Positions 1 to 64,000 of a stretch of 64,000 bases of DNA are shown piece after piece. Below the pieces are notes generated by a model, which did not search any database, was not told where the DNA came from, and worked only from the letters and a program-made list of their open reading frames with translations. The number at the start of each line of letters is the position of its first letter. Position 1 is the first letter of the stretch. The stretch lies in NCBI RefSeq assembly GCF_013315695.1, contig NZ_CP054354.1; one strand, given 5' to 3'. The position numbers and the translations under genes were made by a program. The DNA comes from Escherichia coli. Lineage in GTDB: Bacteria > Pseudomonadota > Gammaproteobacteria > Enterobacterales > Enterobacteriaceae.

Positions 1-1032
1 GTGGCAGGTCTGAAGAATACTTCATATAACGCAGTACACTGGAGTCAGTTAGCACCCGAAGAGCAGATCCGTTTCTGGGAAGACTATGAAGCGGGAAGGG
101 CGACCACTTTCCTGGTTGAACCGGAAAGGAAGCGCACGAAGCGCCGTCGCGGTGAGCACTCCACCAAACCCAAATGCGAAAATCCGTCCTGGTATCGTCC
201 TGAGCGCTATAAAGCGCTGAAAGGGCAGCTCGGGCACGCCTATAACCGTCTGGTGAAAAAGGACCCGGTGACCGGCGAGCAGAGCCTGCGCATGCGCATG
301 TCGCGGCATCCTTTTTATGTACAGAAACGGACGTTCGTCGGTCGCAAATACGCTTTCCGGCCGGAAAAACAACGTCTCCTCGATGCCATCTGGCCGGTTC
401 TGGTCAGCTTCAGTGATGCCGGCACACATACCGTGGGGATGAGCGTCACTCGGCTGGCTGAAGAAATCAGCCCGAAAGACAGCGAGGGACATGTTATTCC
501 GGAACTGGAAGTGACGGTCTCCCGTCTTTCCCGTCTGCTGGCCGAACAGGTGCGCTTTGGTGTGCTGGGTGTGTCAGAGGAAACAATGTGGGACCGTGAA
601 CATCGTCAGCGTCTGCCACGTTACGTCTGGATAACACCGGCAGGCTGGCAGATGCTGGGCGTCGACATGGTAAAACTTCACGAACAGCAGCAGAAACGAC
701 TGCGTGAAAGTGAAATCCGCCAGCAGCTCATTCGGGAAGGTGTTCTGCGTGAGGATGAAGATATCTCCGTTCATGCGGCCAGAAAACGCTGGTATCTGCA
801 GCGCAGCCAGGATGCCCTGAAGAAGCGCCGAGAAAAAGCCGCAGCCAGCAAGCGTGCCAACCGCCTGAAGAAATTACCTGTTGACCAGCAGATTTATGAG
901 ATGGCTGAGTATCTCCGGAAGCGTCTGCCGCCGGATGAAGCCTATTTCTGTTCCGATGACCATCTGAAGCGACTGGCCATCAGGGAGTTGCGTCAGCTTG
1001 AACTGACGCTGGCTGCCCCGCCACCGCACTAG
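1..1032 (+). CDS. Plasmid replication initiation protein (RepZ/RepA1-type); ORF begins with GTG at window position 1, so true start may be here or upstream
   Basis: 343-aa basic protein with Lys/Arg-rich C-terminal half; followed 167 bp downstream by a consensus DnaA box, as at IncFII/IncI origins. Family assignment from memory, not alignment. Confidence 0.65.
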   Translation: MAGLKNTSYNAVHWSQLAPEEQIRFWEDYEAGRATTFLVEPERKRTKRRRGEHSTKPKCENPSWYRPERYKALKGQLGHAYNRLVKKDPVTGEQSLRMRMSRHPFYVQKRTFVGRKYAFRPEKQRLLDAIWPVLVSFSDAGTHTVGMSVTRLAEEISPKDSEGHVIPELEVTVSRLSRLLAEQVRFGVLGVSEETMWDREHRQRLPRYVWITPAGWQMLGVDMVKLHEQQQKRLRESEIRQQLIREGVLREDEDISVHAARKRWYLQRSQDALKKRREKAAASKRANRLKKLPVDQQIYEMAEYLRKRLPPDEAYFCSDDHLKRLAIRELRQLELTLAAPPPH

Positions 1033-1198
1033 ACAGCATCATTCCCTCAGCACTGAATCATCGCCAGCCCCTCCGGGGCTTTCGGCGCAGATTCCGCTCA
1101 GCCCAAAATCCTTAGTAGTCACCTTAAATCCCCTCAGAGGGGCATATCTGCCCATAAAACCACGCATCAGTCATCAGAACGTGGCCACGTTGTTTCAG

Positions 1199-1207
1199 TT
1201 ATCCACA
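1199..1207 (+). promoter_or_regulatory. DnaA box TTATCCACA in the putative origin region downstream of rep
   Basis: Exact 9-mer TTATCCACA at 1199-1207; GC-rich hairpins follow (e.g. cccgccc-gaa-gggcggg near 1530-1546). Confidence 0.45.
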
Positions 1208-1939
1208 TAAATCCGCAAACAAAGAACTTTAAGAAGCTGCAAACCTGAAACAGCAAACCTGCAATATATTCTTAACCCCATCATTTAATCCCCTGCGTTG
1301 CTTCGCCGCAGGGAAAGTCTTTATCTCTGAAACCACTGTGAACAAATACAAAGAGGCCTTCGCTTGCAGCGGCCAAGGCCGCGCCGCTCAGAATCTAAAA
1401 GCACCTCCCACGCTGACGCGCGGGCCCCGAACCTCACCGTTCTGAAACCACAACAAAAAGACATCAGGAATAAAAACACCACACAAACGCAGCACCGTGC
1501 CTACCCCTCATAACTGAAAAGCGAGGCCGCCCCCGCCCGAAGGGCGGGAACAACATCGCTTTTAATTATGAATGTTGTAACTATACTCCGTCATCGCTGT
1601 CAGTCTTCTCGCTGGAAGTATTGAGTACACGCTCGTAAGCGGCCCTCACGGCCCGCTAACGCGGAGATACGCCCCGACTTCGGGTAAACCCTCGTCGGGA
1701 CCACTCCGACCGCGCACAGAAGCTCTGTCATGGCTGAAAACGGGTATGGCTTAGCAGGGCTGGGGATGGGTAAGGTGAAATCTATCAATCAGTACCGGCT
1801 TACGCCGGGCTTCGGCGGTTTCACACCTGTGCTACATGTAACCACCGTATGCCGCCTTACATGCGCTGACGCGCATTATTTGCCTTGTTTCGTCTGAAAG
1901 TAATCACTATGATTAAATATGATTAACAACTAATCGGAT

Positions 1940-2224
1940 ATGCAAATGAAAAACAATACCGCACAGGCAACAAAAGTCATTACCGCGCATGTGCCATTAC
2001 CTATGGCTGATAAAGTCGACCAGATGGCCGCCAGGCTGGAACGCTCCCGGGGCTGGGTTATCAAACAGGCGCTTTCTGCATGGCTTGCCCAGGAGGAGGA
2101 GCGTAATCGCCTGACGCTGGAAGCCCTGGACGATGTGACATCCGGACAGGTTATCGACCATCAGGCTGTACAGGCCTGGGCGGACAGCCTCAGTACTGAC
2201 AATCCGTTACCGGTGCCACGCTGA
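1940..2224 (+). CDS. Type II antitoxin, ribbon-helix-helix (RelB/ParD/CopG-like)
   Basis: 94-aa ORF whose stop overlaps the toxin start (TGATG at 2222-2226); small acidic protein upstream of a RelE/ParE-like toxin. Confidence 0.75.
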   Translation: MQMKNNTAQATKVITAHVPLPMADKVDQMAARLERSRGWVIKQALSAWLAQEEERNRLTLEALDDVTSGQVIDHQAVQAWADSLSTDNPLPVPR

Positions 2225-2499
2225 TGGAACTGAAGTGGACCAGTAAGGCGCTTTCTGATTTGGCGCGGTTATATGATTTTCTGGTGCTGGCCAGTAAACC
2301 TGCGGCCGCCAGAACGGTGCAATCCCTGACACAGGCACCGGTCATTCTGTTAACTCATCCACGTATGGGAGAACAGTTGTTTCAGTTTGAACCCAGGGAG
2401 GTCAGACGGATTTTTGCTGGCGAGTACGAAATCCGTTACGAACTTAATGGCCAGACTATTTATGTATTGCGCCTGTGGCACACACGAGAAAACAGGTAG
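2224..2499 (+). CDS. Type II toxin, RelE/ParE family
   Basis: 91 aa, MELKWT...YEIRYELNGQTIYVLRLWHTRE, typical RelE/ParE length and C-terminal motif; translationally coupled to the upstream antitoxin. Confidence 0.8.
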   Translation: MELKWTSKALSDLARLYDFLVLASKPAAARTVQSLTQAPVILLTHPRMGEQLFQFEPREVRRIFAGEYEIRYELNGQTIYVLRLWHTRENR

Positions 2500-2604
2500 A
2501 TTGTGTGTGGGGACAACTTAACATAGCCTGCAGATATTAATTCTGGAATATTATTATCAGGCCAGATATTTTTCATTCCATTAAATAATCTTGTAGGAGA
2601 TAAA

Positions 2605-2886
2605 ATGAATTACGATGAAATAACAAAAATTACCGCTGAACGTATTAGCGACTACATGACCGAAGCAGTTAATACAGACTCTATAGCCGTTGCGGAAATG
2701 TTTCATAACGCTGCCTGGGGAGTGCGAACATTGTGGTTTGAACTCGTCACAAAAATAGATATAGATATACATAAAAAGAACAGGTATGCGAGTTATGATC
2801 TTAGAAGGAAAATCGAAATGCAGCATGAAGAGTTTCAGAAAATGACAGAGCGCGAGCAAGTGCCTTTATTGAAATCGCCAGAATAA
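2605..2886 (+). CDS. Hypothetical protein (93 aa), low-GC
   Basis: ATG preceded by RBS taggagataaa; AT-rich codon usage unlike the flanking backbone. Confidence 0.5.
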
Positions 2887-3076
2887 TAGAAACAGTACAA
2901 GTACATTGCTGTATTGTGTTTTCCTTGAATATTGAATCGCGGTGCCCATGTACTACGATTCCTTTCGTGTTGTTTATCATTGCACACTTTCCCTGACTGA
3001 GCGTAAACACTGACTACTTTCCCCTCAAACTCCTGGACGGCGAATGCAAAATTGGTCTGTTCCAGCATAGAATATG

Positions 3077-3346
3077 TTACTTTTTCATGACCGAACCCGA
3101 AATTTTGCGCGTCAATAAGAGACGTTGTGTAAACTCAGTCCTTTTATCTGGCAGGTTAACCCCTATCAATCTTAGGATGAAACCACGCCATCCTCTGTTT
3201 GCCTGGTTATTAATTTCATAAAGACGATTGTTTTCCTCTCGTAGTTTTGTCCACTCTAAACAAAGTGTTATATCATCCAGTTCTGTGATGTGTTTCACTT
3301 TTCCATTGACAGTTACAGTGTTTATTCCATTTCCTGTGATCATCAT
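3077..3346 (-). CDS. Hypothetical protein (89 aa), last gene of a minus-strand three-gene unit
   Basis: Start overlaps the stop of the upstream ORF (3343-3346); low GC. Confidence 0.4.
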   Translation of the reverse strand: MMITGNGINTVTVNGKVKHITELDDITLCLEWTKLREENNRLYEINNQANRGWRGFILRLIGVNLPDKRTEFTQRLLLTRKISGSVMKK

Positions 3347-3819
3347 CTTATGCCTTTTTTATCTTCATTTGGGACCGTGCTTTTCTTCGGAGTATCACTA
3401 TTCGTTAACTGCTGTTTATCAATAAAATTCCTGATGTTATCAAGTGCTTCCTTTGTTTTTAGAATGCGCTTGATATCCATTTCATCCCGCCCGGTCATTC
3501 TTTTTCCGGACAAAAGACGTTCAAGAAGCTCCTGTTTCGCATCAGGAGAATCTTTGGCGAGATCCATCAGGTTAAGCAAATCTTCACGATCGAGAGGAAA
3601 GAAGTATTTTACAAAATACTCGAAAAGCGAAAGAAAGTAGTATGCTGTCCATGCAATACCGAAACCGATTCCTATACAGAAATGCAGGTATATAATCAGG
3701 AGAATAGGTAAAATCCATAATACTATAGCTAAAAAAATATATACGGGGTACTGGCATCTGTATGCCCGTTCATGTTTATCCAGGATGAATAAAATCTTCT
3801 CCGCTTCTGAATCACACAT
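3343..3819 (-). CDS. Hypothetical membrane protein (~158 aa from ATG at 3819; ORF track extends to GTG at 3858)
   Basis: Two long hydrophobic segments (YPVYIFLAIVLWILPILLIIYLHFCIGIGFGIAWTAYYFL); GGGAAGAG SD-like sequence before the ATG at 3819. Confidence 0.45.
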   Translation of the reverse strand: MCDSEAEKILFILDKHERAYRCQYPVYIFLAIVLWILPILLIIYLHFCIGIGFGIAWTAYYFLSLFEYFVKYFFPLDREDLLNLMDLAKDSPDAKQELLERLLSGKRMTGRDEMDIKRILKTKEALDNIRNFIDKQQLTNSDTPKKSTVPNEDKKGIR

Positions 3820-3874
3820 AACATTCTCTTCCCATTTTTTCTGATACGTAATGTCCACCTGTTATCAGGAGTGT

Positions 3875-4477
3875 TTATTGCCCAGAAATATTCTCCTGCT
3901 GTGCCTGCATCCTGAGCCACTTTTGTTCTAATGTCGCCAGTCTGCGACCGGCACTCTGTGCTTCAGAGTCTGAGACCTGCCCTTTGGGGTGACCATCCAG
4001 GCCATAACGTGGGACGCCGGCGACAGCTGTCCGCTGCAGATATACGCGGCGGGATGTGATGCAGGACACTGCACAGAGCCATTCGTCCATGGTCAGTTCT
4101 GTCTCCGGGTGTTCTGCCAGAAATGCCGAAATATCATTGTTTATGCCAATTTTCAGGGGAATAAATCCACCACCTTCAGCACGAAGATGAGGAAACAGGG
4201 CCTTTATTTTTTCCACGCACTCGTGAGTATACTCACGGGTCCAGTGGGAGGGACGTGGAAAACGGTGTCTTTTCTTTTTCTTCTTCCTGGCTGGCGCTTC
4301 GGGGATATGTGTTTCGACGGCAGATGAATTTATTCCGGCGGGGGCTGATTCTGCCGTCTGTTCAGTAAATACAGGTGCGATAATATCTGTTTTTTCGGAT
4401 AAGGACGGTGGCGAAAAAGTACGACGTTTTTTCACCACAATGACGGGAGTTTTCCTTTCTTCCTGATTTTTTCCCAT
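3875..4477 (-). CDS. FinO/ProQ-domain RNA-binding protein
   Basis: 200 aa; Lys/Arg-rich N-terminal region (ARKKKKKRHRFPR) and a C-terminal segment (IPLKIGINNDI...ITSRRVYLQRTAVAGVPRYGLDGHPKGQV) that aligns by eye with the FinO C-terminal domain; GAGG RBS. Confidence 0.65.
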   Translation of the reverse strand: MGKNQEERKTPVIVVKKRRTFSPPSLSEKTDIIAPVFTEQTAESAPAGINSSAVETHIPEAPARKKKKKRHRFPRPSHWTREYTHECVEKIKALFPHLRAEGGGFIPLKIGINNDISAFLAEHPETELTMDEWLCAVSCITSRRVYLQRTAVAGVPRYGLDGHPKGQVSDSEAQSAGRRLATLEQKWLRMQAQQENISGQ

Positions 4478-4830
4478 AAATACCTCGGCTGGCTGGTTTT
4501 ACTCTTTAATAATATCACAATTCATAAATTAGTAAATTTCCCATCAGGTGATTTTTCATGGCTAATAAGTCCGTTCTCTGAGTATTTATACTCGAGGTAG
4601 TAACAGTTATGGCGTGACAGTCGAATTGATATTCTACTGAACCCTGACAGAAACATGGTTGATATATTCTCTCACTTTAATGTTGTCATGATATAAATAA
4701 AAACAATTCATTTGAAAGGATATCAGAAGAAGATATCGGGGCGCACAGTTCATCTCTGCCTTTGTTTCATGGGGTGTTCTTTGTATATTTTACTTACTGT
4801 TTAAGCATGTACATAAGGAGTGCTTTCATT

Positions 4831-6177
4831 ATGCCAATGATACTTGTAAAGAAGAATCCCCGGGGCAAAGTGATTCGGGAGCTTAGCAGTGAGGAAGAGA
4901 CTGCAGTAAAGACGGTCTGTGGACTGAAAAAGCCAGCAACCATGGCACTACATAACCTGGCCAATGATATTCTCCGGGAAATGCGTGAGTATGATGCATG
5001 GTTACAGTGTGACTGTATTCCGGGAGATTCGCCGGCCATGAATTTTGCTGCTCTTAAAAACAATACGGGTACTCTTTATCTGTCCAGTTTTAATCATGAG
5101 CATGCACCTGAATGCCCCATGTATCGTCAGTTATCCGGAAATGAAGAGGAAACATCTTCCGGAGCAAGCCGGCATCCCGTTAGCACCCGTATAAATTACA
5201 GAAACTTTTTACCACCTGATGACAGTAATTCTGTTATCAAACTGCAGGCCCGCTCTGCTTACCATAATGGTGAGAGCTCCTCCGTTCGCAAGAAACGTCC
5301 GCGCCTTGCCCGTTTACTCCTGTCGCTTATTGACGATGCTGGGCTGAATAAACTGGATTCCCTGGCTAATCCCCGTATCCGGACTAATTATCGTGAGTGT
5401 CTTGATGCCATACGGCAGGTTACACTGCAGCAGGAGTATATTCGGGGAAGATCCTTATCTGAAATTATCCATTTCCGGCCTGGAATGTCTGAAAGGTCTC
5501 AGGAGCGGTTAATGGAAACGCTGGAGAATTCAGAACGACACTGGCCTGCCAGAAGAAAACATATGTTCTTTCAGATTTTTATGGCGCAGCACATCTGTCG
5601 TGATGCTGTGGAAATTCACTGGGCGAACGGTAATATTCAGGTCATCAGACCTGTGCGGGGGATCAGTATTAATGGTGAAGCGCAGGGCGGAATACGTCCC
5701 CCTTACTGGGTTATTCTTGCTTTTTGCCGGAGTGCCGATGGCAGAATCATCTGCAGTGAAGGGTATGCTCATGCTCTTTATCAACTGACATGTCCGGTGC
5801 CTGTGGACAGCAAACTGGAACGAAACACGCTCACTGCTCTTCTGAATGTGGCCAGCTGGCTTAAAAGAAAGCCAGGTACGCCGGAATTAAGTCTGGAAAG
5901 GCCCCTGTTTGATACAGAAGTTTATGTTAATGGTGAAAAGAAATATGTCCTGCCGGATTTCATTGTCACTGCAAGGGCTCCTGACGGAAAGACGGCCAGA
6001 GTGGTCATCGAAACGATGGGATATGAAGACAGTGATTACTGCGCGAGAAAATCCAGGCAGCATACCGGCATGAAGCAGATTGGTGTTCTGCATACCGATC
6101 CACCGAAATGGCTGGATAACGATCATCCCCCTTTTGAGAAACATATGTACGGTGTTTTTATGCATCTCAGGTACTGA
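4831..6177 (+). CDS. Hypothetical protein (~449 aa) with a Cys/His cluster and a degenerate PD-(D/E)xK-like C-terminal motif
   Basis: ORF track 4762-6177; ATG at 4831 follows AAGGAG (4814-4819). CDCIPGD...HEHAPECP cluster; C-terminal YVLPDFIV...VVIETMGY resembles a TnsA/PD-(D/E)xK core but lacks the Lys. Confidence 0.6.
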   Translation: MPMILVKKNPRGKVIRELSSEEETAVKTVCGLKKPATMALHNLANDILREMREYDAWLQCDCIPGDSPAMNFAALKNNTGTLYLSSFNHEHAPECPMYRQLSGNEEETSSGASRHPVSTRINYRNFLPPDDSNSVIKLQARSAYHNGESSSVRKKRPRLARLLLSLIDDAGLNKLDSLANPRIRTNYRECLDAIRQVTLQQEYIRGRSLSEIIHFRPGMSERSQERLMETLENSERHWPARRKHMFFQIFMAQHICRDAVEIHWANGNIQVIRPVRGISINGEAQGGIRPPYWVILAFCRSADGRIICSEGYAHALYQLTCPVPVDSKLERNTLTALLNVASWLKRKPGTPELSLERPLFDTEVYVNGEKKYVLPDFIVTARAPDGKTARVVIETMGYEDSDYCARKSRQHTGMKQIGVLHTDPPKWLDNDHPPFEKHMYGVFMHLRY

Positions 6178-6204
6178 GATATTTTGTGGCTCAGTTCTGT
6201 AACT

Positions 6205-6250
6205 TTTCCCGTAACATTGTCTGTTGTTACGGGAAAGTCCGGTTTTTGTA
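6205..6250 (+). terminator. Putative rho-independent terminator after the 449-aa gene
   Basis: 12-bp stem tttcccgtaaca / tgttacgggaaa (6205-6236) followed by ggttttt. Confidence 0.4.
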
Positions 6251-6622
6251 TTGCACCAGAGAATACTCAGACTGTGATGCTGCCACAGCGTCAGCAGGCT
6301 TTCTGAACGGTGTAACATTACTTCATGTTAATGATAATCACTATCATTAAATCTTGACATGCCATTTTCTCCTTAATAAATTAATACTGTATATGTATCC
6401 ATATACGTAAGCAGTTAATTCATTTGTTTTCCTCAGAGGATGAAGGAGATACCGAATGTCTGACCCTGTACGGGGTTCAGTGAGTTAGCTGGCCTGGATG
6501 TAACCACTCGTTCAACTCAATTCTCTTAGCGTGGGAAAATTTCCCTTTTCCAAGCGGACCCCTATTAATATTTGTTTTGTTTTAGGTTCTATTCAACATA
6601 GGTCATCCTAAAATACATTGAA

Positions 6623-6654
6623 GATAACAAGATAACAAGATAACAAGATAACAA
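6623..6654. repeat. Iteron array: 4 tandem copies of GATAACAA plus inverted copies, downstream of the partition operon
   Basis: gataacaa x4 at 6623-6654, then ggtgttatcttgttatc inverted copies to ~6690. Confidence 0.55.
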
Positions 6655-6679
6655 GGTGTTATCTTGTTATCTCAAGGTG

Positions 6680-6982
6680 TTATCTTTGTTTTACTTCTGC
6701 TATCAATCGTGATACCTCTGTTTTTGATAGTGTTTTAAGTGCTTCTACCGCCGCCCTGACAACATCAGAACGATTCACTCTGCCTTTACCTGAAACCATC
6801 TCAGCCGTTATAAGGGCATCAATGTCTTTTAGGTTTTCTTCAAAAAAAGAAATACTCACTGGTTTTGCTTTGCTTACAACCGATGATTTATCTGATGACT
6901 TTTTGGTATTATCAAGGCCAGCCGTGCCACCGTTAATAAATGCTGCCTCGTCACGAGGTGAAGTGTTTGCTCTATTTCTCAC
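6680..6982 (-). CDS. Partition centromere-binding protein, ParG-like (predicted ribbon-helix-helix C-terminus)
   Basis: 100 aa; GTG start overlapping the ParA stop (GTGA); C-terminal GRVNRSDVVRAAVEALKTL fits a strand-helix-helix pattern; sits immediately after a small ParA. Confidence 0.55.
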   Translation of the reverse strand: MRNRANTSPRDEAAFINGGTAGLDNTKKSSDKSSVVSKAKPVSISFFEENLKDIDALITAEMVSGKGRVNRSDVVRAAVEALKTLSKTEVSRLIAEVKQR

Positions 6983-7605
6983 AGAATAACCTCTTTCACT
7001 AACGCTTCGATTTCTTGCTGGGCTTTATCATTTTGCGTTTCAAAAATTGTCATTGATTCGGCCCAAGCATCTCGATGTGCTTTACGATCACATACCCGGG
7101 AGTTTGCCAGATGCATTTCAGGGTAATCCTTAAGTACTTCAGCTGCCTCATTGGCTTCATTAACAAACATATTTGTGGGCGTCATGTTTAAAACGAGATA
7201 TCCCCGAACATCCTCATTAAAATCTTTTGCTGCTGTAAAAACGGAGCATGTATGAGGCACAACATCCAGGTCCATCTGAGATGGGCGCAAAGGAGAAATG
7301 AATACATCTGCGGCCATCAATCCACTACGCATTTCTGCGCTATCACGGCCAGCACAGTCTGCAATAACAAAATCATAGGATTTTTCGTGTTCCTTTAACA
7401 TGGCTTTGATGTTACCTGTCGCGCCTGTAACCGGAATATGAGGGAGATCTTCAGGGCGATTGTTGTACCAGGTTAATACTGATTTCTGGTCATCTGCGTC
7501 GACAATAATCACTCTATTGCCTAGTGACATCAGATACGCAGCTATAGATACCGCCAGTGTACTTTTACCTACCCCACCCTTTTGACTACCTAATACTATT
7601 ATCAT
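6979..7605 (-). CDS. Partition ATPase, small ParA (type Ib, ParF-like)
   Basis: 208 aa with deviant Walker A KGGVGKST near the N-terminus; GAGG RBS; flanked by iteron arrays. Confidence 0.9.
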   Translation of the reverse strand: MIIVLGSQKGGVGKSTLAVSIAAYLMSLGNRVIIVDADDQKSVLTWYNNRPEDLPHIPVTGATGNIKAMLKEHEKSYDFVIADCAGRDSAEMRSGLMAADVFISPLRPSQMDLDVVPHTCSVFTAAKDFNEDVRGYLVLNMTPTNMFVNEANEAAEVLKDYPEMHLANSRVCDRKAHRDAWAESMTIFETQNDKAQQEIEALVKEVIL

Positions 7606-7731
7606 TATAGCCTCATATTAAGCTGTTAAGTTAACAACTTAATATTGCCATCTGAACGCGAACCATGCAATTATTTTTGTTATGTTAACAACTTAGCAAG
7701 TTGTTAAGTATTTGATTTATAGATTAATTAA

Positions 7732-7795
7732 GATAACAAGATAACAAGATAACAAGATAACAAGATAACAAGATAACAAGATAACAGGATAACAA
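7732..7795. repeat. Iteron array: 8 tandem copies of GATAACAA (one GATAACAG) upstream of parA; likely centromere/operator
   Basis: Perfect 8-bp tandem repeats 7732-7795; additional palindromes (ttaagttaacaactt) at 7620-7710. Confidence 0.6.
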
Positions 7796-7816
7796 TATTA
7801 TGGGTGGATTACATAT

Positions 7817-9088
7817 TCATAACTGGGCTACTGGCAAATCTGTCCATCTGGTGGTATACGCAGGAGAAAGCATTTCCCGTTTCATTTGCCATTCAGGGGC
7901 GGTTCCTCGCCCCGCAAACCACACTTTCCCTTTTCCCGACTGGTTCAGTTCATCGAGTGTTTTCATTAACTTTTCACTGTTTTTACGGGGCTGGATTTCA
8001 TCAAATAATCCCGGCTGCGCTATACCCGATGGTGTGAAATCAGCCAGCATGACACCTGCCTTCATATAGCGGTACCCTTCACGCCAGACATGGTTTAACG
8101 CTCTGCATGCTGCGGCAATAATGTCCCGGCTGTCCTGTGTGGGCAATGGAAGCTTTTCCACAGCGGCATTGCTGTAACAGGGTTCTTTTACTGCAAAGGG
8201 GGATGTCCGTACAAATGTCGTCACCTGCCGGCAATACTGACGCTCCCCACGTAGTTTCTCTGCGGCCCGCTCTGCATACTGAACAACAGCCTGGTGCATG
8301 GCATCTTTGTCTGTGATTCGTTCACCAAAACTGCGACTACAGACAATCTGCTGTTTTGCCGGCGGTGCTTCTTCCAGAGATATGCAGGACTCGCCGTTGA
8401 GTTCGCGTACCGTACGCTCAAGAATGACGCTGAAGTTTTTCCGGATGAATGCCGTGTTAGCCTGCGCCAGCTGCAGTGCTGTGTTAATACCCAGCGCATT
8501 CAGCTTTTCCGTCAGTCTGCGTCCTACTCCCCAGACCTCACCAACTGGCTGCAACCCCAGTAGCTTCAAGATCCGATTACGGTTTTCTGCCGTCAGCGCG
8601 ACCACACCGGAAAACTGTGGCCATTGCTTTGTTGCCCACTGGGCACTTTTAGCCAGCGTTTTTGTAGGCGCAATGCCCACCCCCATGGTGAGTCCTGTCC
8701 AGCTCTTTACCTGTTCCCTGAGCTGATGACCAAAAATCTCCGGAGAGATGCAATGATTTATCCCCCGCAAATCAATGAACATTTCATCAATTGAGTAGGG
8801 CTCAACTGCGGGAGAAAGCGACTCCAGAACAGCCATAACCCGTTGGCTCATGCTGTGGTACAGCGCATAATTGCTGGAAAATACATGTATTTTCTTCTCC
8901 AGGCGCATTTGTCTCACCTGAAACCAGGGCTGCCCCATTCTGATGCCAAGGGCTTTTGCCTCCGGGCTGCGCGCGATCACACAGCCATCGTTATTGCTGA
9001 GTACGATGACCGGTTCGTTGCGAAGGTCCGGGCGGAAAACTTTTTCACATGAGGCGTAGAAACTGTTGATATCAGCCAGTGCAAACAT
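7817..9088 (-). CDS. impB: Error-prone Y-family DNA polymerase subunit, UmuC homologue (ImpB)
   Basis: 423 aa, N-terminus MFALADINSFYASCE...VIVLSNNDGCVIARS typical of UmuC/MucB/ImpB; start overlaps impA stop. Confidence 0.95.
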   Translation of the reverse strand: MFALADINSFYASCEKVFRPDLRNEPVIVLSNNDGCVIARSPEAKALGIRMGQPWFQVRQMRLEKKIHVFSSNYALYHSMSQRVMAVLESLSPAVEPYSIDEMFIDLRGINHCISPEIFGHQLREQVKSWTGLTMGVGIAPTKTLAKSAQWATKQWPQFSGVVALTAENRNRILKLLGLQPVGEVWGVGRRLTEKLNALGINTALQLAQANTAFIRKNFSVILERTVRELNGESCISLEEAPPAKQQIVCSRSFGERITDKDAMHQAVVQYAERAAEKLRGERQYCRQVTTFVRTSPFAVKEPCYSNAAVEKLPLPTQDSRDIIAAACRALNHVWREGYRYMKAGVMLADFTPSGIAQPGLFDEIQPRKNSEKLMKTLDELNQSGKGKVWFAGRGTAPEWQMKREMLSPAYTTRWTDLPVAQL

Positions 9089-9525
9089 CAGCGTAACTCC
9101 CGCGTCCTGTGTATCACGTGAGTGACAACACCAAAAATACAGATGTTTTCCGGATACAGTGTGCGGAACTCCGGGCTGTCTGAAACCGGCTCCAGTGCCG
9201 GGCGTGGGCGCAACAGCAGTCGTTTGACGGTGGACTCACCGTCGATCTCAGCGATAACGATGTCCCCGTGTTGTGGTTTTTCGGCCCTGTCCACTACCAG
9301 CAGATCACCATTCTGCACGCCAGCCTGGTTCATCGATTCACCGCTGGCGCGCAGAAAGAAGGTGGCTGCAGGTCTGCTGATGCAATAGCTGTTCAGATCC
9401 AGTTCCTGCTCAGCATAATCAGTGGCAGGCGAAGGAAAACCGGCCTGGCAACGATCGGCAAACAACGGTCGCACGTAACTGTCATCGCCTGAAGGGTCAG
9501 CCGGACGGTGATAAACGGTACTCAT
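9088..9525 (-). CDS. impA: UmuD homologue (ImpA), LexA-like S24 peptidase
   Basis: 145 aa with the S24 self-cleavage region (GESMNQAGVQNGDLLVVDR) and Lys in VKRL; overlaps impC stop. Confidence 0.9.
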   Translation of the reverse strand: MSTVYHRPADPSGDDSYVRPLFADRCQAGFPSPATDYAEQELDLNSYCISRPAATFFLRASGESMNQAGVQNGDLLVVDRAEKPQHGDIVIAEIDGESTVKRLLLRPRPALEPVSDSPEFRTLYPENICIFGVVTHVIHRTRELR

Positions 9526-9770
9526 GCTGCAGGCAGCCAGCTGTCGTCCTGCCAGATTTCTTCCAGCAGAGACAGGATACGTTCTTTATCCTTGTCGTTG
9601 CGGGCTCCTGTGACAGATACAGACGGGGCGCTGCCCTGGTCTATACGCAGCCAGATTTCCGGGTAGTGTGGTTTCAGACGTTGTTCGATTTCATTCTGTA
9701 GCGCCTGAAGTGTGCCTGATTTGAGGTTTTTTGTGCTCTGGCGGTCGAAAAGAATTTCAATGCGGATCAT
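9522..9770 (-). CDS. impC: ImpC, small first gene of the impCAB operon
   Basis: 82 aa from ATG at 9770 (MIRIEILFDRQ...), GGAG RBS; ORF track extends it to 9941 but upstream codons lack an RBS and overlap the LexA box. Confidence 0.7.
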   Translation of the reverse strand: MIRIEILFDRQSTKNLKSGTLQALQNEIEQRLKPHYPEIWLRIDQGSAPSVSVTGARNDKDKERILSLLEEIWQDDSWLPAA

Positions 9771-9794
9771 GTTCTCATCTCCCTTTTCTTTATG

Positions 9795-9810
9795 CTGTAT
9801 GTTTATACAG
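9795..9810 (-). promoter_or_regulatory. LexA (SOS) box CTGT-N8-ACAG upstream of impC
   Basis: ctgtatgtttatacag at 9795-9810, 25 bp upstream of the impC start. Confidence 0.75.
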
Positions 9811-10164
9811 TATTCTAATAACTGAATCCGCACACAGTCAAATGTCATTGTTGTGACTAAAAAACGCTCAATTCTCTGAGTGTGTGGCTGTATGCCTGCT
9901 GTGGGCTGCTGTGTCCAGCTTATCCACAGCATTTTGTGCACGGTTCTGTGGACAAAATACCTGGTTACCCAGGCCGTGCCGGCACGTTAACCGGGCTGCA
10001 TCCGATGCAAGTGTGTCGCTGTCGCCGGCCTCCTCACCCGGTCACGTTTCGTCGTTCCTCCTCCACGCGCTGCGGCTTCGGGGCCGCACCTGCATTCGTA
10101 TGCGGTCGCCCGGTAACAGGTGCGGCACGGCCTGATGGAGGCCGCATGTGAGAGGAGAATTCCC

Positions 10165-11091
10165 ATGCCAAACTGGTGCTCGAATCGTATGTATTTTTCT
10201 GGTGAACCGGCACAGATCGCTGAGATTAAACGACTGGCCAGCGGTGCAGTCACACCGCTTTATCGCCGCGCTACAAATGAAGGTATTCAGCTGTTTCTGG
10301 CCGGAAGTGCCGGACTTCTGCAGATCACTGAAAATATCCGCTCTGAGCAGTGCCCCGGAGTGACGGCTGCCGGACGTGGTGCTGTATCACCGGAAAATAT
10401 CGCGTTCACCCGCTGGCTGACACACCTGCAGAACGGTGTACTGCTGGATGAGCAAAACTGCCTGATGCTGCATGAACTCTGGCTGCAGAGCGGTACTGGA
10501 CAGCGTCGCTGGGAAGAGTTACCGGATGATGTCAGGGAAACTATCACTGTGCATTTCACCGCAAAAAGAGGTGACTGGTGTGACATCTGGGGTAACGAGG
10601 ATGTATCGGTGTGGTGGAACCGTCTGTGTGACAACGTACTGCCGGAAAAAACCATGCCGTTTGACCTGCTGACGGTTTTGCCGACCCGCCTGGATATTGA
10701 AGTGAATGGCTTTAACGGCGGTGTTCTGAACGGTGTTCCTTCTGCATATCACTGGTATACAGAACGGTATGGCGTGAAGTGGCCTTGTGGGTATGACCTG
10801 AATATCAGCAGTCAGGGGGAAAACTTCATTCAGGTAGATTTCGACACGCCGTGGTGTCAGCCGGAAAGCGACGTTGTTGCAGAATTAAGCCGCCGTTTCG
10901 GCTGCACGCTGGAGCACTGGTACGCCGAACAGGGCTGCAATTTCTGTGGCTGGCAGTTGTATGAGCGCGGAGAGCTCGTTGATGTGCTGTGGGGGGAACT
11001 GGAATGGTCTTCCCCGACAGATGATGATGAGCTGCCGGAAGTCACCGGACCTGCGTGGATAATCGACAATGTGGCGCATTATGGCGGATGA
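10165..11091 (+). CDS. Conserved hypothetical leading-region protein (~308 aa)
   Basis: ATG at 10165 follows GAGGAG (10152-10157); ORF track start 10120 has no RBS; Trp/Cys-rich. Confidence 0.6.
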   Translation: MPNWCSNRMYFSGEPAQIAEIKRLASGAVTPLYRRATNEGIQLFLAGSAGLLQITENIRSEQCPGVTAAGRGAVSPENIAFTRWLTHLQNGVLLDEQNCLMLHELWLQSGTGQRRWEELPDDVRETITVHFTAKRGDWCDIWGNEDVSVWWNRLCDNVLPEKTMPFDLLTVLPTRLDIEVNGFNGGVLNGVPSAYHWYTERYGVKWPCGYDLNISSQGENFIQVDFDTPWCQPESDVVAELSRRFGCTLEHWYAEQGCNFCGWQLYERGELVDVLWGELEWSSPTDDDELPEVTGPAWIIDNVAHYGG

Positions 11092-11103
11092 AGTATGACG
11101 GAG

Positions 11104-11130
11104 ACGGGCGGGCAACCGCCCGTTTCTTTT
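11104..11130 (+). terminator. Putative rho-independent terminator
   Basis: Stem acgggcgg / ccgcccgt with loop gcaa, followed by ttcttttcc. Confidence 0.4.
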
Positions 11131-11475
11131 CCGACAAAGGATGTCGCCGTGCTCCTCTTTTTACTGCGCCGGCTGACGCGGCGCGGCATAAACGCTGCCT
11201 GTGGTCAGTGTCCCGCGTCCGGCCGGGCACGGGACGGGCGCTTTTACCGCTCCCGGCTGGCGTCGGTGACAGTGTACGCCAGCCCGTCGCCCTTTTCTGA
11301 TGAACGCCCTTCAAGCCGCTTTCGCGGCATAGCCTTGCCGTCAGAAAGACGACGGCTGCGGTATTCCACGGTCGGCCTGACCCGTTACCGGACGCGGTGA
11401 ACAGCCCACAGGCAGCGGGGAACGGGCACCACAGGGGTGCCCTCCCGGTGCCCTCTGTAAGAGAAGGAGTTTGGT

Positions 11476-12159
11476 ATGTCCCGTTTTGTCCTCGGTAACT
11501 GCATCGATGTTATGGCCCGTATCCCTGATAACGCCATTGATTTCATCCTCACCGACCCGCCGTACCTCGTCGGTTTTCGTGACCGTCAGGGGCGTACCAT
11601 TGCCGGCGATAAAACCGATGAATGGCTGCAACCGGCCTGTAATGAGATGTACCGCGTACTCAAAAAAGACGCGTTAATGGTGAGCTTCTATGGCTGGAAT
11701 CGCGTCGATCGTTTTATGTCTGCCTGGAAAAATGCGGGATTCAGCGTTGTTGGTCACCTGGTCTTCACCAAAAACTACACATCGAAGGCCGCATATGTGG
11801 GCTATCGCCACGAATGTGCCTACATCCTGGCAAAAGGCCGTCCACGTCTGCCACAAAACCCGCTGCCGGACGTGCTGGGCTGGAAATATTCGGGCAATCG
11901 CCATCACCCGACGGAAAAGCCCGTTACCAGCCTGCAACCACTGATTGAGAGCTTCACACATCCGAACGCGATTGTGCTGGACCCGTTTGCAGGCAGCGGA
12001 TCAACCTGCGTGGCCGCTCTTCAGTCCGGACGCCGGTATATCGGTATCGAGCTGCTTGAACAGTATCACCGTGCCGGACAGCAACGACTGACCGCCGTGC
12101 AACGGGCCATGCAGCAGGGGGCCGCGAATGATAACTGGTTTGAACCGGAGGCTGCGTAA
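11476..12159 (+). CDS. Orphan DNA N6-adenine methyltransferase
   Basis: 227 aa with DPPY motif (ILTDPPYLVG) and AdoMet-binding FAGSGST; AAGGAG RBS; no adjacent restriction gene. Confidence 0.9.
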   Translation: MSRFVLGNCIDVMARIPDNAIDFILTDPPYLVGFRDRQGRTIAGDKTDEWLQPACNEMYRVLKKDALMVSFYGWNRVDRFMSAWKNAGFSVVGHLVFTKNYTSKAAYVGYRHECAYILAKGRPRLPQNPLPDVLGWKYSGNRHHPTEKPVTSLQPLIESFTHPNAIVLDPFAGSGSTCVAALQSGRRYIGIELLEQYHRAGQQRLTAVQRAMQQGAANDNWFEPEAA

Positions 12160-12381
12160 ATGAACTATGCCGGACACGAAAAACTTCGCGCCGACGTGGC
12201 GGAGGTGGCCAACACCATGTGTGACCTTCGGGCCAGGCTGAACGATATGGAGCATCGCTGTCGCTTTGATTCCGATGTGCTTGTTGAACGCCTGACACGC
12301 CAGACGCTGTATCGCGCCAATCGCCTGTTCATGGAAGCGTATACCGAAATTCTGGAACTGGATTCCTGCTTCAAAGATTGA
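12160..12381 (+). CDS. Hypothetical leading-region protein (73 aa)
   Basis: ATG immediately after the methylase stop (taaATG). Confidence 0.5.
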   Translation: MNYAGHEKLRADVAEVANTMCDLRARLNDMEHRCRFDSDVLVERLTRQTLYRANRLFMEAYTEILELDSCFKD

Positions 12382-12394
12382 GAAGGAGACGAGA

Positions 12395-12829
12395 ATGTAC
12401 GGAACATGCGAAACGCTCTGCCGGGCGCTGGCAGCAAAGTATCCGGGAGATACGCCGCTGATGCTGGTTATCTGGTCCCCGGAAGAAATTCAGGCCCTCG
12501 CTGACGGAATGGATATTTCCCTGTCCGATCATGAAATCAGGACTGTCCTGGCGCGCCTGGAGGACATCCCGGAAGACCAGCGGACTGAATCCGGTATTTC
12601 TTCCGGTGCGGCGATGGAGATCATCAATAACGTGAGAGAAAACCGCCAGGTGACCGTCCCTGCTGAACTGCTGGCGTCCCTGATTCAGACCGCCGAACAG
12701 GCACTGTGGAAACGTGAGTGGGCCGCCCGTGATAACGGCCTCGCCGTCCCGGAATGCGTCACCCGCCGACAGGCGGTGGTTAATCAGGCCCGCGCCCTGC
12801 TGAAAAACAACACACGCGAAAACGACTGA
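12395..12829 (+). CDS. Hypothetical leading-region protein (144 aa); paralogue of 14532-14954
   Basis: RBS gaaggagacgaga-ATG; shares N-terminal MY.T..E and central HVTVPA segment with the 140-aa protein at 14532. Confidence 0.6.
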   Translation: MYGTCETLCRALAAKYPGDTPLMLVIWSPEEIQALADGMDISLSDHEIRTVLARLEDIPEDQRTESGISSGAAMEIINNVRENRQVTVPAELLASLIQTAEQALWKREWAARDNGLAVPECVTRRQAVVNQARALLKNNTREND

Positions 12830-12873
12830 TGTTATCGCCGCCTGCGGGCGGCGATTCAGGGAGACCATGAATC

Positions 12874-13644
12874 ATGAACGAAACGCTGAATGCACTGATT
12901 TGTCGCCACGCCCGTAACCTGCTGCTGGCGCAGGGCTGGCCGGAAGAGACGGATGTTGACCAGCGTAACCCGAAGTATCCGGGCTGGATCAGCATTTATG
13001 TTCTGCTGGATGCGCCCCGGCTGGCGACGTTACTTATCAACCGTCACGGCGGCGTACTGCCGCCGCTCCTGGCCTCTGCCATTCAGAAACTGACCGGAAC
13101 CGGGGCGGAACTTGTTCTGTCCGGCAGTCAGTGGCAGTCGCTGCCGGTACTTCCGGCAGACGGAACGCAGGTGTCTTTCCCGTATGCCGGAGAATGGCTG
13201 ACCGAAGACGAAATCAGGGCAGTTCTTGATGCGGTGCACGATGCGGTACGCAGTGTCAGTTGCCGGGTGGCAGAAGATGCGCGGCGTATCAGGGCGGCGC
13301 TGACCACAACCGGTCAGACGTTGCTGACCCGCCAGACGCGCCGCTTTCGCCTGGTTGTGAAGGAAAGCGATCACCCCTGCTGGCTCGATGAAGACGACGA
13401 AAACCTGCCCGTGGTGCTCGATGCCATCCTGAACCGGGGCGCTCGTTTTTCGTCGGTGGAAATGTATCTGGTCAGTGAGTGTGTGGAGCATATCCTGTCC
13501 AGTGGGCTGGCCTGCGATGTGCTGCGTATACCTGATGAACCGTCCCGTCGCTGGTTTGACCGGGATATTCTGCGGGAGGTGGTCCTGGAAGCCCGGACTG
13601 AAATCCGCAGCATGGCGGATGCACTGGCGAAAATCCGGAAATGA
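12874..13644 (+). CDS. Hypothetical leading-region protein (256 aa)
   Basis: Long ORF with backbone-like codon usage, no competing frame. Confidence 0.6.
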
Positions 13645-13700
13645 TGACGCTGGCGGGGAAAAATCTCCGCCTTTTCCAGCCGGTCCCCGGAAAGAGCAAA

Positions 13701-14040
13701 AGGATGTCGCCGCAGGCTCCGCTTTACCCGGCCATGCGGGGCATGGCCTTGTGGGTTTTCAGTTATGTGGCCTCAGCGCCGTGTGCGGGCTGTGCCGTGC
13801 CTCCATCGTAGCCGGGCTTCTGCGGGCGGGTTGCAAGGTAAGGTGAACCGCTGCGGTCACCCGGTCCCTCCTTCCCGTCTGCCGTGATTTTCCGGTCGTT
13901 CACCCGCTCAGATTTCGCGGTCTCACCCTTCAACTCCCGTCAGCCGTGCGCGTCAGGCTGCGGCTTCCCTTGCGCCCTTGCAACCCTGCAGGCCCGGCAA
14001 AGATGGAGGCACGGCACCGCCCGGTGTCGCGGAATATGTG
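13701..14040. repeat. GC-rich ~340-bp non-coding element, family A copy 1, immediately upstream of klcA
   Basis: Near-identical to 20650-20992; contains palindromes such as gccatgcggggcatggc; no supported ORF. Confidence 0.7.
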
Positions 14041-14059
14041 AACAACGGAGGAAAACATC

Positions 14060-14485
14060 ATGCAATATGCGAAACCTGTCACTCTGAACGTTGAAGAGTG
14101 CGACCGTCTGTCTTTTCTGCCTTACCTGTTTGGCCTGGATTTTCTGTATGCCGAAGCGTCTGTATACGCGCTGGCGAAAAAAATGATGCCGGAATATCAG
14201 GGAGGCTTCTGGCACTTCATCCGCCTGCCGGACGGTGGCGGTTACATGATGCCGGATGGCGACCGTTTCCACATGGTGAACGGTGCAAACTGGTTTGACC
14301 GTACCGTGAGTGCTGATGCCGCAGGCATCATCCTTACCTCCCTTGTGATTAACCGCCAGTTGTGGCTGTACCACGACAGCGGGGATGCAGGGTTGACACA
14401 CCTGTACAGGATGCGTGATGCGCAGTTGTGGAGCCACATCGAATTTCACCCCGAATGCAACGCGATTTACGCGGCACTTGACTGA
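14060..14485 (+). CDS. klcA: Antirestriction protein, KlcA/ArdB family
   Basis: 141 aa; FLPYLFG...[21 protein letters not shown]...SADAAGI matches the KlcA/ArdB pattern from memory; RBS aacggaggaaaa. Confidence 0.8.
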
Positions 14486-14531
14486 TTAACGGACGGGGCG
14501 GCAATGCCGCCCCTGTAAAGGAGACGAGAAC

Positions 14532-14954
14532 ATGTACTGTACTGTTAAAGAAATCATCCGCGATGTACTGGATACAGACGTGCCGGACAGTGAATGCGTT
14601 TTTGCCGTGGTGCTGACCCGTGGGGATGTGCGTCACATAGCCCAGGACTGGAACCTGTCAGACGATGAGCTGGAAACCGTCATGCAGCGACTGGACGATG
14701 CCTTTGAGCATGGTGCGGATGTCAGCGTTGTTCACGACGTTGTTCGTGAACTGATGGAAGAAAAGCGCGCCAGCCGTCATGTGACAGTCCCGGCGGTGAT
14801 GCTGGAAAAAGTGATGGCGCTGGCAGGCAGTGAAATGAAGCGCCTGTATGCCGTCGGGAGTGAGAACGGGGGCGACGGTGACGCATTCGTCAGGGAGGAA
14901 CGCGAAGCAATGGACGTTGTGTTACAGGCGCTGGACGGGGAGACGATGTCATGA
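14532..14954 (+). CDS. Hypothetical leading-region protein (140 aa); paralogue of 12395-12829
   Basis: RBS aaggagacgagaac-ATG nearly identical to that of 12395; acidic. Confidence 0.6.
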   Translation: MYCTVKEIIRDVLDTDVPDSECVFAVVLTRGDVRHIAQDWNLSDDELETVMQRLDDAFEHGADVSVVHDVVRELMEEKRASRHVTVPAVMLEKVMALAGSEMKRLYAVGSENGGDGDAFVREEREAMDVVLQALDGETMS

Positions 14955-15142
14955 ATATCAGCACAGAAACCCGCGAAATTCTGCGTAATTACAGGGCCGT
15001 GATTAATGCGCGGCGTCGTGAAATGGGGCAGAAACCGCTCACCACCGCGCAGATTGTTGATGAAATCTGCGATTTTGTGGCGAATCAGCAGGCGGTTTTC
15101 CTGGGCGGTCACTACATCCTTCAGGGCAGCAGAAACAGGTGA
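14951..15142 (+). CDS. Hypothetical small protein (63 aa)
   Basis: Start overlaps upstream stop (ATGTCATGA). Confidence 0.4.
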   Translation: MNISTETREILRNYRAVINARRREMGQKPLTTAQIVDEICDFVANQQAVFLGGHYILQGSRNR

Positions 15143-15342
15143 TACAGGGGCAGGCGGTGGAGGCCGCCTGTCAGCCCGCGCGAAAACCCCTGGCAGGCTG
15201 ACGCCTGCCGGAAACGCGGGGTGCAGCGCCTGCGGCGCTGCCGGCCCGGCTTTCCGGTCAGAAGGTAGTGTATGGCTGTATGCAGGGAACAGGAGTGATA
15301 TTCCGTGACACTGTCACCGTTTCTGGCTGTCTTTTATTGCGC

Positions 15343-15905
15343 CCACTTCGGCTCCCGGCTGCCTGGCGGCATCCGGTCGTCAGGCCCGACTCCGACGGGC
15401 AGCTGCTGGCGCACCCGCCAGTCTCCGCCGAACCCGCTGGCGCGGTTTCGGGCTGCCGCTACGGTCCGATGCGTGAAAACCCGGGCTTGCAGCGACCGTT
15501 CCGGTCGCGCCGCCCCTGTCGCGCCGTGACCTGCGCTCCCTGCACACCTGACGGTGTGTGAGGAAACTGCGCCTGATGGCGCAGCAGTCCTCCCTCCTGC
15601 CGCCCCCCCTGCGGCCTGTTTCCCCGCTGTGGACTTTCCGGGGGGCAGACGTAACCCCCTCCCGTTCCATCTGTCCAGGGTGAGATGCACCGGCCACAAA
15701 ATTTTTAGCCATGAACCCGGCAAAAAATTTTGCGTCCGCCCCCGGACAGCTGCCCCGTGAGGCGGTAAACGGGCCCCCATCGGAAAGGTCCACTGCGGGG
15801 AGAAACCCCTGTGAAGTGGACGGCAGGAGGAGCTTTCGCTCCTCTGAAGGGGCACATGAACGTCCCGTCGCCGGTATCCGGTTTATCTCACATCTTTCAG
15901 TCAGG
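15343..15905. repeat. GC-rich ~560-bp non-coding element, family B copy 1 (Frpo/ssi-like), upstream of ssb
   Basis: Repeated at 21690-22240 and partially at 25230-25600; hairpins such as ctgcgcc-tgat-ggcgcag; ORFs here lie on both strands without RBS. Confidence 0.65.
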
Positions 15906-15913
15906 AGGTTCTT

Positions 15914-16441
15914 ATGAGTGCACGTGGTATCAACAAGGTCATCCTCGTCGGGCGTCTGGGCAATGATCCGGAAGTCCGTTACATCCCCAACGGGGGCGCA
16001 GTGGCAAACCTGCAGGTGGCCACATCAGAAAGCTGGCGTGACAAACAGACGGGGGAGATGCGGGAGCAGACGGAATGGCACCGCGTGGTGCTGTTCGGCA
16101 AGCTCGCGGAAGTGGCAGGTGAATATCTGCGCAAGGGTGCGCAGGTCTACATCGAAGGTCAGCTTCGCACCCGTAGCTGGGAAGATAACGGTATCACCCG
16201 TTACGTCACTGAAATTCTTGTTAAGACCACGGGCACCGTGCAGATGCTGGGACGTGCACCACAGCAGAACGCTCAGGCGCAACCGAAGCCTCAGCAGAAT
16301 GGGCAGCCACAGAGTGCTGACGCGACGAAAAAAGGTGGCGCGAAAACGAAAGGCCGTGGACGTAAGGCCGCGCAGCCAGAGCCTCAGCCGCAACCGCCGG
16401 AGGGGGAGGATTACGGGTTTTCAGACGACATCCCGTTCTGA
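15914..16441 (+). CDS. ssb: Plasmid single-stranded DNA-binding protein
   Basis: 175 aa; OB-fold N-terminus ([18 protein letters not shown]), Gln/Pro-rich linker, acidic tail ending DDIPF; AGGAGG RBS. Confidence 0.95.
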
Positions 16442-16498
16442 TCGGGCTGACTGTGACAACCGCCCCGCCCTGTGCGGGGCATCACCGGAGATATGAGG

Positions 16499-16732
16499 AT
16501 GAGCGAATATTTCAGAATACTTCAGGGACTGCCGGACGGCTCCTTTACCCGCGAACAGGCGGAAGCCGTTGCCGCACAGCACCGGAACGTCTTTATCGAG
16601 GATGATCAGGGAACGCATTTTCGCCTGGTTGTCCGTCAGGATGGCACGTTGATCTGGCGCTCCTGGAATTTTGAGGACTGTGCCGGGTACTGGATGAACC
16701 AGTACATCAGGGATTTCGGGATTCTTAAGTAA
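16499..16732 (+). CDS. Hypothetical leading-region protein (77 aa)
   Basis: ATG at 16499 is 8 nt after GGAG (16487-16490); ORF track start 16472 is GTG without RBS. Confidence 0.5.
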
Positions 16733-16790
16733 GAGAGGTGCCGGACGCGCGAACGTCCGGCAGGACATAAGCAATTATAAGGGGATGATT

Positions 16791-18749
16791 ATGCCTGTAA
16801 CGAAGTGTGAACCAGAAACCACCCGCAAAGCAAGCCGTAAATCTGTAAAAACGCAGGAAACTGTCCTGTCTGCCCTGCTGGCGCAGACGGAGGAAGTGAG
16901 CGTGCCGCTGGCCTCGCTGATTAAATCACCGCTGAATGTGCGCACGGTGCCGTATTCTGCGGAGTCCGTCAGCGAACTGGCGGAGTCCATTAAGGGCGTC
17001 GGACTGCTGCAGAATCTGGTCGTGCATACCCTGCCTGGTGACCGTTACGCTGTCGCCGCAGGCGGTCGCCGACTGGCAGCACTCAACATGCTGGCAGAGC
17101 GCAACATCCTTCCGGCTGACTGGCCTGTACGCGTGAAGGTCATTCCGCAGGAGCTGGCGACTGCCGCATCGATGACCGAGAACGGTCAGCGTCGGGATAT
17201 GCACCCTGCCGAACAGATTGCCGGATTCCGCGCAATGGCGCAGGAAGGCAAAACACCTGCACAAATCGGTGATTTGCTGGGCTATTCACCCCGCCACGTT
17301 CAGCGAATGCTGAAACTGGCAGACCTTGCTCCGGTTATCCTCGATGCGCTGGCAGAAGACCGCATCACCACAGAGCACTGTCAGGCGCTGGCGCTGGAGA
17401 ACGACACCGCGCGTCAGGTGCAGGTGTTTGAAGCCGCCTGCCAGTCGGGATGGGGCGGTAAACCGGAAGTACAGACCATTCGTCGTCTGGTGACCGAAAG
17501 TGAAGTGGCGGTGGCGGGGAACAGTAAATTCCGCTTCGTGGGGGCTGATGCCTTCTCGCCAGACGAACTGCGCACCGATTTGTTCAGCGATGACGGGGAC
17601 GGTTATGTCGACCGCGTGGCGCTCGATGCCGCCCTGCTGGAAAAACTCCAGGCTGTCGCAGAGTTCCTTCGGGAAGCCGAAGGCTGGGAATGGTGCGCCG
17701 GACGCATGGAGCCTGTCGGTGAGTGCCGTGAAGATGCCCGGGCATACCGCAACCTGCCGGAGCCGGAAGCGGTGCTGACGGAGGCGGAAGACGAACGTCT
17801 GAACGAACTGATGGCTCGTTACGACTCGCTGGAAAACCAGTGTGAGGAATCTGACCTGCTGGCAGCAGAAATGAAGCTGATTGACTGCATGGCGAAGGTC
17901 AGGGCGTGGACGCCGGAGATGCGTGCCGGAAGTGGCGTGGTGGTGTCCTGGCGTTACGGTAATGTGTGTATCCAGCGTGGTGTGCAGTTGCGCAGTGAGG
18001 ATGATGTGGCTGACGACGCTGACCGCACGGAACAGGGGCTGGAGAGCGCGTCAGTGGAGGAAATTAGTCTGCCGTTGCTGACTAAATTGACCTCAGAGCG
18101 CACGCTGGCTGTCCAGGCAGCACTGATGCAGCAACCGGACAAATCCCTGGCACTGCTGGCATGGACGCTCTGCCTGAATGTGTTTGACAGCAAAGCGCAT
18201 AGTAGTCCCGCCAGAATTCGCCTGGAATGTGAGCATTATGCGCTGACCAGCGATGCACCGTCAGGGAAGGAAGGTGCCGCATTCATGGCGCTGATGGCAG
18301 AACACTCTCGTTTTGCTGCCCTGCTGCCGGAAGGATGGGAACGGGATATGACGACGTTCCTGTCACTTAGCCAGGAGGTGCTGTTATCCCTGCTCAGTTT
18401 CTGTACCGCGTGCAGTCTTAACGGTGTCCAGACCCGCGAGTGTGGTCACACGTCACGCAGTCCGCTGGACTCGCTGGAAACCGCCATCGGCTTTCACATG
18501 CGCGACTGGTGGCAGCCGACAAAAGCAAACTTCTTCGGACACCTGAAAAAGCCGCAGATTATCGCAGCCCTGAATGAGGCCGGACTGTCCGGTGCCGCAC
18601 GGGACGCGGAGAAAATGAAGAAAGGCGATGCGGCTGAACATGCAGAGTTCCATATGAAAGACAACCGCTGGGTGCCTGGCTGGATGTGTGCACCACGTCC
18701 ACAGACGGATGCCACTGAACACACCGCTAACCTGGCTGATGCCGCCTGA
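16791..18749 (+). CDS. ParB-like nuclease-domain protein of the leading region (~652 aa)
   Basis: N-terminal ParB/Srx-like segment (GLLQNLVVHTLPGDRYAVAAGGRRLAALNML); alternative ATG at 16785. Confidence 0.8.
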   Translation: MPVTKCEPETTRKASRKSVKTQETVLSALLAQTEEVSVPLASLIKSPLNVRTVPYSAESVSELAESIKGVGLLQNLVVHTLPGDRYAVAAGGRRLAALNMLAERNILPADWPVRVKVIPQELATAASMTENGQRRDMHPAEQIAGFRAMAQEGKTPAQIGDLLGYSPRHVQRMLKLADLAPVILDALAEDRITTEHCQALALENDTARQVQVFEAACQSGWGGKPEVQTIRRLVTESEVAVAGNSKFRFVGADAFSPDELRTDLFSDDGDGYVDRVALDAALLEKLQAVAEFLREAEGWEWCAGRMEPVGECREDARAYRNLPEPEAVLTEAEDERLNELMARYDSLENQCEESDLLAAEMKLIDCMAKVRAWTPEMRAGSGVVVSWRYGNVCIQRGVQLRSEDDVADDADRTEQGLESASVEEISLPLLTKLTSERTLAVQAALMQQPDKSLALLAWTLCLNVFDSKAHSSPARIRLECEHYALTSDAPSGKEGAAFMALMAEHSRFAALLPEGWERDMTTFLSLSQEVLLSLLSFCTACSLNGVQTRECGHTSRSPLDSLETAIGFHMRDWWQPTKANFFGHLKKPQIIAALNEAGLSGAARDAEKMKKGDAAEHAEFHMKDNRWVPGWMCAPRPQTDATEHTANLADAA

Positions 18750-18803
18750 TGAACAACCACACCGCCCCGCCGGAGACGGGGCGGCAGCAAGGGAGATACC
18801 GTG

Positions 18804-19238
18804 ATGAAAACTGAACTGACCCTGAATGCCCTGCAGTCCATGAACGCACAGGAATATGAAGATATCCGTGCTGCGGGAAGCGATATGCGCCGTAATCTCA
18901 CTCACGAGGTGATGCGTGAAGTGGACGCACCGGCTAACTGGGTGATGAACGGAGAGTATGGCAGTGAGTTCGGGGGCTTTTTCCCCGTCCAGGTTCGTTT
19001 CACGCCAGCCCACGAACGTTTCCACCTGGCATTATGTTCGCCGGGAGACGTCTCTCAGCTCTGGATGCTGGTTCTGGTGAATGGTGGTGGACAGCCTTTC
19101 GCCGTCGTTCAGGTGCAACATATCTTCACGCCTGTCGCGATCAGTCACACGCTGGCGCTTGCCGCGACACTGGATGCGCAGGGATACAGTGTTAACGACA
19201 TCATCCATATCCTGATGGCAGAAGGAGGTCAGGCATGA
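18804..19238 (+). CDS. psiB: Plasmid SOS inhibition protein PsiB
   Basis: [27 protein letters not shown]...[34 protein letters not shown] matches F PsiB as recalled; GGGAG RBS 8 nt upstream; GTG at 18801 used by the ORF track. Confidence 0.95.
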
Positions 19239-19954
19239 GCGCACGTTCACGGGCACTGATCCCCCTCAGCGCAGAACAACAGGCCGCCATGCAGGCGGTG
19301 GCTGTCACAGAACAACGTCGTCGTCAGGGACGCACACTTTCAGCATGGCCTTATGCCACCGCTTTCTTTCGCTGCCTGAATGGCAGTCGCCGGATTTCGC
19401 TGACCGATCTCCGCTTTTTTGCCCCTGCGCTGACGAAGGAGGAATTTCATGGCAACCGTCTCCTGTGGCTGGCTGCCGTGGATAAACTGATTGAAAGTTT
19501 TGGGGAAGTCTGTGTTCTTCCCCTGCCATCCGATGCGGGGCACCGTCTGTTCCCGTCCGTGCCTTTTCGTGAAGGTGAGCGTCGTCGTCAGAAAACCACG
19601 CTGACAGAGCAGAAATACAGCCGCCAGCGGGAACGTGAGGCAGAACGACGGGAACTGGAATACCAGACATGTTTTGCTCAGGCGCAGATTGACCTTGCGT
19701 TTCATACTCCCGCCACGGTCGGAAGCTGGTTGTCCCGCTGGTCTGGTGTTGTTGAGGAGCATGATCTGGAAACGATTTTCTGGGGGTGGTGCGGGCGTTT
19801 TCCATCACTGTCATCATTTGACCGGTTTTTCTGGCAGGAGGAACCACTCTGGCGGCTGATTTTTGAAGCCGGTGAGGCCGGTCGTGGTGCACCGGTACAG
19901 GTACGTGCACTTGAGCAGTGGATGATCCCGAACAAGCTGGAGAACGTAATATGA
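19235..19954 (+). CDS. psiA: PsiA
   Basis: 239 aa directly downstream of and overlapping psiB (ATGA), the conserved psiB-psiA arrangement. Confidence 0.85.
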
Positions 19955-20547
19955 TGAAATCAGACGAAAAATACCAGGTTCCCGCGTGGATGCGACCTCT
20001 GTTGCCGTTGCTCTGCAACACCGGGGGGAACGATCCGGAAGAACTGCTGAATGATACAGAAACCACTGCCAGTGCGAATGTTGTCCGTTATGTACTGATA
20101 GTTGCTGTGCGGTCGCAGGTTGATCTGCTGCAGCTTCTGTACAGGAAAGGGCTGTTGCGCACAGAGATACCAGGTGGCTTTTCACCGGAAGAAGCGCAGG
20201 CACTCCTGGATAATCTGGTGCGCAGCCATATCAGCAAGGCGCTGTCGGGCGAGCGAATGGCAGCCCGTGACAGAAATGCCGATCTGGCCTGGATTGGACA
20301 GCAACTGGTCGATGCCGCCTGGTTTGTCCGTGCCACACTGGAAGCGCATGGGATGAGCGTCGGAAATGAGAGTCCCCCTGCTCCGCCGGAGACAATGCCG
20401 GACATACAGACACGGGAACTGGTGATGTTGATCAAGCGACTGGCATCATCGCTGAAAGCGGTGAAACCGGACAGTTGTGTGGTGCGTGAAGCGCAGGACT
20501 GGCTGCGCGACAGAAAACTTGTGGATATCACAGATATTCTCCGGTGA
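19951..20547 (+). CDS. Hypothetical leading-region protein (198 aa)
   Basis: ATG overlaps psiA stop (ATATGA); ORF track start 19918 lies inside psiA. Confidence 0.55.
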   Translation: MMKSDEKYQVPAWMRPLLPLLCNTGGNDPEELLNDTETTASANVVRYVLIVAVRSQVDLLQLLYRKGLLRTEIPGGFSPEEAQALLDNLVRSHISKALSGERMAARDRNADLAWIGQQLVDAAWFVRATLEAHGMSVGNESPPAPPETMPDIQTRELVMLIKRLASSLKAVKPDSCVVREAQDWLRDRKLVDITDILR

Positions 20548-20649
20548 ACCAGGCATGTATATTTTACGCAGGGACATGCCGGTCATGATCGTTTCGTTCC
20601 AGGGGTGGTCTGGAGATCATGCGGTGTGCTCCCTGCTCTCGCCGGAATA

Positions 20650-20992
20650 AGGACGTCGCCGCCGGCTCCGCTTTTACCCGGCCATGCGGGGCATGGCCTT
20701 GTGGGTTTTCAGTTATGTGGCCGCCGTGTCGTGTGCGGGCTGTGCCGTGCCTCCATCGTAGCCGGGCTTCTGCGGGCGGGATGCAAGGTAAGATGAACCG
20801 CTGCGGTCACCCGGTCCCTCCTTCCCGTCTGCCGTGATTTTCCGGTCGTTCACCCGCTCAGATTTCGCGGTCTCACCCTCCAACTCCCGCCAGCCGTGTG
20901 CGTCAGGCTGCGGCTTCCCTTGCGCCCTTGCATCCCTGCAGGCCCGGCAAAGATGGAGGCACGGCACCGCCCGGTGTCGCAGAACATGTGAC
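20650..20992. repeat. GC-rich ~340-bp non-coding element, family A copy 2, immediately upstream of ardA
   Basis: Near-identical to 13701-14040 over ~330 bp. Confidence 0.7.
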
Positions 20993-21008
20993 TATGGAGG
21001 ATTCGGGA

Positions 21009-21509
21009 ATGTCTGTTGTTGCACCTGCTGTATACGTTGGAACCTGGCACAAATACAACTGTGGAAGCATCGCTGGCCGCTGGTTTGACCTGACAACGTT
21101 TGATGATGAACGCGACTTTTTCGCCGCCTGCCGTGCCCTTCACCAGGATGAAACCGACCCGGAACTGATGTTTCAGGATTATGAGGGATTCCCGGGGAAT
21201 ATGGCCTCTGAATGCCATATCAACTGGGCCTGGGTTGAAGGCTTCCGCCAGGCGCGGGATGAAGGCTGCGAAGAGGCTTATCGTCTCTGGGTGGATGATA
21301 CCGGTGAGACGGATTTTGACAGCTTCCGCGATGCCTGGTGGGGCGAGGCTGACAGTGAGGAGGCTTTTGCGGTTGAGTTCGTCAGTGATACCGGCCTGCT
21401 GGCTGACGTGCCGGAGACGGTGGCGCTCTATTTTGACTATGAGGCGTATGCGCGGGATTTATTCCTGGACTCCTTCACCTTTATTGACGGTCATGTGTTC
21501 CGTCGGTGA
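21009..21509 (+). CDS. ardA: Antirestriction protein ArdA
   Basis: 166 aa from ATG at 21009 (GGAGG RBS 20996-21000); MSVVAPAVYVGTWHKYNCGSIAGRWFDLTTFDDE and very acidic C-terminal half typical of ArdA DNA mimics. Confidence 0.85.
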   Translation: MSVVAPAVYVGTWHKYNCGSIAGRWFDLTTFDDERDFFAACRALHQDETDPELMFQDYEGFPGNMASECHINWAWVEGFRQARDEGCEEAYRLWVDDTGETDFDSFRDAWWGEADSEEAFAVEFVSDTGLLADVPETVALYFDYEAYARDLFLDSFTFIDGHVFRR

Positions 21510-21689
21510 TTTACTCCCCGCTCCGGCGGGGGGATGGCCTGCCAGGCCCCCGGAAAACCCTGGCAGGCTTACGCCTGCCTGAAATACAGGAGGGCCGCGC
21601 CTGCGGCGCTACCCTTCCTGCCTGTCATAGTGTGAGGCATTTTTCTGTTTTGTCGTTTCTGTTGTTCTGACTCCCGGGGGCGGGGACAC

Positions 21690-22240
21690 CCTTCGGCTCC
21701 CGGCTGCCTGGCGGCATCCGGTCGTCAGGCCCGACTCCGACAGGCAGCTGCTGGCGCACCCGCCAGTCTCCGCCGAACCCGCTGGCGCGGTTTCGGGCTG
21801 CCGCTACGGTCCGATGTCTGAAAAACCAGGCTTGCAGCGACCGTTCCGGTCGCGCCGCCTCTGTCGCGCCGTGACCTGCGCTCCCTGCACACCTGACGGT
21901 GTGTAAGGAAACTGCGCCTGATGGCGCAGTTGTCTGCCCTTCCGCCGCCCCCCCTGCGGCCTGTTTCCCCGCTGTGGACTTTCCGGGGGCTGAAGCGGCC
22001 ACAACACGTTTCAGCCGTCCAGGGGAGAGATGTACCAGCCACAAAACTTTTTGCCGCAAGCGTCAAAAACTTTTGCGTCTGCCCCCGGACAACTGCCCCG
22101 TGCCGTGGCAGTCGCTGCCCCATCGGAAAGGTCCACTGCGGGGAGAAACCCCGAAGAAGTGGACGGCAGAAGGGGCTTTCGCCCCTCCGGGGGAGCAACC
22201 GGTCGGCCCGGCGACCTGATTCAGCAGAAGGAGACGTTTT
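21690..22240. repeat. GC-rich non-coding element, family B copy 2 (Frpo/ssi-like)
   Basis: Aligns with 15343-15905 along most of its length; ends at the RBS of the 22242 gene. Confidence 0.65.
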
Positions 22241-22241
22241 C

Positions 22242-22676
22242 ATGACAGTCAGCAGCACGATTTCCGTTTTTTGCCGCGACGGGGTGTTCCGTACCGTTTA
22301 CTGCCACCTGCACGGTGAGCCGACCTGGAACGGTCGCATCCTGCATACCCACTATGCCACCGGTCAGCAGGCCGAAGCCCTGGTTGAACACGGTGATATC
22401 CGTTGCCTCGGTCCCCGTTGCGACAAACCCGCCGGGCATACGCTTCAGAACCCGGTGGACGGTGTGACGGCTTATTACGGACGTGACAGTGGTTTCCGGA
22501 TGGACAGTGAGGCGCGTGAGTACCGTTCTTTCAGGGAGGCCATCGCCACGGAAAGCACTGAAGAGGTGCGCTTCCATTATGTGTTCATCGACGGCTACTG
22601 GAAGGTGATGTACCGCACGCCGGAAGGCTGGAAGATGAAAGCGCTCGCGCTGGCACTGCGTCGCTGTCCGGAATGA
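22242..22676 (+). CDS. Hypothetical leading-region protein (144 aa)
   Basis: AAGGAG RBS then ATG at 22242; followed by hairpin terminator gcagggcgataaaccctgc (22682-22700). Confidence 0.55.
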   Translation: MTVSSTISVFCRDGVFRTVYCHLHGEPTWNGRILHTHYATGQQAEALVEHGDIRCLGPRCDKPAGHTLQNPVDGVTAYYGRDSGFRMDSEAREYRSFREAIATESTEEVRFHYVFIDGYWKVMYRTPEGWKMKALALALRRCPE

Positions 22677-22768
22677 AAAAAAGCAGGGCGATAAACCCTG
22701 CCTTTCTCCGCTGGCGCTTCCCCGTACGGAAGTCCGGCATCTCATTCACTAACTATGGAGATTATGCC

Positions 22769-23035
22769 ATGAGACCATCAATTATCTTCGCAACCGCCGA
22801 GTATGTAAAGCGTCTGCGAGAAGAGTGCCTGCGGGAGAACAAACCCCTGCACCGCCATACCCGCTTCAGACGCCAGGAACTGGCACCGGATGAGATTAAC
22901 CCGGACGTCCTGGCGATGGGCGGTCATATCGCCAGACGCTGCAGTGAGCAGAAGCGGGTACGTATCCCCGCCATGAAAGTCAGCGAATGGGGCCACCTGC
23001 TCCGCGCGCTTGAAATTGAACGGGTCTGTCACTGA
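22769..23035 (+). CDS. Hypothetical basic protein (88 aa)
   Basis: ATG at 22769 after ctatggagattatgcc; Arg/His-rich. Confidence 0.45.
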   Translation: MRPSIIFATAEYVKRLREECLRENKPLHRHTRFRRQELAPDEINPDVLAMGGHIARRCSEQKRVRIPAMKVSEWGHLLRALEIERVCH

Positions 23036-23211
23036 TTAACCCCTGCCGTCTGCCTGTGCAGGTGGCAGGATGTGTTCAGGTACTTTACCAGGAGGAACCG
23101 TGAGCAAGATGAAAAACATCACGACGTCTGTGTTGCATGGTGTCTCCACAAAAAACAGAAAAGGGAAACAGATTCTCTTTCATTCAGGGCCCGGGAGGGC
23201 TGGAGATAACA

Positions 23212-23601
23212 ATGAAGTCTTGTTTTGATACTGACAAAGCTTTTCATATGTCTTTTGATGAAGTCACTTTCAACGCTGACAGAATTCGCTCAAAACTGGA
23301 ACTATTATCCGAAGAACTAATGCCCCGTTGTGGTCTTGTTTATGAGCTATATCAGCGACGTTTGAGTGCTGCTATTGATAATTTTGTGGCCACATTGCCG
23401 ACAGAACAACATCTACTGGTCCTGGAACTGGCCCGTGAGGAGTTTGATTACCTTTCCGCAGAAGAGATTGCTGAAGAAATACGCCGTGACTCAGAACGCG
23501 GCTATTGTTGTCATGGCTTTGAACGCAATTGCTGTCCTCTCGGTTGTGGGGATTTGGGCGATGATTGCTGCGATGCTGCTGATTTGATGGAGGAACCGTG
23601 A
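23212..23601 (+). CDS. Hypothetical acidic protein with Cys-rich C-terminus (129 aa)
   Basis: GGAG RBS 23202-23205; C-terminal CCHGFERNCCPLGCGDLGDDCCD. Confidence 0.5.
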   Translation: MKSCFDTDKAFHMSFDEVTFNADRIRSKLELLSEELMPRCGLVYELYQRRLSAAIDNFVATLPTEQHLLVLELAREEFDYLSAEEIAEEIRRDSERGYCCHGFERNCCPLGCGDLGDDCCDAADLMEEP

Positions 23602-24512
23602 GTAAGAAGAAAAACACCACAACGCCCACGCCGCATGATGCCGCGTTCCGGTCGTTCCTGGCGAATCCCGACGTCGCCAGAGATTTTCTGGAACTGCATC
23701 TTCCTGCGGAGTACCGGCAGTTGTGCGACCTGTCCACGCTGAAGCTGGAACCCGCCACCTTTGTAGAGCCGGACCTGCATCAGTACGCCAGCGATATCCT
23801 CTGGAGCGTGAAAACCACCGGGGGTGAAGACGGCTATGTTTATACGCTCATCGAGCACCAGAGCACAGAAAATCTGTACATGCCTTTTCGCATGTTACGC
23901 TACAGTGTGGCGGCGATGCAGAGACATCTGGAGCAGCACAAAACGTTGCCACTGGTGATTCCGGTGCTGTTCTATCACGGTGAGCGCAGCCCGTACCCGT
24001 ACAGCATGAACTGGCTGGACTGTTTTGAGAATCCGGCACTTGCGGCTAAAATATACACAAAACCGTTTCCGCTGGTTGATATCACTGTCGTTGATGACAA
24101 TGAAATCATGAATCATCGCCGGATGGCCGCACTGACGCTGCTGATGAAGCATATCCGCCATCGTGACATGATGGAGCTGCTGGACAAACTCCCGCAGGTC
24201 ATGGTGGAAATTTCAGACGAGCAGGTGCGTGTTCTGATTCATTACATCGTTAACGCAGGGGACTCTGTATCACCGGAATTTATGCGGGCGCTGGCTGAGC
24301 GTCTGCCGCAGCATGAGGATAAACTGATGACTATCGCAGAACGTCTTGAGCAAAAAGGTCGCCAGGAAGGCAGGATGGAAGGACGCATGGAAGGAGCGCT
24401 TGAAAAAGCCCTGGCTATTGCGTGCCAGCTTCAGAAAATGGGGATGACGCCGGAGCAGATTAAGCAGGCTACCGGACTTTCCGATGACGAACTGAAGAAA
24501 ATCACTCACTGA
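23598..24512 (+). CDS. Rpn (YhgA-like) recombination-promoting nuclease, PD-(D/E)xK family
   Basis: 304 aa, GTG start after GGAGG; N-terminal PHDAAFRSFLANPDVARDFLELHLP and C-terminal QEGRMEGRMEG...MGMTPEQIKQATGLSDDELKK are characteristic of Rpn proteins as recalled. Confidence 0.8.
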   Translation: MSKKKNTTTPTPHDAAFRSFLANPDVARDFLELHLPAEYRQLCDLSTLKLEPATFVEPDLHQYASDILWSVKTTGGEDGYVYTLIEHQSTENLYMPFRMLRYSVAAMQRHLEQHKTLPLVIPVLFYHGERSPYPYSMNWLDCFENPALAAKIYTKPFPLVDITVVDDNEIMNHRRMAALTLLMKHIRHRDMMELLDKLPQVMVEISDEQVRVLIHYIVNAGDSVSPEFMRALAERLPQHEDKLMTIAERLEQKGRQEGRMEGRMEGALEKALAIACQLQKMGMTPEQIKQATGLSDDELKKITH

Positions 24513-24519
24513 TGAGAAC

Positions 24520-24552
24520 CGCAAAGCCCGGCAAAATCCCGGGCTTTTTTGC
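24520..24552 (+). terminator. Rho-independent terminator after rpn
   Basis: aaagcccggcaaaatcccgggctttttt: GC stem plus T-run. Confidence 0.6.
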
Positions 24553-24574
24553 CTGCAGGAGCAGAGCAAACAGC

Positions 24575-24745
24575 ATGACGATTGCAGAACGTCTTATACA
24601 GAAAGGTTTTGAAAAAGGTGCTCTTGAAGTGGCGCGGGAAATAGCCTGCCGGCTGCGGGATATGGGCTGGACGCCGGAACGGATTCAGGAGGCGACCGGA
24701 CTTTCCGGTGAAGAACTGAAAAAGCTGTTTCCTGATGAGCAGTAG
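24575..24745 (+). CDS. Free-standing Rpn C-terminal-domain paralogue (RpnS-like small protein, 56 aa)
   Basis: MTIAERLIQKGFEKGALEVAREIACRLRDMGWTPERIQEATGLSGEELKK parallels the rpn C-terminus MTIAERLEQKG...; begins after the rpn terminator; weak RBS. Confidence 0.45.
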   Translation: MTIAERLIQKGFEKGALEVAREIACRLRDMGWTPERIQEATGLSGEELKKLFPDEQ

Positions 24746-24775
24746 CCTGGCATTCTGCCAGGCTGTGAATCACGC

Positions 24776-25027
24776 TCACACATCCTCTGCCGTTTCCCCC
24801 AGTTCATTTTCCAGTCGCCTGATGATATCTGCCTTACGCATCCCCTGCATGTGAGGCAGCAGGTCACGGACTGAAAGTGCCTGGGTGGTCCTCCAGACGG
24901 TGACATCCACCTGCTCCGCATTTTCCCAGGCGTGCCATGTTCTCTGTGTCACGCCAAATTCTCTGGCCGCTTTTTCGCGTGACCAGAGCATGCTTTTTCG
25001 CCAGATTCGCAGTTCCCAGCCGGTCAT
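24776..25027 (-). CDS. Small Xre-like helix-turn-helix regulator (83 aa)
   Basis: REKAAREFGVTQRTWHAWE resembles an Xre-type HTH; divergent from the leading-region genes; operator-like repeats upstream. Confidence 0.5.
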   Translation of the reverse strand: MTGWELRIWRKSMLWSREKAAREFGVTQRTWHAWENAEQVDVTVWRTTQALSVRDLLPHMQGMRKADIIRRLENELGETAEDV

Positions 25028-25039
25028 AAAATACCTTTT

Positions 25040-25140
25040 AAAAAGTGAAAAAACTTCACTTTATTTTATCACCATAATCACCAAATCAGCGCGAAAAATA
25101 AATGTGAAAAAGTGAAGAAATTTCACTTTTTTTAGTTGTA
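25040..25140. promoter_or_regulatory. Inverted-repeat operator candidates (GTGAA-N-TTCAC) upstream of the Xre-like gene
   Basis: aaagtgaaaaaacttcacttt and gtgaaaaagtgaagaaatttcac in an AT-rich stretch. Confidence 0.4.
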
Positions 25141-25229
25141 GATGTCGTGCTGTTTTCTCTGTTTTCACCTGTGCGGGAGTGGGTGTCAGTGACCACCACA
25201 TGCCATTGTTGTGCCGTCGTTTTTCTTCA

Positions 25230-25600
25230 GTCGCGCCGGATGCAGCGCTCCCTGCACACCTTACGGTGTGTAAGGCCACTGCGCCTGATGGCGCAGCTGT
25301 CTCTGCCTGTCTGCCGCCGCACTGCGGCCTGTTCTCCGCAGACGGACTTTCCGGGGAACATACACGACCACATCCCGTTTCAGTTATCCAGGGGAGAGAT
25401 GTACCAGCCACAAAACTTTTTGCCGCAGGCGTCAAAAACTTTTGCGTCTGCCCCCGGACAACTGCCCCGTGACGTGGTGAGCATCCCCCGTCGGAAAGGT
25501 CCACTGCGGGGAAATCCCCGAAGACCCGGACGGCAGAAGGAGCTTCGCTCCTCCGGGAAATGACCTGGCTGACCCGGCAGTCGTGACGATGAGGAGACAA
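25230..25600. repeat. GC-rich non-coding element, family B copy 3 (partial, 3' ~370 bp)
   Basis: Aligns with the 3' part of 15343-15905 and 21690-22240; ends at the RBS of the 25605 gene. Confidence 0.6.
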
Positions 25601-25604
25601 TGTG

Positions 25605-26453
25605 ATGAATCAGACTTTACCCACTGCTGACCTGAATACTGCCGGCACGACAGATGTTATTCCGTCTGTAGCTATCGACCGCATCATCGCGCAGCGTAAC
25701 GAAGGTATTGCACTGTTCATGCAGGCGATGGAATGCCTGGCGACAGCGCGCAAGATTCTGCTCGATGCGTCAGGTGATATTTTTCTTTACGGGTTTGAAG
25801 ACTGCGTGACTGATTCCGTTCGTCGCATGGATAAGACGGAAGAAGCGAAAAGGAATATCACCCGTCTTGCCGACCGGAAAATCTGGGACCGCCTGATGAC
25901 AGATACGGGCATGTACACCTTCATGAGTTCATGCCAGCGTGATGAGTGGAACAGCCAGCTGATGAGCGACACCTGTCCTGAAATCACCCTGGACAATGTA
26001 CTGGCAACATTCCGCCATCTTAATGCCAGCAAGATGCAGACGTTTGAACAGGGGCTGATTGATGTCTACCGGAAATTGTCATGGGATTACAGAACCAATA
26101 ATCCCTGCCGTCTGGGTAAGAAAATCATTATTGAAAACCTACTGTACCGCTGGAGTAACGGGCGTGTGACGCTGGACTGCAGCGGACGGGAGGCACTGGA
26201 TGACCTGGTACGTCCGTTTTATCTGCTGGAGGGGCGCAACGTTCCTGACTTCAGGAACAGCATCGGGGCGCAGTATGGTGAATTTCTCGGGAACGGTGAC
26301 AATGTCGGTAAGCTGTTAGAAGGGGAATATTTTACGGTGCGTGGCTACCAGAAAGGGACCGTACACATTGTCTTTAAGCGTTCTGACCTTGTTGAAAAAC
26401 TGAATGATATTATTGCACGGCATTATCCTGGTGCATTGCCGCCACGAGTCTGA
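25605..26453 (+). CDS. Hypothetical leading-region protein (283 aa)
   Basis: GAGGAG RBS 25591-25596 then ATG at 25605; terminator-like hairpin at 26464-26496. Confidence 0.6.
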   Translation: MNQTLPTADLNTAGTTDVIPSVAIDRIIAQRNEGIALFMQAMECLATARKILLDASGDIFLYGFEDCVTDSVRRMDKTEEAKRNITRLADRKIWDRLMTDTGMYTFMSSCQRDEWNSQLMSDTCPEITLDNVLATFRHLNASKMQTFEQGLIDVYRKLSWDYRTNNPCRLGKKIIIENLLYRWSNGRVTLDCSGREALDDLVRPFYLLEGRNVPDFRNSIGAQYGEFLGNGDNVGKLLEGEYFTVRGYQKGTVHIVFKRSDLVEKLNDIIARHYPGALPPRV

Positions 26454-26538
26454 TTAAACAGAAAAGCCCAGGTATTTATGCCGGGGCTTTTTTTTCTGTA
26501 ATCATCATAATCTCAGAACACAATGTGACATTGTCACA

Positions 26539-26880
26539 TCAATTGTTGTTCATATCGATGCCATCTTTCCTGCCTGAATCTGTCTTTTTAGGTGCTGTTT
26601 TAGAGGAAGAACGGCGGGATGGTTTTTTCGATTCTGCTTCCCGAATAATGTCACGAAGTGCTTTCTCTCCTACTTCATATCCTGCATTTTTGAGCGTGTC
26701 ACGAACATCTGTCAGTGTATAACCCTTTGTCCTTACCAGGATAATGATGTCATCACGAATGGCATCAAGAAAATCACGCAATGTTTTCCGTTGAGCGGTG
26801 AGGTCTGGCAATTCCGATAAAGCAGCTTTTGCCAGCTGGATGTCATCATCTGAGTAAAATTTTTTAGACGCCATTGGCAC
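26539..26880 (-). CDS. Hypothetical Lys/Ser-rich protein adjacent to oriT (113 aa)
   Basis: GGAGAG RBS before GTG at 26880 (alternative ATG at 26874); basic C-terminal tail. Confidence 0.5.
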   Translation of the reverse strand: MPMASKKFYSDDDIQLAKAALSELPDLTAQRKTLRDFLDAIRDDIIILVRTKGYTLTDVRDTLKNAGYEVGEKALRDIIREAESKKPSRRSSSKTAPKKTDSGRKDGIDMNNN

Positions 26881-26989
26881 TTTCTCTCCGTTTAATGTTG
26901 AAGCCTGATTTTATCATCAAAAACTGCCTCCTGGCAGGGCTGCGCCCTGCCTCTGCCGTCTGCATAAGACTATGATGCACAAAAATAAC

Positions 26990-27065
26990 AGGCTATAATG
27001 GACTGAAAAACGGGACAGGATGTGTAATCGTATAACCGCGCACGCACGGCTATACGATTACCACC
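26990..27065 (-). other. oriT core: MOBP-type nic site ATCCTG|T on the minus strand (nick between 27016 and 27015) plus 11-bp inverted repeat
   Basis: Minus strand reads cacATCCTG|TCCCGTTTTTC; inverted repeat GTAATCGTATA...TATACGATTAC at 27024-27061, 7-8 nt from the nick; sits just upstream of nikA-nikB. Confidence 0.75.
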
Positions 27066-27106
27066 TGGTCAGGGCTTAGCCCCGACACCCCGGTAAGGAG
27101 CAGACC

Positions 27107-27439
27107 ATGAGTGAGAAGAAAACCCGAAGTGGCAGTGAGAAACGGCAAAAGAATGTCCTCATTGCTGTTCGTTTTTCACCAGAAGAGGCTGAGATTGTTA
27201 AAGAAAAGGCAGAAAAAAACGGACTGACAGTTTCAACTCTGATAAGAAAAACTGTGCTGGGAAAACAGATAAATGCCCGCATTGACGAAGATTTTTTGAA
27301 AGAGCTGATGCGTCTTGGTCGCCTGCAGAAGCATCTGTTTGTGGAAGGAAAACGCACGGGAGATAAAGAGTATGCAGAGGTTCTCGTTGCTATTACAGAG
27401 CTTGCTAATACTCTGCGAAGAAATTTAATGGGACGCTGA
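27107..27439 (+). CDS. nikA: Relaxosome accessory protein NikA (ribbon-helix-helix)
   Basis: 110 aa; VRFSPEEAEIVKEKAEKNGLTVSTLIRK...LMRLGRLQKHLFVEGKR matches R64 NikA as recalled; AAGGAG RBS. Confidence 0.9.
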   Translation: MSEKKTRSGSEKRQKNVLIAVRFSPEEAEIVKEKAEKNGLTVSTLIRKTVLGKQINARIDEDFLKELMRLGRLQKHLFVEGKRTGDKEYAEVLVAITELANTLRRNLMGR

Positions 27440-27450
27440 GATAATCGCTG

Positions 27451-30171
27451 ATGAATGCCATCATTCCGAAAAAAAGACGTGACGGAAAGTCTTCTTTTGA
27501 AGACCTGATTGCGTACACCTCAGTGCGGGATGATGTGCCGGAAGATGAACTCAGGCCTGACACGGAAATGAAAGCTGAGATTCCGCACCGGAACCGCTTC
27601 AGACGTCTTGTTGATTATGCAACACGTCTGCGTAATGAAAAATTTGTTTCCCTGATTGATGTGATGAAAGACGGCAGTCAGTGGGTGAATTTCTATGGTG
27701 TGACCTGCTTTCATAACTGTTTGTCTCTTGAATCTGCGGCTGAAGAAATGCAGAAAGCAGCAGAGCTTGCTCATTTTTCCAAAGATGATACAGACCCTGT
27801 TTTTCACTATATTCTCTCCTGGCCTGCGCACGAAAGTCCGCGTTCTGAGCAGCTTTTTGACTGTGTGCGTCACACCCTGAAATCCCTTGAGCTGTCAAAA
27901 CATCAGTATGTGGCAGCCGTTCATACAGACACGGATAACCTGCATGTACATGTTGCAGTGAATCGTGTCCACCCTGAAACCGGCTATATCAATTGCCTTC
28001 CGTGGAGCCAGGAAAAACTCAGTCGTGCATGCCGTGAACTTGAACTTAAGCACGGATTCGCGCCGGATAATGGTTGCTTTGTACATGCACCGGGCAATCG
28101 TATTGTGCGCAAAACAGCGCTGGTACGTGAGCGCCGTAATGCCTGGCGACGCGGGAAAAAGCAGACGTTCAGGGAATATATTGATCAGATGTCGATTGCC
28201 GGGCTGCGTGAAGAGCCAGCACAGGACTGGTTATCTTTGCATAAACGGCTGGCCAGTGATGGTCTGTATATCACGATGCAGGAAGGGGAACTGGTGGTGA
28301 AGGATGGCTGGGACAAAGCGCGGGAAGGTATTGCACTCAGTTCGTTCGGACCGTCATGGACAGCTGAAAAACTGGGGCGGAAACTGGGGGAATATCAGCC
28401 TGTACCGACAGATATTTTCAGTCAGGTGGGGACACCCGGTCGTTATGATCCGGAAGCCATAAACGTTGATATCCGGCCGGAAAAAGTGGCAGAAACGGAG
28501 AGTCTGAAACAGTACGCCTGCCGTCATTTTGCCGAACGCTTACTGGCAATGGCGCGCAATGGTGAACTGAAAAGCTGCCTGGCTGTACACCGTACTCTGG
28601 CAGAGGCGGGATTATGGATGGGGATTCAACACGGGCATCTGGTACTGCATGATGGATTTGATAAACAACAGACACCAGTACGTGCAGACAGTGTGTGGCC
28701 GTTAATGACGCTGGATTACATGCAGGATCTGGATGGTGGATGGCAGCCTGTACCGAAGGATATTTTTACTCAGGTCGTTCCCGGAGAACGATTCCGGGGA
28801 CACAGTATTGGCTCTCAGCCTGTCAGTGATTACGAATGGTATCGCATGAGGATGGGCACAGGTCCGCAGGGGGCTATAAAGCGTGAACTGTTTTCTGATA
28901 AGGAAAGTCTGTGGGGATACGGCCTTATTCAGTGCAGGAGCCTGATTGAAGAGATGATAGCTGACGGGGATTTCAGCTGGCAGGCATGTCATGAGATGTT
29001 TGCACGTAAAGGGCTTATGCTGCAGAAACAGCATCATGGTCTTGTGATTGTGGATGCGTTTAATCATGAGCTGACACCGGTGAAGGCCAGCAGTATCCAT
29101 CCTGATTTGACGTTATCCCGTGCCGAGCCTCAGGCCGGGCCATTTGAAATTGCGGCTGCAGATATTTTCGAACGGGTGAAGCCTGAATGTCGTTACAATC
29201 CGGAACTTGCTGCCAGTGATGAAGTGGAACCCGGCTTCCGGCGCGATCCTGAGATTCGTCGTGAGCGCCGTGAAGCCCGTGCAGCTGCGCGGGAAGATTT
29301 GCGTGCGCGTTATCTTGCATGGAAGGAGCACTGGCGTAAACCCGACTTACGTTACGGAGAACGGTTACGGGAAATTCATGCTGCCTGCCGTCGGCGCAAG
29401 GCGTATATCCGTGTGCAGTTCCGGGATCCACAATTGCGTAAGCTGCATTACCATATTGCGGAAGTGCAGCGTATGCAGGCGCTGATCAGGCTGAAGGAGA
29501 GTGTGAAGGAAGAGCGGTTGTCACTGATTGCGGAGGGTAAGTGGTATCCTTTGTCCTACCGGCAGTGGGTGGAACAACAGGCGGCTCAGGGAGACAGGGC
29601 TGCAGTATCGCAGTTACGTGGCTGGGATTATCGTGATCGTCGCTCGCGTAATAAGGATAAAAGACGCACAACTAATGTTGATCGTTGTGTCGTACTCTGC
29701 GAACCCGGAGGAACGCCACTTTTTAATAATGTTGCAAAACTTGAAGCTCGTCTTCAGAAAAATGGAAGTGTTCATTTCAGGGATACGCGGACAGGAAAAA
29801 ATGTCTGTACGGATTACGGAGATCGGGTTGTTTTCTACCATCACACGGACCGAAATGAACTGGCAGAGAAGCTTGATTTAATTGCGCCAGTTCTGTTCAG
29901 CCGCAACGGAAAGCTTGGTTTTGAGCCGGAAGGTTCATACCAGCAGTTTAATGATGTGTTTGCAGAAATGGTGGCCTGGCACAATGCAGCGGGAATAACC
30001 GGAAACGGACACTTCACCATTACTCGTCCGGACGTGGATTTGCACCGTCAACGCAGTGAGCAGTATTACCGGGAATATATCAGACAGCAGACCCGTTTAT
30101 CGGAGAGCCATGATGATAATTATACGTTACGGCAGGAGAAAACATGGGAGCCACCATCACCTGGAATGTAA
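27451..30171 (+). CDS. nikB: Relaxase NikB (MOBP family)
   Basis: 906 aa; relaxase histidine motif HVHVAVNRVHP; directly downstream of nikA. Confidence 0.95.
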   Translation: MNAIIPKKRRDGKSSFEDLIAYTSVRDDVPEDELRPDTEMKAEIPHRNRFRRLVDYATRLRNEKFVSLIDVMKDGSQWVNFYGVTCFHNCLSLESAAEEMQKAAELAHFSKDDTDPVFHYILSWPAHESPRSEQLFDCVRHTLKSLELSKHQYVAAVHTDTDNLHVHVAVNRVHPETGYINCLPWSQEKLSRACRELELKHGFAPDNGCFVHAPGNRIVRKTALVRERRNAWRRGKKQTFREYIDQMSIAGLREEPAQDWLSLHKRLASDGLYITMQEGELVVKDGWDKAREGIALSSFGPSWTAEKLGRKLGEYQPVPTDIFSQVGTPGRYDPEAINVDIRPEKVAETESLKQYACRHFAERLLAMARNGELKSCLAVHRTLAEAGLWMGIQHGHLVLHDGFDKQQTPVRADSVWPLMTLDYMQDLDGGWQPVPKDIFTQVVPGERFRGHSIGSQPVSDYEWYRMRMGTGPQGAIKRELFSDKESLWGYGLIQCRSLIEEMIADGDFSWQACHEMFARKGLMLQKQHHGLVIVDAFNHELTPVKASSIHPDLTLSRAEPQAGPFEIAAADIFERVKPECRYNPELAASDEVEPGFRRDPEIRRERREARAAAREDLRARYLAWKEHWRKPDLRYGERLREIHAACRRRKAYIRVQFRDPQLRKLHYHIAEVQRMQALIRLKESVKEERLSLIAEGKWYPLSYRQWVEQQAAQGDRAAVSQLRGWDYRDRRSRNKDKRRTTNVDRCVVLCEPGGTPLFNNVAKLEARLQKNGSVHFRDTRTGKNVCTDYGDRVVFYHHTDRNELAEKLDLIAPVLFSRNGKLGFEPEGSYQQFNDVFAEMVAWHNAAGITGNGHFTITRPDVDLHRQRSEQYYREYIRQQTRLSESHDDNYTLRQEKTWEPPSPGM

Positions 30172-30391
30172 GCCCGGATAAGTGATGGTGCAAAGATTCA
30201 GCCCAAAAACGGCAGGAATCTTCGTCAATAAGGGCGGGAGTAGTCACTGAATTGAGTTTATACCCGGTTAACTCTGAATTAAGGGCCGTGTCTGCGGCCC
30301 TTATCCAGTGCGCCGTAAAACCCCGGACTTAGTGAACAGGGTTTTACAGTCTGATTGACAGATATGGTCACCAGAAAATATTTGTATTCCT

Positions 30392-32692
30392 TCAGTATTT
30401 TTCGTCAGTTGTTGGTTGTGCTCCACATGATTTCTGGGGATGATCATTATTTATTGTCTTCGATTTATTATTTTCAGCGACCGGTAACAGTATCTCCAGG
30501 GGGAGCAGGGTATTCAGAATCGCCTTCACTGAAGGTATATCTTCAGGACCGGAGTGTTCCTCTTCCGGACGATTCAGTGTGATATAACATACCCGGCGTT
30601 CTTCCCTGGTTGTGTTATTGATAGTGTGCACAGCCTTTTTCCACAGTTCGTTTGCCCGGGATTCGATATCTGTATCATATTGCGGAAGCAGATCCAGTGA
30701 TGTCTGCGCTGTTGCCAACCGGCGCTGGAATGTATCAATGATACGGTAAGGCTCTGTACGGTTTTTACGACGTTTACGGGATGGTTTTGCTGTCAGTACA
30801 CCGATGATGCTGCTGACATGCTCCGGTGTGGGGAGCCTGCGCTGCACTGTCCTGGGGACGAGACGGCGGAGACGCTCCAGCCGGGGGGCTTCAACGGAAA
30901 TATAGCGGTTGATGACCACCGGATCACTGTCGCAACTTTTCTCGCTGTCCGGAATATACACAGAGGCTGACGGCACCACATCCCCCTGGAAAACGGTAAA
31001 GAACTCACCGGCATTCAGTCTGATCAAATCCTGCACGTCGATTTTGCTTTCCATCTGGATGGTGATCTGGTTACCGTCCACCCAGGACTCACCCATCACA
31101 CCATCGTGGCGCTGCAGGCTGCCCATTCTGGCCCGTGCCTCTTCACCGGCGGCATTTTTCACCGTTCTTGCCGTTTTGTCGTCACTGACAATGCGTCCGG
31201 CGAATTTGGTGCCGGCGTTCTGCATCAGTGTGGCGGTGTTGGTGGCGGAGGTCTGCCCTTCAATTCGCTCCTGATCCTGCGCCATCATTATCAGGGAAAA
31301 CTCCAGTGAACGTACCTGGGTGGCCTCCACAGCAATGCGGTCTGTGTAGTAGGCACCGACTTCGTCAAGGATACAGATATAGGGGAAGCTGCCTTTGTAT
31401 TTTTTGACTTCCAGGGTCTGTGCATCTGTGCCTTCCAGGCGGTAGCCCAGGTCACGGGCGAGGAGCATGCTCTGCTGGGTGACGAACATACGACCGAGTG
31501 CCGACGTGGTATGGGCCGATGTGTCCAGTGCAGGGATCATCACAATCAGAATGCGGTCGCTGTGAATACTGTCGCGAATATCGATATCGCCGGCATCTGC
31601 CGCAAAGACGTCCCCGAAGGTTTCGGCAAAGGTTGTGAACGTTTCCGAGAACTGACCGGAGAGATAAGCATGCTGTTTACGGGGCTCCTCAGTCCAGGCT
31701 GACGGCGTTCTCACCAGTGACATATCGAATCCCGGGACATCCTGCAGGTAGTTTCGCAGTGGTGCGATAGCTTCTTCCGGCCACTGGTCATCAAGGCCAC
31801 GGCAATAGAGTTTTGCCATCCCTTCCAGCGTCATATGTTCCCGTAACATCTGCAGGGACATGGTTTTACCTTCCCGGACGCACCAGAATTTTGTGCCAAA
31901 GACCAGGGCTTTGTTCATGGCTATCGCCCGTGACTGCCATTCACCGCCCTGAACGTTCTGGGGCAGCATGGACTGCATGGTTTCGGCGGTGAAGGCTTCG
32001 GTGCTGAATGCGAACGGGTTCCAGGTGTTTGACTGTGGGCGGGATTTATCGCCACTCTGAATGACTTCACTGCGGGATTTTCCGCCGTTCATGAAGTTGA
32101 TGACTTCGATATCATCCTCCCTGCCAAAACGTCGGGAGAGATACCAGATTGTCCTCGTGGTATCGTTCTGTGCCTTGCCGTCAACAAAGGTAAAGCCTCT
32201 TCCCCAGCAGAGCGGGTTGAGCAGCCAGGCAAAGGTGGTTTCTGTTTTACCGCCACCGGTGGTGGCAAAAAACATGACATGCCGGGTGAGGTCATCCATG
32301 CTCAGCCAGAGTTCGCGACCGATATCGTTGATACGGCGGTAACCGACATAAAAAATCCCCCGGGCGGGGAATGTTTCATCCGCTTCATACTGAAACAGGG
32401 TGGGCCAGAAGCTGAAGAGGCTTCTCCTGACCTTTCTGTCCTGGGAGGGGTCATCAAGGCTGAGTGTCATGGGCATACGCAGGGGGCATCGCCAGCGTTG
32501 CAGCATGAATATCACGGAGGTGACCAGGGTGAACAGCAGGCAGACAGGAAGGGCCAGTGGCCATATCAGCGCCGTAATGATACTGCCGGCCAGACACAGA
32601 CCAGTGATGTTCAGGTTATGCAGTGCATTCCACAACGGGTTTCCCCAGGCCGTGCGGTGTATGAGGTCAGGATTAACGTGGTGCTGGCTCAT
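30392..32692 (-). CDS. trbC: TrbC, DotL-like type IV coupling protein
   Basis: 766 aa; N-terminal transmembrane segments and Walker A TTGGGKT; GAGGAG RBS. Confidence 0.85.
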   Translation of the reverse strand: MSQHHVNPDLIHRTAWGNPLWNALHNLNITGLCLAGSIITALIWPLALPVCLLFTLVTSVIFMLQRWRCPLRMPMTLSLDDPSQDRKVRRSLFSFWPTLFQYEADETFPARGIFYVGYRRINDIGRELWLSMDDLTRHVMFFATTGGGKTETTFAWLLNPLCWGRGFTFVDGKAQNDTTRTIWYLSRRFGREDDIEVINFMNGGKSRSEVIQSGDKSRPQSNTWNPFAFSTEAFTAETMQSMLPQNVQGGEWQSRAIAMNKALVFGTKFWCVREGKTMSLQMLREHMTLEGMAKLYCRGLDDQWPEEAIAPLRNYLQDVPGFDMSLVRTPSAWTEEPRKQHAYLSGQFSETFTTFAETFGDVFAADAGDIDIRDSIHSDRILIVMIPALDTSAHTTSALGRMFVTQQSMLLARDLGYRLEGTDAQTLEVKKYKGSFPYICILDEVGAYYTDRIAVEATQVRSLEFSLIMMAQDQERIEGQTSATNTATLMQNAGTKFAGRIVSDDKTARTVKNAAGEEARARMGSLQRHDGVMGESWVDGNQITIQMESKIDVQDLIRLNAGEFFTVFQGDVVPSASVYIPDSEKSCDSDPVVINRYISVEAPRLERLRRLVPRTVQRRLPTPEHVSSIIGVLTAKPSRKRRKNRTEPYRIIDTFQRRLATAQTSLDLLPQYDTDIESRANELWKKAVHTINNTTREERRVCYITLNRPEEEHSGPEDIPSVKAILNTLLPLEILLPVAENNKSKTINNDHPQKSCGAQPTTDEKY

Positions 32693-33797
32693 TGTGATAC
32701 TCCTCGCTATCTGTTGCTTTCAGGAAGAGGCGAACGGAAGTGGCGTCTTTCAGGATGCCGGACGGCAGGTGCCAGCCGGTATCTGATAACACCCAGGGGG
32801 TTCCGCCAAAACCGAACTGGCGGAAAGCCTGGTTATTGACATCGATGGCAGCACGTGCGGCGGTCAGACACTGTCCATCCTGTGCGGCCGGTGCATCGCC
32901 GGTGGGGGCCATACCACTGTCAGCGGAATACAGCTGATGCCATCCGGTCGCCCGTTTTTGTGAGTCCGGTTCACACAGCAGCGGAGCAGTCCGCTTTGTA
33001 CTGGACTCCCCGCCAATCACGGAGACCGGATAAATCACCACGCTGAATTCCCGGGCCAGTTGCTTAAGCGCGGGTTCCAGCAGACGGCAGTTGATGCATG
33101 CGGGGTCAAGGAAGGCGTACAGCGTGCGTTCATGACCAGTGGACAGGTTAATGGTGAACATCCCCCGGTCTGCGTTGCGTTTAAGTACTGTGGCCAGATT
33201 ACGGCGGGCCTCAGCGGCCTGAACGTGTTGTTCTTCCGTCACTGCCGTCGGGGCGGGGGCAGAAGAAGGTTCCTGCTGTGTGGGAGCCGGGCGGACCGGG
33301 ATGCTGTTAACATGATGTTCCGTATGTGGGCGTGGTGTCTCTGTGTCGGTTACTGGTTCAGCTCTCCATTCCTGAGATGTAGGGTAAGCCAGCGTGGAAG
33401 GGGACTCTGCCTTCATCCAGTGGTAACCTGCAACTGTCGCCGGCAGAGCAATTCCGGCGATAAAGCCACACATCAGTGTCCGCCAGAAGCCATTTTTCCG
33501 GGAGGGATGTTTTCCTTTTCCGGCATATTCGGCATCCAGGCAGGCATCAATCGCTGAGAGCATTCTGCCGATGTGATGTCCGGGACGTTCTGCATCAACG
33601 GTATCAACAAGCACCGTTTCGGTTATTTCGCGAAAAGGGGAACTGAAGGACAGGTGCATCAGCCTGTTATTACGGTTAATCAGTGCGCCCAGTTCTGTGA
33701 CTGGCAGGATGGCAATCACCTCCCGATTACCGTCAGGGTACAGGGCGGTCAGGGACAGGTGTTTATTATTCAGTGTTGCAGTGTAGTGGATGGTCAT
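32673..33797 (-). CDS. trbB: TrbB, thioredoxin-fold disulfide isomerase-like
   Basis: 374 aa; CxxC motif (DPACINC) in the C-terminal domain; start overlaps trbA stop (ATGA). Confidence 0.75.
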   Translation of the reverse strand: MTIHYTATLNNKHLSLTALYPDGNREVIAILPVTELGALINRNNRLMHLSFSSPFREITETVLVDTVDAERPGHHIGRMLSAIDACLDAEYAGKGKHPSRKNGFWRTLMCGFIAGIALPATVAGYHWMKAESPSTLAYPTSQEWRAEPVTDTETPRPHTEHHVNSIPVRPAPTQQEPSSAPAPTAVTEEQHVQAAEARRNLATVLKRNADRGMFTINLSTGHERTLYAFLDPACINCRLLEPALKQLAREFSVVIYPVSVIGGESSTKRTAPLLCEPDSQKRATGWHQLYSADSGMAPTGDAPAAQDGQCLTAARAAIDVNNQAFRQFGFGGTPWVLSDTGWHLPSGILKDATSVRLFLKATDSEEYHNEPAPR

Positions 33798-35137
33798 TGT
33801 TCTTTTTCCTTGTCGGCGGGATGCTGTTTTTCGGTGGTTTCGGTGGTTTCGGTGGTTTCGGTGGTTTCGGTGGTTTCGGTGGTTTCGGTGGTTTCGGTGG
33901 TTTCGGTGGTTTCGGTGGTTTCACCAGTGTCAGTGTCTTCGTCGTTATCATGGCGGCGGGGTATCACGTCATCCGTGAGTGACCAGCGGGTTCTGATCTG
34001 ACGTTTACGATCGCGATCTGGCTGAGGTTCGTCCCATATCAGGCCCAGCCCCAGCATGTCCCGTCGAAGCCCTTCAATGGCCTCTTCCACACAGGGTTCC
34101 GGGCAGGGGAGGCCGAGACGGCTGGCTTCATTTTCTGCCCGGGCAACGGCCACCACGCCGGCCCCTTCGATGAAGCCTTTTGTGGTGTTTGCCCGGTGAA
34201 GGGCATAGAAGAGCGTCCGGTCAACGCCCTTGAGCCACAGCCAGTTGGGGGGCGTCAGGCGCAAATCATGTGCGTAAAGCCAGACCAGACCGCTGCGAAC
34301 GTAACGGTGCTGCCTGAGCCACTGTTGTGCACCTTCTGTTTTTATGACCCGGATAAAGGCGTTTCTGGCCAGTGAATACACTGGCGTGCTGAAACGCCCC
34401 TGGTCCCGCTTGCTTTTGAGTCTGCAGGAGAGGTTGAGGTTATTCATCAGGGAAACAGCCGCTTTCCGGTCCCCGAGGAAGAACTGCAGGCCAAAGACGG
34501 CAAAGAGCGCTTTTTCATGTGGAGCCATGTCTTTCCAGGTGGTCAGAGGCTGGCCCAGCTGCGCCATAAAGCGCTGGCGCGTGGCCGCAACATCGAGCTG
34601 CATGTTGCGGATAAGGTTGTTCTGCGCCACAAAGACTTCCGGGGTTAGAGCGACACGGCGCTCGGGACGTTTTTGTCCGTGGAAGAGTCTGTTGCTGTCT
34701 CCGTCAGCCAGAACGGGGGCGATCGCCGGTGACAGTGATGAAAACAGATGTGGCAGCGTGTGGATATTCAGTGGTCTGCGGGTGAAGCGGGGCTGGGCCG
34801 GATGCTGAAACCACATCCACAGAAAGCCGATCGTCATGGGAAGCAGAATCAGCCAGAGGATCCCCACGGTCTGTGACATGACATCCAGCCACTGGCTGAA
34901 AGTGATCGTTGCAGCGTTGTTGGCGGTGTTGGCCAGCAGGTTATAACGGGGGGCGGCAAAATGGTGAAAAGGCCCCCAGTCAGTCATCCCCCACATTGTG
35001 TGCAGGATCAGGCAGGTGGCAAAGACGATGTCGGGTAAAAAGAGCCAGATGAGAAGCGCAAAGAGCAGACATATGGTGCCAACGATATACCATATGTTCA
35101 TCGGGTCTTCTGTTGTGGGGGAGTGTTGGTAAGACAC
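33794..35137 (-). CDS. trbA: TrbA (membrane protein) with a C-terminal Thr-Thr-Glu repeat tract
   Basis: 447 aa; GTG start 7 nt after GGAGG; N-terminal transmembrane segments; C-terminus (TTE)x9. Confidence 0.75.
   Translation of the reverse strand: MSYQHSPTTEDPMNIWYIVGTICLLFALLIWLFLPDIVFATCLILHTMWGMTDWGPFHHFAAPRYNLLANTANNAATITFSQWLDVMSQTVGILWLILLPMTIGFLWMWFQHPAQPRFTRRPLNIHTLPHLFSSLSPAIAPVLADGDSNRLFHGQKRPERRVALTPEVFVAQNNLIRNMQLDVAATRQRFMAQLGQPLTTWKDMAPHEKALFAVFGLQFFLGDRKAAVSLMNNLNLSCRLKSKRDQGRFSTPVYSLARNAFIRVIKTEGAQQWLRQHRYVRSGLVWLYAHDLRLTPPNWLWLKGVDRTLFYALHRANTTKGFIEGAGVVAVARAENEASRLGLPCPEPCVEEAIEGLRRDMLGLGLIWDEPQPDRDRKRQIRTRWSLTDDVIPRRHDNDEDTDTGETTETTETTETTETTETTETTETTETTETTEKQHPADKEKEQ
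33832..33921. repeat. Perfect 9-bp tandem repeat (cggtggttt x10) encoding the TrbA TTE tract
   Basis: Ten exact units at 33832-33921. Confidence 0.9.
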
Positions 35138-35281
35138 GAGGATTCCTCCATCGATAAATAGATAAATTTCGGGATGAGGCTGAGTGGAATTAATGCGAAC
35201 AATCGCCGGTAATGACCGGGCAGGGCTGAATTCAGCAGGGCATTTTCACAGGAACAACAGAAGGTGGTGAGAGACAGGCAC

Positions 35282-35312
35282 AAAAAAGCCGACTGGTGAG
35301 GCCGGCTTTTTT
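35282..35312. terminator. Hairpin flanked by A-run and T-run (bidirectional terminator geometry) at the start of type I module 1
   Basis: aaaaaagccgactggtgaggccggctttttt; on the minus strand the hairpin is followed by a T-run. Confidence 0.55.
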
Positions 35313-35375
35313 GCGATCCCAGGGAGAGTGGGTGGCTCTGGCCCGGAGGAAGTCTCTTTTCAACTAACGTTACCA
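35313..35375 (-). ncRNA. Predicted antisense sRNA for module 1 (cis-encoded upstream, minus strand)
   Basis: 35335-35367 repeats 35570-35601 (in the toxin leader) at ~31/33; a minus-strand transcript here would be complementary to the leader and end at the 35282-35312 terminator. Not demonstrated. Confidence 0.3.
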
Positions 35376-35673
35376 GAATATCGTTATATTCACCTGATCG
35401 CAATCTGTTCGTTACAGTCTATTGTTCCGGGAGTAGCGATATCGCCTGAAACAAGTATAATCAGCAAGTTAGCCTTGTCTGGAGACTTACCTTCGCATCA
35501 ATCCATCGGGACTATGGATCTGTGCTATTCAAAGACCTGGGCGGACAAACAGGTGGTGCTGCGTCTGGTGCTCTGGCCGGAGGAAGTCTCTTTTCAGCTA
35601 ACAATGAAAGAGCTGTTGTGACAGGCAATGTAAGAGTAAACAACAGTGATTTCCTCCATTGATGGAGAAACGG

Positions 35674-35769
35674 ATGATTAACCTGTTAATCATCGTTCTC
35701 AGGGCGGTTGTTGCTGTGGCTAACGCAGTGATAGCTCTCCTGGAACTGATCCGGGAACTGGTTGACTGA
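35674..35769 (+). CDS. DinQ/TisB-like type I toxin, copy 1 (31 aa, single transmembrane helix)
   Basis: MINLLIIVLRAVVAVANAVIALLELIRELVD; GGAG RBS 6 nt upstream next to a CCTCC stretch; strong terminator 35791-35816; below the ORF-track size cutoff. Confidence 0.6.
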   Translation: MINLLIIVLRAVVAVANAVIALLELIRELVD

Positions 35770-35790
35770 TAATCCCGGAAACGTACTTAA

Positions 35791-35819
35791 GGGCAGAGGG
35801 TCACCGCCCTCTGCCCTTT
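35791..35819 (+). terminator. Terminator hairpin after toxin copy 1
   Basis: gggcagaggg-tcaccg-ccctctgccc followed by ttt. Confidence 0.55.
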
Positions 35820-36010
35820 AATAATCTACGGACAGATTACTTTCTGTACTTCCAGAGCCTGTTTCTGTGAGTCAAACATGAGCTGGTTTTTACCGACTAC
35901 ACCCAAGTAAATATATTCGATATCTCCCATTTGCCGTATTTTCGTAAAATTCAACAGGAAATATTCAACGGGAGTGAGAGAACTGCTGTCCGGGGAGGAG
36001 GTACAGACGC

Positions 36011-36044
36011 AAAAAAACCGACTGGTGAGGCCGGTTTTTTTGCG
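36011..36044. terminator. Hairpin with flanking A/T runs at the start of type I module 2
   Basis: aaaaaaaccgactggtgaggccggttttttt, paralogue of 35282-35312. Confidence 0.55.
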
Positions 36045-36105
36045 ATTCCGGATCGAAGTTGGTAGCCCTGACCGGAAGATAACTGCCTATAACTGACTAT
36101 GAAAT
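36045..36105 (-). ncRNA. Predicted antisense sRNA for module 2
   Basis: 36071-36101 repeats 36254-36292 (toxin 2 leader) at ~26/30; repeat sequence differs from module 1. Confidence 0.3.
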
Positions 36106-36357
36106 AATACGGCTGAAATAATATTTCTGCAAGCACAGTATAAGTATATACTCGGTGTGTCAGCTTTGAGGCACGTTCTTTCCGGCATATCGTTCACCGG
36201 GATGAACAGGTTGCAAGTCCTGGCCAAAACATCAGGTGGTGCTGGTTTTGGTGCTCTGGCCGGAGAAGAACTGTCTATAACTGACACTATAGAAAACGTG
36301 GCGACAGGCAATGTAAGGGCAAACCACGGTGTTCTTTCTCCATTGATGGAGAAGCGG

Positions 36358-36453
36358 ATGATTAACCTGTTAATCATCGTTCTCAGGGCGGTTGTTGCTG
36401 TGGCTAACGCAGTGATAGCAATCCTGGAACTGATCCGGGAACTGGTTGACTGA
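36358..36453 (+). CDS. DinQ/TisB-like type I toxin, copy 2 (31 aa)
   Basis: MINLLIIVLRAVVAVANAVIAILELIRELVD, one substitution from copy 1; same RBS context and terminator. Confidence 0.6.
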   Translation: MINLLIIVLRAVVAVANAVIAILELIRELVD

Positions 36454-36473
36454 TAATCCCGGAAACGTACTTA

Positions 36474-36503
36474 AGGGCAGAGGGTCACCGCCTTCTGCCC
36501 TTT
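36474..36503 (+). terminator. Terminator hairpin after toxin copy 2
   Basis: gggcagaggg-tcaccg-ccttctgccc then ttt. Confidence 0.55.
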
Positions 36504-36515
36504 AACAAAATATGC

Positions 36516-36692
36516 TCAGGTTAAAAATCGAAAACCTTCCTGCACTTCCTGTGCCTGTTCCCGTGAGTCAAACATGAGCCGGCTTTTACCCGGAACTCCC
36601 CAGGAAATATATTCTACATCCACCCACCATTTTCCGTATTCTTCATACGGTCCGGATATCACTTTAGTGACAAATGCATCAACCAGGTTCAT
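36516..36692 (-). CDS. Hypothetical small protein (58 aa) convergent with toxin copy 2, possibly co-transcribed with nuc
   Basis: AAGGTG RBS then ATG at 36692; MNLVDAFVTKVISGPYEEYGKWWVD...; a frameshifted paralogous stretch lies at ~35830-35950. Confidence 0.35.
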   Translation of the reverse strand: MNLVDAFVTKVISGPYEEYGKWWVDVEYISWGVPGKSRLMFDSREQAQEVQEGFRFLT

Positions 36693-36842
36693 TTTTACAC
36701 CTTTCTGTTATTCTGCTTATTACGACCAGCAGACAGCAAATATTAAAAATAACGCGGCGGTAAAAATGGCAATTTTTTTCCATGCTGTATTTTTGCCATT
36801 TATTTTCTTTGAAATGGTTTTTTTCTTCATATCAGCAAATAA

Positions 36843-37310
36843 TTATTTCTTATTCTGTTTTCTCCAGGTCCATGGTGGTACCGGATTTTTATCTGCCCAT
36901 AATCCCCGCTTCAGGGCGCGGGCATCACGCTGGAGCGGCGGGAGAGTATAGTCATTATTGTAGTCCGGGTACACCCAGGCAGCGCCGTTACGGACCTGCC
37001 AGCGATTTGCTTCTGTGCCGTCAGCGGTATAGACCCGGCCGAGAATACGGCCATACCTGTCTGTCTGCGCGTATTGCACGGTTACGGGCTTTCCGGCCAC
37101 CAGGTCCTTCAGCTGAGTGGCTGACCAGCGTCCAAAGGGCTGTTTCTTTTCCGGTGCATCAATATTAGCCAGACGGACCCTGACAGGCTTTTTGTCCTGT
37201 AATATTTCCAGCGTATCACCATCAAGAACGCGGATGACGTGCCCCTGAATCTGTGCAGCACAGAGAGAAGCGGAAAAAATAATGGTGAGTGAAAAGATAT
37301 ATTTTATCAT
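36843..37310 (-). CDS. nuc: Secreted thermonuclease (micrococcal nuclease-like)
   Basis: 155 aa; signal peptide then VIRVLDGDTLEI...VRVRLANIDAPE, matching SNase active-site pattern; GGAG RBS. Confidence 0.85.
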   Translation of the reverse strand: MIKYIFSLTIIFSASLCAAQIQGHVIRVLDGDTLEILQDKKPVRVRLANIDAPEKKQPFGRWSATQLKDLVAGKPVTVQYAQTDRYGRILGRVYTADGTEANRWQVRNGAAWVYPDYNNDYTLPPLQRDARALKRGLWADKNPVPPWTWRKQNKK

Positions 37311-37412
37311 TTCATCGTCTCCTTTTTATTTATGAAAACAGGTGCAATTAATATTGCGAAATAATAACGTTCAGGTGTGTTTTTTTTGGCAGTGTGATAC
37401 TTCACGCAGGGC

Positions 37413-38093
37413 ATGAATTCCAGTACGCTGATATCCGTGATGATACGGCAACAGATATCCGGTGACGGTATGCAGGAACATATTGATTATCAGATTGAGA
37501 AATATCAGTTCAGGGCCAGGAATGAGTCACCGCGACTGATGCGCCAGTGGGAAGATGTCATGCGTGAATGCCGTGATACCGGAGCAGGAGCCAGGGAGCG
37601 GCTGCGGATTGCCTTACTTAATGTTGATTATGTGACCAGTTTTGAACTGCCGTTTCGTCTGCTGTTAACCCGGACACCGCAGATGATTGACAGCGTGCGG
37701 CGGGAATGGCAGCTCAGCCAGAAAAAAGTTGTATTCAATGAGCGGCAGCGGGGATGTGTATACAGTCTGCAGAATGACTTATCCGGCGTGCCGGATAGCT
37801 TCAGTTACAGTCTTGCGACGCGAATACGGCGGGCGGACAGCTATGGCATGACGACGCGTTGTTTCACTGATATAGCCGGGCAGGTTAAAGCCCCGACAGC
37901 ACGGCTGAAACTGGCGCTGGAAAGCGGGTTAATTGTCACCGCGCTGGATGGTCTGTTCTGGCTTGGTATTCAACGTATTGCCGCAGATGTGCAGCGGCTG
38001 CGTCAGTCCGGAATGACAATCATCACCCGGGATGTTGAGGTCTCAGACTCGCTGACCGGAACCACACGGGTTGTTTCCGGGTACAGCCTTTGA
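37413..38093 (+). CDS. Hypothetical protein (226 aa)
   Basis: Long ORF, no clear RBS at any candidate start; 3' end overlaps the convergent 38043-38294 ORF by 51 nt. Confidence 0.45.
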   Translation: MNSSTLISVMIRQQISGDGMQEHIDYQIEKYQFRARNESPRLMRQWEDVMRECRDTGAGARERLRIALLNVDYVTSFELPFRLLLTRTPQMIDSVRREWQLSQKKVVFNERQRGCVYSLQNDLSGVPDSFSYSLATRIRRADSYGMTTRCFTDIAGQVKAPTARLKLALESGLIVTALDGLFWLGIQRIAADVQRLRQSGMTIITRDVEVSDSLTGTTRVVSGYSL

Positions 38094-38294
38094 TTTATGC
38101 AACAAAGTATCGCAGCGTCGAATATGAGCTATGGCCAGATTTTTGTTAATCGTGGTTGTTGCAACATGTAAGGCGAATGACCACACTATTCTGGCACGCT
38201 CGTAATCATGCTGAAATTCTGCTTCCTGTCCTGCCGTGATGAGTTCCGACCAGGACATACGGCGAAGTGTATGTCTGTCAGTAATATCCGTCAT
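38043..38294 (-). CDS. Small putative regulatory protein (83 aa), possibly PerC-like
   Basis: GGAGGAGG upstream of ATG; YERARIVW...AIAHIRRC loosely recalls PerC-type motifs; weak assignment. Confidence 0.4.
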   Translation of the reverse strand: MTDITDRHTLRRMSWSELITAGQEAEFQHDYERARIVWSFALHVATTTINKNLAIAHIRRCDTLLHKSKAVPGNNPCGSGQRV

Positions 38295-38506
38295 GAGCTC
38301 TCAGCCTCCTCCTTCGTATTTCCGTCAGAAACACAAACGCCCCGCAGAGAAAATTCGCCAACATTCTCCTTTTTAATGGCGCGCAATGCATCGCGGCAGG
38401 CCCGTTCGGTATGAAAGGCCTGGCTGTGCACCGCCAGTGTGGGCTGACGGGCATCACCGGAAGAGACATTAAAGGGCGATGAAAGCCAGAAAATCAGTAG
38501 CCACAT
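38291..38506 (-). CDS. Hypothetical small protein (71 aa) with hydrophobic N-terminus
   Basis: GAGGTG RBS 6 nt before ATG; N-terminal MWLLIFWLSSPF. Confidence 0.5.
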   Translation of the reverse strand: MWLLIFWLSSPFNVSSGDARQPTLAVHSQAFHTERACRDALRAIKKENVGEFSLRGVCVSDGNTKEEAESS

Positions 38507-38509
38507 GCG

Positions 38510-38878
38510 TCACACCTCGTCCTTTTTATGCGGGTATCTGGACAGAATATTGAGCGCCTGTAATGGCGCTTCATGCATTTCACGGATACAACGGGCATCG
38601 GTGATATTTTCCCGGTAATGTGTGGTTTCCAGCATCATATGATGCATATGGAGCATCCGGGCCAGGGCTGCGCGGAGTTCTTCAATATGTTGTTCATGGG
38701 AATGCTGGCGGGGCTGTATCCGGCAGAGAGGGATAACCTCCACATCATCCGGGTGCGCGCGAAGCCACGCGTCAGTGACTGCAATGTCGTCAGTGTAAAA
38801 CCATGTGCCGGATGTCCCGTTGGCCAGAAAACGCATTTTCCAGGCTTCTGGGGTGGCGGTTGTGTTGTTATCTTTCAT
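38510..38878 (-). CDS. Hypothetical His-rich protein (122 aa)
   Basis: ATG at 38878 after GGTGG; ORF track start 38893 is upstream alternative. Confidence 0.5.
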   Translation of the reverse strand: MKDNNTTATPEAWKMRFLANGTSGTWFYTDDIAVTDAWLRAHPDDVEVIPLCRIQPRQHSHEQHIEELRAALARMLHMHHMMLETTHYRENITDARCIREMHEAPLQALNILSRYPHKKDEV

Positions 38879-39177
38879 GGTGCCACCACTCATTCAACAG
38901 GCTTAATGCTGTCCAGGCGCAGTCTGCTCAGACTGTCGTGGCTGCCACAGCGGCGTCCAGTGCTTTTGCTGTAGCACTCCTGCCCCCTGATACACCATGC
39001 CGTTGGCGTTTCGTAGAGGCTGACACGTCGGGTTTTATCTTTAATGATGAGAAGCCCGGTGTGAGTTTTTGTCTTTTTCATCGGTGGGGTACAAACGCAG
39101 AAATTTTGTTGTCATTACATCATCAGTTTTAGCCTGCAGAGACGCTGAAAAATCAGCGTTTTCAGACCCTGTTCAGG

Positions 39178-39420
39178 TTAGTGAATATTCTTGCCTGGCC
39201 TTTCGGCAATATCAATCCCCTGAAGTTGCATGGATATCCCATGCCCATTGAGCATCTGGCTGTCCATGGAATGGATACCGCATGTCATCATCAGGTTGTA
39301 ACAAAGCGTACTCAGCATGGCGAGTGCCTCTTCTGAGGATTTACAATGTGTGTTCATAAGGGCCAGAAACTGCTCAACAACATCCGGGTTAATGCTGGTA
39401 CTGTGTATTTCATCCTTCAT
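39178..39420 (-). CDS. Hypothetical small protein (80 aa)
   Basis: AAGGA RBS 6 nt before ATG at 39420; ORF track extends to 39498 without RBS. Confidence 0.4.
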   Translation of the reverse strand: MKDEIHSTSINPDVVEQFLALMNTHCKSSEEALAMLSTLCYNLMMTCGIHSMDSQMLNGHGISMQLQGIDIAERPGKNIH

Positions 39421-39749
39421 GATGTGTCCTTGTTTTTTATTATTTTGCATTTCAGAAAATAACACGATGCCTGCAGCCCGGAAAACAGATGTGTGCACAC
39501 GTAGTCACTTTCCGGCTTTATTTCTGTCCCTGACACAAAATACGTGGTGGCATGAAAAGGATTGTGGCGGACTGGAAAACGATTAGAATAGCGGCGGGCG
39601 CTTGAGGCTGTATGCCGAAAGCGTTTTGTGGACGGCATGTAGCAGAAAGCCCCAGGCGATTTTTTTATCAATCAACCCAGGGCCCACTGTAATGCCTCAA
39701 CAACATTATAGTAGCCCGATGACGGCCGAAAGGCAATGGAGGGGCTGCG

Positions 39750-39902
39750 ATGCCACAACGAACGTTTTTAATGATGTTAATCGTCGTCTGTGTGACGATA
39801 CTGTGTTTTGTCTGGATGGTGAGGGATTCGCTTTGCGGATTTCGTATCGAGCAGGGAAATACGGTGCTTGTGGCAACGTTAGCCTACGAAGTTAAACGTT
39901 AA
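39750..39902 (+). CDS. Hok/Gef-family type I toxin (PndA-like, 50 aa) with overlapping mok-like frame
   Basis: MPQRTFLMMLIVVCVTILCFVWMVRDSLCGFRIEQGNTVLVATLAYEVKR fits the Hok pattern (...R.SLC....G...V.A.LAYE.K); overlapping ORF 39692-39895 ends 7 nt before the hok stop, as mok does; below the ORF-track cutoff. Confidence 0.7.
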   Translation: MPQRTFLMMLIVVCVTILCFVWMVRDSLCGFRIEQGNTVLVATLAYEVKR

Positions 39903-40039
39903 CGGGCAACACGGCGGTAGAGAATCTGCCGCCGGATTGTTGCGAAGGCTGACCTCAATGCGCCTTGTTTGTCTTTTTTACCGGACGACTGCTGGTTGCT
40001 GCTGTCCGGCAGCTATTATTTTTTCCGTCCTGTGCGTCA

Positions 40040-41626
40040 TCAATTATGACAGTCGCTCTCATTTAGTTGTCTCTGGTTAGATGTATTATTAGATATTTTC
40101 GGGGTAATTCGATAAAAGTTATCCACTTCAGCACCAGACTGAATGATATATGCAATAAGATCTAAACGATGAATCTCGTATCGTGTACGTAACTCCATCA
40201 TTTCACGCCATGCTAAAATCCTTGATGTTTTCAGTTCAGCCTCTATAAGTTTCCATGTGTTTGTTGAGATGGCATGTTCTTCCAGCTGACGTAACGAGAA
40301 CCTATCACTAATGACCAACCATCCCCATCCTCGAGTATGTGCCCATTTGCGACCTGCATTACTTTTTATTCTCGTGAGACTCAAGGTCATTCGGTCTGTT
40401 GGCTTCACTTCCATAAGTAGGCACCGACCATCAACTGTCGCAATGAGTAAATCTGGATAGTATTTTTTTGATTTGTTTTTAAAACAATATGGAATAGAAA
40501 ATGGTTGTTCTTGATAGAAAAGAACCTGATCGCAACATTCTAATAGATTCATTATTTTAAACTCAAGCCCTGATTCGTACTGGACTGTACGACCTAATTT
40601 TTGAGAGTAAAAGAATCCAGATATGTCAGTATCATTAACCGCTCTCTGTGAACATAGCTGTTCTACGGGGGGAGGAGGTGCGATATATTTTGGCCAATGT
40701 GTATTGTCTAGCCATTTACTGAATATGAACTCAACTCTTTCTTTCTTGATTCGGGCTCTTTCCTGAGCGCGAGCGTGTGCTAATTCTGCTCTTCGTTCAC
40801 GTAACCTCTGCTTTTGTAATTGTGATATTAATGAGAGCGAACTTTTTATTTCATCTCGTCTTGCTTTAGGAATGCCTGCGGTAAAAATAATGAATTTGGC
40901 GGCTAAGTCAGAGGATGTAACGAAATCCCGATGAACAATACGATAAATCCATACTGCTATATCATATGGTGAATTACCTATTGAGTTAATAAGGGCTTTA
41001 AGGCAAGCTCCAGGTGTCCCTTCATAGCGAGATTTAGCAGCTAGTAAGCCAAGGGCTCGTTCCTGAAGTTGTCTTACCCTTTCACGGGAAATTCCTAATT
41101 TGACGGCAATATCTGCCAGAGAATGAGGTGAATCATCTGTGCCGAGTCGCATTAGAAGAATATATTGATGTCGTTTATTAGATAAACTTTCGATAGCAGA
41201 ATGAATTAGCATAATGACATCATGTTCATCGGCTATATAATCTTTAAAATCTGTATTGGGTTGGCAGAGGGGGAGTGGGGTATTTTGTTTAAAACTATTC
41301 TTTTGTATTTCAACTTTATCATGAGCAATTGTTTTTGCAGTGCTCAATGATATTAAATTATTGATGATACTATTGTGTTCTTGGCGAGGAATCTTGTTGA
41401 AGTAATTGCTGAGATCATTCACCGTGTTTATATCGTTGAACTCAAGAAACTCAGAAGGAAGCAGGCGTTTGATTGCTCCACGTATTCCCCCGGACGATCG
41501 TTGATGTGTTTGAGTAAGTTTTTTTAGCGAGACGCCCTCCGCTATGGATACGAGAAGACGCTGTAACTCTTCAGTATTCCATGGAGTACCATGTCGTGCT
41601 GGAAAATTGCTGCGGGATTCAGACAT
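40040..41626 (-). CDS. AT-rich multi-domain protein: Myb/SANT-like N-terminus, sigma-70 region-4-type HTH, C-terminal TnsA-like PD-(D/E)xK endonuclease (528 aa)
   Basis: GTPWNTEELQRLL (SANT-like W..EEL), SLADIAVKLGISRERVRQLQERALGLL (sigma r4/LuxR-type HTH), QYESGLEF...YYPDLLIATVDGRCLLMEVKP (E...PD...EVK nuclease core). Domain calls by eye. Confidence 0.65.
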   Translation of the reverse strand: MSESRSNFPARHGTPWNTEELQRLLVSIAEGVSLKKLTQTHQRSSGGIRGAIKRLLPSEFLEFNDINTVNDLSNYFNKIPRQEHNSIINNLISLSTAKTIAHDKVEIQKNSFKQNTPLPLCQPNTDFKDYIADEHDVIMLIHSAIESLSNKRHQYILLMRLGTDDSPHSLADIAVKLGISRERVRQLQERALGLLAAKSRYEGTPGACLKALINSIGNSPYDIAVWIYRIVHRDFVTSSDLAAKFIIFTAGIPKARRDEIKSSLSLISQLQKQRLRERRAELAHARAQERARIKKERVEFIFSKWLDNTHWPKYIAPPPPVEQLCSQRAVNDTDISGFFYSQKLGRTVQYESGLEFKIMNLLECCDQVLFYQEQPFSIPYCFKNKSKKYYPDLLIATVDGRCLLMEVKPTDRMTLSLTRIKSNAGRKWAHTRGWGWLVISDRFSLRQLEEHAISTNTWKLIEAELKTSRILAWREMMELRTRYEIHRLDLIAYIIQSGAEVDNFYRITPKISNNTSNQRQLNESDCHN

Positions 41627-41832
41627 GATTTTATCTTTATGTTTTCTAGGTACTGCCTTGAGTGTGTGGATATGATAATTATTTGTAATGATATTGTTAT
41701 CTTTTATAGATAACTGATATGCAGAATTGTATTGATTTTGTCTACAGTGGGCAAGACAGTGCTAAGAATTTGTGGGGAAAACATAGAGACTCCATGCGGC
41801 GTCCTGAGATAGACGGCAGACAGGCATTCTGC

Positions 41833-41867
41833 CTGAAAAGAAAAAGCCGGTTCAGAGAAAACCGGCT
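41833..41867 (-). terminator. Rho-independent terminator after the excA-like gene
   Basis: Minus strand: agccggttttctctgaaccggct followed by ttttt. Confidence 0.5.
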
Positions 41868-41899
41868 GACGGATTATCGTCTAACAGTTGATAGCTACC

Positions 41900-42553
41900 T
41901 CAAAATACTTCTGCAACAGGAACACCGGCAACTTTTTCCCACTCTTTAACCCGATACCGGATCATCTGTGGGAAACGTTCCTTGTACTCATATCCACGTG
42001 CAGCCATGGTGTGCATGGTGTTGGCCAGCGTCCTTGCTGAGATGCCGGAGATCTCAAGAGGAATCATCGGCAGACTCACATAGGTGGTGTGGATTTCCAG
42101 CTTGCCGTCTTCAGCAACCGTGCGGGTAAAGTTGTGAATATCCAGACCAATCACATCCATCACATTGTTTGGATAAATACGCACATACAGCATGGTGCCG
42201 TTTTTAATGTCGATCCCGAAATAACAACTCTTCGAGAATGACAGTTGCTCATAATCGCTGGTCGGCGCAAAGGGACTGCTTTCTTTTATCTGCTGAACAA
42301 CCTGCTGGACTTTCTTTTTCTTCGCTCTGGTTTTCATATATAGCCAGAGTGATGGGAGTATTAATAGGAGCCAACTGCCATAAGTATATAGATATGCTTG
42401 AATATCTGTTTCTATATATGGTTCTGTAAGCATCATACCGGTAAATCCTAGAGAACATAGTAATAAAAAAGGAACACCAAATATAAAATAAGCAGTGCGG
42501 ATAAGGTAATAATATGCCCACCAGGAAGGATATCTGCTTTTTGTTGTGTTCAT
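41900..42553 (-). CDS. Putative entry-exclusion inner-membrane protein (ExcA-like by position)
   Basis: 217 aa, two N-terminal transmembrane segments, GGAGG RBS; lies directly downstream of traY where I-type plasmids carry exc; AT-rich; sequence itself not recognised. Confidence 0.45.
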   Translation of the reverse strand: MNTTKSRYPSWWAYYYLIRTAYFIFGVPFLLLCSLGFTGMMLTEPYIETDIQAYLYTYGSWLLLILPSLWLYMKTRAKKKKVQQVVQQIKESSPFAPTSDYEQLSFSKSCYFGIDIKNGTMLYVRIYPNNVMDVIGLDIHNFTRTVAEDGKLEIHTTYVSLPMIPLEISGISARTLANTMHTMAARGYEYKERFPQMIRYRVKEWEKVAGVPVAEVF

Positions 42554-42640
42554 AATAAACCTCCATATTCACCTGAATGTATTTTAATCTCTTCAGGTGA
42601 ATATGGCAATGGTGTTTTAGTGGTTTTTCGATATTTTCAT

Positions 42641-44806
42641 TTATTGTTTTATTCCGTCTTTATCATCTCTATTAATATTTTTCAGTTTTTCTTCACGAAC
42701 GCCAGGTGTTCTGCGCATATTGGTATTACCTCCGGCAATAATATCTTTGACTGAAGAAACCATATTCCCCAGCATATTAACACCGTCACGTCCGCCCAGA
42801 AAATTAATTACATGGTCAGGCAGATAAGCCTGAAGCGCAAAAACGGCTGCAACCAGTGTGGTACAGGCGCGGGCATAAATCATCAAAAATCCCGCCATGC
42901 TGAACACACCCGTCACAGAGTTTATCTGGACATTCATCAGTGCAGCAGCATACAGCGCATTCAGGATTGTGCCGCCGGCCACGATGGCGACTGATGCAAA
43001 AAAGAACCCGAACACCATCAGCAGCGGTCTGATCATGCTGTCTATCAGGTAGATGTAACCGTAAGCGGCTCGGCTTCCCCGGTCCTGACTTGTTCCCAGA
43101 TGGGTGGCGGCCCACAGGGGGCCAGCAGCACATCCAATCAGTACGCTGACTATCCAGTTGCCGATGCCGGTCATCCAGAAGATAAACGGGATAAACGGCA
43201 GGTAAATGGATAACGAAAAACCGGCACAAAACAGCAAAAACAGCAGGAAGTAGAGTGGTGGTGCGGATGCTTCCAGAAAAGCCTTTGCGGCGTCAGATAA
43301 TCCGCTGACGGCATTGACCAGTCGACCAAAAACGGAGTTGCTGCCGGCCGTGGAAAGTACCCTGACGGTGGTATAACCCGCCCAGATGGTTTCGGTCGTA
43401 ACCATGGTGTAATCGCCAATGTTTTTCATTTTTATCAACGGATTTAGTTGATTAGTTGTGGTACCTGTACCGCTCAGATAAGTGGCTGTCCAGTTAGTCA
43501 TTCTTGTTAGGTTAAACCCAATCAATTTTAAGATTGCTGATTGAGGGTCTTGAGTTTTAGATGCGTGGTATTCACTGGCAGAGGTGGCGGTTCCCAGTGC
43601 AGGAGTATACGCTGAGTTCTGCAGCTGTGCCTGGTAAGCCCCCTTGACTTCCTTCAGGAATTCCGTATCCCCGGCTTCGCCCAGTGACGAGACGCCACTC
43701 ACTGTAGGAGCACGGTCGGCCAGTTCAGCCAGTCGCTGGTTGGCGGTGGCAAAGGTCTGGTACCAGGCGCCCAGGGCAACCCAGCCGTAGGTGGTCAGGT
43801 AGGATTTCAGCTGCTCCCTGCGCTCAGTTTCTGCGTTATCTGCCGGCAACGCCTTCTGCACCGTTTCTTCATACCGGTTGGCTGCCTTCTGAATACGGCT
43901 TTCAATATCCGGCAGGTTGCCGTTACCCGTGTCGCGCCGGGTCCGGTATGCCGACACAAATTCCTGCGCCGCGCTGTCCAGGTCACGGAGCATGGTATCC
44001 ATGGCGGAGCGCTGTGCCGTCAGAACCCCCTGATATTCCGTTTCAATGAAGGGATTGAAAAAATGGGCCAGCGCGGACTGCTTGTTACTGCCGTTTCCTT
44101 TCACGGAGAGACTCACACTCCCGCAGGTGGCGCTGCCATTTGAGACGGTGACGGTATATCTGCCATTCTCTGTCCGTGAGGATTCGCTCATGGGCGGCGT
44201 TGATGAACGTGCGGTACGGTTAAAGTCATCGAGGCCCGTATTCATGGCGTGTTTGCACAGTTCCATCTCCAGAATTCCCCGTGCTGCCGTGCGGGTGGAG
44301 ACATGTACTGGCTGTACGGTCATTGAATAGCCTTCAGCAATGTTTTCTGCCGCTGTCTGAACCATGATATTGGCGGAACCGATGCCCATGATGGATGCGC
44401 CCCACAGCATGACCAGTTGCGCCAGACTCCAGCCGGAAGCGGTGGGCACAATCATCAAAAATCCACTCACGACACTGAGTATGCCGACGACGTCCCGTCC
44501 GTTGTTAAAGACACTGCCCTGGTGTCCCGTGCGGACAGCATGACGGATACCAATAAACAGAAACCAGACTATCCCCATCGTGGCGATAATTGCGTTAAAC
44601 ACCATGAACAGGTTGCCAATGATGGTGTTGCTGCTGGCTGTCAGGGGATTTGTGACCACATCACCAAAAATGGTGACCAGTGCCTGGCGCGACAGGTCAT
44701 CCGGATTGGTGGCGGCACTCACAATGTCCTGATAGGTGACGAAAGCCTGTGCAGGTACGGCAGCCAGCGCCAGACCTGCACTCAGTGCTCTGGGTATGAT
44801 TTTCAC
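42641..44806 (-). CDS. traY: TraY, polytopic inner-membrane T4SS protein (DotA-like)
   Basis: 721 aa, signal peptide plus many transmembrane segments; GTG start 5 nt after GGAG. Confidence 0.8.
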   Translation of the reverse strand: MKIIPRALSAGLALAAVPAQAFVTYQDIVSAATNPDDLSRQALVTIFGDVVTNPLTASSNTIIGNLFMVFNAIIATMGIVWFLFIGIRHAVRTGHQGSVFNNGRDVVGILSVVSGFLMIVPTASGWSLAQLVMLWGASIMGIGSANIMVQTAAENIAEGYSMTVQPVHVSTRTAARGILEMELCKHAMNTGLDDFNRTARSSTPPMSESSRTENGRYTVTVSNGSATCGSVSLSVKGNGSNKQSALAHFFNPFIETEYQGVLTAQRSAMDTMLRDLDSAAQEFVSAYRTRRDTGNGNLPDIESRIQKAANRYEETVQKALPADNAETERREQLKSYLTTYGWVALGAWYQTFATANQRLAELADRAPTVSGVSSLGEAGDTEFLKEVKGAYQAQLQNSAYTPALGTATSASEYHASKTQDPQSAILKLIGFNLTRMTNWTATYLSGTGTTTNQLNPLIKMKNIGDYTMVTTETIWAGYTTVRVLSTAGSNSVFGRLVNAVSGLSDAAKAFLEASAPPLYFLLFLLFCAGFSLSIYLPFIPFIFWMTGIGNWIVSVLIGCAAGPLWAATHLGTSQDRGSRAAYGYIYLIDSMIRPLLMVFGFFFASVAIVAGGTILNALYAAALMNVQINSVTGVFSMAGFLMIYARACTTLVAAVFALQAYLPDHVINFLGGRDGVNMLGNMVSSVKDIIAGGNTNMRRTPGVREEKLKNINRDDKDGIKQ

Positions 44807-44880
44807 GGTAACTCCGGAACCGAAGGGGATGCCCGGGCATCAGCCCCCGGAATGAGGAAAAGAAATTGCAGACCGGACAG

Positions 44881-45450
44881 TCAGTACTGCCGGTGGGTAA
44901 TGGCCAGCCATGTGGCCTGTTTCCAGCCGTGCCGGGCCTGCAGGTAATCGGGGAATGTGCCCTGTTCGTCCTCGCTGACCCGACGTTCATTCAGCTGCCA
45001 GAGGCGGTATGACGCAATCAGGGCTTTTGAGGCACACAGTGCTGCAATGGTGCTCATCAGTAACAGGCAGACCAGGATACGTATCAGGGTGATGACCGGC
45101 AGTGCGGTGGCCGCAAGGGCCATACCACACAGCAGAAGTACCGGTATCATCATCAGCCAGAATCCTGTCCGCCAGAACATCCTGCGACGTCGCAGACGCC
45201 GGTCCAGTTCGTCGACCGTCAGTCCGCTGGCCCTGACCGCTTCCTCCCAGGTCATACAGACCGGACTCTCCGGTTGCCGGTCGGGCATGAGGCGCTTCAG
45301 GCGCGTTTTATGCTGGTCCAGCATATGGCGGCAGCTGCGCAGCATCCAGCGGGTTTCGGCCAGTGGTGCGAACAGATTTATCCCTATATCACCGATGCGG
45401 CGGAGACGGGGGGCCGGTTTTTTTTCGTCGATGCTGTTGTCGTCTTTCAT
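44881..45450 (-). CDS. traX: TraX, membrane protein
   Basis: 189 aa with two central transmembrane helices; assigned by synteny between traW and traY. Confidence 0.6.
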   Translation of the reverse strand: MKDDNSIDEKKPAPRLRRIGDIGINLFAPLAETRWMLRSCRHMLDQHKTRLKRLMPDRQPESPVCMTWEEAVRASGLTVDELDRRLRRRRMFWRTGFWLMMIPVLLLCGMALAATALPVITLIRILVCLLLMSTIAALCASKALIASYRLWQLNERRVSEDEQGTFPDYLQARHGWKQATWLAITHRQY

Positions 45451-46652
45451 CTTACGCTCCCCTGGCTCATGGCCTGTGACAGTTCGCCAAGGCGCTGTCC
45501 GTAATACTGCCGTGCGGCCAGCGCAAGTTGCTGCCCGGCGATAACGTTACCCTGACGAATCTGCTCTTTCAGATCGTTCATCTGCCAGTTCAGCAGGGCG
45601 GTGGTGCGCAGCAGCTCACGGAGAAGGTTATCGCCTTCCATGCCCTGCAGATCCTGCTGCCAGTCGGTGTTGGCATACCGTCTGCCGGCTTCAAAGGCCT
45701 CAAACTCCCGCTGGCTCATGTGGCCACGGGTGCGGGCTTCTGATGATGCGGTCCGGTCAAAATATGCCGCAGCTGACGGTGACTGCAGGGCTTCAGTCAG
45801 TGCCCCACGGGTGGCTTCATTAGGGGTACTGTCAGCAATCAGTGACAGCTGCGGATGAGAGGCGGCATCGATGATGCCGTTGTATTCATTCTGCAGGCCC
45901 ACATACGTGCGCCCGGTCTGTGTGCCCACTTCTCCTTTCCCCGGGGCACGACCCGCTGACGGTCTGGCGGTGTTTTTCATATAAGCCGTCGCGGCATCAA
46001 TCTGTTTCTGATCCCAGGTGAGAGCGGCCGGGGTATCTGCTGTGCCTGCGCCCTGATAGAGCGATCGTACCTGGCTGTCTCCGCCCGGCAGATCGCCCAC
46101 GGCAGGGCAGACATCAGTTCCGCCAAAGCGGGCATACTCCGCTTCCGTGCAGTAACCGGCGTGGATGCCGGCACTGTCATACGCCTCGCGGACCGGGGAG
46201 TCCGCAGCCCGGGAGAGACGTTCCCGGATGGGTTTACTGCTGACCCCTCCCCCCTGACTCAGACGTGCCGCTGCAGACGCTGCTGCCCGGCGGCTTTCTG
46301 CTGCAATGCCGGACGCGGATTCACTGCAGATGGAGTCCGGCACGCTGAAGCTTTTCCTGGCCTCCTCGAGGCGGTGTGTTTCATTACTGAATATCATCTG
46401 CTGACGGGTGGCCTGCCCGTCCTGGGCAATGACGGTGGCCAGTTTTTCTGAGTTCTGGGTGATGGCTGTGCCGGTGGCCGTCTGCATACGGACCATTTCC
46501 TCCATGATGCCCTGTATGGTGGCCAGCTCCGGCATGATCTGTCGGGTGACGGGCTGACTGGACACAACATTCACAGAGTAGGCATGGGTGGCAGGGATAA
46601 CCGCACAGCCTACAAGGAGTGCAAGCAGTGTGGTTGCAGATTGTCTTTGCAT
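45447..46652 (-). CDS. traW: TraW, lipoprotein
   Basis: ATG at 46652 with GGAG RBS gives MQRQSATTLLALLVGCAVIP (lipobox LVGC); ORF track starts further upstream at 46757. Confidence 0.65.
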   Translation of the reverse strand: MQRQSATTLLALLVGCAVIPATHAYSVNVVSSQPVTRQIMPELATIQGIMEEMVRMQTATGTAITQNSEKLATVIAQDGQATRQQMIFSNETHRLEEARKSFSVPDSICSESASGIAAESRRAAASAAARLSQGGGVSSKPIRERLSRAADSPVREAYDSAGIHAGYCTEAEYARFGGTDVCPAVGDLPGGDSQVRSLYQGAGTADTPAALTWDQKQIDAATAYMKNTARPSAGRAPGKGEVGTQTGRTYVGLQNEYNGIIDAASHPQLSLIADSTPNEATRGALTEALQSPSAAAYFDRTASSEARTRGHMSQREFEAFEAGRRYANTDWQQDLQGMEGDNLLRELLRTTALLNWQMNDLKEQIRQGNVIAGQQLALAARQYYGQRLGELSQAMSQGSVR

Positions 46653-47230
46653 TCTTTTTTCTCCGTTTTCGGGGGATACAGGATGTCTGGTACGCGATGA
46701 CTGAGTGATTCCGGCAGCGGAGCCAGCGGGAAACACTGGAAGCGGCGCGTGATCCATCCCTGACGGTTACGGTTATCGATGAGCGTGAAGGTACGACGCT
46801 TCACGCGTTTCAGTGTCGGGGTGTCGCTTTCCATGACCGGCCAGTCTCCGGCTGTGAGTGCCGGTGTGCCGGGGACATCCGGCCACAGCCAGGTGTTGTC
46901 AGACATCAGCGCAGTGAGTGGTGCGGGCAGAAGCCAGTGAATGACATGCTGTATATCAAAAGGCGGTCGCTCCGGCACGTTAACCTGCCAGGTGGCCGTT
47001 GTTATCAGCGTGCCTGTCTCTCCGGGCAGGGCCAGGCGAATACCACTCATCTCCCCGTCAGCCCGTCTGTCACTGGCAAAAATGACCCGGGGATTAGGGG
47101 ACGGTCGCAGTGTGAAGCAGGCGGACGGCAGGGTGAAGCTGAAACTGTCACCGTCCACGCGCAGTGTTTTCAGGAAGACCTGTCCCCGGGCAGGACGCCG
47201 GCAGCGGGGGGTGATATGAATGCTGTACAT
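46610..47230 (-). CDS. traV: TraV
   Basis: 206 aa; start overlaps traU stop; assigned by synteny. Confidence 0.55.
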   Translation of the reverse strand: MYSIHITPRCRRPARGQVFLKTLRVDGDSFSFTLPSACFTLRPSPNPRVIFASDRRADGEMSGIRLALPGETGTLITTATWQVNVPERPPFDIQHVIHWLLPAPLTALMSDNTWLWPDVPGTPALTAGDWPVMESDTPTLKRVKRRTFTLIDNRNRQGWITRRFQCFPLAPLPESLSHRVPDILYPPKTEKKECKDNLQPHCLHSL

Positions 47231-50200
47231 CAGAGGTTATATCCCTGCTTACGGATGAGTTCTGCTGCCAGCTCATGGATGACGTTTTCACTGTCATGTG
47301 TACGGGCGCGGTGTTCTATCAGTGAGGTGGCTGAACCCCGGGGAAAGTGTTCGGCCAGGATCTGGCGTGCCCGCAGTGACCCCACCTCCTGCGTCAGCGC
47401 ACGTCGCAGGGCGCTGTCTTTAGGAGAGGAGTTCAGTGCCCACAGCTCCAGTGGACCGAGGGTGAATTTCAGGATCCGGGCCAGCGTGCCGTTTTTTACA
47501 CGGAACACAGCCAGTACCGGGACACCACTGCCGTCCGGTGCGGCCCCTTCCGGCATTTTCAGGAAGCGCCGCAGTGTGACTTCCGGGACGCCAAAGTTAT
47601 CCCGCAGGAACGGAATTTCGTCAGGGCGGTAACGCAGCAGCCACAGGGTGTTGGCGGATTTGAGCACGGCCGGAGGATAATGCTGCAGCAGCTGGGTGCT
47701 CAGCACCGTGCGTATCCCGAACTTACGCTGCTCCAGCTCCTGGGTGTCCAGGGCTTCCCAGATGAAGTTGATCCCTTTTGCATTGTGCAGTTCGTCATAG
47801 ACTTTGGTCTTGACCTCCTGATCAAGCTGTTCAATGCGGCGGAAAATCACCTCATGGTAGCGTGGGTCGAGATTTTTCCGTATTTCCTCCTGATACTGCG
47901 GCAGGACAAAATCCCCGCCGGCGATCTGCCCGGCCAGCAGATACATGATACCGGTGCGCAGACGTCCGGCAGGTGTCTTGTCCCCGGCCACATTGTTCAG
48001 ATCAACGGCGACCACGCGGGTGTCGGGGCTGAGCATAAACCGGGTACAGCCGGACATCATCGGGTAGTCACTGTGTCCCTGATCGAGGGCACGGCGGATG
48101 TAGTCCAGCAACCGCTCTTCCGAGTTATCACGCTGAACGGTGCCGAACACATCCCGGATGGACGGCTGTCCCAGCAGGGCGGACATTTCAGCCAGCAGGG
48201 GCATGGCCTGGTAGTGTGCCCGCTGGGCGGCGGGGATATTCCCTGCAATATGCAGCATGTCCCTGATTTCAAACCAGGTGGCGGCATTCCACCATCCGGC
48301 ATCATGTTGTTCAGCGATGCCGCTCTCTTCCAGGGCGAGATCCACCAGGGGTTCCGTACCTGCGCGGTAAAGTCTGGGGTTATTCTCGCCATATTCCCGG
48401 AAGGCCAGGTCCACCAGGCTGCTGATGATTTGCCGGGTGTCGCCGGGATTACAGGGCTGACCGGTGCCGGTATCCACACACAATGCACAGAGGACGGAGA
48501 CCATGAAGTTCTTTTCCGGTGTGACGGGTTTTCTGGCCCCGTACATCACATCAAACAGGTTGCGGGTGTGGTCCGGGTCATTACTCAGAATGATCCCCAC
48601 GGCTTCGTCCTTTCTCTGCTCAGGCAGGCTGTCACGGATAAGCTGTACCAGTCCCTGTGCACTGAATCCCTTGTCGATATAGGCAATGAAAGGGAGATTC
48701 TTCTGGGCTGAGGCTATCTGGATCTCCGACAGTGCGTTGATGAGTACCGATTTGCCCAGACCGGGTGCGCCGGGTGTCAGCTCCGTGTGCTTGTTCTGTT
48801 GTGATGACGCCAGCGCCACCTCCCATGCAGAGCCGTCTTCGGTGTGCATCATCAGATTTCCCTGTCCCCGCCAGACAGAGCCTGCCCTGTTCAGGGGAAA
48901 CAGGGAAAGGGCGTGTGAAAGGGGCGGGTAAAGGGGGATCGGGCCGGAGCTGTGGGAGGCTGCCAGAACCGTGTTCACCCAGGCACGTCTCGGATCACCG
49001 AAGGTTGTGGTGGTGCCGCATACCCCCCAGCCTTCCAGCGCAGATTTCAGGAGAGCCTGGTTACGGGTACAGACTTCCCGGCTGTTTCCCCATGTGGTGG
49101 CAACAATGGTCATGATACAGACCGGATCATGCTTGTTGATGTCATTCAGCATCATTACCGAGTCATACATGGGCCGGAGAGGAGGAATAAAGCTGCTGTA
49201 GGTCAGCAGGGTTTTCTTGACCCCCAGCGCCTTCATGCCGTCGGGCATCAGATCCATCCGGATACGCCAGGGGATTGCACGGGGCACATCCCTGACCAGC
49301 TGGTTGAATGTCCGCAGATTCTGAGGGGGCAGGGTAATGGCGACCATACCGTGCCAGAGCTCACCGGCCTGAATCAGGCTGCCGTGTGTTTCAGGCTGTG
49401 TGGTGAATAACTGCAGATTCAGCGACGGTGCGTGGAATACAGAGGTATCCCCGCCCTGTCGCCAGCCGGCAGGACGGGCATCTTCAGGCAGATGAGGCTG
49501 CCATACTGCCGGTGTACTGTTGCGCTCCAGCTGGCGGCGGATTTCCCGTCCCACTTCATGGATATCCATCAGGCGAATCAGCAGGCCATCAGAATCATGT
49601 GTCAGGGCCTGCTCCAGCGTGTCCAGTAAGGCGTCATGCCGTATTTTGAGGGCGGAAAGTGTCCAGCGCCAGGGATCCTGCGCAAAACGGGCTGGCGGAG
49701 CGTGTTCAGCGAGTTTCCTGACACGGGTCTGATGGTCCTTGCGATCGGTCCGGCTCAGCAGTTCTTCAGAGCTCCAGACGGTCAGCCAGCAGCGCTCCCG
49801 GACAAGCCAGGGGGTGAGTGTGGTGACTTTTTCATCCAGGACGTCCTGAAGCAGGATCCCCGTGCGTGCGATGGATTTTCGCTGGGGTAAGAGCATGGCT
49901 TCGATTTCATCCCTTCCACGCTCCGGATCGCGTTCGAAAACAAAACTGATTTTGTGGCCGGAATTTTTCCAGGCCGTGTTCATTCGCTCAGCCAGTGCTG
50001 CAATCAGTGACTCCAGTGTCCCGGGGGCCGTCTGGTCCGGGTTTTCATCCATTTCTTTCAGGGCACCGCTGATTTCAAAGACGGAAAGGTAATACCCCTG
50101 TTTTGTGGTGGCAATGTAGGGGGCTTTCAGCCAGGGGCGGCGTTCGCGGTCCTGCTGGTCCAGACCGATGACGGTGTGCAGATCACAGTAATCGGGGAAG

Positions 50201-50286
50201 AATGCGGAAACGGAATACCGTGACAGGGTACTGATACAGTCTTCAATGGCAAAAATAATGCGGTTGATATTCATGGCATGGGGCAC
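47230..50286 (-). CDS. traU: TraU, large nucleotide-binding T4SS protein (DotO-like)
   Basis: 1018 aa; Walker A GAPGLGKS; size and position match R64 TraU. Confidence 0.85.
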   Translation of the reverse strand: MPHAMNINRIIFAIEDCISTLSRYSVSAFFPDYCDLHTVIGLDQQDRERRPWLKAPYIATTKQGYYLSVFEISGALKEMDENPDQTAPGTLESLIAALAERMNTAWKNSGHKISFVFERDPERGRDEIEAMLLPQRKSIARTGILLQDVLDEKVTTLTPWLVRERCWLTVWSSEELLSRTDRKDHQTRVRKLAEHAPPARFAQDPWRWTLSALKIRHDALLDTLEQALTHDSDGLLIRLMDIHEVGREIRRQLERNSTPAVWQPHLPEDARPAGWRQGGDTSVFHAPSLNLQLFTTQPETHGSLIQAGELWHGMVAITLPPQNLRTFNQLVRDVPRAIPWRIRMDLMPDGMKALGVKKTLLTYSSFIPPLRPMYDSVMMLNDINKHDPVCIMTIVATTWGNSREVCTRNQALLKSALEGWGVCGTTTTFGDPRRAWVNTVLAASHSSGPIPLYPPLSHALSLFPLNRAGSVWRGQGNLMMHTEDGSAWEVALASSQQNKHTELTPGAPGLGKSVLINALSEIQIASAQKNLPFIAYIDKGFSAQGLVQLIRDSLPEQRKDEAVGIILSNDPDHTRNLFDVMYGARKPVTPEKNFMVSVLCALCVDTGTGQPCNPGDTRQIISSLVDLAFREYGENNPRLYRAGTEPLVDLALEESGIAEQHDAGWWNAATWFEIRDMLHIAGNIPAAQRAHYQAMPLLAEMSALLGQPSIRDVFGTVQRDNSEERLLDYIRRALDQGHSDYPMMSGCTRFMLSPDTRVVAVDLNNVAGDKTPAGRLRTGIMYLLAGQIAGGDFVLPQYQEEIRKNLDPRYHEVIFRRIEQLDQEVKTKVYDELHNAKGINFIWEALDTQELEQRKFGIRTVLSTQLLQHYPPAVLKSANTLWLLRYRPDEIPFLRDNFGVPEVTLRRFLKMPEGAAPDGSGVPVLAVFRVKNGTLARILKFTLGPLELWALNSSPKDSALRRALTQEVGSLRARQILAEHFPRGSATSLIEHRARTHDSENVIHELAAELIRKQGYNL

Positions 50287-50568
50287 TCCGGTAAGGATGA
50301 ATCATCACGGTCTTATATTTTTTGATGCCACAGCAGGGGATGTGGCATGAAAAAACAGCAGAGAAGATAAATAATCTGTTGAGGGGCAGGGGCGTATTTC
50401 TGTGTGATTACACCCGGATAAATAAACTGCTGGCGGCGAATGAACCGGGCAATCTCTTTTTCATCTCCGTCAGGCGGAATATCGTCAGTCAGCGACCGGA
50501 TAATAAAGTGCCGGAATGCATCTGCGGAGAACTGATATCCGGCAGAACGTCACCGGCACCGGTGTGTG

Positions 50569-51387
50569 TCACATGACGTACTTTTTGTCAGGAAACGAAT
50601 CCGGCAGCAGAATGAGCGCCACCCCGTCCATTTTCTCCCTCAACGTTTTACGCTGTGCCGGCGGCCAGCGGCGCAGGGCATCAGCAAAATCCGCCGGACG
50701 CCAGGTGCGGAATTTCTCCTCAACGGCCAGACGGTTCTGTACCAGGGCATTCAGGACTGCCCGTCCCTGCCTGACCCGCTGACGGTTATCGCTGAAAATC
50801 TCCTGCAGTGCCCGCGCATTGAGGGCAACCACCGAGGCCGGATGCAAATCGGGGAGCCAGACCATCACTCCCTGTGCGGCAGCGTAGCCGTTCAGACAGT
50901 GCCAGGCGTGGCAGAAGGCACAGAGATGAAAGGGCGGGCCTTCCGGCTGCAGCAGGTCACTTTCATTTTCGCTGAGTGCATCCGTTGTGACGATTTGCGA
51001 CTTTTCCACATGACGCAGGGCCAGTCGCCTGGCCGACAGGCGGGCCTGTGCCAGGGACCGCTCCGCATCCTGCAGGGTTCGGGTGTGTTTCTTTTTTTCG
51101 TCAGCGTTTTCCGGTACCGGACGTTTTTTCAGGCGCATCACCCGGGTGAGGTTTTTTTCCAGCAGGACGATCGTATCCCGGCAGGTGTCAGCCATCTGCT
51201 GTAATGGCCATGAATCTTCCAGAATGAAGCGGTGAGTGACGGTTCTGCGACAGCAGGGGCAGCGTCCCTCTGTTGAGAGCACTGGCGGTGGTAACAGGGC
51301 TTCACCGCTGAATACCGTGTCCGGTTGCGGGAGCGGGAAAAGCCATCGTTCCCGGACCGGGGCGATGAGTGGCGGGGTCTTTTTCAT
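50569..51387 (-). CDS. traT: TraT (I-type transfer protein, not the F surface-exclusion TraT)
   Basis: 272 aa; assigned by synteny upstream of traU; start uncertain because it overlaps the traS candidate. Confidence 0.55.
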   Translation of the reverse strand: MKKTPPLIAPVRERWLFPLPQPDTVFSGEALLPPPVLSTEGRCPCCRRTVTHRFILEDSWPLQQMADTCRDTIVLLEKNLTRVMRLKKRPVPENADEKKKHTRTLQDAERSLAQARLSARRLALRHVEKSQIVTTDALSENESDLLQPEGPPFHLCAFCHAWHCLNGYAAAQGVMVWLPDLHPASVVALNARALQEIFSDNRQRVRQGRAVLNALVQNRLAVEEKFRTWRPADFADALRRWPPAQRKTLREKMDGVALILLPDSFPDKKYVM

Positions 51388-51553
51388 ACGCTTTTCTCTC
51401 TGTATACAGGGTGACGGCAGCCAGAATCAGTGCTGCTATAGCGGTGGAGTAACACTCTGCAAACACAAACTCCTGATTATCCCGGTTGTCGCGGGCAATC
51501 ACGTTGCCGTGCTCTGTTCTGAGCAGGGTGAAAGGGGGTAGCTCACAGGACAT
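51302..51553 (-). CDS. Small membrane protein, TraS candidate (83 aa)
   Basis: GGAGG RBS 8 nt before ATG at 51553; one transmembrane segment; overlaps traT by 86 nt in another frame. Confidence 0.35.
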   Translation of the reverse strand: MSCELPPFTLLRTEHGNVIARDNRDNQEFVFAECYSTAIAALILAAVTLYTERKAYEKDPATHRPGPGTMAFPAPATGHGIQR

Positions 51554-51609
51554 GGTCTGGTCCTCCTCATTGTGTGAAGACGGCACCGGTTTCCCGGTGC
51601 CTTTGCGGA

Positions 51610-52008
51610 TTAACTGATTGAAACCGGAGAAAGACCGAGCGTTTTCTGTCCGCTGCCCATCAGTTCCGGTACGACGGCAAGGCAGACGCCGACCAGAATT
51701 GACAGCAGGCAGGCCAGCCCTGCACCGGGTTTTTTACCGATTTGTTTGAGGCCAAGCAGTCCGCCGATAAAGAGCACCAGGCCAATAACCTGACCGATAG
51801 CCACAAACGAACTGCTGGAGCCTCTGGCACCATCGCCAACGGTTTTAATCATATCGAAGAGGGTATTTGCCATTGCGGTGTGGGGCAGCAGCATCACGGG
51901 AAGCAGCAGTAACAGGCGTACCAGCCGGTCACGGCAGGCCATCAGGCATAACTGAACATAAACAGATGCAGCGCGCAGACGCGCCGCCATGGCACGAAGT
52001 CGTGACAT
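51610..52008 (-). CDS. traR: TraR, small membrane protein
   Basis: 133 aa from ATG at 52008 (GGAG RBS); hydrophobic core; ORF track starts at 52161 inside traQ. Confidence 0.55.
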   Translation of the reverse strand: MSRLRAMAARLRAASVYVQLCLMACRDRLVRLLLLLPVMLLPHTAMANTLFDMIKTVGDGARGSSSSFVAIGQVIGLVLFIGGLLGLKQIGKKPGAGLACLLSILVGVCLAVVPELMGSGQKTLGLSPVSIS

Positions 52009-52054
52009 AGTGTCTCCTTTATTAACAGATTGATTTACTGAAAAAATACAGGGG

Positions 52055-52585
52055 TCAGAAGGCGATACCGAGGCTTGCCAGAGTGGCATCGATAACCCGG
52101 TCGTTGAAAACCAGCAGAACGCCGGCCACAAACTTGACGTTCCCTTTACTGATGGATTCACTGGCGCTCAGGGCGGTGTGCCCGTCCAGCAGTGATTTGC
52201 GCCAGATGGATATGCCGTTCATGACAAAACCGACGCCGGCCAGTTTTGCCAGTGAGAGAATGGCATTGACGGCACCGGCAGCGGCACCAAAGGAGCCCGG
52301 CTGCACGTATGCGATGGGGGCGAAAGAATCTGCCCTGAAGCCCATCTGGGTACCACCGGCATTGATCATTGAGGGCAGACTGACCAGCATGCCGCAGATG
52401 AAGATACCGGCAATAAATTTTCCCGGTCCCATACTGTGACGTCCTTCTGCCCGGGCGCGCATCAGATGACCGATAAGGCCGATAATCCCCAGCAGCTCTC
52501 CCCAGGTAAAGAGAAACTCCATGCCTGCACTGAAAATACCGCTGGCAAAGTTCTCTATGGCTGTCAGGGCATCAATGCTCATCAT
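52055..52585 (-). CDS. traQ: TraQ, membrane protein
   Basis: 176 aa, Gly/Ala-rich hydrophobic segments; synteny. Confidence 0.6.
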   Translation of the reverse strand: MMSIDALTAIENFASGIFSAGMEFLFTWGELLGIIGLIGHLMRARAEGRHSMGPGKFIAGIFICGMLVSLPSMINAGGTQMGFRADSFAPIAYVQPGSFGAAAGAVNAILSLAKLAGVGFVMNGISIWRKSLLDGHTALSASESISKGNVKFVAGVLLVFNDRVIDATLASLGIAF

Positions 52586-53295
52586 CGTAATGTACCGGCA
52601 GAGGTGATGACTGCCCGGCTGGACGGGTCAATCCGAGTGATGGTGATGTTTCCCAGACTGTCGCCTTCCCGTACTGCCCAGGCACTGCCCTGCCAGCGGA
52701 TCCAGGCCATGCCTTTCTCCACCGACATGATTTTCATGCCCTGCAGAGGTGAAGGCAGGGTTTTCGCAGGCTGTCTGTTATTCCCGGTCGGGGCTGGCAG
52801 TGCTCCCTGCATCTGCAGGGTATGCACCTGCTTACGGGTCTCCTCAAGCAACTGACGGGTTTCCTGTGCCCAGGCCTCATCCTTCTGAATGGCGTTACTG
52901 AGGGTGGTGATACTGTCCTTCAGCATGGTCAGGGTGCGCCGGATTTCCTCATCCCGTCTGTCCAGCTCTGCTTTCAGATCACGGGCAAGTTGCTGCATGT
53001 CTGCCTGTGGGGTAACCGGCGGTGCGGGCATGTTGTTTCCGCTCCCGGACTCCGTCATGGTCATGGGCTCTGCCCAGCTCTCAGCAGCGGGCGGTGTGAC
53101 AGCAAAGCCTGCATCTGCAGGGGGCTCTGAGGGTGTCCGCAGAAACTTGTACCAGATGGCGACCAGGATGATGAGGGCACAGCCGGCCCAGACCGGCAGG
53201 CTGTATCCCATATACTGGCGTTTCAGGAAGGATTTGCCGGATGCCGGTGCCGTCGTTTCGCCAAAGCTGCCGGGATCTTCATGTTCGTTTTTCAT
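52582..53295 (-). CDS. traP: TraP (DotF/IcmG-like bitopic protein)
   Basis: 237 aa, single transmembrane segment then coiled-coil-like region; synteny. Confidence 0.6.
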   Translation of the reverse strand: MKNEHEDPGSFGETTAPASGKSFLKRQYMGYSLPVWAGCALIILVAIWYKFLRTPSEPPADAGFAVTPPAAESWAEPMTMTESGSGNNMPAPPVTPQADMQQLARDLKAELDRRDEEIRRTLTMLKDSITTLSNAIQKDEAWAQETRQLLEETRKQVHTLQMQGALPAPTGNNRQPAKTLPSPLQGMKIMSVEKGMAWIRWQGSAWAVREGDSLGNITITRIDPSSRAVITSAGTLR

Positions 53296-54629
53296 GGATA
53301 ACTTTCCTGTTGTATGCCGTAGCGTTGCTGCATTTCATTCTGTTTACGGAGGACCGCCGCCCGGATCCTGTCAGAGGCCTGGTGCTCTGCCTCCGCCTGG
53401 GTGAGCGGACGTCCGGAGGAGGGGGACTCAGAAGGGGCAGTGCCGGAGGACGGCGTACTGATATCGTTGCTCATGACCGGCTCAACAAACAGAATGGAGA
53501 CGACCTCGCCCCGTGATACTGTCACCTGACGGTAAGGTTCGCTCTCTGCCTGGCGGGTCAGCAGCTGGCTGCCCCGTTCGGCCATGCCACCTGCAATGAC
53601 GCCGGCCAGCGCCTCTCCATCAGGCATTCCCACCCTGCCGGTAATACTGCCGTAGTTTCCCTGAAGGATCTGTGTGTTGGCGTCTTTGTAAAGACTTCCG
53701 ACATTGCCCACCCCGCCAAGTACGGACGGCAGAACGATGTGCTTAAACCAGCGGTGGTTCACGTCGCTGGCCACGGTTGACATTCCTGTTCGTTCATTCA
53801 GGGCATATGCATTCACCTTCAGAAACATGCCCCTCCACATCATCCGGTCAAAGTGGATATCCATTCCCTGACCTGCGAGTCTGGCGTCCTGGCTGTAGAG
53901 GACGGCCCCGGCCCATGGGCCGGCAGGTACGGAGGCCACCACACGGGAGACCGCATTGTCAGAGTCCACTTCGGTATCAATGTAGGCCGGTACGCGGGTC
54001 AGTGCCGGTATCAGCTGGATCCCCGGACGTGCTGCCGGGGTTGCCAGACTCGTCTCCTGCAGACGGGGATGTTGTGATGTAACGGTACCGGGCGGTGACG
54101 CATGTGGGGCTGTCCCGGGAGTGCCGGTGGTGCTCCACATGGCTGCTGCCACTACCGGTGGCCGGGCATCCTGATGCTGTGTATTGATACGGGCAAGCAG
54201 TTTCTGTAATGCCTCACGCCGTTTTTCCCGGGCAGTCTGATCTTCCTGAGGGGGGGATGCGTTTTGCCCGGAAGTGCCTGACTGATCATCGGGGGGATTA
54301 TCCCTTTTCTGATCGTTTCCGGTATCGGTATCCAGTCCCCGGGGCAGACTGGCGATAAACGTCTCGTTATTACGTAACGCTTCTGCAGCACCACGTTCAT
54401 TGTCAGCCCGCAGTAAATCCCGGTAGTGCTGTGTCTCCATCACGTTCCGTCCGCCGCCGGACGTTGTGCTGTTGATATTGACTGACGAGAGCGATGCAGC
54501 GTTTTCGGGGGACAGCCAGGTGAGCAGCAGGTATCCGCCCCCGATGATAATCACGCCCCCCATAACCAGCAGGGCTGACAGCTTTTTGCCGGATTTTGCG
54601 GCTGTGTCCTGTTCTTGTTCTGCGCTCAT
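53292..54629 (-). CDS. traO: TraO (DotG/IcmE-like, VirB10-type)
   Basis: 445 aa; N-terminal transmembrane segment, Pro/Thr-rich linker, conserved C-terminal domain; synteny. Confidence 0.65.
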   Translation of the reverse strand: MSAEQEQDTAAKSGKKLSALLVMGGVIIIGGGYLLLTWLSPENAASLSSVNINSTTSGGGRNVMETQHYRDLLRADNERGAAEALRNNETFIASLPRGLDTDTGNDQKRDNPPDDQSGTSGQNASPPQEDQTAREKRREALQKLLARINTQHQDARPPVVAAAMWSTTGTPGTAPHASPPGTVTSQHPRLQETSLATPAARPGIQLIPALTRVPAYIDTEVDSDNAVSRVVASVPAGPWAGAVLYSQDARLAGQGMDIHFDRMMWRGMFLKVNAYALNERTGMSTVASDVNHRWFKHIVLPSVLGGVGNVGSLYKDANTQILQGNYGSITGRVGMPDGEALAGVIAGGMAERGSQLLTRQAESEPYRQVTVSRGEVVSILFVEPVMSNDISTPSSGTAPSESPSSGRPLTQAEAEHQASDRIRAAVLRKQNEMQQRYGIQQESYP

Positions 54630-54632
54630 GAT

Positions 54633-55607
54633 TTACTCCAGTTCCGGGGTGACGTGAACGGACTGACCATTCACGGAGAAGGTGAGTAAGGGGGTCACCG
54701 GCAGTTTCCACAGCCGCGTACCATCAGCCGATGCCAGCGTCTGTTCAAATTCATCCCGCAGCATGGCCCGTGAGCGCACGAGAAGATCATCGCCGTGTTG
54801 CCAGATGGTGGTGTCCGGGACGTTACCGGAGAATTTCAGGCGGCGGATGGCGGGATCATCCGGTGGCACACCGTCCAGAAAGGCCTGCAGAGTGGCGTCA
54901 TGCAGGGCAATTTTTTCTGACGGTATGGACACCACCGGGCTGGCAGGTCCCTGCCGGGGAATGCGCAGATCCAGACGACTGTCGATTTCCTGACTCAGGG
55001 TAGTGGTGTCCGTTTCACCACTGGTGATATTCAGGATGACCGGTACAGACAATCCTTTGAGATAGACCGTCACATTCCCGGCAGCCCAGGCGCGCAGGGG
55101 GGTGACGGACACCATATTGCCGTTGAACTGCACGTCAAAGTGACCGGGCGCAGCGTTATAGGGCGGATCCGACTGTGGCCACGGACTGCCGTTGACGTCC
55201 GTGAAGGTCACCACGCTGACGTTATGCAGAGCGGTACGGACAAGGGGCAGGCTGGCCCCCGGAGACAGATTCACCGTGAGGGAACTGATACGGGGCACCA
55301 CACTGGTGAGCGGGGCACTGATGGCCCGTTCGTTATCGGCCATTATCCCACGGAGTTCACGAATTTCACTGGCATTCAGGGGAGAATCCAGCGATGCGCC
55401 TTCCTGTACAAGAGCAGCGCCGGGAGGCGGCAGGTTTCCCGGGAGTTGTGCGGCTGGCGGGGGACCGCCTGCCGGGGTGTTCCCGGTTGCCTGTGCGGTC
55501 TTTCCGCCGGTCTGCGGGCTTCGTGCATTTTTCCAGCCCGGGTTATCTGCAGCTGTGACAGTGCCGCACACAATAAGCAGTGCGCCAATAAGATGATGTA
55601 TGTGCAT
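54633..55607 (-). CDS. traN: TraN (DotH/IcmK-like secreted protein)
   Basis: 324 aa from ATG at 55607 giving signal peptide MHIHHLIGALLIVCGTVTA; ORF track start 55904 runs into traM. Confidence 0.65.
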   Translation of the reverse strand: MHIHHLIGALLIVCGTVTAADNPGWKNARSPQTGGKTAQATGNTPAGGPPPAAQLPGNLPPPGAALVQEGASLDSPLNASEIRELRGIMADNERAISAPLTSVVPRISSLTVNLSPGASLPLVRTALHNVSVVTFTDVNGSPWPQSDPPYNAAPGHFDVQFNGNMVSVTPLRAWAAGNVTVYLKGLSVPVILNITSGETDTTTLSQEIDSRLDLRIPRQGPASPVVSIPSEKIALHDATLQAFLDGVPPDDPAIRRLKFSGNVPDTTIWQHGDDLLVRSRAMLRDEFEQTLASADGTRLWKLPVTPLLTFSVNGQSVHVTPELE

Positions 55608-55617
55608 GATATGAGTC

Positions 55618-56313
55618 TCAGATTCCTGCTGCGGCGTTACGGGAAACCATCTGGCTGATTTCCATGCCGCCGGGTTTGATGCGGGGGTCAACGCGCCGGA
55701 CAGTGATTTCAAAGGTGAAGGCCTGTTCGGGGCGGGTGCTGGTCTGACCGACCAGGCGCATCCTGACCGGATACTGGAATTTCCAGAACCAGACGCCGTT
55801 CTCCATCTGTCCCTGGTTGACCAGGGTACCTGCCCCGATAGTGGTTGTGAGGTTAAATTTCTCCTTTTTAATAGTGTCGAGAATGTTCGAGGCCTGAAGG
55901 GCATTCACATAGCCGGCAAAGCCGGCTTCGGAAAAGCGGGGGGCCTGTGTCGTGATTTGTTTTCGGTAGTGGACAAAATCGAGATTGAAGGCTTCGCTCA
56001 GCGTCATGCTGCCAAAGTTCATGACGTCGCTCTGACTCCAGGCCGGCTGGCTGGTTGGTGCCAGACGGACCAGTCGGCCATTGTCAGTGGCAAAGTATTC
56101 GCGCGTCACGCCGGTGGCATGCCAGTACTGTATGCCATTAGCCACCAGGCTGATGCAGAGTGCTGCGCCGCTGTACAGCAACGCCCTGACCAGACCGGGT
56201 ACCAGCGCGGCCCGTTGTTCTGACTGTGCGATGGTTCTGAGCACGGGGTTATAAATATCTCCGCTGTTATCCGCTTCCGGTGAGACAGGGGAGGTGGGTT
56301 GTGCTTCGCTCAT
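55618..56313 (-). CDS. traM: TraM (DotI/IcmL-like)
   Basis: 231 aa with one transmembrane segment; AGGAG RBS. Confidence 0.65.
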   Translation of the reverse strand: MSEAQPTSPVSPEADNSGDIYNPVLRTIAQSEQRAALVPGLVRALLYSGAALCISLVANGIQYWHATGVTREYFATDNGRLVRLAPTSQPAWSQSDVMNFGSMTLSEAFNLDFVHYRKQITTQAPRFSEAGFAGYVNALQASNILDTIKKEKFNLTTTIGAGTLVNQGQMENGVWFWKFQYPVRMRLVGQTSTRPEQAFTFEITVRRVDPRIKPGGMEISQMVSRNAAAGI

Positions 56314-56324
56314 GGTGCTCCTGT

Positions 56325-56675
56325 TCAGAGGTTGTAGTCTTTCCAGGGGTCGATATTCCCCGGAAGATGGTCATTCACCCGATCCACGACGGCATCACAG
56401 ACCTGGTTTTCCAGGTCGCGGAGGAGCTTGTCCAGGCTGGGGAACTGCGGAAGAGTGATACTGATGTCCTTGATGCGGGACAGGCAGGACTGCAGGGAGG
56501 AGGCGACGTCATTCTCCCGCTGTGACCATGCCTGGCTGGCTGTGCGCGCCCGCTCCCAGGCGGCTCTGCTGCCGGCTTCGGCAGCGGCCCCCGCCCGGCA
56601 GGTGGCGGCACCTGCCACCGGTGATGCCAGGGTGATGCCGGTCAGTATGACCAGCAGCGTTTTTTTCATGTTCAT
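56325..56675 (-). CDS. traL: TraL, small secreted protein
   Basis: 116 aa from ATG at 56675 (AAGGA RBS), signal peptide MNMKKTLLVILTGITLASPVAGA; ORF track start 56846 overlaps sog. Confidence 0.5.
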   Translation of the reverse strand: MNMKKTLLVILTGITLASPVAGAATCRAGAAAEAGSRAAWERARTASQAWSQRENDVASSLQSCLSRIKDISITLPQFPSLDKLLRDLENQVCDAVVDRVNDHLPGNIDPWKDYNL

Positions 56676-56691
56676 GGTCGTCCTTACCGGC

Positions 56692-59600
56692 TCATCGGCC
56701 GGGGCTGTGGGATTGTGCCTGTTGCAGAGTTTTTTCCTGCCTGTCCTCCGCCTTTTGGCTGTCAGACCACTCTTTCCAGGTCTGCTCAAAACCCAGAGAG
56801 CGGAAAAGCTTGTCCGGTTGCTCTTCCGGTTTGTGGATGGCGGCAAACAACGGGGAGTCCTGTTGCTTCAGGTGAAACTGCATTATTTGTGGGGACGGAC
56901 GCTGATGATTATTCTCATCATGGTTAACAGCTTCACCGTAACCGGCAAACTGCAGACCGTTATCCGTCAGGGCATTGATAACCAGCTGACGGTTGTCAGC
57001 TGACGGGGTGGCCAGTGCCGGGTAAAGGGTGCCGTTCAGGCGGACCACGCCCTGCAGATGATCATCTGCGCTGTGGACCAGCAGAAGATTCAACTGACGA
57101 TTGTCCTTATCGGCAGAGGCGATGGCTGGTATCAGTTCATTGGGGGCATTACCAGCGAGGGGGAGTCGCATTGATTGATCCTGAGGTGCTGATGCAGGTT
57201 GCCTGTCTTCACCAATGTACAGATTATTGGGAGGATTTTTGGGGGAGCGAACTTCCTGCATTATCTGTGGCCAGTGTTGTTGCATCTGTAACATCACCTG
57301 GCTGAATGTTGCCATCGGAAACTCCAGGGTATGCTGACCCGCATGAGGTTGGTCATTATTAACGGTAATGCCGTTACTGACCGGGGTTATGGCCCAGATA
57401 TTACGGATACGATCCCGCGTTTCACCGGACAGCCGGAATGTTTCTCTCGCCTGCAGTGTCAGTGTGACGGGGTCACCCTTCTGATGGTTTTTGACCAGTT
57501 CTTCCAGGCCGTTTCCCCAGTATTCCCGTTTGCCACTGCGGTTGGTGAGCTCCACAAAAAAGCAGCGCCCTTTTCCGGGCGCATACTCTTTTTCTCCGTA
57601 GTTTGTCAGGACGGCAGTCACACTTTCACCGGGGCTGAGCTTGCCGGGCGGCTCTTCCACCGGTGTGTCGGGTTGCTGCGGCTGTGCACTGACAGGGGCT
57701 TTTTCTGGCGCAGACGACGGGGCGGCGGGGTGTTCCGGTCTGTCGGCCCGGGGGGCTTCAGCTTTTGCCGTGACCGGCGCTTCCGGATGCGGTGTTTCAG
57801 CCGTACTGCCTGCTGTTTGTTCAGCCTCTGCCTTCGGTGACACAGGGGGAGCCGGTTGGGCCATTGTTGTCTCTTCCGGTGACTGGCGGTTGAGTTCCGG
57901 CGTGGGTCTGTGGGTGACAATGGCATCATGCGCCATCTCTTTTTCCTTGCGGAGTTTTTCCAGTGCTGCCCGCTGGGCCGGGAGTTTCATGCGAACCTTG
58001 ATGTCGTATTCGACAATCAGCTGCATGGCTTTTTGCTTAAAGGCATCACTGCCGGTCAGCTCGATAACGCCGCCATAGAAGTTGGTGGCCACAGCAAGGG
58101 CAGCCAGGACCTTTTTGTCATCCGCGCTGGCGCCATCCACCATTTCGAGACAGTAGAGTCTGTCCAGGAAGGCGGGTTCACCGTCAACGCTGTAGAGCGC
58201 AGTCCTGTCGGGAAACTCTTTGTGTGTAAGATTTTTAAGGATCTCGTCCAGGTTGTGCCGCTGCGGACTGTCGGGACGGCGGGGTGCAAAGATAATCGTG
58301 TCCGGTTCCGCTGACGATGTGTCTTCCGGGCTGGTTTCCGGTGGTGATGGTGGTGCGACCTCCTCTGTTGCTGTTTCAGCCTCCGTGGGCTTTTTCTCCT
58401 GAATAACGGAAGGTTCTGAGGTGCGTGATTTCACACCGGTCAGAAAACGGCGCAGACGGCTGAAAAGCGATGGCGTTTCAGGGCGGGCTGCTTCATTCGC
58501 TGTGCTGGTCTCAGTGGCGGACACAAGACGCTCTTCCTGCAGTTTATCTTCAGCCGTCGGTTCAGCGGTGGCCTGCCGGACTGGCTGAGTTTCTGCAGGT
58601 TCAGAAGGTGAGGCTGTTTCTGCTGTGCCGGTGTTGTGAACAGCAACCGTGGCATCGGCATTGAGCTCCTCAGCGGGTGCGTTCCTGTTGTCATCGGTGA
58701 TGTCAGAGGAGTGCTCTGCGCCGGTCTCAGCGGCAGACGCAACGCTCTTTTCCTGTGCTTTATCTTCTGCCGTCAGTTCAGTGGTCACCTGCTGAACTGG
58801 CCGCATCCCGGCCGGTTCAGAAACTGTGTTTGTCTCCGCGTTGTCGGTGTTGTGAACAGTGGGGGCCCCCGGAGTGTCAGCGTTGAGATCTTCCGCAAAT
58901 GCGCTCCAGTCGTCAGCGCTGGCCATGGAAACCTGCACTTGTTCTTCAGACTGCGTTGTGGTGGTGTGCTGTGTCCCGGCCGCGTCGGAGAGGGCGGTTT
59001 CCGGTGTGTCTTCACTCCGGGGATGTTCTTCTGCCTGCGTGCTCTGGTTGTCAGCGGTGGTGGCAGAGGCATTTTCTTCACCGGTATCAGCGGTAGCCAC
59101 AGAGGCATTTTCTTCTCTGGTATCGGCAGCGGAAACAACGTTCTCGTGTGGTTTATCTTCTGCGGTCGGTTCAGTGGTTGCCTGCTGCACGGACTGCATC
59201 CCGGCAGGTTCAGGAAGCGCTCCTGTTTCTGCTGTGTCGCTGTTGTGAGCGGTGTCTGTACCTGTGGCGTCTGTATTGAGGTCTTCCTGGTCGCCAGCGG
59301 TAGGCACAGAGGTATTCTCTGTGCCGGTATCAGCGGCAGACGCAATATTCTCCAGTGGTTTATCCGGGGATAACGTCTCCGCAGTTACTGATTGCAGGGA
59401 TGCATAGGCGGCATAGTCATCTTCATATGCCTGGTTTTCTGTATCGTCGGAGTGGGTGTCATAAGGCGTATCCTGTGTCGCCAGCTCCGTTTCCGGGGCT
59501 GTGCTCTGTCTGTTTTCAGGGGACATTTGTGGCTTCTCATCTTTTACCGGTGTGAATATCAGGTTGTCGATCACGACAGCCTCACGATGGTCGGCAGTGT

Positions 59601-60753
59601 CACTGTTGGGTGTGGGGATACCGATATGTTTTAACTGTGCATTCATGGCATTCTGAAAGTTGTCCCGTCCCCGGCTGGCGTCCAGGTCATTGAAATCGGT
59701 CAGTCCCTGTGCTTTTTCCGCCTCCGTAAAGGCCGGAATAATGACTTCGCCATTCGTGACTTCTGCGGCCTTTGTTGCACTAAAAACCCCTTTGTTAATT
59801 TCCCGTTGATGATCGTTGTCGGCACAGAAGACAAAGGGGCTGTCAGTCCAGATTTGGCGGGCATTTTCTGCCACGGCAATCATATTGCTGGCATCAACTG
59901 TCATCAGAACCGGAAGGCCGGTTGCTTCGTGCAGGGAGGCGGCAGTAGCGTAACCTTCCGCAAATAACAGGGGGCGGCCATTTTCCGGGGTTCCGAAGGT
60001 GAACCAGTTGCCGGTTTTCTCGGAGTCTTTCAGAATGCGGGCATCCTTCCCGCCGGTGACCGGAATACGCTGGTACGAACGTATTTCTCCCCGGCCGTTG
60101 CTGAAGGGAATAACCAGCTCATTTTTATTGTTCAGCCGCACGCCAGGCGCGGCCCGGATGCCCTTGCGCGTCAGGTATTCATGTGCTGTTGCCTGTGGCA
60201 ACCTGTTAATATAGGAGCGGGCATAGCCGGCCTGTTTGTTATACTGTTGCTGCAGTTTACGAGCGTTATCATCGCGCTGTTGCTGAGCGAATGCCCGCAG
60301 ATGCAGTCTGGCCAGAGGATCGTGTTGTTCTCCGCCGGAAAATACCCAGTTTGTGGGACTGTCATCGGCGCTCCGGTAGTCGCGGTACCAGCCGGCGGGA
60401 CGACCATCAAGATAGGCCCTGTATGCGCCACTTTTGGCCCCTTTTTTGTCATCCCGGGTGGCCACTCTGTGTATGGCTCCGTCCATCTGTGGCAATCCCT
60501 GAATAACCAGCCCGGCGTTTTCCAGGACCTGAGCAAATTCAGTGACCGGATCGCCGGCATCCATCGACAGTTCCTGTGGCCGGGGTAACCAGCGCTCCAG
60601 CAGTGAAAGTTCGGTACCCGCCCGGGCATACCAGAGCTTTTTTTCTGGATCCCATGCGACAGCTTTGCGGCCATTTAACGGGGGAACTGCATTTTTTACG
60701 GCTTCTGTCTCCTCAGGCGGGACAGCAAGCCAGGTTCGATATCTGGACTTCAT
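56692..60753 (-). CDS. sog: Sog-type conjugative DNA primase with repeat-rich linker
   Basis: 1353 aa; TOPRIM-like motifs (FAEGYATAASL, CADNDH) in the N-terminal third; central region of imperfect ~80-aa Thr/Ala/Glu-rich repeats; GGAG RBS. Confidence 0.85.
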   Translation of the reverse strand: MKSRYRTWLAVPPEETEAVKNAVPPLNGRKAVAWDPEKKLWYARAGTELSLLERWLPRPQELSMDAGDPVTEFAQVLENAGLVIQGLPQMDGAIHRVATRDDKKGAKSGAYRAYLDGRPAGWYRDYRSADDSPTNWVFSGGEQHDPLARLHLRAFAQQQRDDNARKLQQQYNKQAGYARSYINRLPQATAHEYLTRKGIRAAPGVRLNNKNELVIPFSNGRGEIRSYQRIPVTGGKDARILKDSEKTGNWFTFGTPENGRPLLFAEGYATAASLHEATGLPVLMTVDASNMIAVAENARQIWTDSPFVFCADNDHQREINKGVFSATKAAEVTNGEVIIPAFTEAEKAQGLTDFNDLDASRGRDNFQNAMNAQLKHIGIPTPNSDTADHREAVVIDNLIFTPVKDEKPQMSPENRQSTAPETELATQDTPYDTHSDDTENQAYEDDYAAYASLQSVTAETLSPDKPLENIASAADTGTENTSVPTAGDQEDLNTDATGTDTAHNSDTAETGALPEPAGMQSVQQATTEPTAEDKPHENVVSAADTREENASVATADTGEENASATTADNQSTQAEEHPRSEDTPETALSDAAGTQHTTTTQSEEQVQVSMASADDWSAFAEDLNADTPGAPTVHNTDNAETNTVSEPAGMRPVQQVTTELTAEDKAQEKSVASAAETGAEHSSDITDDNRNAPAEELNADATVAVHNTGTAETASPSEPAETQPVRQATAEPTAEDKLQEERLVSATETSTANEAARPETPSLFSRLRRFLTGVKSRTSEPSVIQEKKPTEAETATEEVAPPSPPETSPEDTSSAEPDTIIFAPRRPDSPQRHNLDEILKNLTHKEFPDRTALYSVDGEPAFLDRLYCLEMVDGASADDKKVLAALAVATNFYGGVIELTGSDAFKQKAMQLIVEYDIKVRMKLPAQRAALEKLRKEKEMAHDAIVTHRPTPELNRQSPEETTMAQPAPPVSPKAEAEQTAGSTAETPHPEAPVTAKAEAPRADRPEHPAAPSSAPEKAPVSAQPQQPDTPVEEPPGKLSPGESVTAVLTNYGEKEYAPGKGRCFFVELTNRSGKREYWGNGLEELVKNHQKGDPVTLTLQARETFRLSGETRDRIRNIWAITPVSNGITVNNDQPHAGQHTLEFPMATFSQVMLQMQQHWPQIMQEVRSPKNPPNNLYIGEDRQPASAPQDQSMRLPLAGNAPNELIPAIASADKDNRQLNLLLVHSADDHLQGVVRLNGTLYPALATPSADNRQLVINALTDNGLQFAGYGEAVNHDENNHQRPSPQIMQFHLKQQDSPLFAAIHKPEEQPDKLFRSLGFEQTWKEWSDSQKAEDRQEKTLQQAQSHSPGR

Positions 60754-60816
60754 GTCGTTCTCCGGGGATTAAAGATGAGGGCGTTGTGATACGCCGGGAT
60801 GATGAACAAAAGAGGG

Positions 60817-61107
60817 TTATTCCGTTCCGCGCCATTCACGGGGTAATTCTGTGCGATGCCGGTACCACCAGGGACGGCCTGACGCCTGTTTACCCTGCAC
60901 CAGGCTGTACAGACGCCGGCAGAGCGTCCGGACAGTCCATCCTGAGTACCCCAGGAGCACAAAAAACAGCAAAATGCCGCTGCACACCCAGAATGTTGTT
61001 TTTGACGGATACGGAAACAGCAGCAGGTAAATCATGGTAAACGGCAACGGGACACCATAAATATTCAGTGGCGGAGTGACATCCCGCCAGAAGCCTTCGC
61101 GTTTCAT
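60817..61107 (-). CDS. traK: TraK, small membrane protein
   Basis: 96 aa, two transmembrane helices; start overlaps traJ stop. Confidence 0.5.
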   Translation of the reverse strand: MKREGFWRDVTPPLNIYGVPLPFTMIYLLLFPYPSKTTFWVCSGILLFFVLLGYSGWTVRTLCRRLYSLVQGKQASGRPWWYRHRTELPREWRGTE

Positions 61108-62252
61108 TTGGGGAATTCTCCGGCCGGGATGAAGAGCGCAGCTTCTGATGCCTCAATGCTGCCCGTCTGATACATGGTCAGAACCTGATCCCGTATCCGC
61201 CGTTTTTCCTTGCGAATGATTTCATCAATGTAATGCCCCCATGTCGCATGGGACTGCCGGGAGAGCGTATCACGCAGTTCGTCAGTTATGACGATGTATT
61301 CCCGGACGGCCTGTCTGCCACCGTCATTTGTTCTGACCAGGACCTGCACCAGAATGAACTGCACCAGGGAAAGGGTGGCGGCTGCCATTGAATCCCTGAT
61401 TTCCGGTGGAAATAACCCCAGCAGCCGGGCAAAGGTTTCACCGGGTGATTTGGTGTGCATGGTGCCGATGCATAAGTGACCGGTGTTACCTGCCTGGACG
61501 GCTGCATCTGCCGTTTCATAATCCCTGATTTCACCGATACCGATGATGTCCGGGTTACGGCGAACGGCAGAGCGAAGTCCTGCCGCAAAACTTTCCACAT
61601 CACGCCCGATTTCGGCCTGATGGGGTGGCAGAAGGTCATTCTCTCCCCCCAGAATGTATTCCACCGGATCTTCATAGGTCACCGTTTTGCGGTCGGGGAA
61701 ATGCGTCTGAATGTAGCGGTACAGTGCCGCTGCCAGTGTGGATTTACCGGAGCCGGTCTCTCCGCAGATGAAACCCAGACCGGTTTTCCGGAGCATGGCA
61801 TCCAGCAGGTCCGGTTCAATATTCATGGTGAGGATGTCCGGAATATCGGACGGGATCACCCGCATGGTGACGGAGATTACTTTTTCTTCTGTTGCTGATG
61901 TTCCCTGAATCAGATGACAGCGCAGGCGAACACGCTGCCCCCGTTGCAGACCGTAGCGACCGGAGGCATCACCGCTGACCTGAATGGTACGGTCCACGGG
62001 ATGACCGGACAGCACCCGGGGAAGGACTTCCCGTCCAAACAATTCATCACTCAGCGCCATCATGATGGAGGACGGCAGAGGATGTGCGGACGAACGTACC
62101 CGCCGTCCAAAGCGACTGACAGATACCGGTGAGCCGCCTGTCAGATCGATATCACTGACGCGGTGTCGGGCACACCAGGCAAAAAAATAGCGAAACTCTT
62201 CGGCCGTGAAACGGGCGAAAGGGAATGTGCCGAACTCATCGGGTAATTTCAT
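61104..62252 (-). CDS. traJ: TraJ, PilT/VirB11-family traffic ATPase (DotB-like)
   Basis: 382 aa; Walker A GETGSGKST; GGAAGGAG RBS. Confidence 0.9.
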   Translation of the reverse strand: MKLPDEFGTFPFARFTAEEFRYFFAWCARHRVSDIDLTGGSPVSVSRFGRRVRSSAHPLPSSIMMALSDELFGREVLPRVLSGHPVDRTIQVSGDASGRYGLQRGQRVRLRCHLIQGTSATEEKVISVTMRVIPSDIPDILTMNIEPDLLDAMLRKTGLGFICGETGSGKSTLAAALYRYIQTHFPDRKTVTYEDPVEYILGGENDLLPPHQAEIGRDVESFAAGLRSAVRRNPDIIGIGEIRDYETADAAVQAGNTGHLCIGTMHTKSPGETFARLLGLFPPEIRDSMAAATLSLVQFILVQVLVRTNDGGRQAVREYIVITDELRDTLSRQSHATWGHYIDEIIRKEKRRIRDQVLTMYQTGSIEASEAALFIPAGEFPK

Positions 62253-63072
62253 CGGGGGCTCCTTCCGTGCTGACGACCGGACGCCAGCGTGATTTCTGCA
62301 GGGTGAATTCCGCGTGTGTCTTCAGACGGCGGACGTGGTCTCCGGTGATGAGTTTCCTGCCGTTACCGGTGACGGTCTGCCGCTGTTCAGTCACATCCGG
62401 GCGTGTGATCATGCCCTGACGCCAGAGCAGGGCATAAAGCATCATTCCCCGGTAATCCCGGGTCAGGCGTTTCTGGTTGGCTTCCAGGGTGAGGTCAGCG
62501 TTGTCACGGCCTTCCTGCCAGCCCTGGCGGAGTGCGTTTTCCCAGAGTCTGCGCTGTGCGCGGTCTTCCGGTACAACACGGCCCTCAGTTCCCGGGGTGG
62601 CGGTAGTGGAAAGCCCCCGCAGAAGCCAGTCACGCCAGCCCGGCGGGTTACTGACAAAACGTTCGGGGCGCAGGATGGTCCAGACACGGGACGCGGTTCT
62701 TATCTGGTCAGGCTGAATGTGAGCAACATCCTGCGCTTCATCAATAACAGGGGGTAGCCAGCCTTCCCTGCTGATAAGGGGACGGAAGTCATACAGGGCA
62801 TTCAGTGTACTTTCCCGGGCATTCAGTGCCTGAATCAGTTCCCATGAGCGCTGTGCTTTTCCGCCACGGAATCCCAGCGTTCGTCCGGCGTCCGTGAGCA
62901 TCTGGCGACGGGTGTCTGAAATGCCGTCATCCTGGTTGTCAGTGGGCGTCAGCCATGCCCGGAGATCCGGCGGTGGTAAATTGCCTGCCATACCGGCAGG
63001 GGGGCGATGGTGCTGTCCGGCACAGCCTGCCAGCAGGAGCCCGGACAGCAGGAGACAGACCTGTTTTTTCAT
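62236..63072 (-). CDS. traI: TraI, lipoprotein (DotC-like)
   Basis: 278 aa; MKKQVCLLLSGLLLAGC lipobox; start overlaps traH stop. Confidence 0.65.
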   Translation of the reverse strand: MKKQVCLLLSGLLLAGCAGQHHRPPAGMAGNLPPPDLRAWLTPTDNQDDGISDTRRQMLTDAGRTLGFRGGKAQRSWELIQALNARESTLNALYDFRPLISREGWLPPVIDEAQDVAHIQPDQIRTASRVWTILRPERFVSNPPGWRDWLLRGLSTTATPGTEGRVVPEDRAQRRLWENALRQGWQEGRDNADLTLEANQKRLTRDYRGMMLYALLWRQGMITRPDVTEQRQTVTGNGRKLITGDHVRRLKTHAEFTLQKSRWRPVVSTEGAPDEITR

Positions 63073-63527
63073 TTTTTCTCCGTTGGCATATAGGAAAGAT
63101 GTAAACGCCCGGCTGACTGTGAGAGGACTGCCCGCCAGGCAGTCTGGGCCTCTGTGAGACGAAGGGCATCAGCGAAGGTCATATCGCGTACATGGAGTGA
63201 GACGGGCAGGGGAAGACGCACGCCGCTGTAACTGAACTGTTGTCCGCGCAGACGGGCCAGCTCGCTCAGGAGCTCCAGAGCATCGCCTTCCCAGTCAAAG
63301 GAAACCCGCCCGCTGTGAGCCTGCAGGCTGCCTCCGGGCTGGCGGGAAGGCAGGGCTGCAGAATACGTGCCCTGCTCCCACAACTGATACTGTGCATGTC
63401 GTGTGACAGCGACTTCAGAAGCTGCACCGTACTTCCTGGCCGGTGCGGTATTATCCGGGGGAAGATGACAGCCGCTCAGACAGAGCATGGCAACTCCCCC
63501 TGCAAGGGTGATACGTTTTTTTTGCAT
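63069..63527 (-). CDS. traH: TraH, lipoprotein (DotD-like)
   Basis: 152 aa; MQKKRITLAGGVAMLCLSGC lipobox. Confidence 0.6.
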   Translation of the reverse strand: MQKKRITLAGGVAMLCLSGCHLPPDNTAPARKYGAASEVAVTRHAQYQLWEQGTYSAALPSRQPGGSLQAHSGRVSFDWEGDALELLSELARLRGQQFSYSGVRLPLPVSLHVRDMTFADALRLTEAQTAWRAVLSQSAGRLHLSYMPTEKK

Positions 63528-63630
63528 GGTTTTATCCGGAAAATAATGAACAGGACTGGCGGTGAGTGGCCAGAAGAGCGGAAACGAGCAGATTCAGGTC
63601 AGAAGCCCCGGGCGTCCCGGGGCGTGATAA

Positions 63631-64000
63631 TCAGAAGGTGAACTGTAACTGAGCAATGGCACCGTAGTTGTTGTCGGTGCCCACGAGGCCGGCGACATCA
63701 ATGTGAATCACATCAAACGGTGAGAGCCCAATCCCGGCAGTGAATGCACTGCCGTTGTTGCTGGCCAGATTCTGGCGGTAACCGGTACGTAACTGTGCCC
63801 ATTTCCAGGCATTAAACTCAGCACCTACGGCGGCAAACTGACGTTTGCTGTCTGATGTGAAGCCGCTGGCCGGGGTCAGATCCACATCCAGTGCCGTGGT
63901 GAACATGTCGTTGTGCCATGATACGCCGGTTGTTACCTGCGGACGGATCCTGAAGGTTTCAGTGACACCATGTACCTCTTTGGTCTCAATGCTGCGTGGG
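63631..64000 (-). CDS. 3' end of an upstream transfer gene (start beyond the window), outer-membrane-type C-terminus
   Basis: Frame is open from 64000 down to the stop at 63631 (I translated 63907-63999: no stop); C-terminus ...GAIAQLQFTF ends in aromatic-X-Phe typical of beta-barrel proteins. Confidence 0.5.
   Translation of the reverse strand, partial: PRSIETKEVHGVTETFRIRPQVTTGVSWHNDMFTTALDVDLTPASGFTSDSKRQFAAVGAEFNAWKWAQLRTGYRQNLASNNGSAFTAGIGLSPFDVIHIDVAGLVGTDNNYGAIAQLQFTF

Follow-up and report, generated by a model that had tools for sequence, protein, structure and literature searches.

Several described systems resemble parts of the protein analyzed here. TnsA of Tn7 and of the CRISPR-associated Tn7-like transposons (PDB 1f1z, 1t0f; PseTnsA, 30jv) contains a PD-(D/E)xK domain with an E...D...K triad. 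Single-protein defence nucleases, such as Shedu and the type IV and winged-helix-fused restriction enzymes, join a variable N-terminal sensor to a C-terminal PD-(D/E)xK domain and occur on mobile elements as well as in defence islands; the sensor domains of Shedu-type nucleases are swappable. Free-standing homing endonucleases are typified by NUMOD-type HTH modules fused to nucleases. Region 4 of the primary (group 1) sigma factors RpoD and SigA is an HTH fold with a 'T/S-R-E-R-I/V-R-Q' recognition helix, and a region 4 module in a defence context is also found in MzaA of the MZA anti-phage system.

The protein of interest, 528 aa long, is encoded in the window (the whole 64,000-nt stretch of Escherichia coli DNA that we analyzed). 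It shares the triad-bearing domain of TnsA but has about 330 additional N-terminal residues, comprising a Myb-like HTH, sigma region 4 and a helical linker, and its gene is solitary, without TnsB/TnsC partners or transposon ends. It shares the region 4 fold and recognition helix of RpoD/SigA but lacks regions 1-3, and so can neither engage core polymerase in the manner of a sigma factor nor recognize a -10 element. Unlike the single-protein defence nucleases, it matches none of their sequences or profiles in PADLOC, its nuclease is of the TnsA type, and its sensors are RNA-polymerase-derived modules. MzaA differs in being part of a five-gene system and in lacking a TnsA-like nuclease; the match to its model NF041931 is weak (27.1 bits against a cut-off of 800) and confined to region 4, and no MzaB-E neighbours surround the 528-aa gene on the annotated identical plasmid. 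END nucleases were rejected as an identity since their architecture, a PLD with an inactive EndoIII, is a different one.

Searches of defence and protein-family models gave a similar picture. PADLOC-DB v2.0.0 has no model for the 528-aa protein, its sole match being SspB (E 5.6e-4, 17.4 bits, residues 171-251), and all NCBIfam matches fall far under their cut-offs, among them the BPTD_3080 family restriction endonuclease (NF046055, 19.1 bits against 800, residues 356-430 only). The view that the gene belongs to no described system, taken from the letters of the DNA before any database was searched, thus stands. In the open-access literature, we found no description of the family, of its Pfam pair or of defence by a sigma region 4 or alpha-CTD nuclease. 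The main text of the DefensePredictor paper mentions neither TnsA, nor sigma, nor this accession, and in the Rpn paper TnsA appears in a general remark only (10.1101/2023.05.02.539157).

The gene itself is already known and annotated, on an IncB/O/K-type plasmid. The region is 100% identical to conjugative plasmids typed as IncI1/B/O, for example NZ_CP103535, on which PGAP names the product 'TnsA endonuclease N-terminal domain-containing protein' (WP_000004560.1-type). The coding sequence occupies positions 40040-41626 on the minus strand, as given by the ORF list, by the identical annotated plasmid and by published oligonucleotides: all four of those for plasmid pCT (primers and recombineering arms) match the window exactly, which identifies the gene as the orthologue of pCT_066, the 'putative sigma factor' of the IncK plasmid pCT. 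The two genes also share their position adjoining pndACB. Among the unusual features of pCT, Cottell et al. [quoted passage not shown] 2014, PMC4083329); the replaced segment corresponds to residues 43-411 of the window protein. Loss of pCT_066 changed neither plasmid stability nor conjugation to E. coli or Salmonella, and host growth, biofilm and competitive index were likewise unchanged (PMC4083329). This silent knockout shows that the gene does not serve plasmid housekeeping and is not constitutively toxic.

We observed the identical protein on at least 1000 contigs, under conflicting names ('RNA polymerase subunit sigma', 'sigma-32', 'CsgD family regulator', 'TnsA endonuclease...'). Of 5426 complete E. 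coli genomes, 255 (about 5%) have the gene, in each case on a plasmid. Its carriers are the globally disseminated, ESBL-carrying IncK and IncB/O plasmids such as pCT, on which its label has been wrong or empty for 15 years. There is no structural difference between the window protein and pCT_066, and our domain analysis does not support the published sigma-factor label. The gene is thus mislabelled as well as functionally uncharacterised, and the large family to which it belongs is uncharacterised too.

In agreement with the preliminary description, the gene lies in a low-GC block between a hok-like and an exc-like gene. Its GC content is 0.394 (GC3 0.304), compared to 0.536 for the window, 0.430 for excA and 0.528 for traY. 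On one side, the Hok/Gef (pndA) ORF (39750-39902, plus strand) and the sok RNA of the pnd module (39596-39752; Rfam, 124.7 bits) are followed by a G+C-rich hairpin (39993..40015, plus strand), scored as an intrinsic terminator of the plus-strand pnd transcript; pndA and the 528-aa gene are convergent. On the other side lie excA (41900-42553) and traY (42641-44806), both on the minus strand. The stretch upstream of the gene (41627..41899, minus strand) separates the excA stop codon from its ATG by 273 nt and includes a terminator-like hairpin of excA at 41867-41845; the gap and the hairpin together indicate that the gene is not translationally coupled to excA, as had been proposed. The promoter region of its own that had been proposed alongside fared less well. 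Two weak sigma-70-like promoter matches are present on the minus strand (41754-41726 and 41700-41672), but the number of promoter-like hexamers, 6, is at chance level (5.8 expected in shuffled sequence), and no strong Shine-Dalgarno sequence was found within 41627..41899. Compared to an IncK2/Z backbone without the gene (L011), the insertion is a low-GC, single-gene cassette of 1.84 kb with an approximate extent of 39971..41811: backbone homology stops at 39970 and restarts at 41812. No meaningful terminal inverted or direct repeats bounding the cassette were found.

To describe the protein, we combined Pfam searches, family-profile comparison with the PDB and an AlphaFold2 model built from 31 homologues (mean pLDDT 88.8). 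The N-terminal helical domain (residues 10-103; 41318..41599, minus strand, as are all segments given below) begins with a tri-helical Myb/SANT-like HTH (residues 10-57) with the motif RHGxPWxxEE...HQR, followed by two helices. A disordered linker (residues 104-133; 41228..41317) comes next; it is length-variable in the alignment, and pLDDT falls below 50 for residues 103-122. It leads to the sigma-70 region 4 HTH (residues 134-198; 41033..41227), which Pfam recognizes as Sigma70_r4 (residues 150-193, 2.2e-8). In a comparison with the PDB, the family profile matches region 4 of primary sigma factors with an E-value of about 1e-15. In this match the recognition helix 'SRERVRQ' (S180 to Q186; 41069-41089) is aligned to 'TRERIRQ', and we take its residues to correspond to those with which sigma-70 and sigma-A read the -35 element. 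A helical middle domain (residues 205-307; 40706..41014), delimited by predicted secondary structure with pLDDT 94-97, ends in the model in a 54-residue helix (254-307). The alpha/beta nuclease domain of the TnsA type (residues 328-442; 40301..40645) is supported by Pfam (Tn7_TnsA-like_N, residues 366-440, 1.8e-11), and a winged-helix-like domain (residues 445-510; 40097..40294) closes the protein.

The preliminary description had proposed a fusion of three parts, SANT-like, sigma region 4 and TnsA-like nuclease. Support for the second and third is strong, and the Myb/SANT-like assignment has modest support at the level of the fold only. The C-terminal winged helix and the long helical linker had been overlooked. 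The E...PD...EVK core that it read in the nuclease is intact: the candidate catalytic residues E351 (40574-40576), E355 (40562-40564), P391-D392 (40451-40456) and E406-V-K408 (40403-40411) align in register with those of a solved CAST TnsA.

Conservation of these residues was counted in 61 rows over two alignments, that is, 60 homologues down to about 22% identity and the query, which heads both. D392 is invariant (61/61), E406 and E355 are each present in 60 rows, K408 in 59, and E351 in 57 with Asp in three others; the triad is thus conserved in homologues. The region 4 recognition helix is kept to a similar degree, with E182, R185 and Q186 in all 61 rows and R183 in 60. We conclude that the predicted product is very probably a catalytically competent nuclease with DNA-binding modules.

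The family extends well beyond Enterobacterales. A word-index search recovered 65 clusters sharing the architecture; identity among them is 55-60% in Enterobacterales, about 40% in Xanthomonas and about 30% in Streptomyces, and the range reaches Myxococcota. An exhaustive search gave 2060 representatives at E<=1e-3, of which 441 also pass E<=1e-10. The conserved core of the family, residues ~135-500, links region 4 to the nuclease, and both Pfam domains are present in 29 of 30 members of a diverse sample. In front of this core is an interchangeable slot, which holds a Myb-like, alpha-CTD or kinase module or none. The window protein has a Myb/SANT-like N-terminus, as do its homologues from Xanthomonas and Streptomyces. 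Three members (P0123, P0147 and P0194) have an RNA polymerase alpha-CTD directly N-terminal of sigma region 4 (best Pfam match 3.2e-10; NCBIfam rpoA models 2e-10 to 8e-8), P0155 has a Ser/Thr kinase module, and the slot is empty in minimal members of 370-390 aa. The predicted domains thus point to a recurring theme, in which the two modules of RNA polymerase that read promoter-upstream DNA are fused to a TnsA-type nuclease. A contig scan with a sigma region 4 peptide pattern also drew in housekeeping rpoD, so that only 6-7 of the 80 loci were true family members.

We compared the genomic contexts of the homologues, about 14 of which were informative. No context examined showed a conserved neighbour, and the gene was always a single one. 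True defence islands account for 3 of the about 14. In Pectobacterium the gene lies in an integrase-bounded island between Gabija (GajA 9e-269, GajB 2e-230) and McrBC; in Xanthomonas it adjoins an LmuB-like SMC protein (Lamassu-like), SIR2_2 and GmrSD; and in Salmonella it is 3 kb from BREX BrxA/B/C and a PglX-like methylase. At least seven contexts, including the plasmid studied here, are plasmids or integrative elements. The mobile settings comprise a Providencia plasmid, an smpB-adjacent integrase island in Mangrovibacter, a 22.5-kb three-integrase element within a prophage of M. abscessus, two mycobacterial plasmids and transposase-flanked metagenomic contigs. One homologue adjoins a HipA-like toxin gene, and those of Streptomyces, Archangium, Serratia and Komagataeibacter are solitary among ordinary genes, the last adjoining an IS1182 transposase. 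The contexts of the alpha-CTD form are short metagenomic contigs and uninformative.

The reading that we favour, with a probability of about 0.5, is that the product is a stand-alone, HTH-guided nuclease carried as cargo by mobile elements and probably directed against invaders. It would be a sequence- or structure-guided DNA endonuclease, each mobile element carrying it as a single gene. The Myb/SANT-like and sigma-70 region 4 HTH modules would place it on double-stranded DNA, region 4 having retained the E-R-x-R-Q residues with which primary sigma factors read the -35 element. The long helical linker, possibly a dimerisation element, would join these modules to the nuclease and the winged helix, and the TnsA-type PD-(D/E)xK domain and the winged helix would cleave DNA. 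Its likeliest role would be to shield the carrying element and its host from incoming DNA, such as phages or rival plasmids, while resident DNA would be spared.

For the defence or anti-competitor role taken by itself we see roughly even odds. It is suggested by the partial association with defence islands, the single-gene distribution on mobile elements, the swappable N-terminus and the silent knockout, and the variable N-terminal module resembles, by analogy, the swappable sensors of known single-protein defence nucleases. Against such a role, most contexts outside the three defence islands are mobile elements and several homologues are solitary, and a reader of a -35-like motif would meet thousands of host sites. 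The dispensability of the gene, the chance-level promoter matches in front of it and the PADLOC result also count against the favoured reading. The defence or anti-competitor function that had been proposed is partly supported, by association. If the protein is indeed a nuclease directed against phages or plasmids, the ecological success of the carrier plasmids would be easier to explain, phage therapy aimed at their hosts would be affected, and the known defence systems would gain one that consists of a single gene. A mutant suited to the key experiment, pCT delta-066 (Cottell 2014), already exists.

Fusions of sigma region 4 and alpha-CTD to a TnsA-type nuclease across phyla are unusual, and they suggest a coupling of promoter or transcription-machinery recognition to DNA cleavage. 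Speculatively, and in our view improbably, the family may form a new class of immune nucleases, each a single protein assembled from the modules with which RNA polymerase reads promoter-upstream DNA: region 4 throughout the family, and alpha-CTD in part of it. Such proteins could dock on RNA polymerase or on strong UP/-35 promoters of invading DNA, or they could bait phage factors that hijack region 4 or alpha-CTD (AsiA-, Gp5.7- and WhiB-like binders, alpha-CTD modifiers), which would set off DNA cleavage. The plasmid would in this view be 'guarding' the transcription machinery of its host. A related idea, that region 4 is a decoy copy of the host's own sigma factor, was rejected since region 4 of the homologues is not closest to the host primary sigma. 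Region 4 of the E. coli protein scores 14 bits against E. coli RpoD and 24.6 against its best match, and that of the Streptomyces protein scores 30.8 against HrdB and 40 against S. aureus SigA. As judged from these scores, the result weakens a recently captured decoy and would be compatible with mimicry of conserved surfaces.

The alternative that survives best, though we consider it unlikely, is that of a selfish, free-standing endonuclease gene resembling those for homing endonucleases, which would promote its own spread or retention rather than defend the host. It is in line with the solitary homologues among housekeeping genes in Serratia, Komagataeibacter (beside IS1182), Streptomyces and Archangium, and with the discrete 1.84-kb low-GC cassette and its own regulatory signals; fusions of sigma-region-4-like HTH modules to nucleases are also typical of free-standing homing endonucleases. 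However, the locus differs in every context, with no intron, intein or conserved target site, and flanking repeats were not found. The gene is also virtually absent from phage genomes, where selfish endonuclease genes thrive, and three of its contexts lie within multi-system defence islands.

It is less probable still that the protein is a transcription regulator, whether sigma-like, anti-sigma-like or promoter-occluding, with functional HTH modules and a nuclease fold that serves as a scaffold for DNA binding or oligomerisation. The annotation as a sigma factor since 2011, the conserved -35-reading helix and some relatives, in which an alpha-CTD is added or the match to sigma extends past region 4, would all fit such a regulator. 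Pfam, however, detected Sigma70_r4 only in the 528-aa protein and neither Sigma70_r2 nor Sigma70_r3, and the NCBIfam sigma models score 14-31 bits against cut-offs of 43-800, in region 4 only. Since region 2 is absent, the protein cannot act as a sigma factor, and we reject the published and database label on these grounds. Near-invariant catalytic residues across phyla are also hard to explain without catalysis, and the knockout altered none of the plasmid or host phenotypes assayed.

Similarly improbable, in our judgement, is a nuclease for repair, recombination or the resolution of DNA structures that would serve the mobile element, for example at junctions or multimers formed during replication or transfer. 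This possibility is raised by the transfer genes that adjoin the gene and by weak Pfam matches to a junction resolvase, phage endonuclease I (E 0.005 with the 528-aa protein, E<=0.1 with 6 of 30 members).

That the protein is what remains of a Tn7-like heteromeric transposase, or one of its subunits, is very improbable, and a Tn7 remnant had been argued against before: TnsA proteins are the best nuclease matches, but the 12 kb to each side of the gene in the annotated plasmid of identical sequence contain no TnsB/TnsC-like gene, there is no TnsB/TnsC/TniQ-type neighbour in the about 16 loci examined, terminal repeats and transposon ends were not found, the match to the NCBIfam model TnsA_like_Actin (NF033179) reaches 46.8 bits where the cut-off is 110, conservation of the fused architecture across phyla excludes decay, and no autonomous PD-(D/E)xK transposase is known (10.1101/2023.05.02.539157).

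The recent history of the locus can be followed among related plasmids. Within the IncI complex, the accessory genes between trbA and excA vary, and the alternative cargo of this interval includes finQ, an anti-F-plasmid gene, as well as hha, dqlB type I toxins and a 69-aa 'HEAT repeat' ORF; such cargo is in keeping with the favoured reading. Differences between plasmid alleles of the gene are few and lie mostly within residues 240-286 of the helical linker (40769-40909); the 8 differences, 7 non-synonymous and 1 synonymous, are too few for a dN/dS reading. Plasmid p69-3818 had been a candidate for an empty site; this was ruled out, as its gene carries an internal deletion of residues 17-472 instead. 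Some plasmids retain just the last ~56 codons, and in plasmids of S. sonnei an IS1 is inserted at the 5' end of the gene. This repeated loss or disruption in several lineages indicates that the gene is dispensable.

Comparison of window positions 39500–42600 with four related IncI-complex plasmids (L010, L011, L012 and L013) showed that the trbA–excA interval is a variable region for accessory cargo. On other plasmids of this complex, the cargo that replaces the nuclease gene or lies near it includes finQ, which inhibits the fertility of F plasmids, dqlB, which encodes a DinQ-like type I toxin, hha, and a 69-aa 'HEAT repeat' ORF. The nuclease gene itself has been lost repeatedly among plasmids (window 40213–41577 compared with L012; also L107 and hits H60–H64). 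In p69-3818 (L012), residues 17–472 are missing by internal deletion, and several plasmids carry a partial gene, of which either the final ~56 codons or the initial ~319 survive. In a S. sonnei plasmid lineage, IS1 lies at the 5' end of the gene and the annotated CDS is cut to 460 aa.

In the window, the nuclease gene converges on a complete pnd/hok-sok type I toxin–antitoxin module (39596–39902), and a hairpin at 39993–40015 is common to both. Of the module's two components, the sok RNA (39596–39752) matches Rfam at 124.7 bits and the Hok/Gef ORF (39750–39902) encodes 50 aa. The same accessory stretch holds nuc, a secreted thermonuclease-family gene on the minus strand (36843–37310), and a 226-aa HTH-domain gene on the plus strand (37413–38093); four small hypothetical genes lie between this pair (36843–38093) and pnd. 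A second low-GC trough (0.358) at 42250–42749 covers the beginning of excA and its junction with traY, and the AT-rich block therefore extends beyond the nuclease cassette.

Amino-acid differences between plasmid alleles of the nuclease protein are concentrated in residues 240–286 (window 40769–40909), where 8 variable positions fall within 47 residues, compared with 5 in the remaining 481. The alleles of the window and p3521 differ at 8 nucleotides, and 7 of these changes are non-synonymous. This variation could reflect either relaxed constraint on the linker or diversifying selection, the counts being too small to decide between the two.

The N-terminal module also varies across the family. 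In some relatives, an RNA polymerase alpha-subunit C-terminal domain takes the place of the Myb-like domain directly N-terminal of sigma r4 (P0123, residues 107–154; P0147, residues 72–127; P0194, residues 76–139). A single relative, P0155, carries a Ser/Thr kinase and a PEGA domain (residues 15–290), and minimal forms of 370–390 aa are without an N-terminal domain.

In a Pectobacterium island (L002, 12150–17274), the stretch between the homologue and McrBC contains three adjacent genes (734, 643 and 327 aa). No Pfam family was found for any of these three proteins, and their sole PADLOC match was a weak, ZorA-like one (8e-6) in the 327-aa protein; the trio could be another uncharacterised defence system. 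On both mycobacterial plasmids, genes for WhiB-family regulators (L025, 3978–4418; L026, 6115–6819) are found a few genes away from minimal-form homologues. WhiB proteins bind sigma-A region 4. Since WhiB genes are frequent on such elements, their proximity may be a coincidence. In one gammaproteobacterial chromosome (L021, 3454–5301), the homologue is found downstream of the housekeeping rpoD at a distance of ~4.7 kb, a proximity that is probably coincidental, and a HipA_C toxin gene sits between the two.
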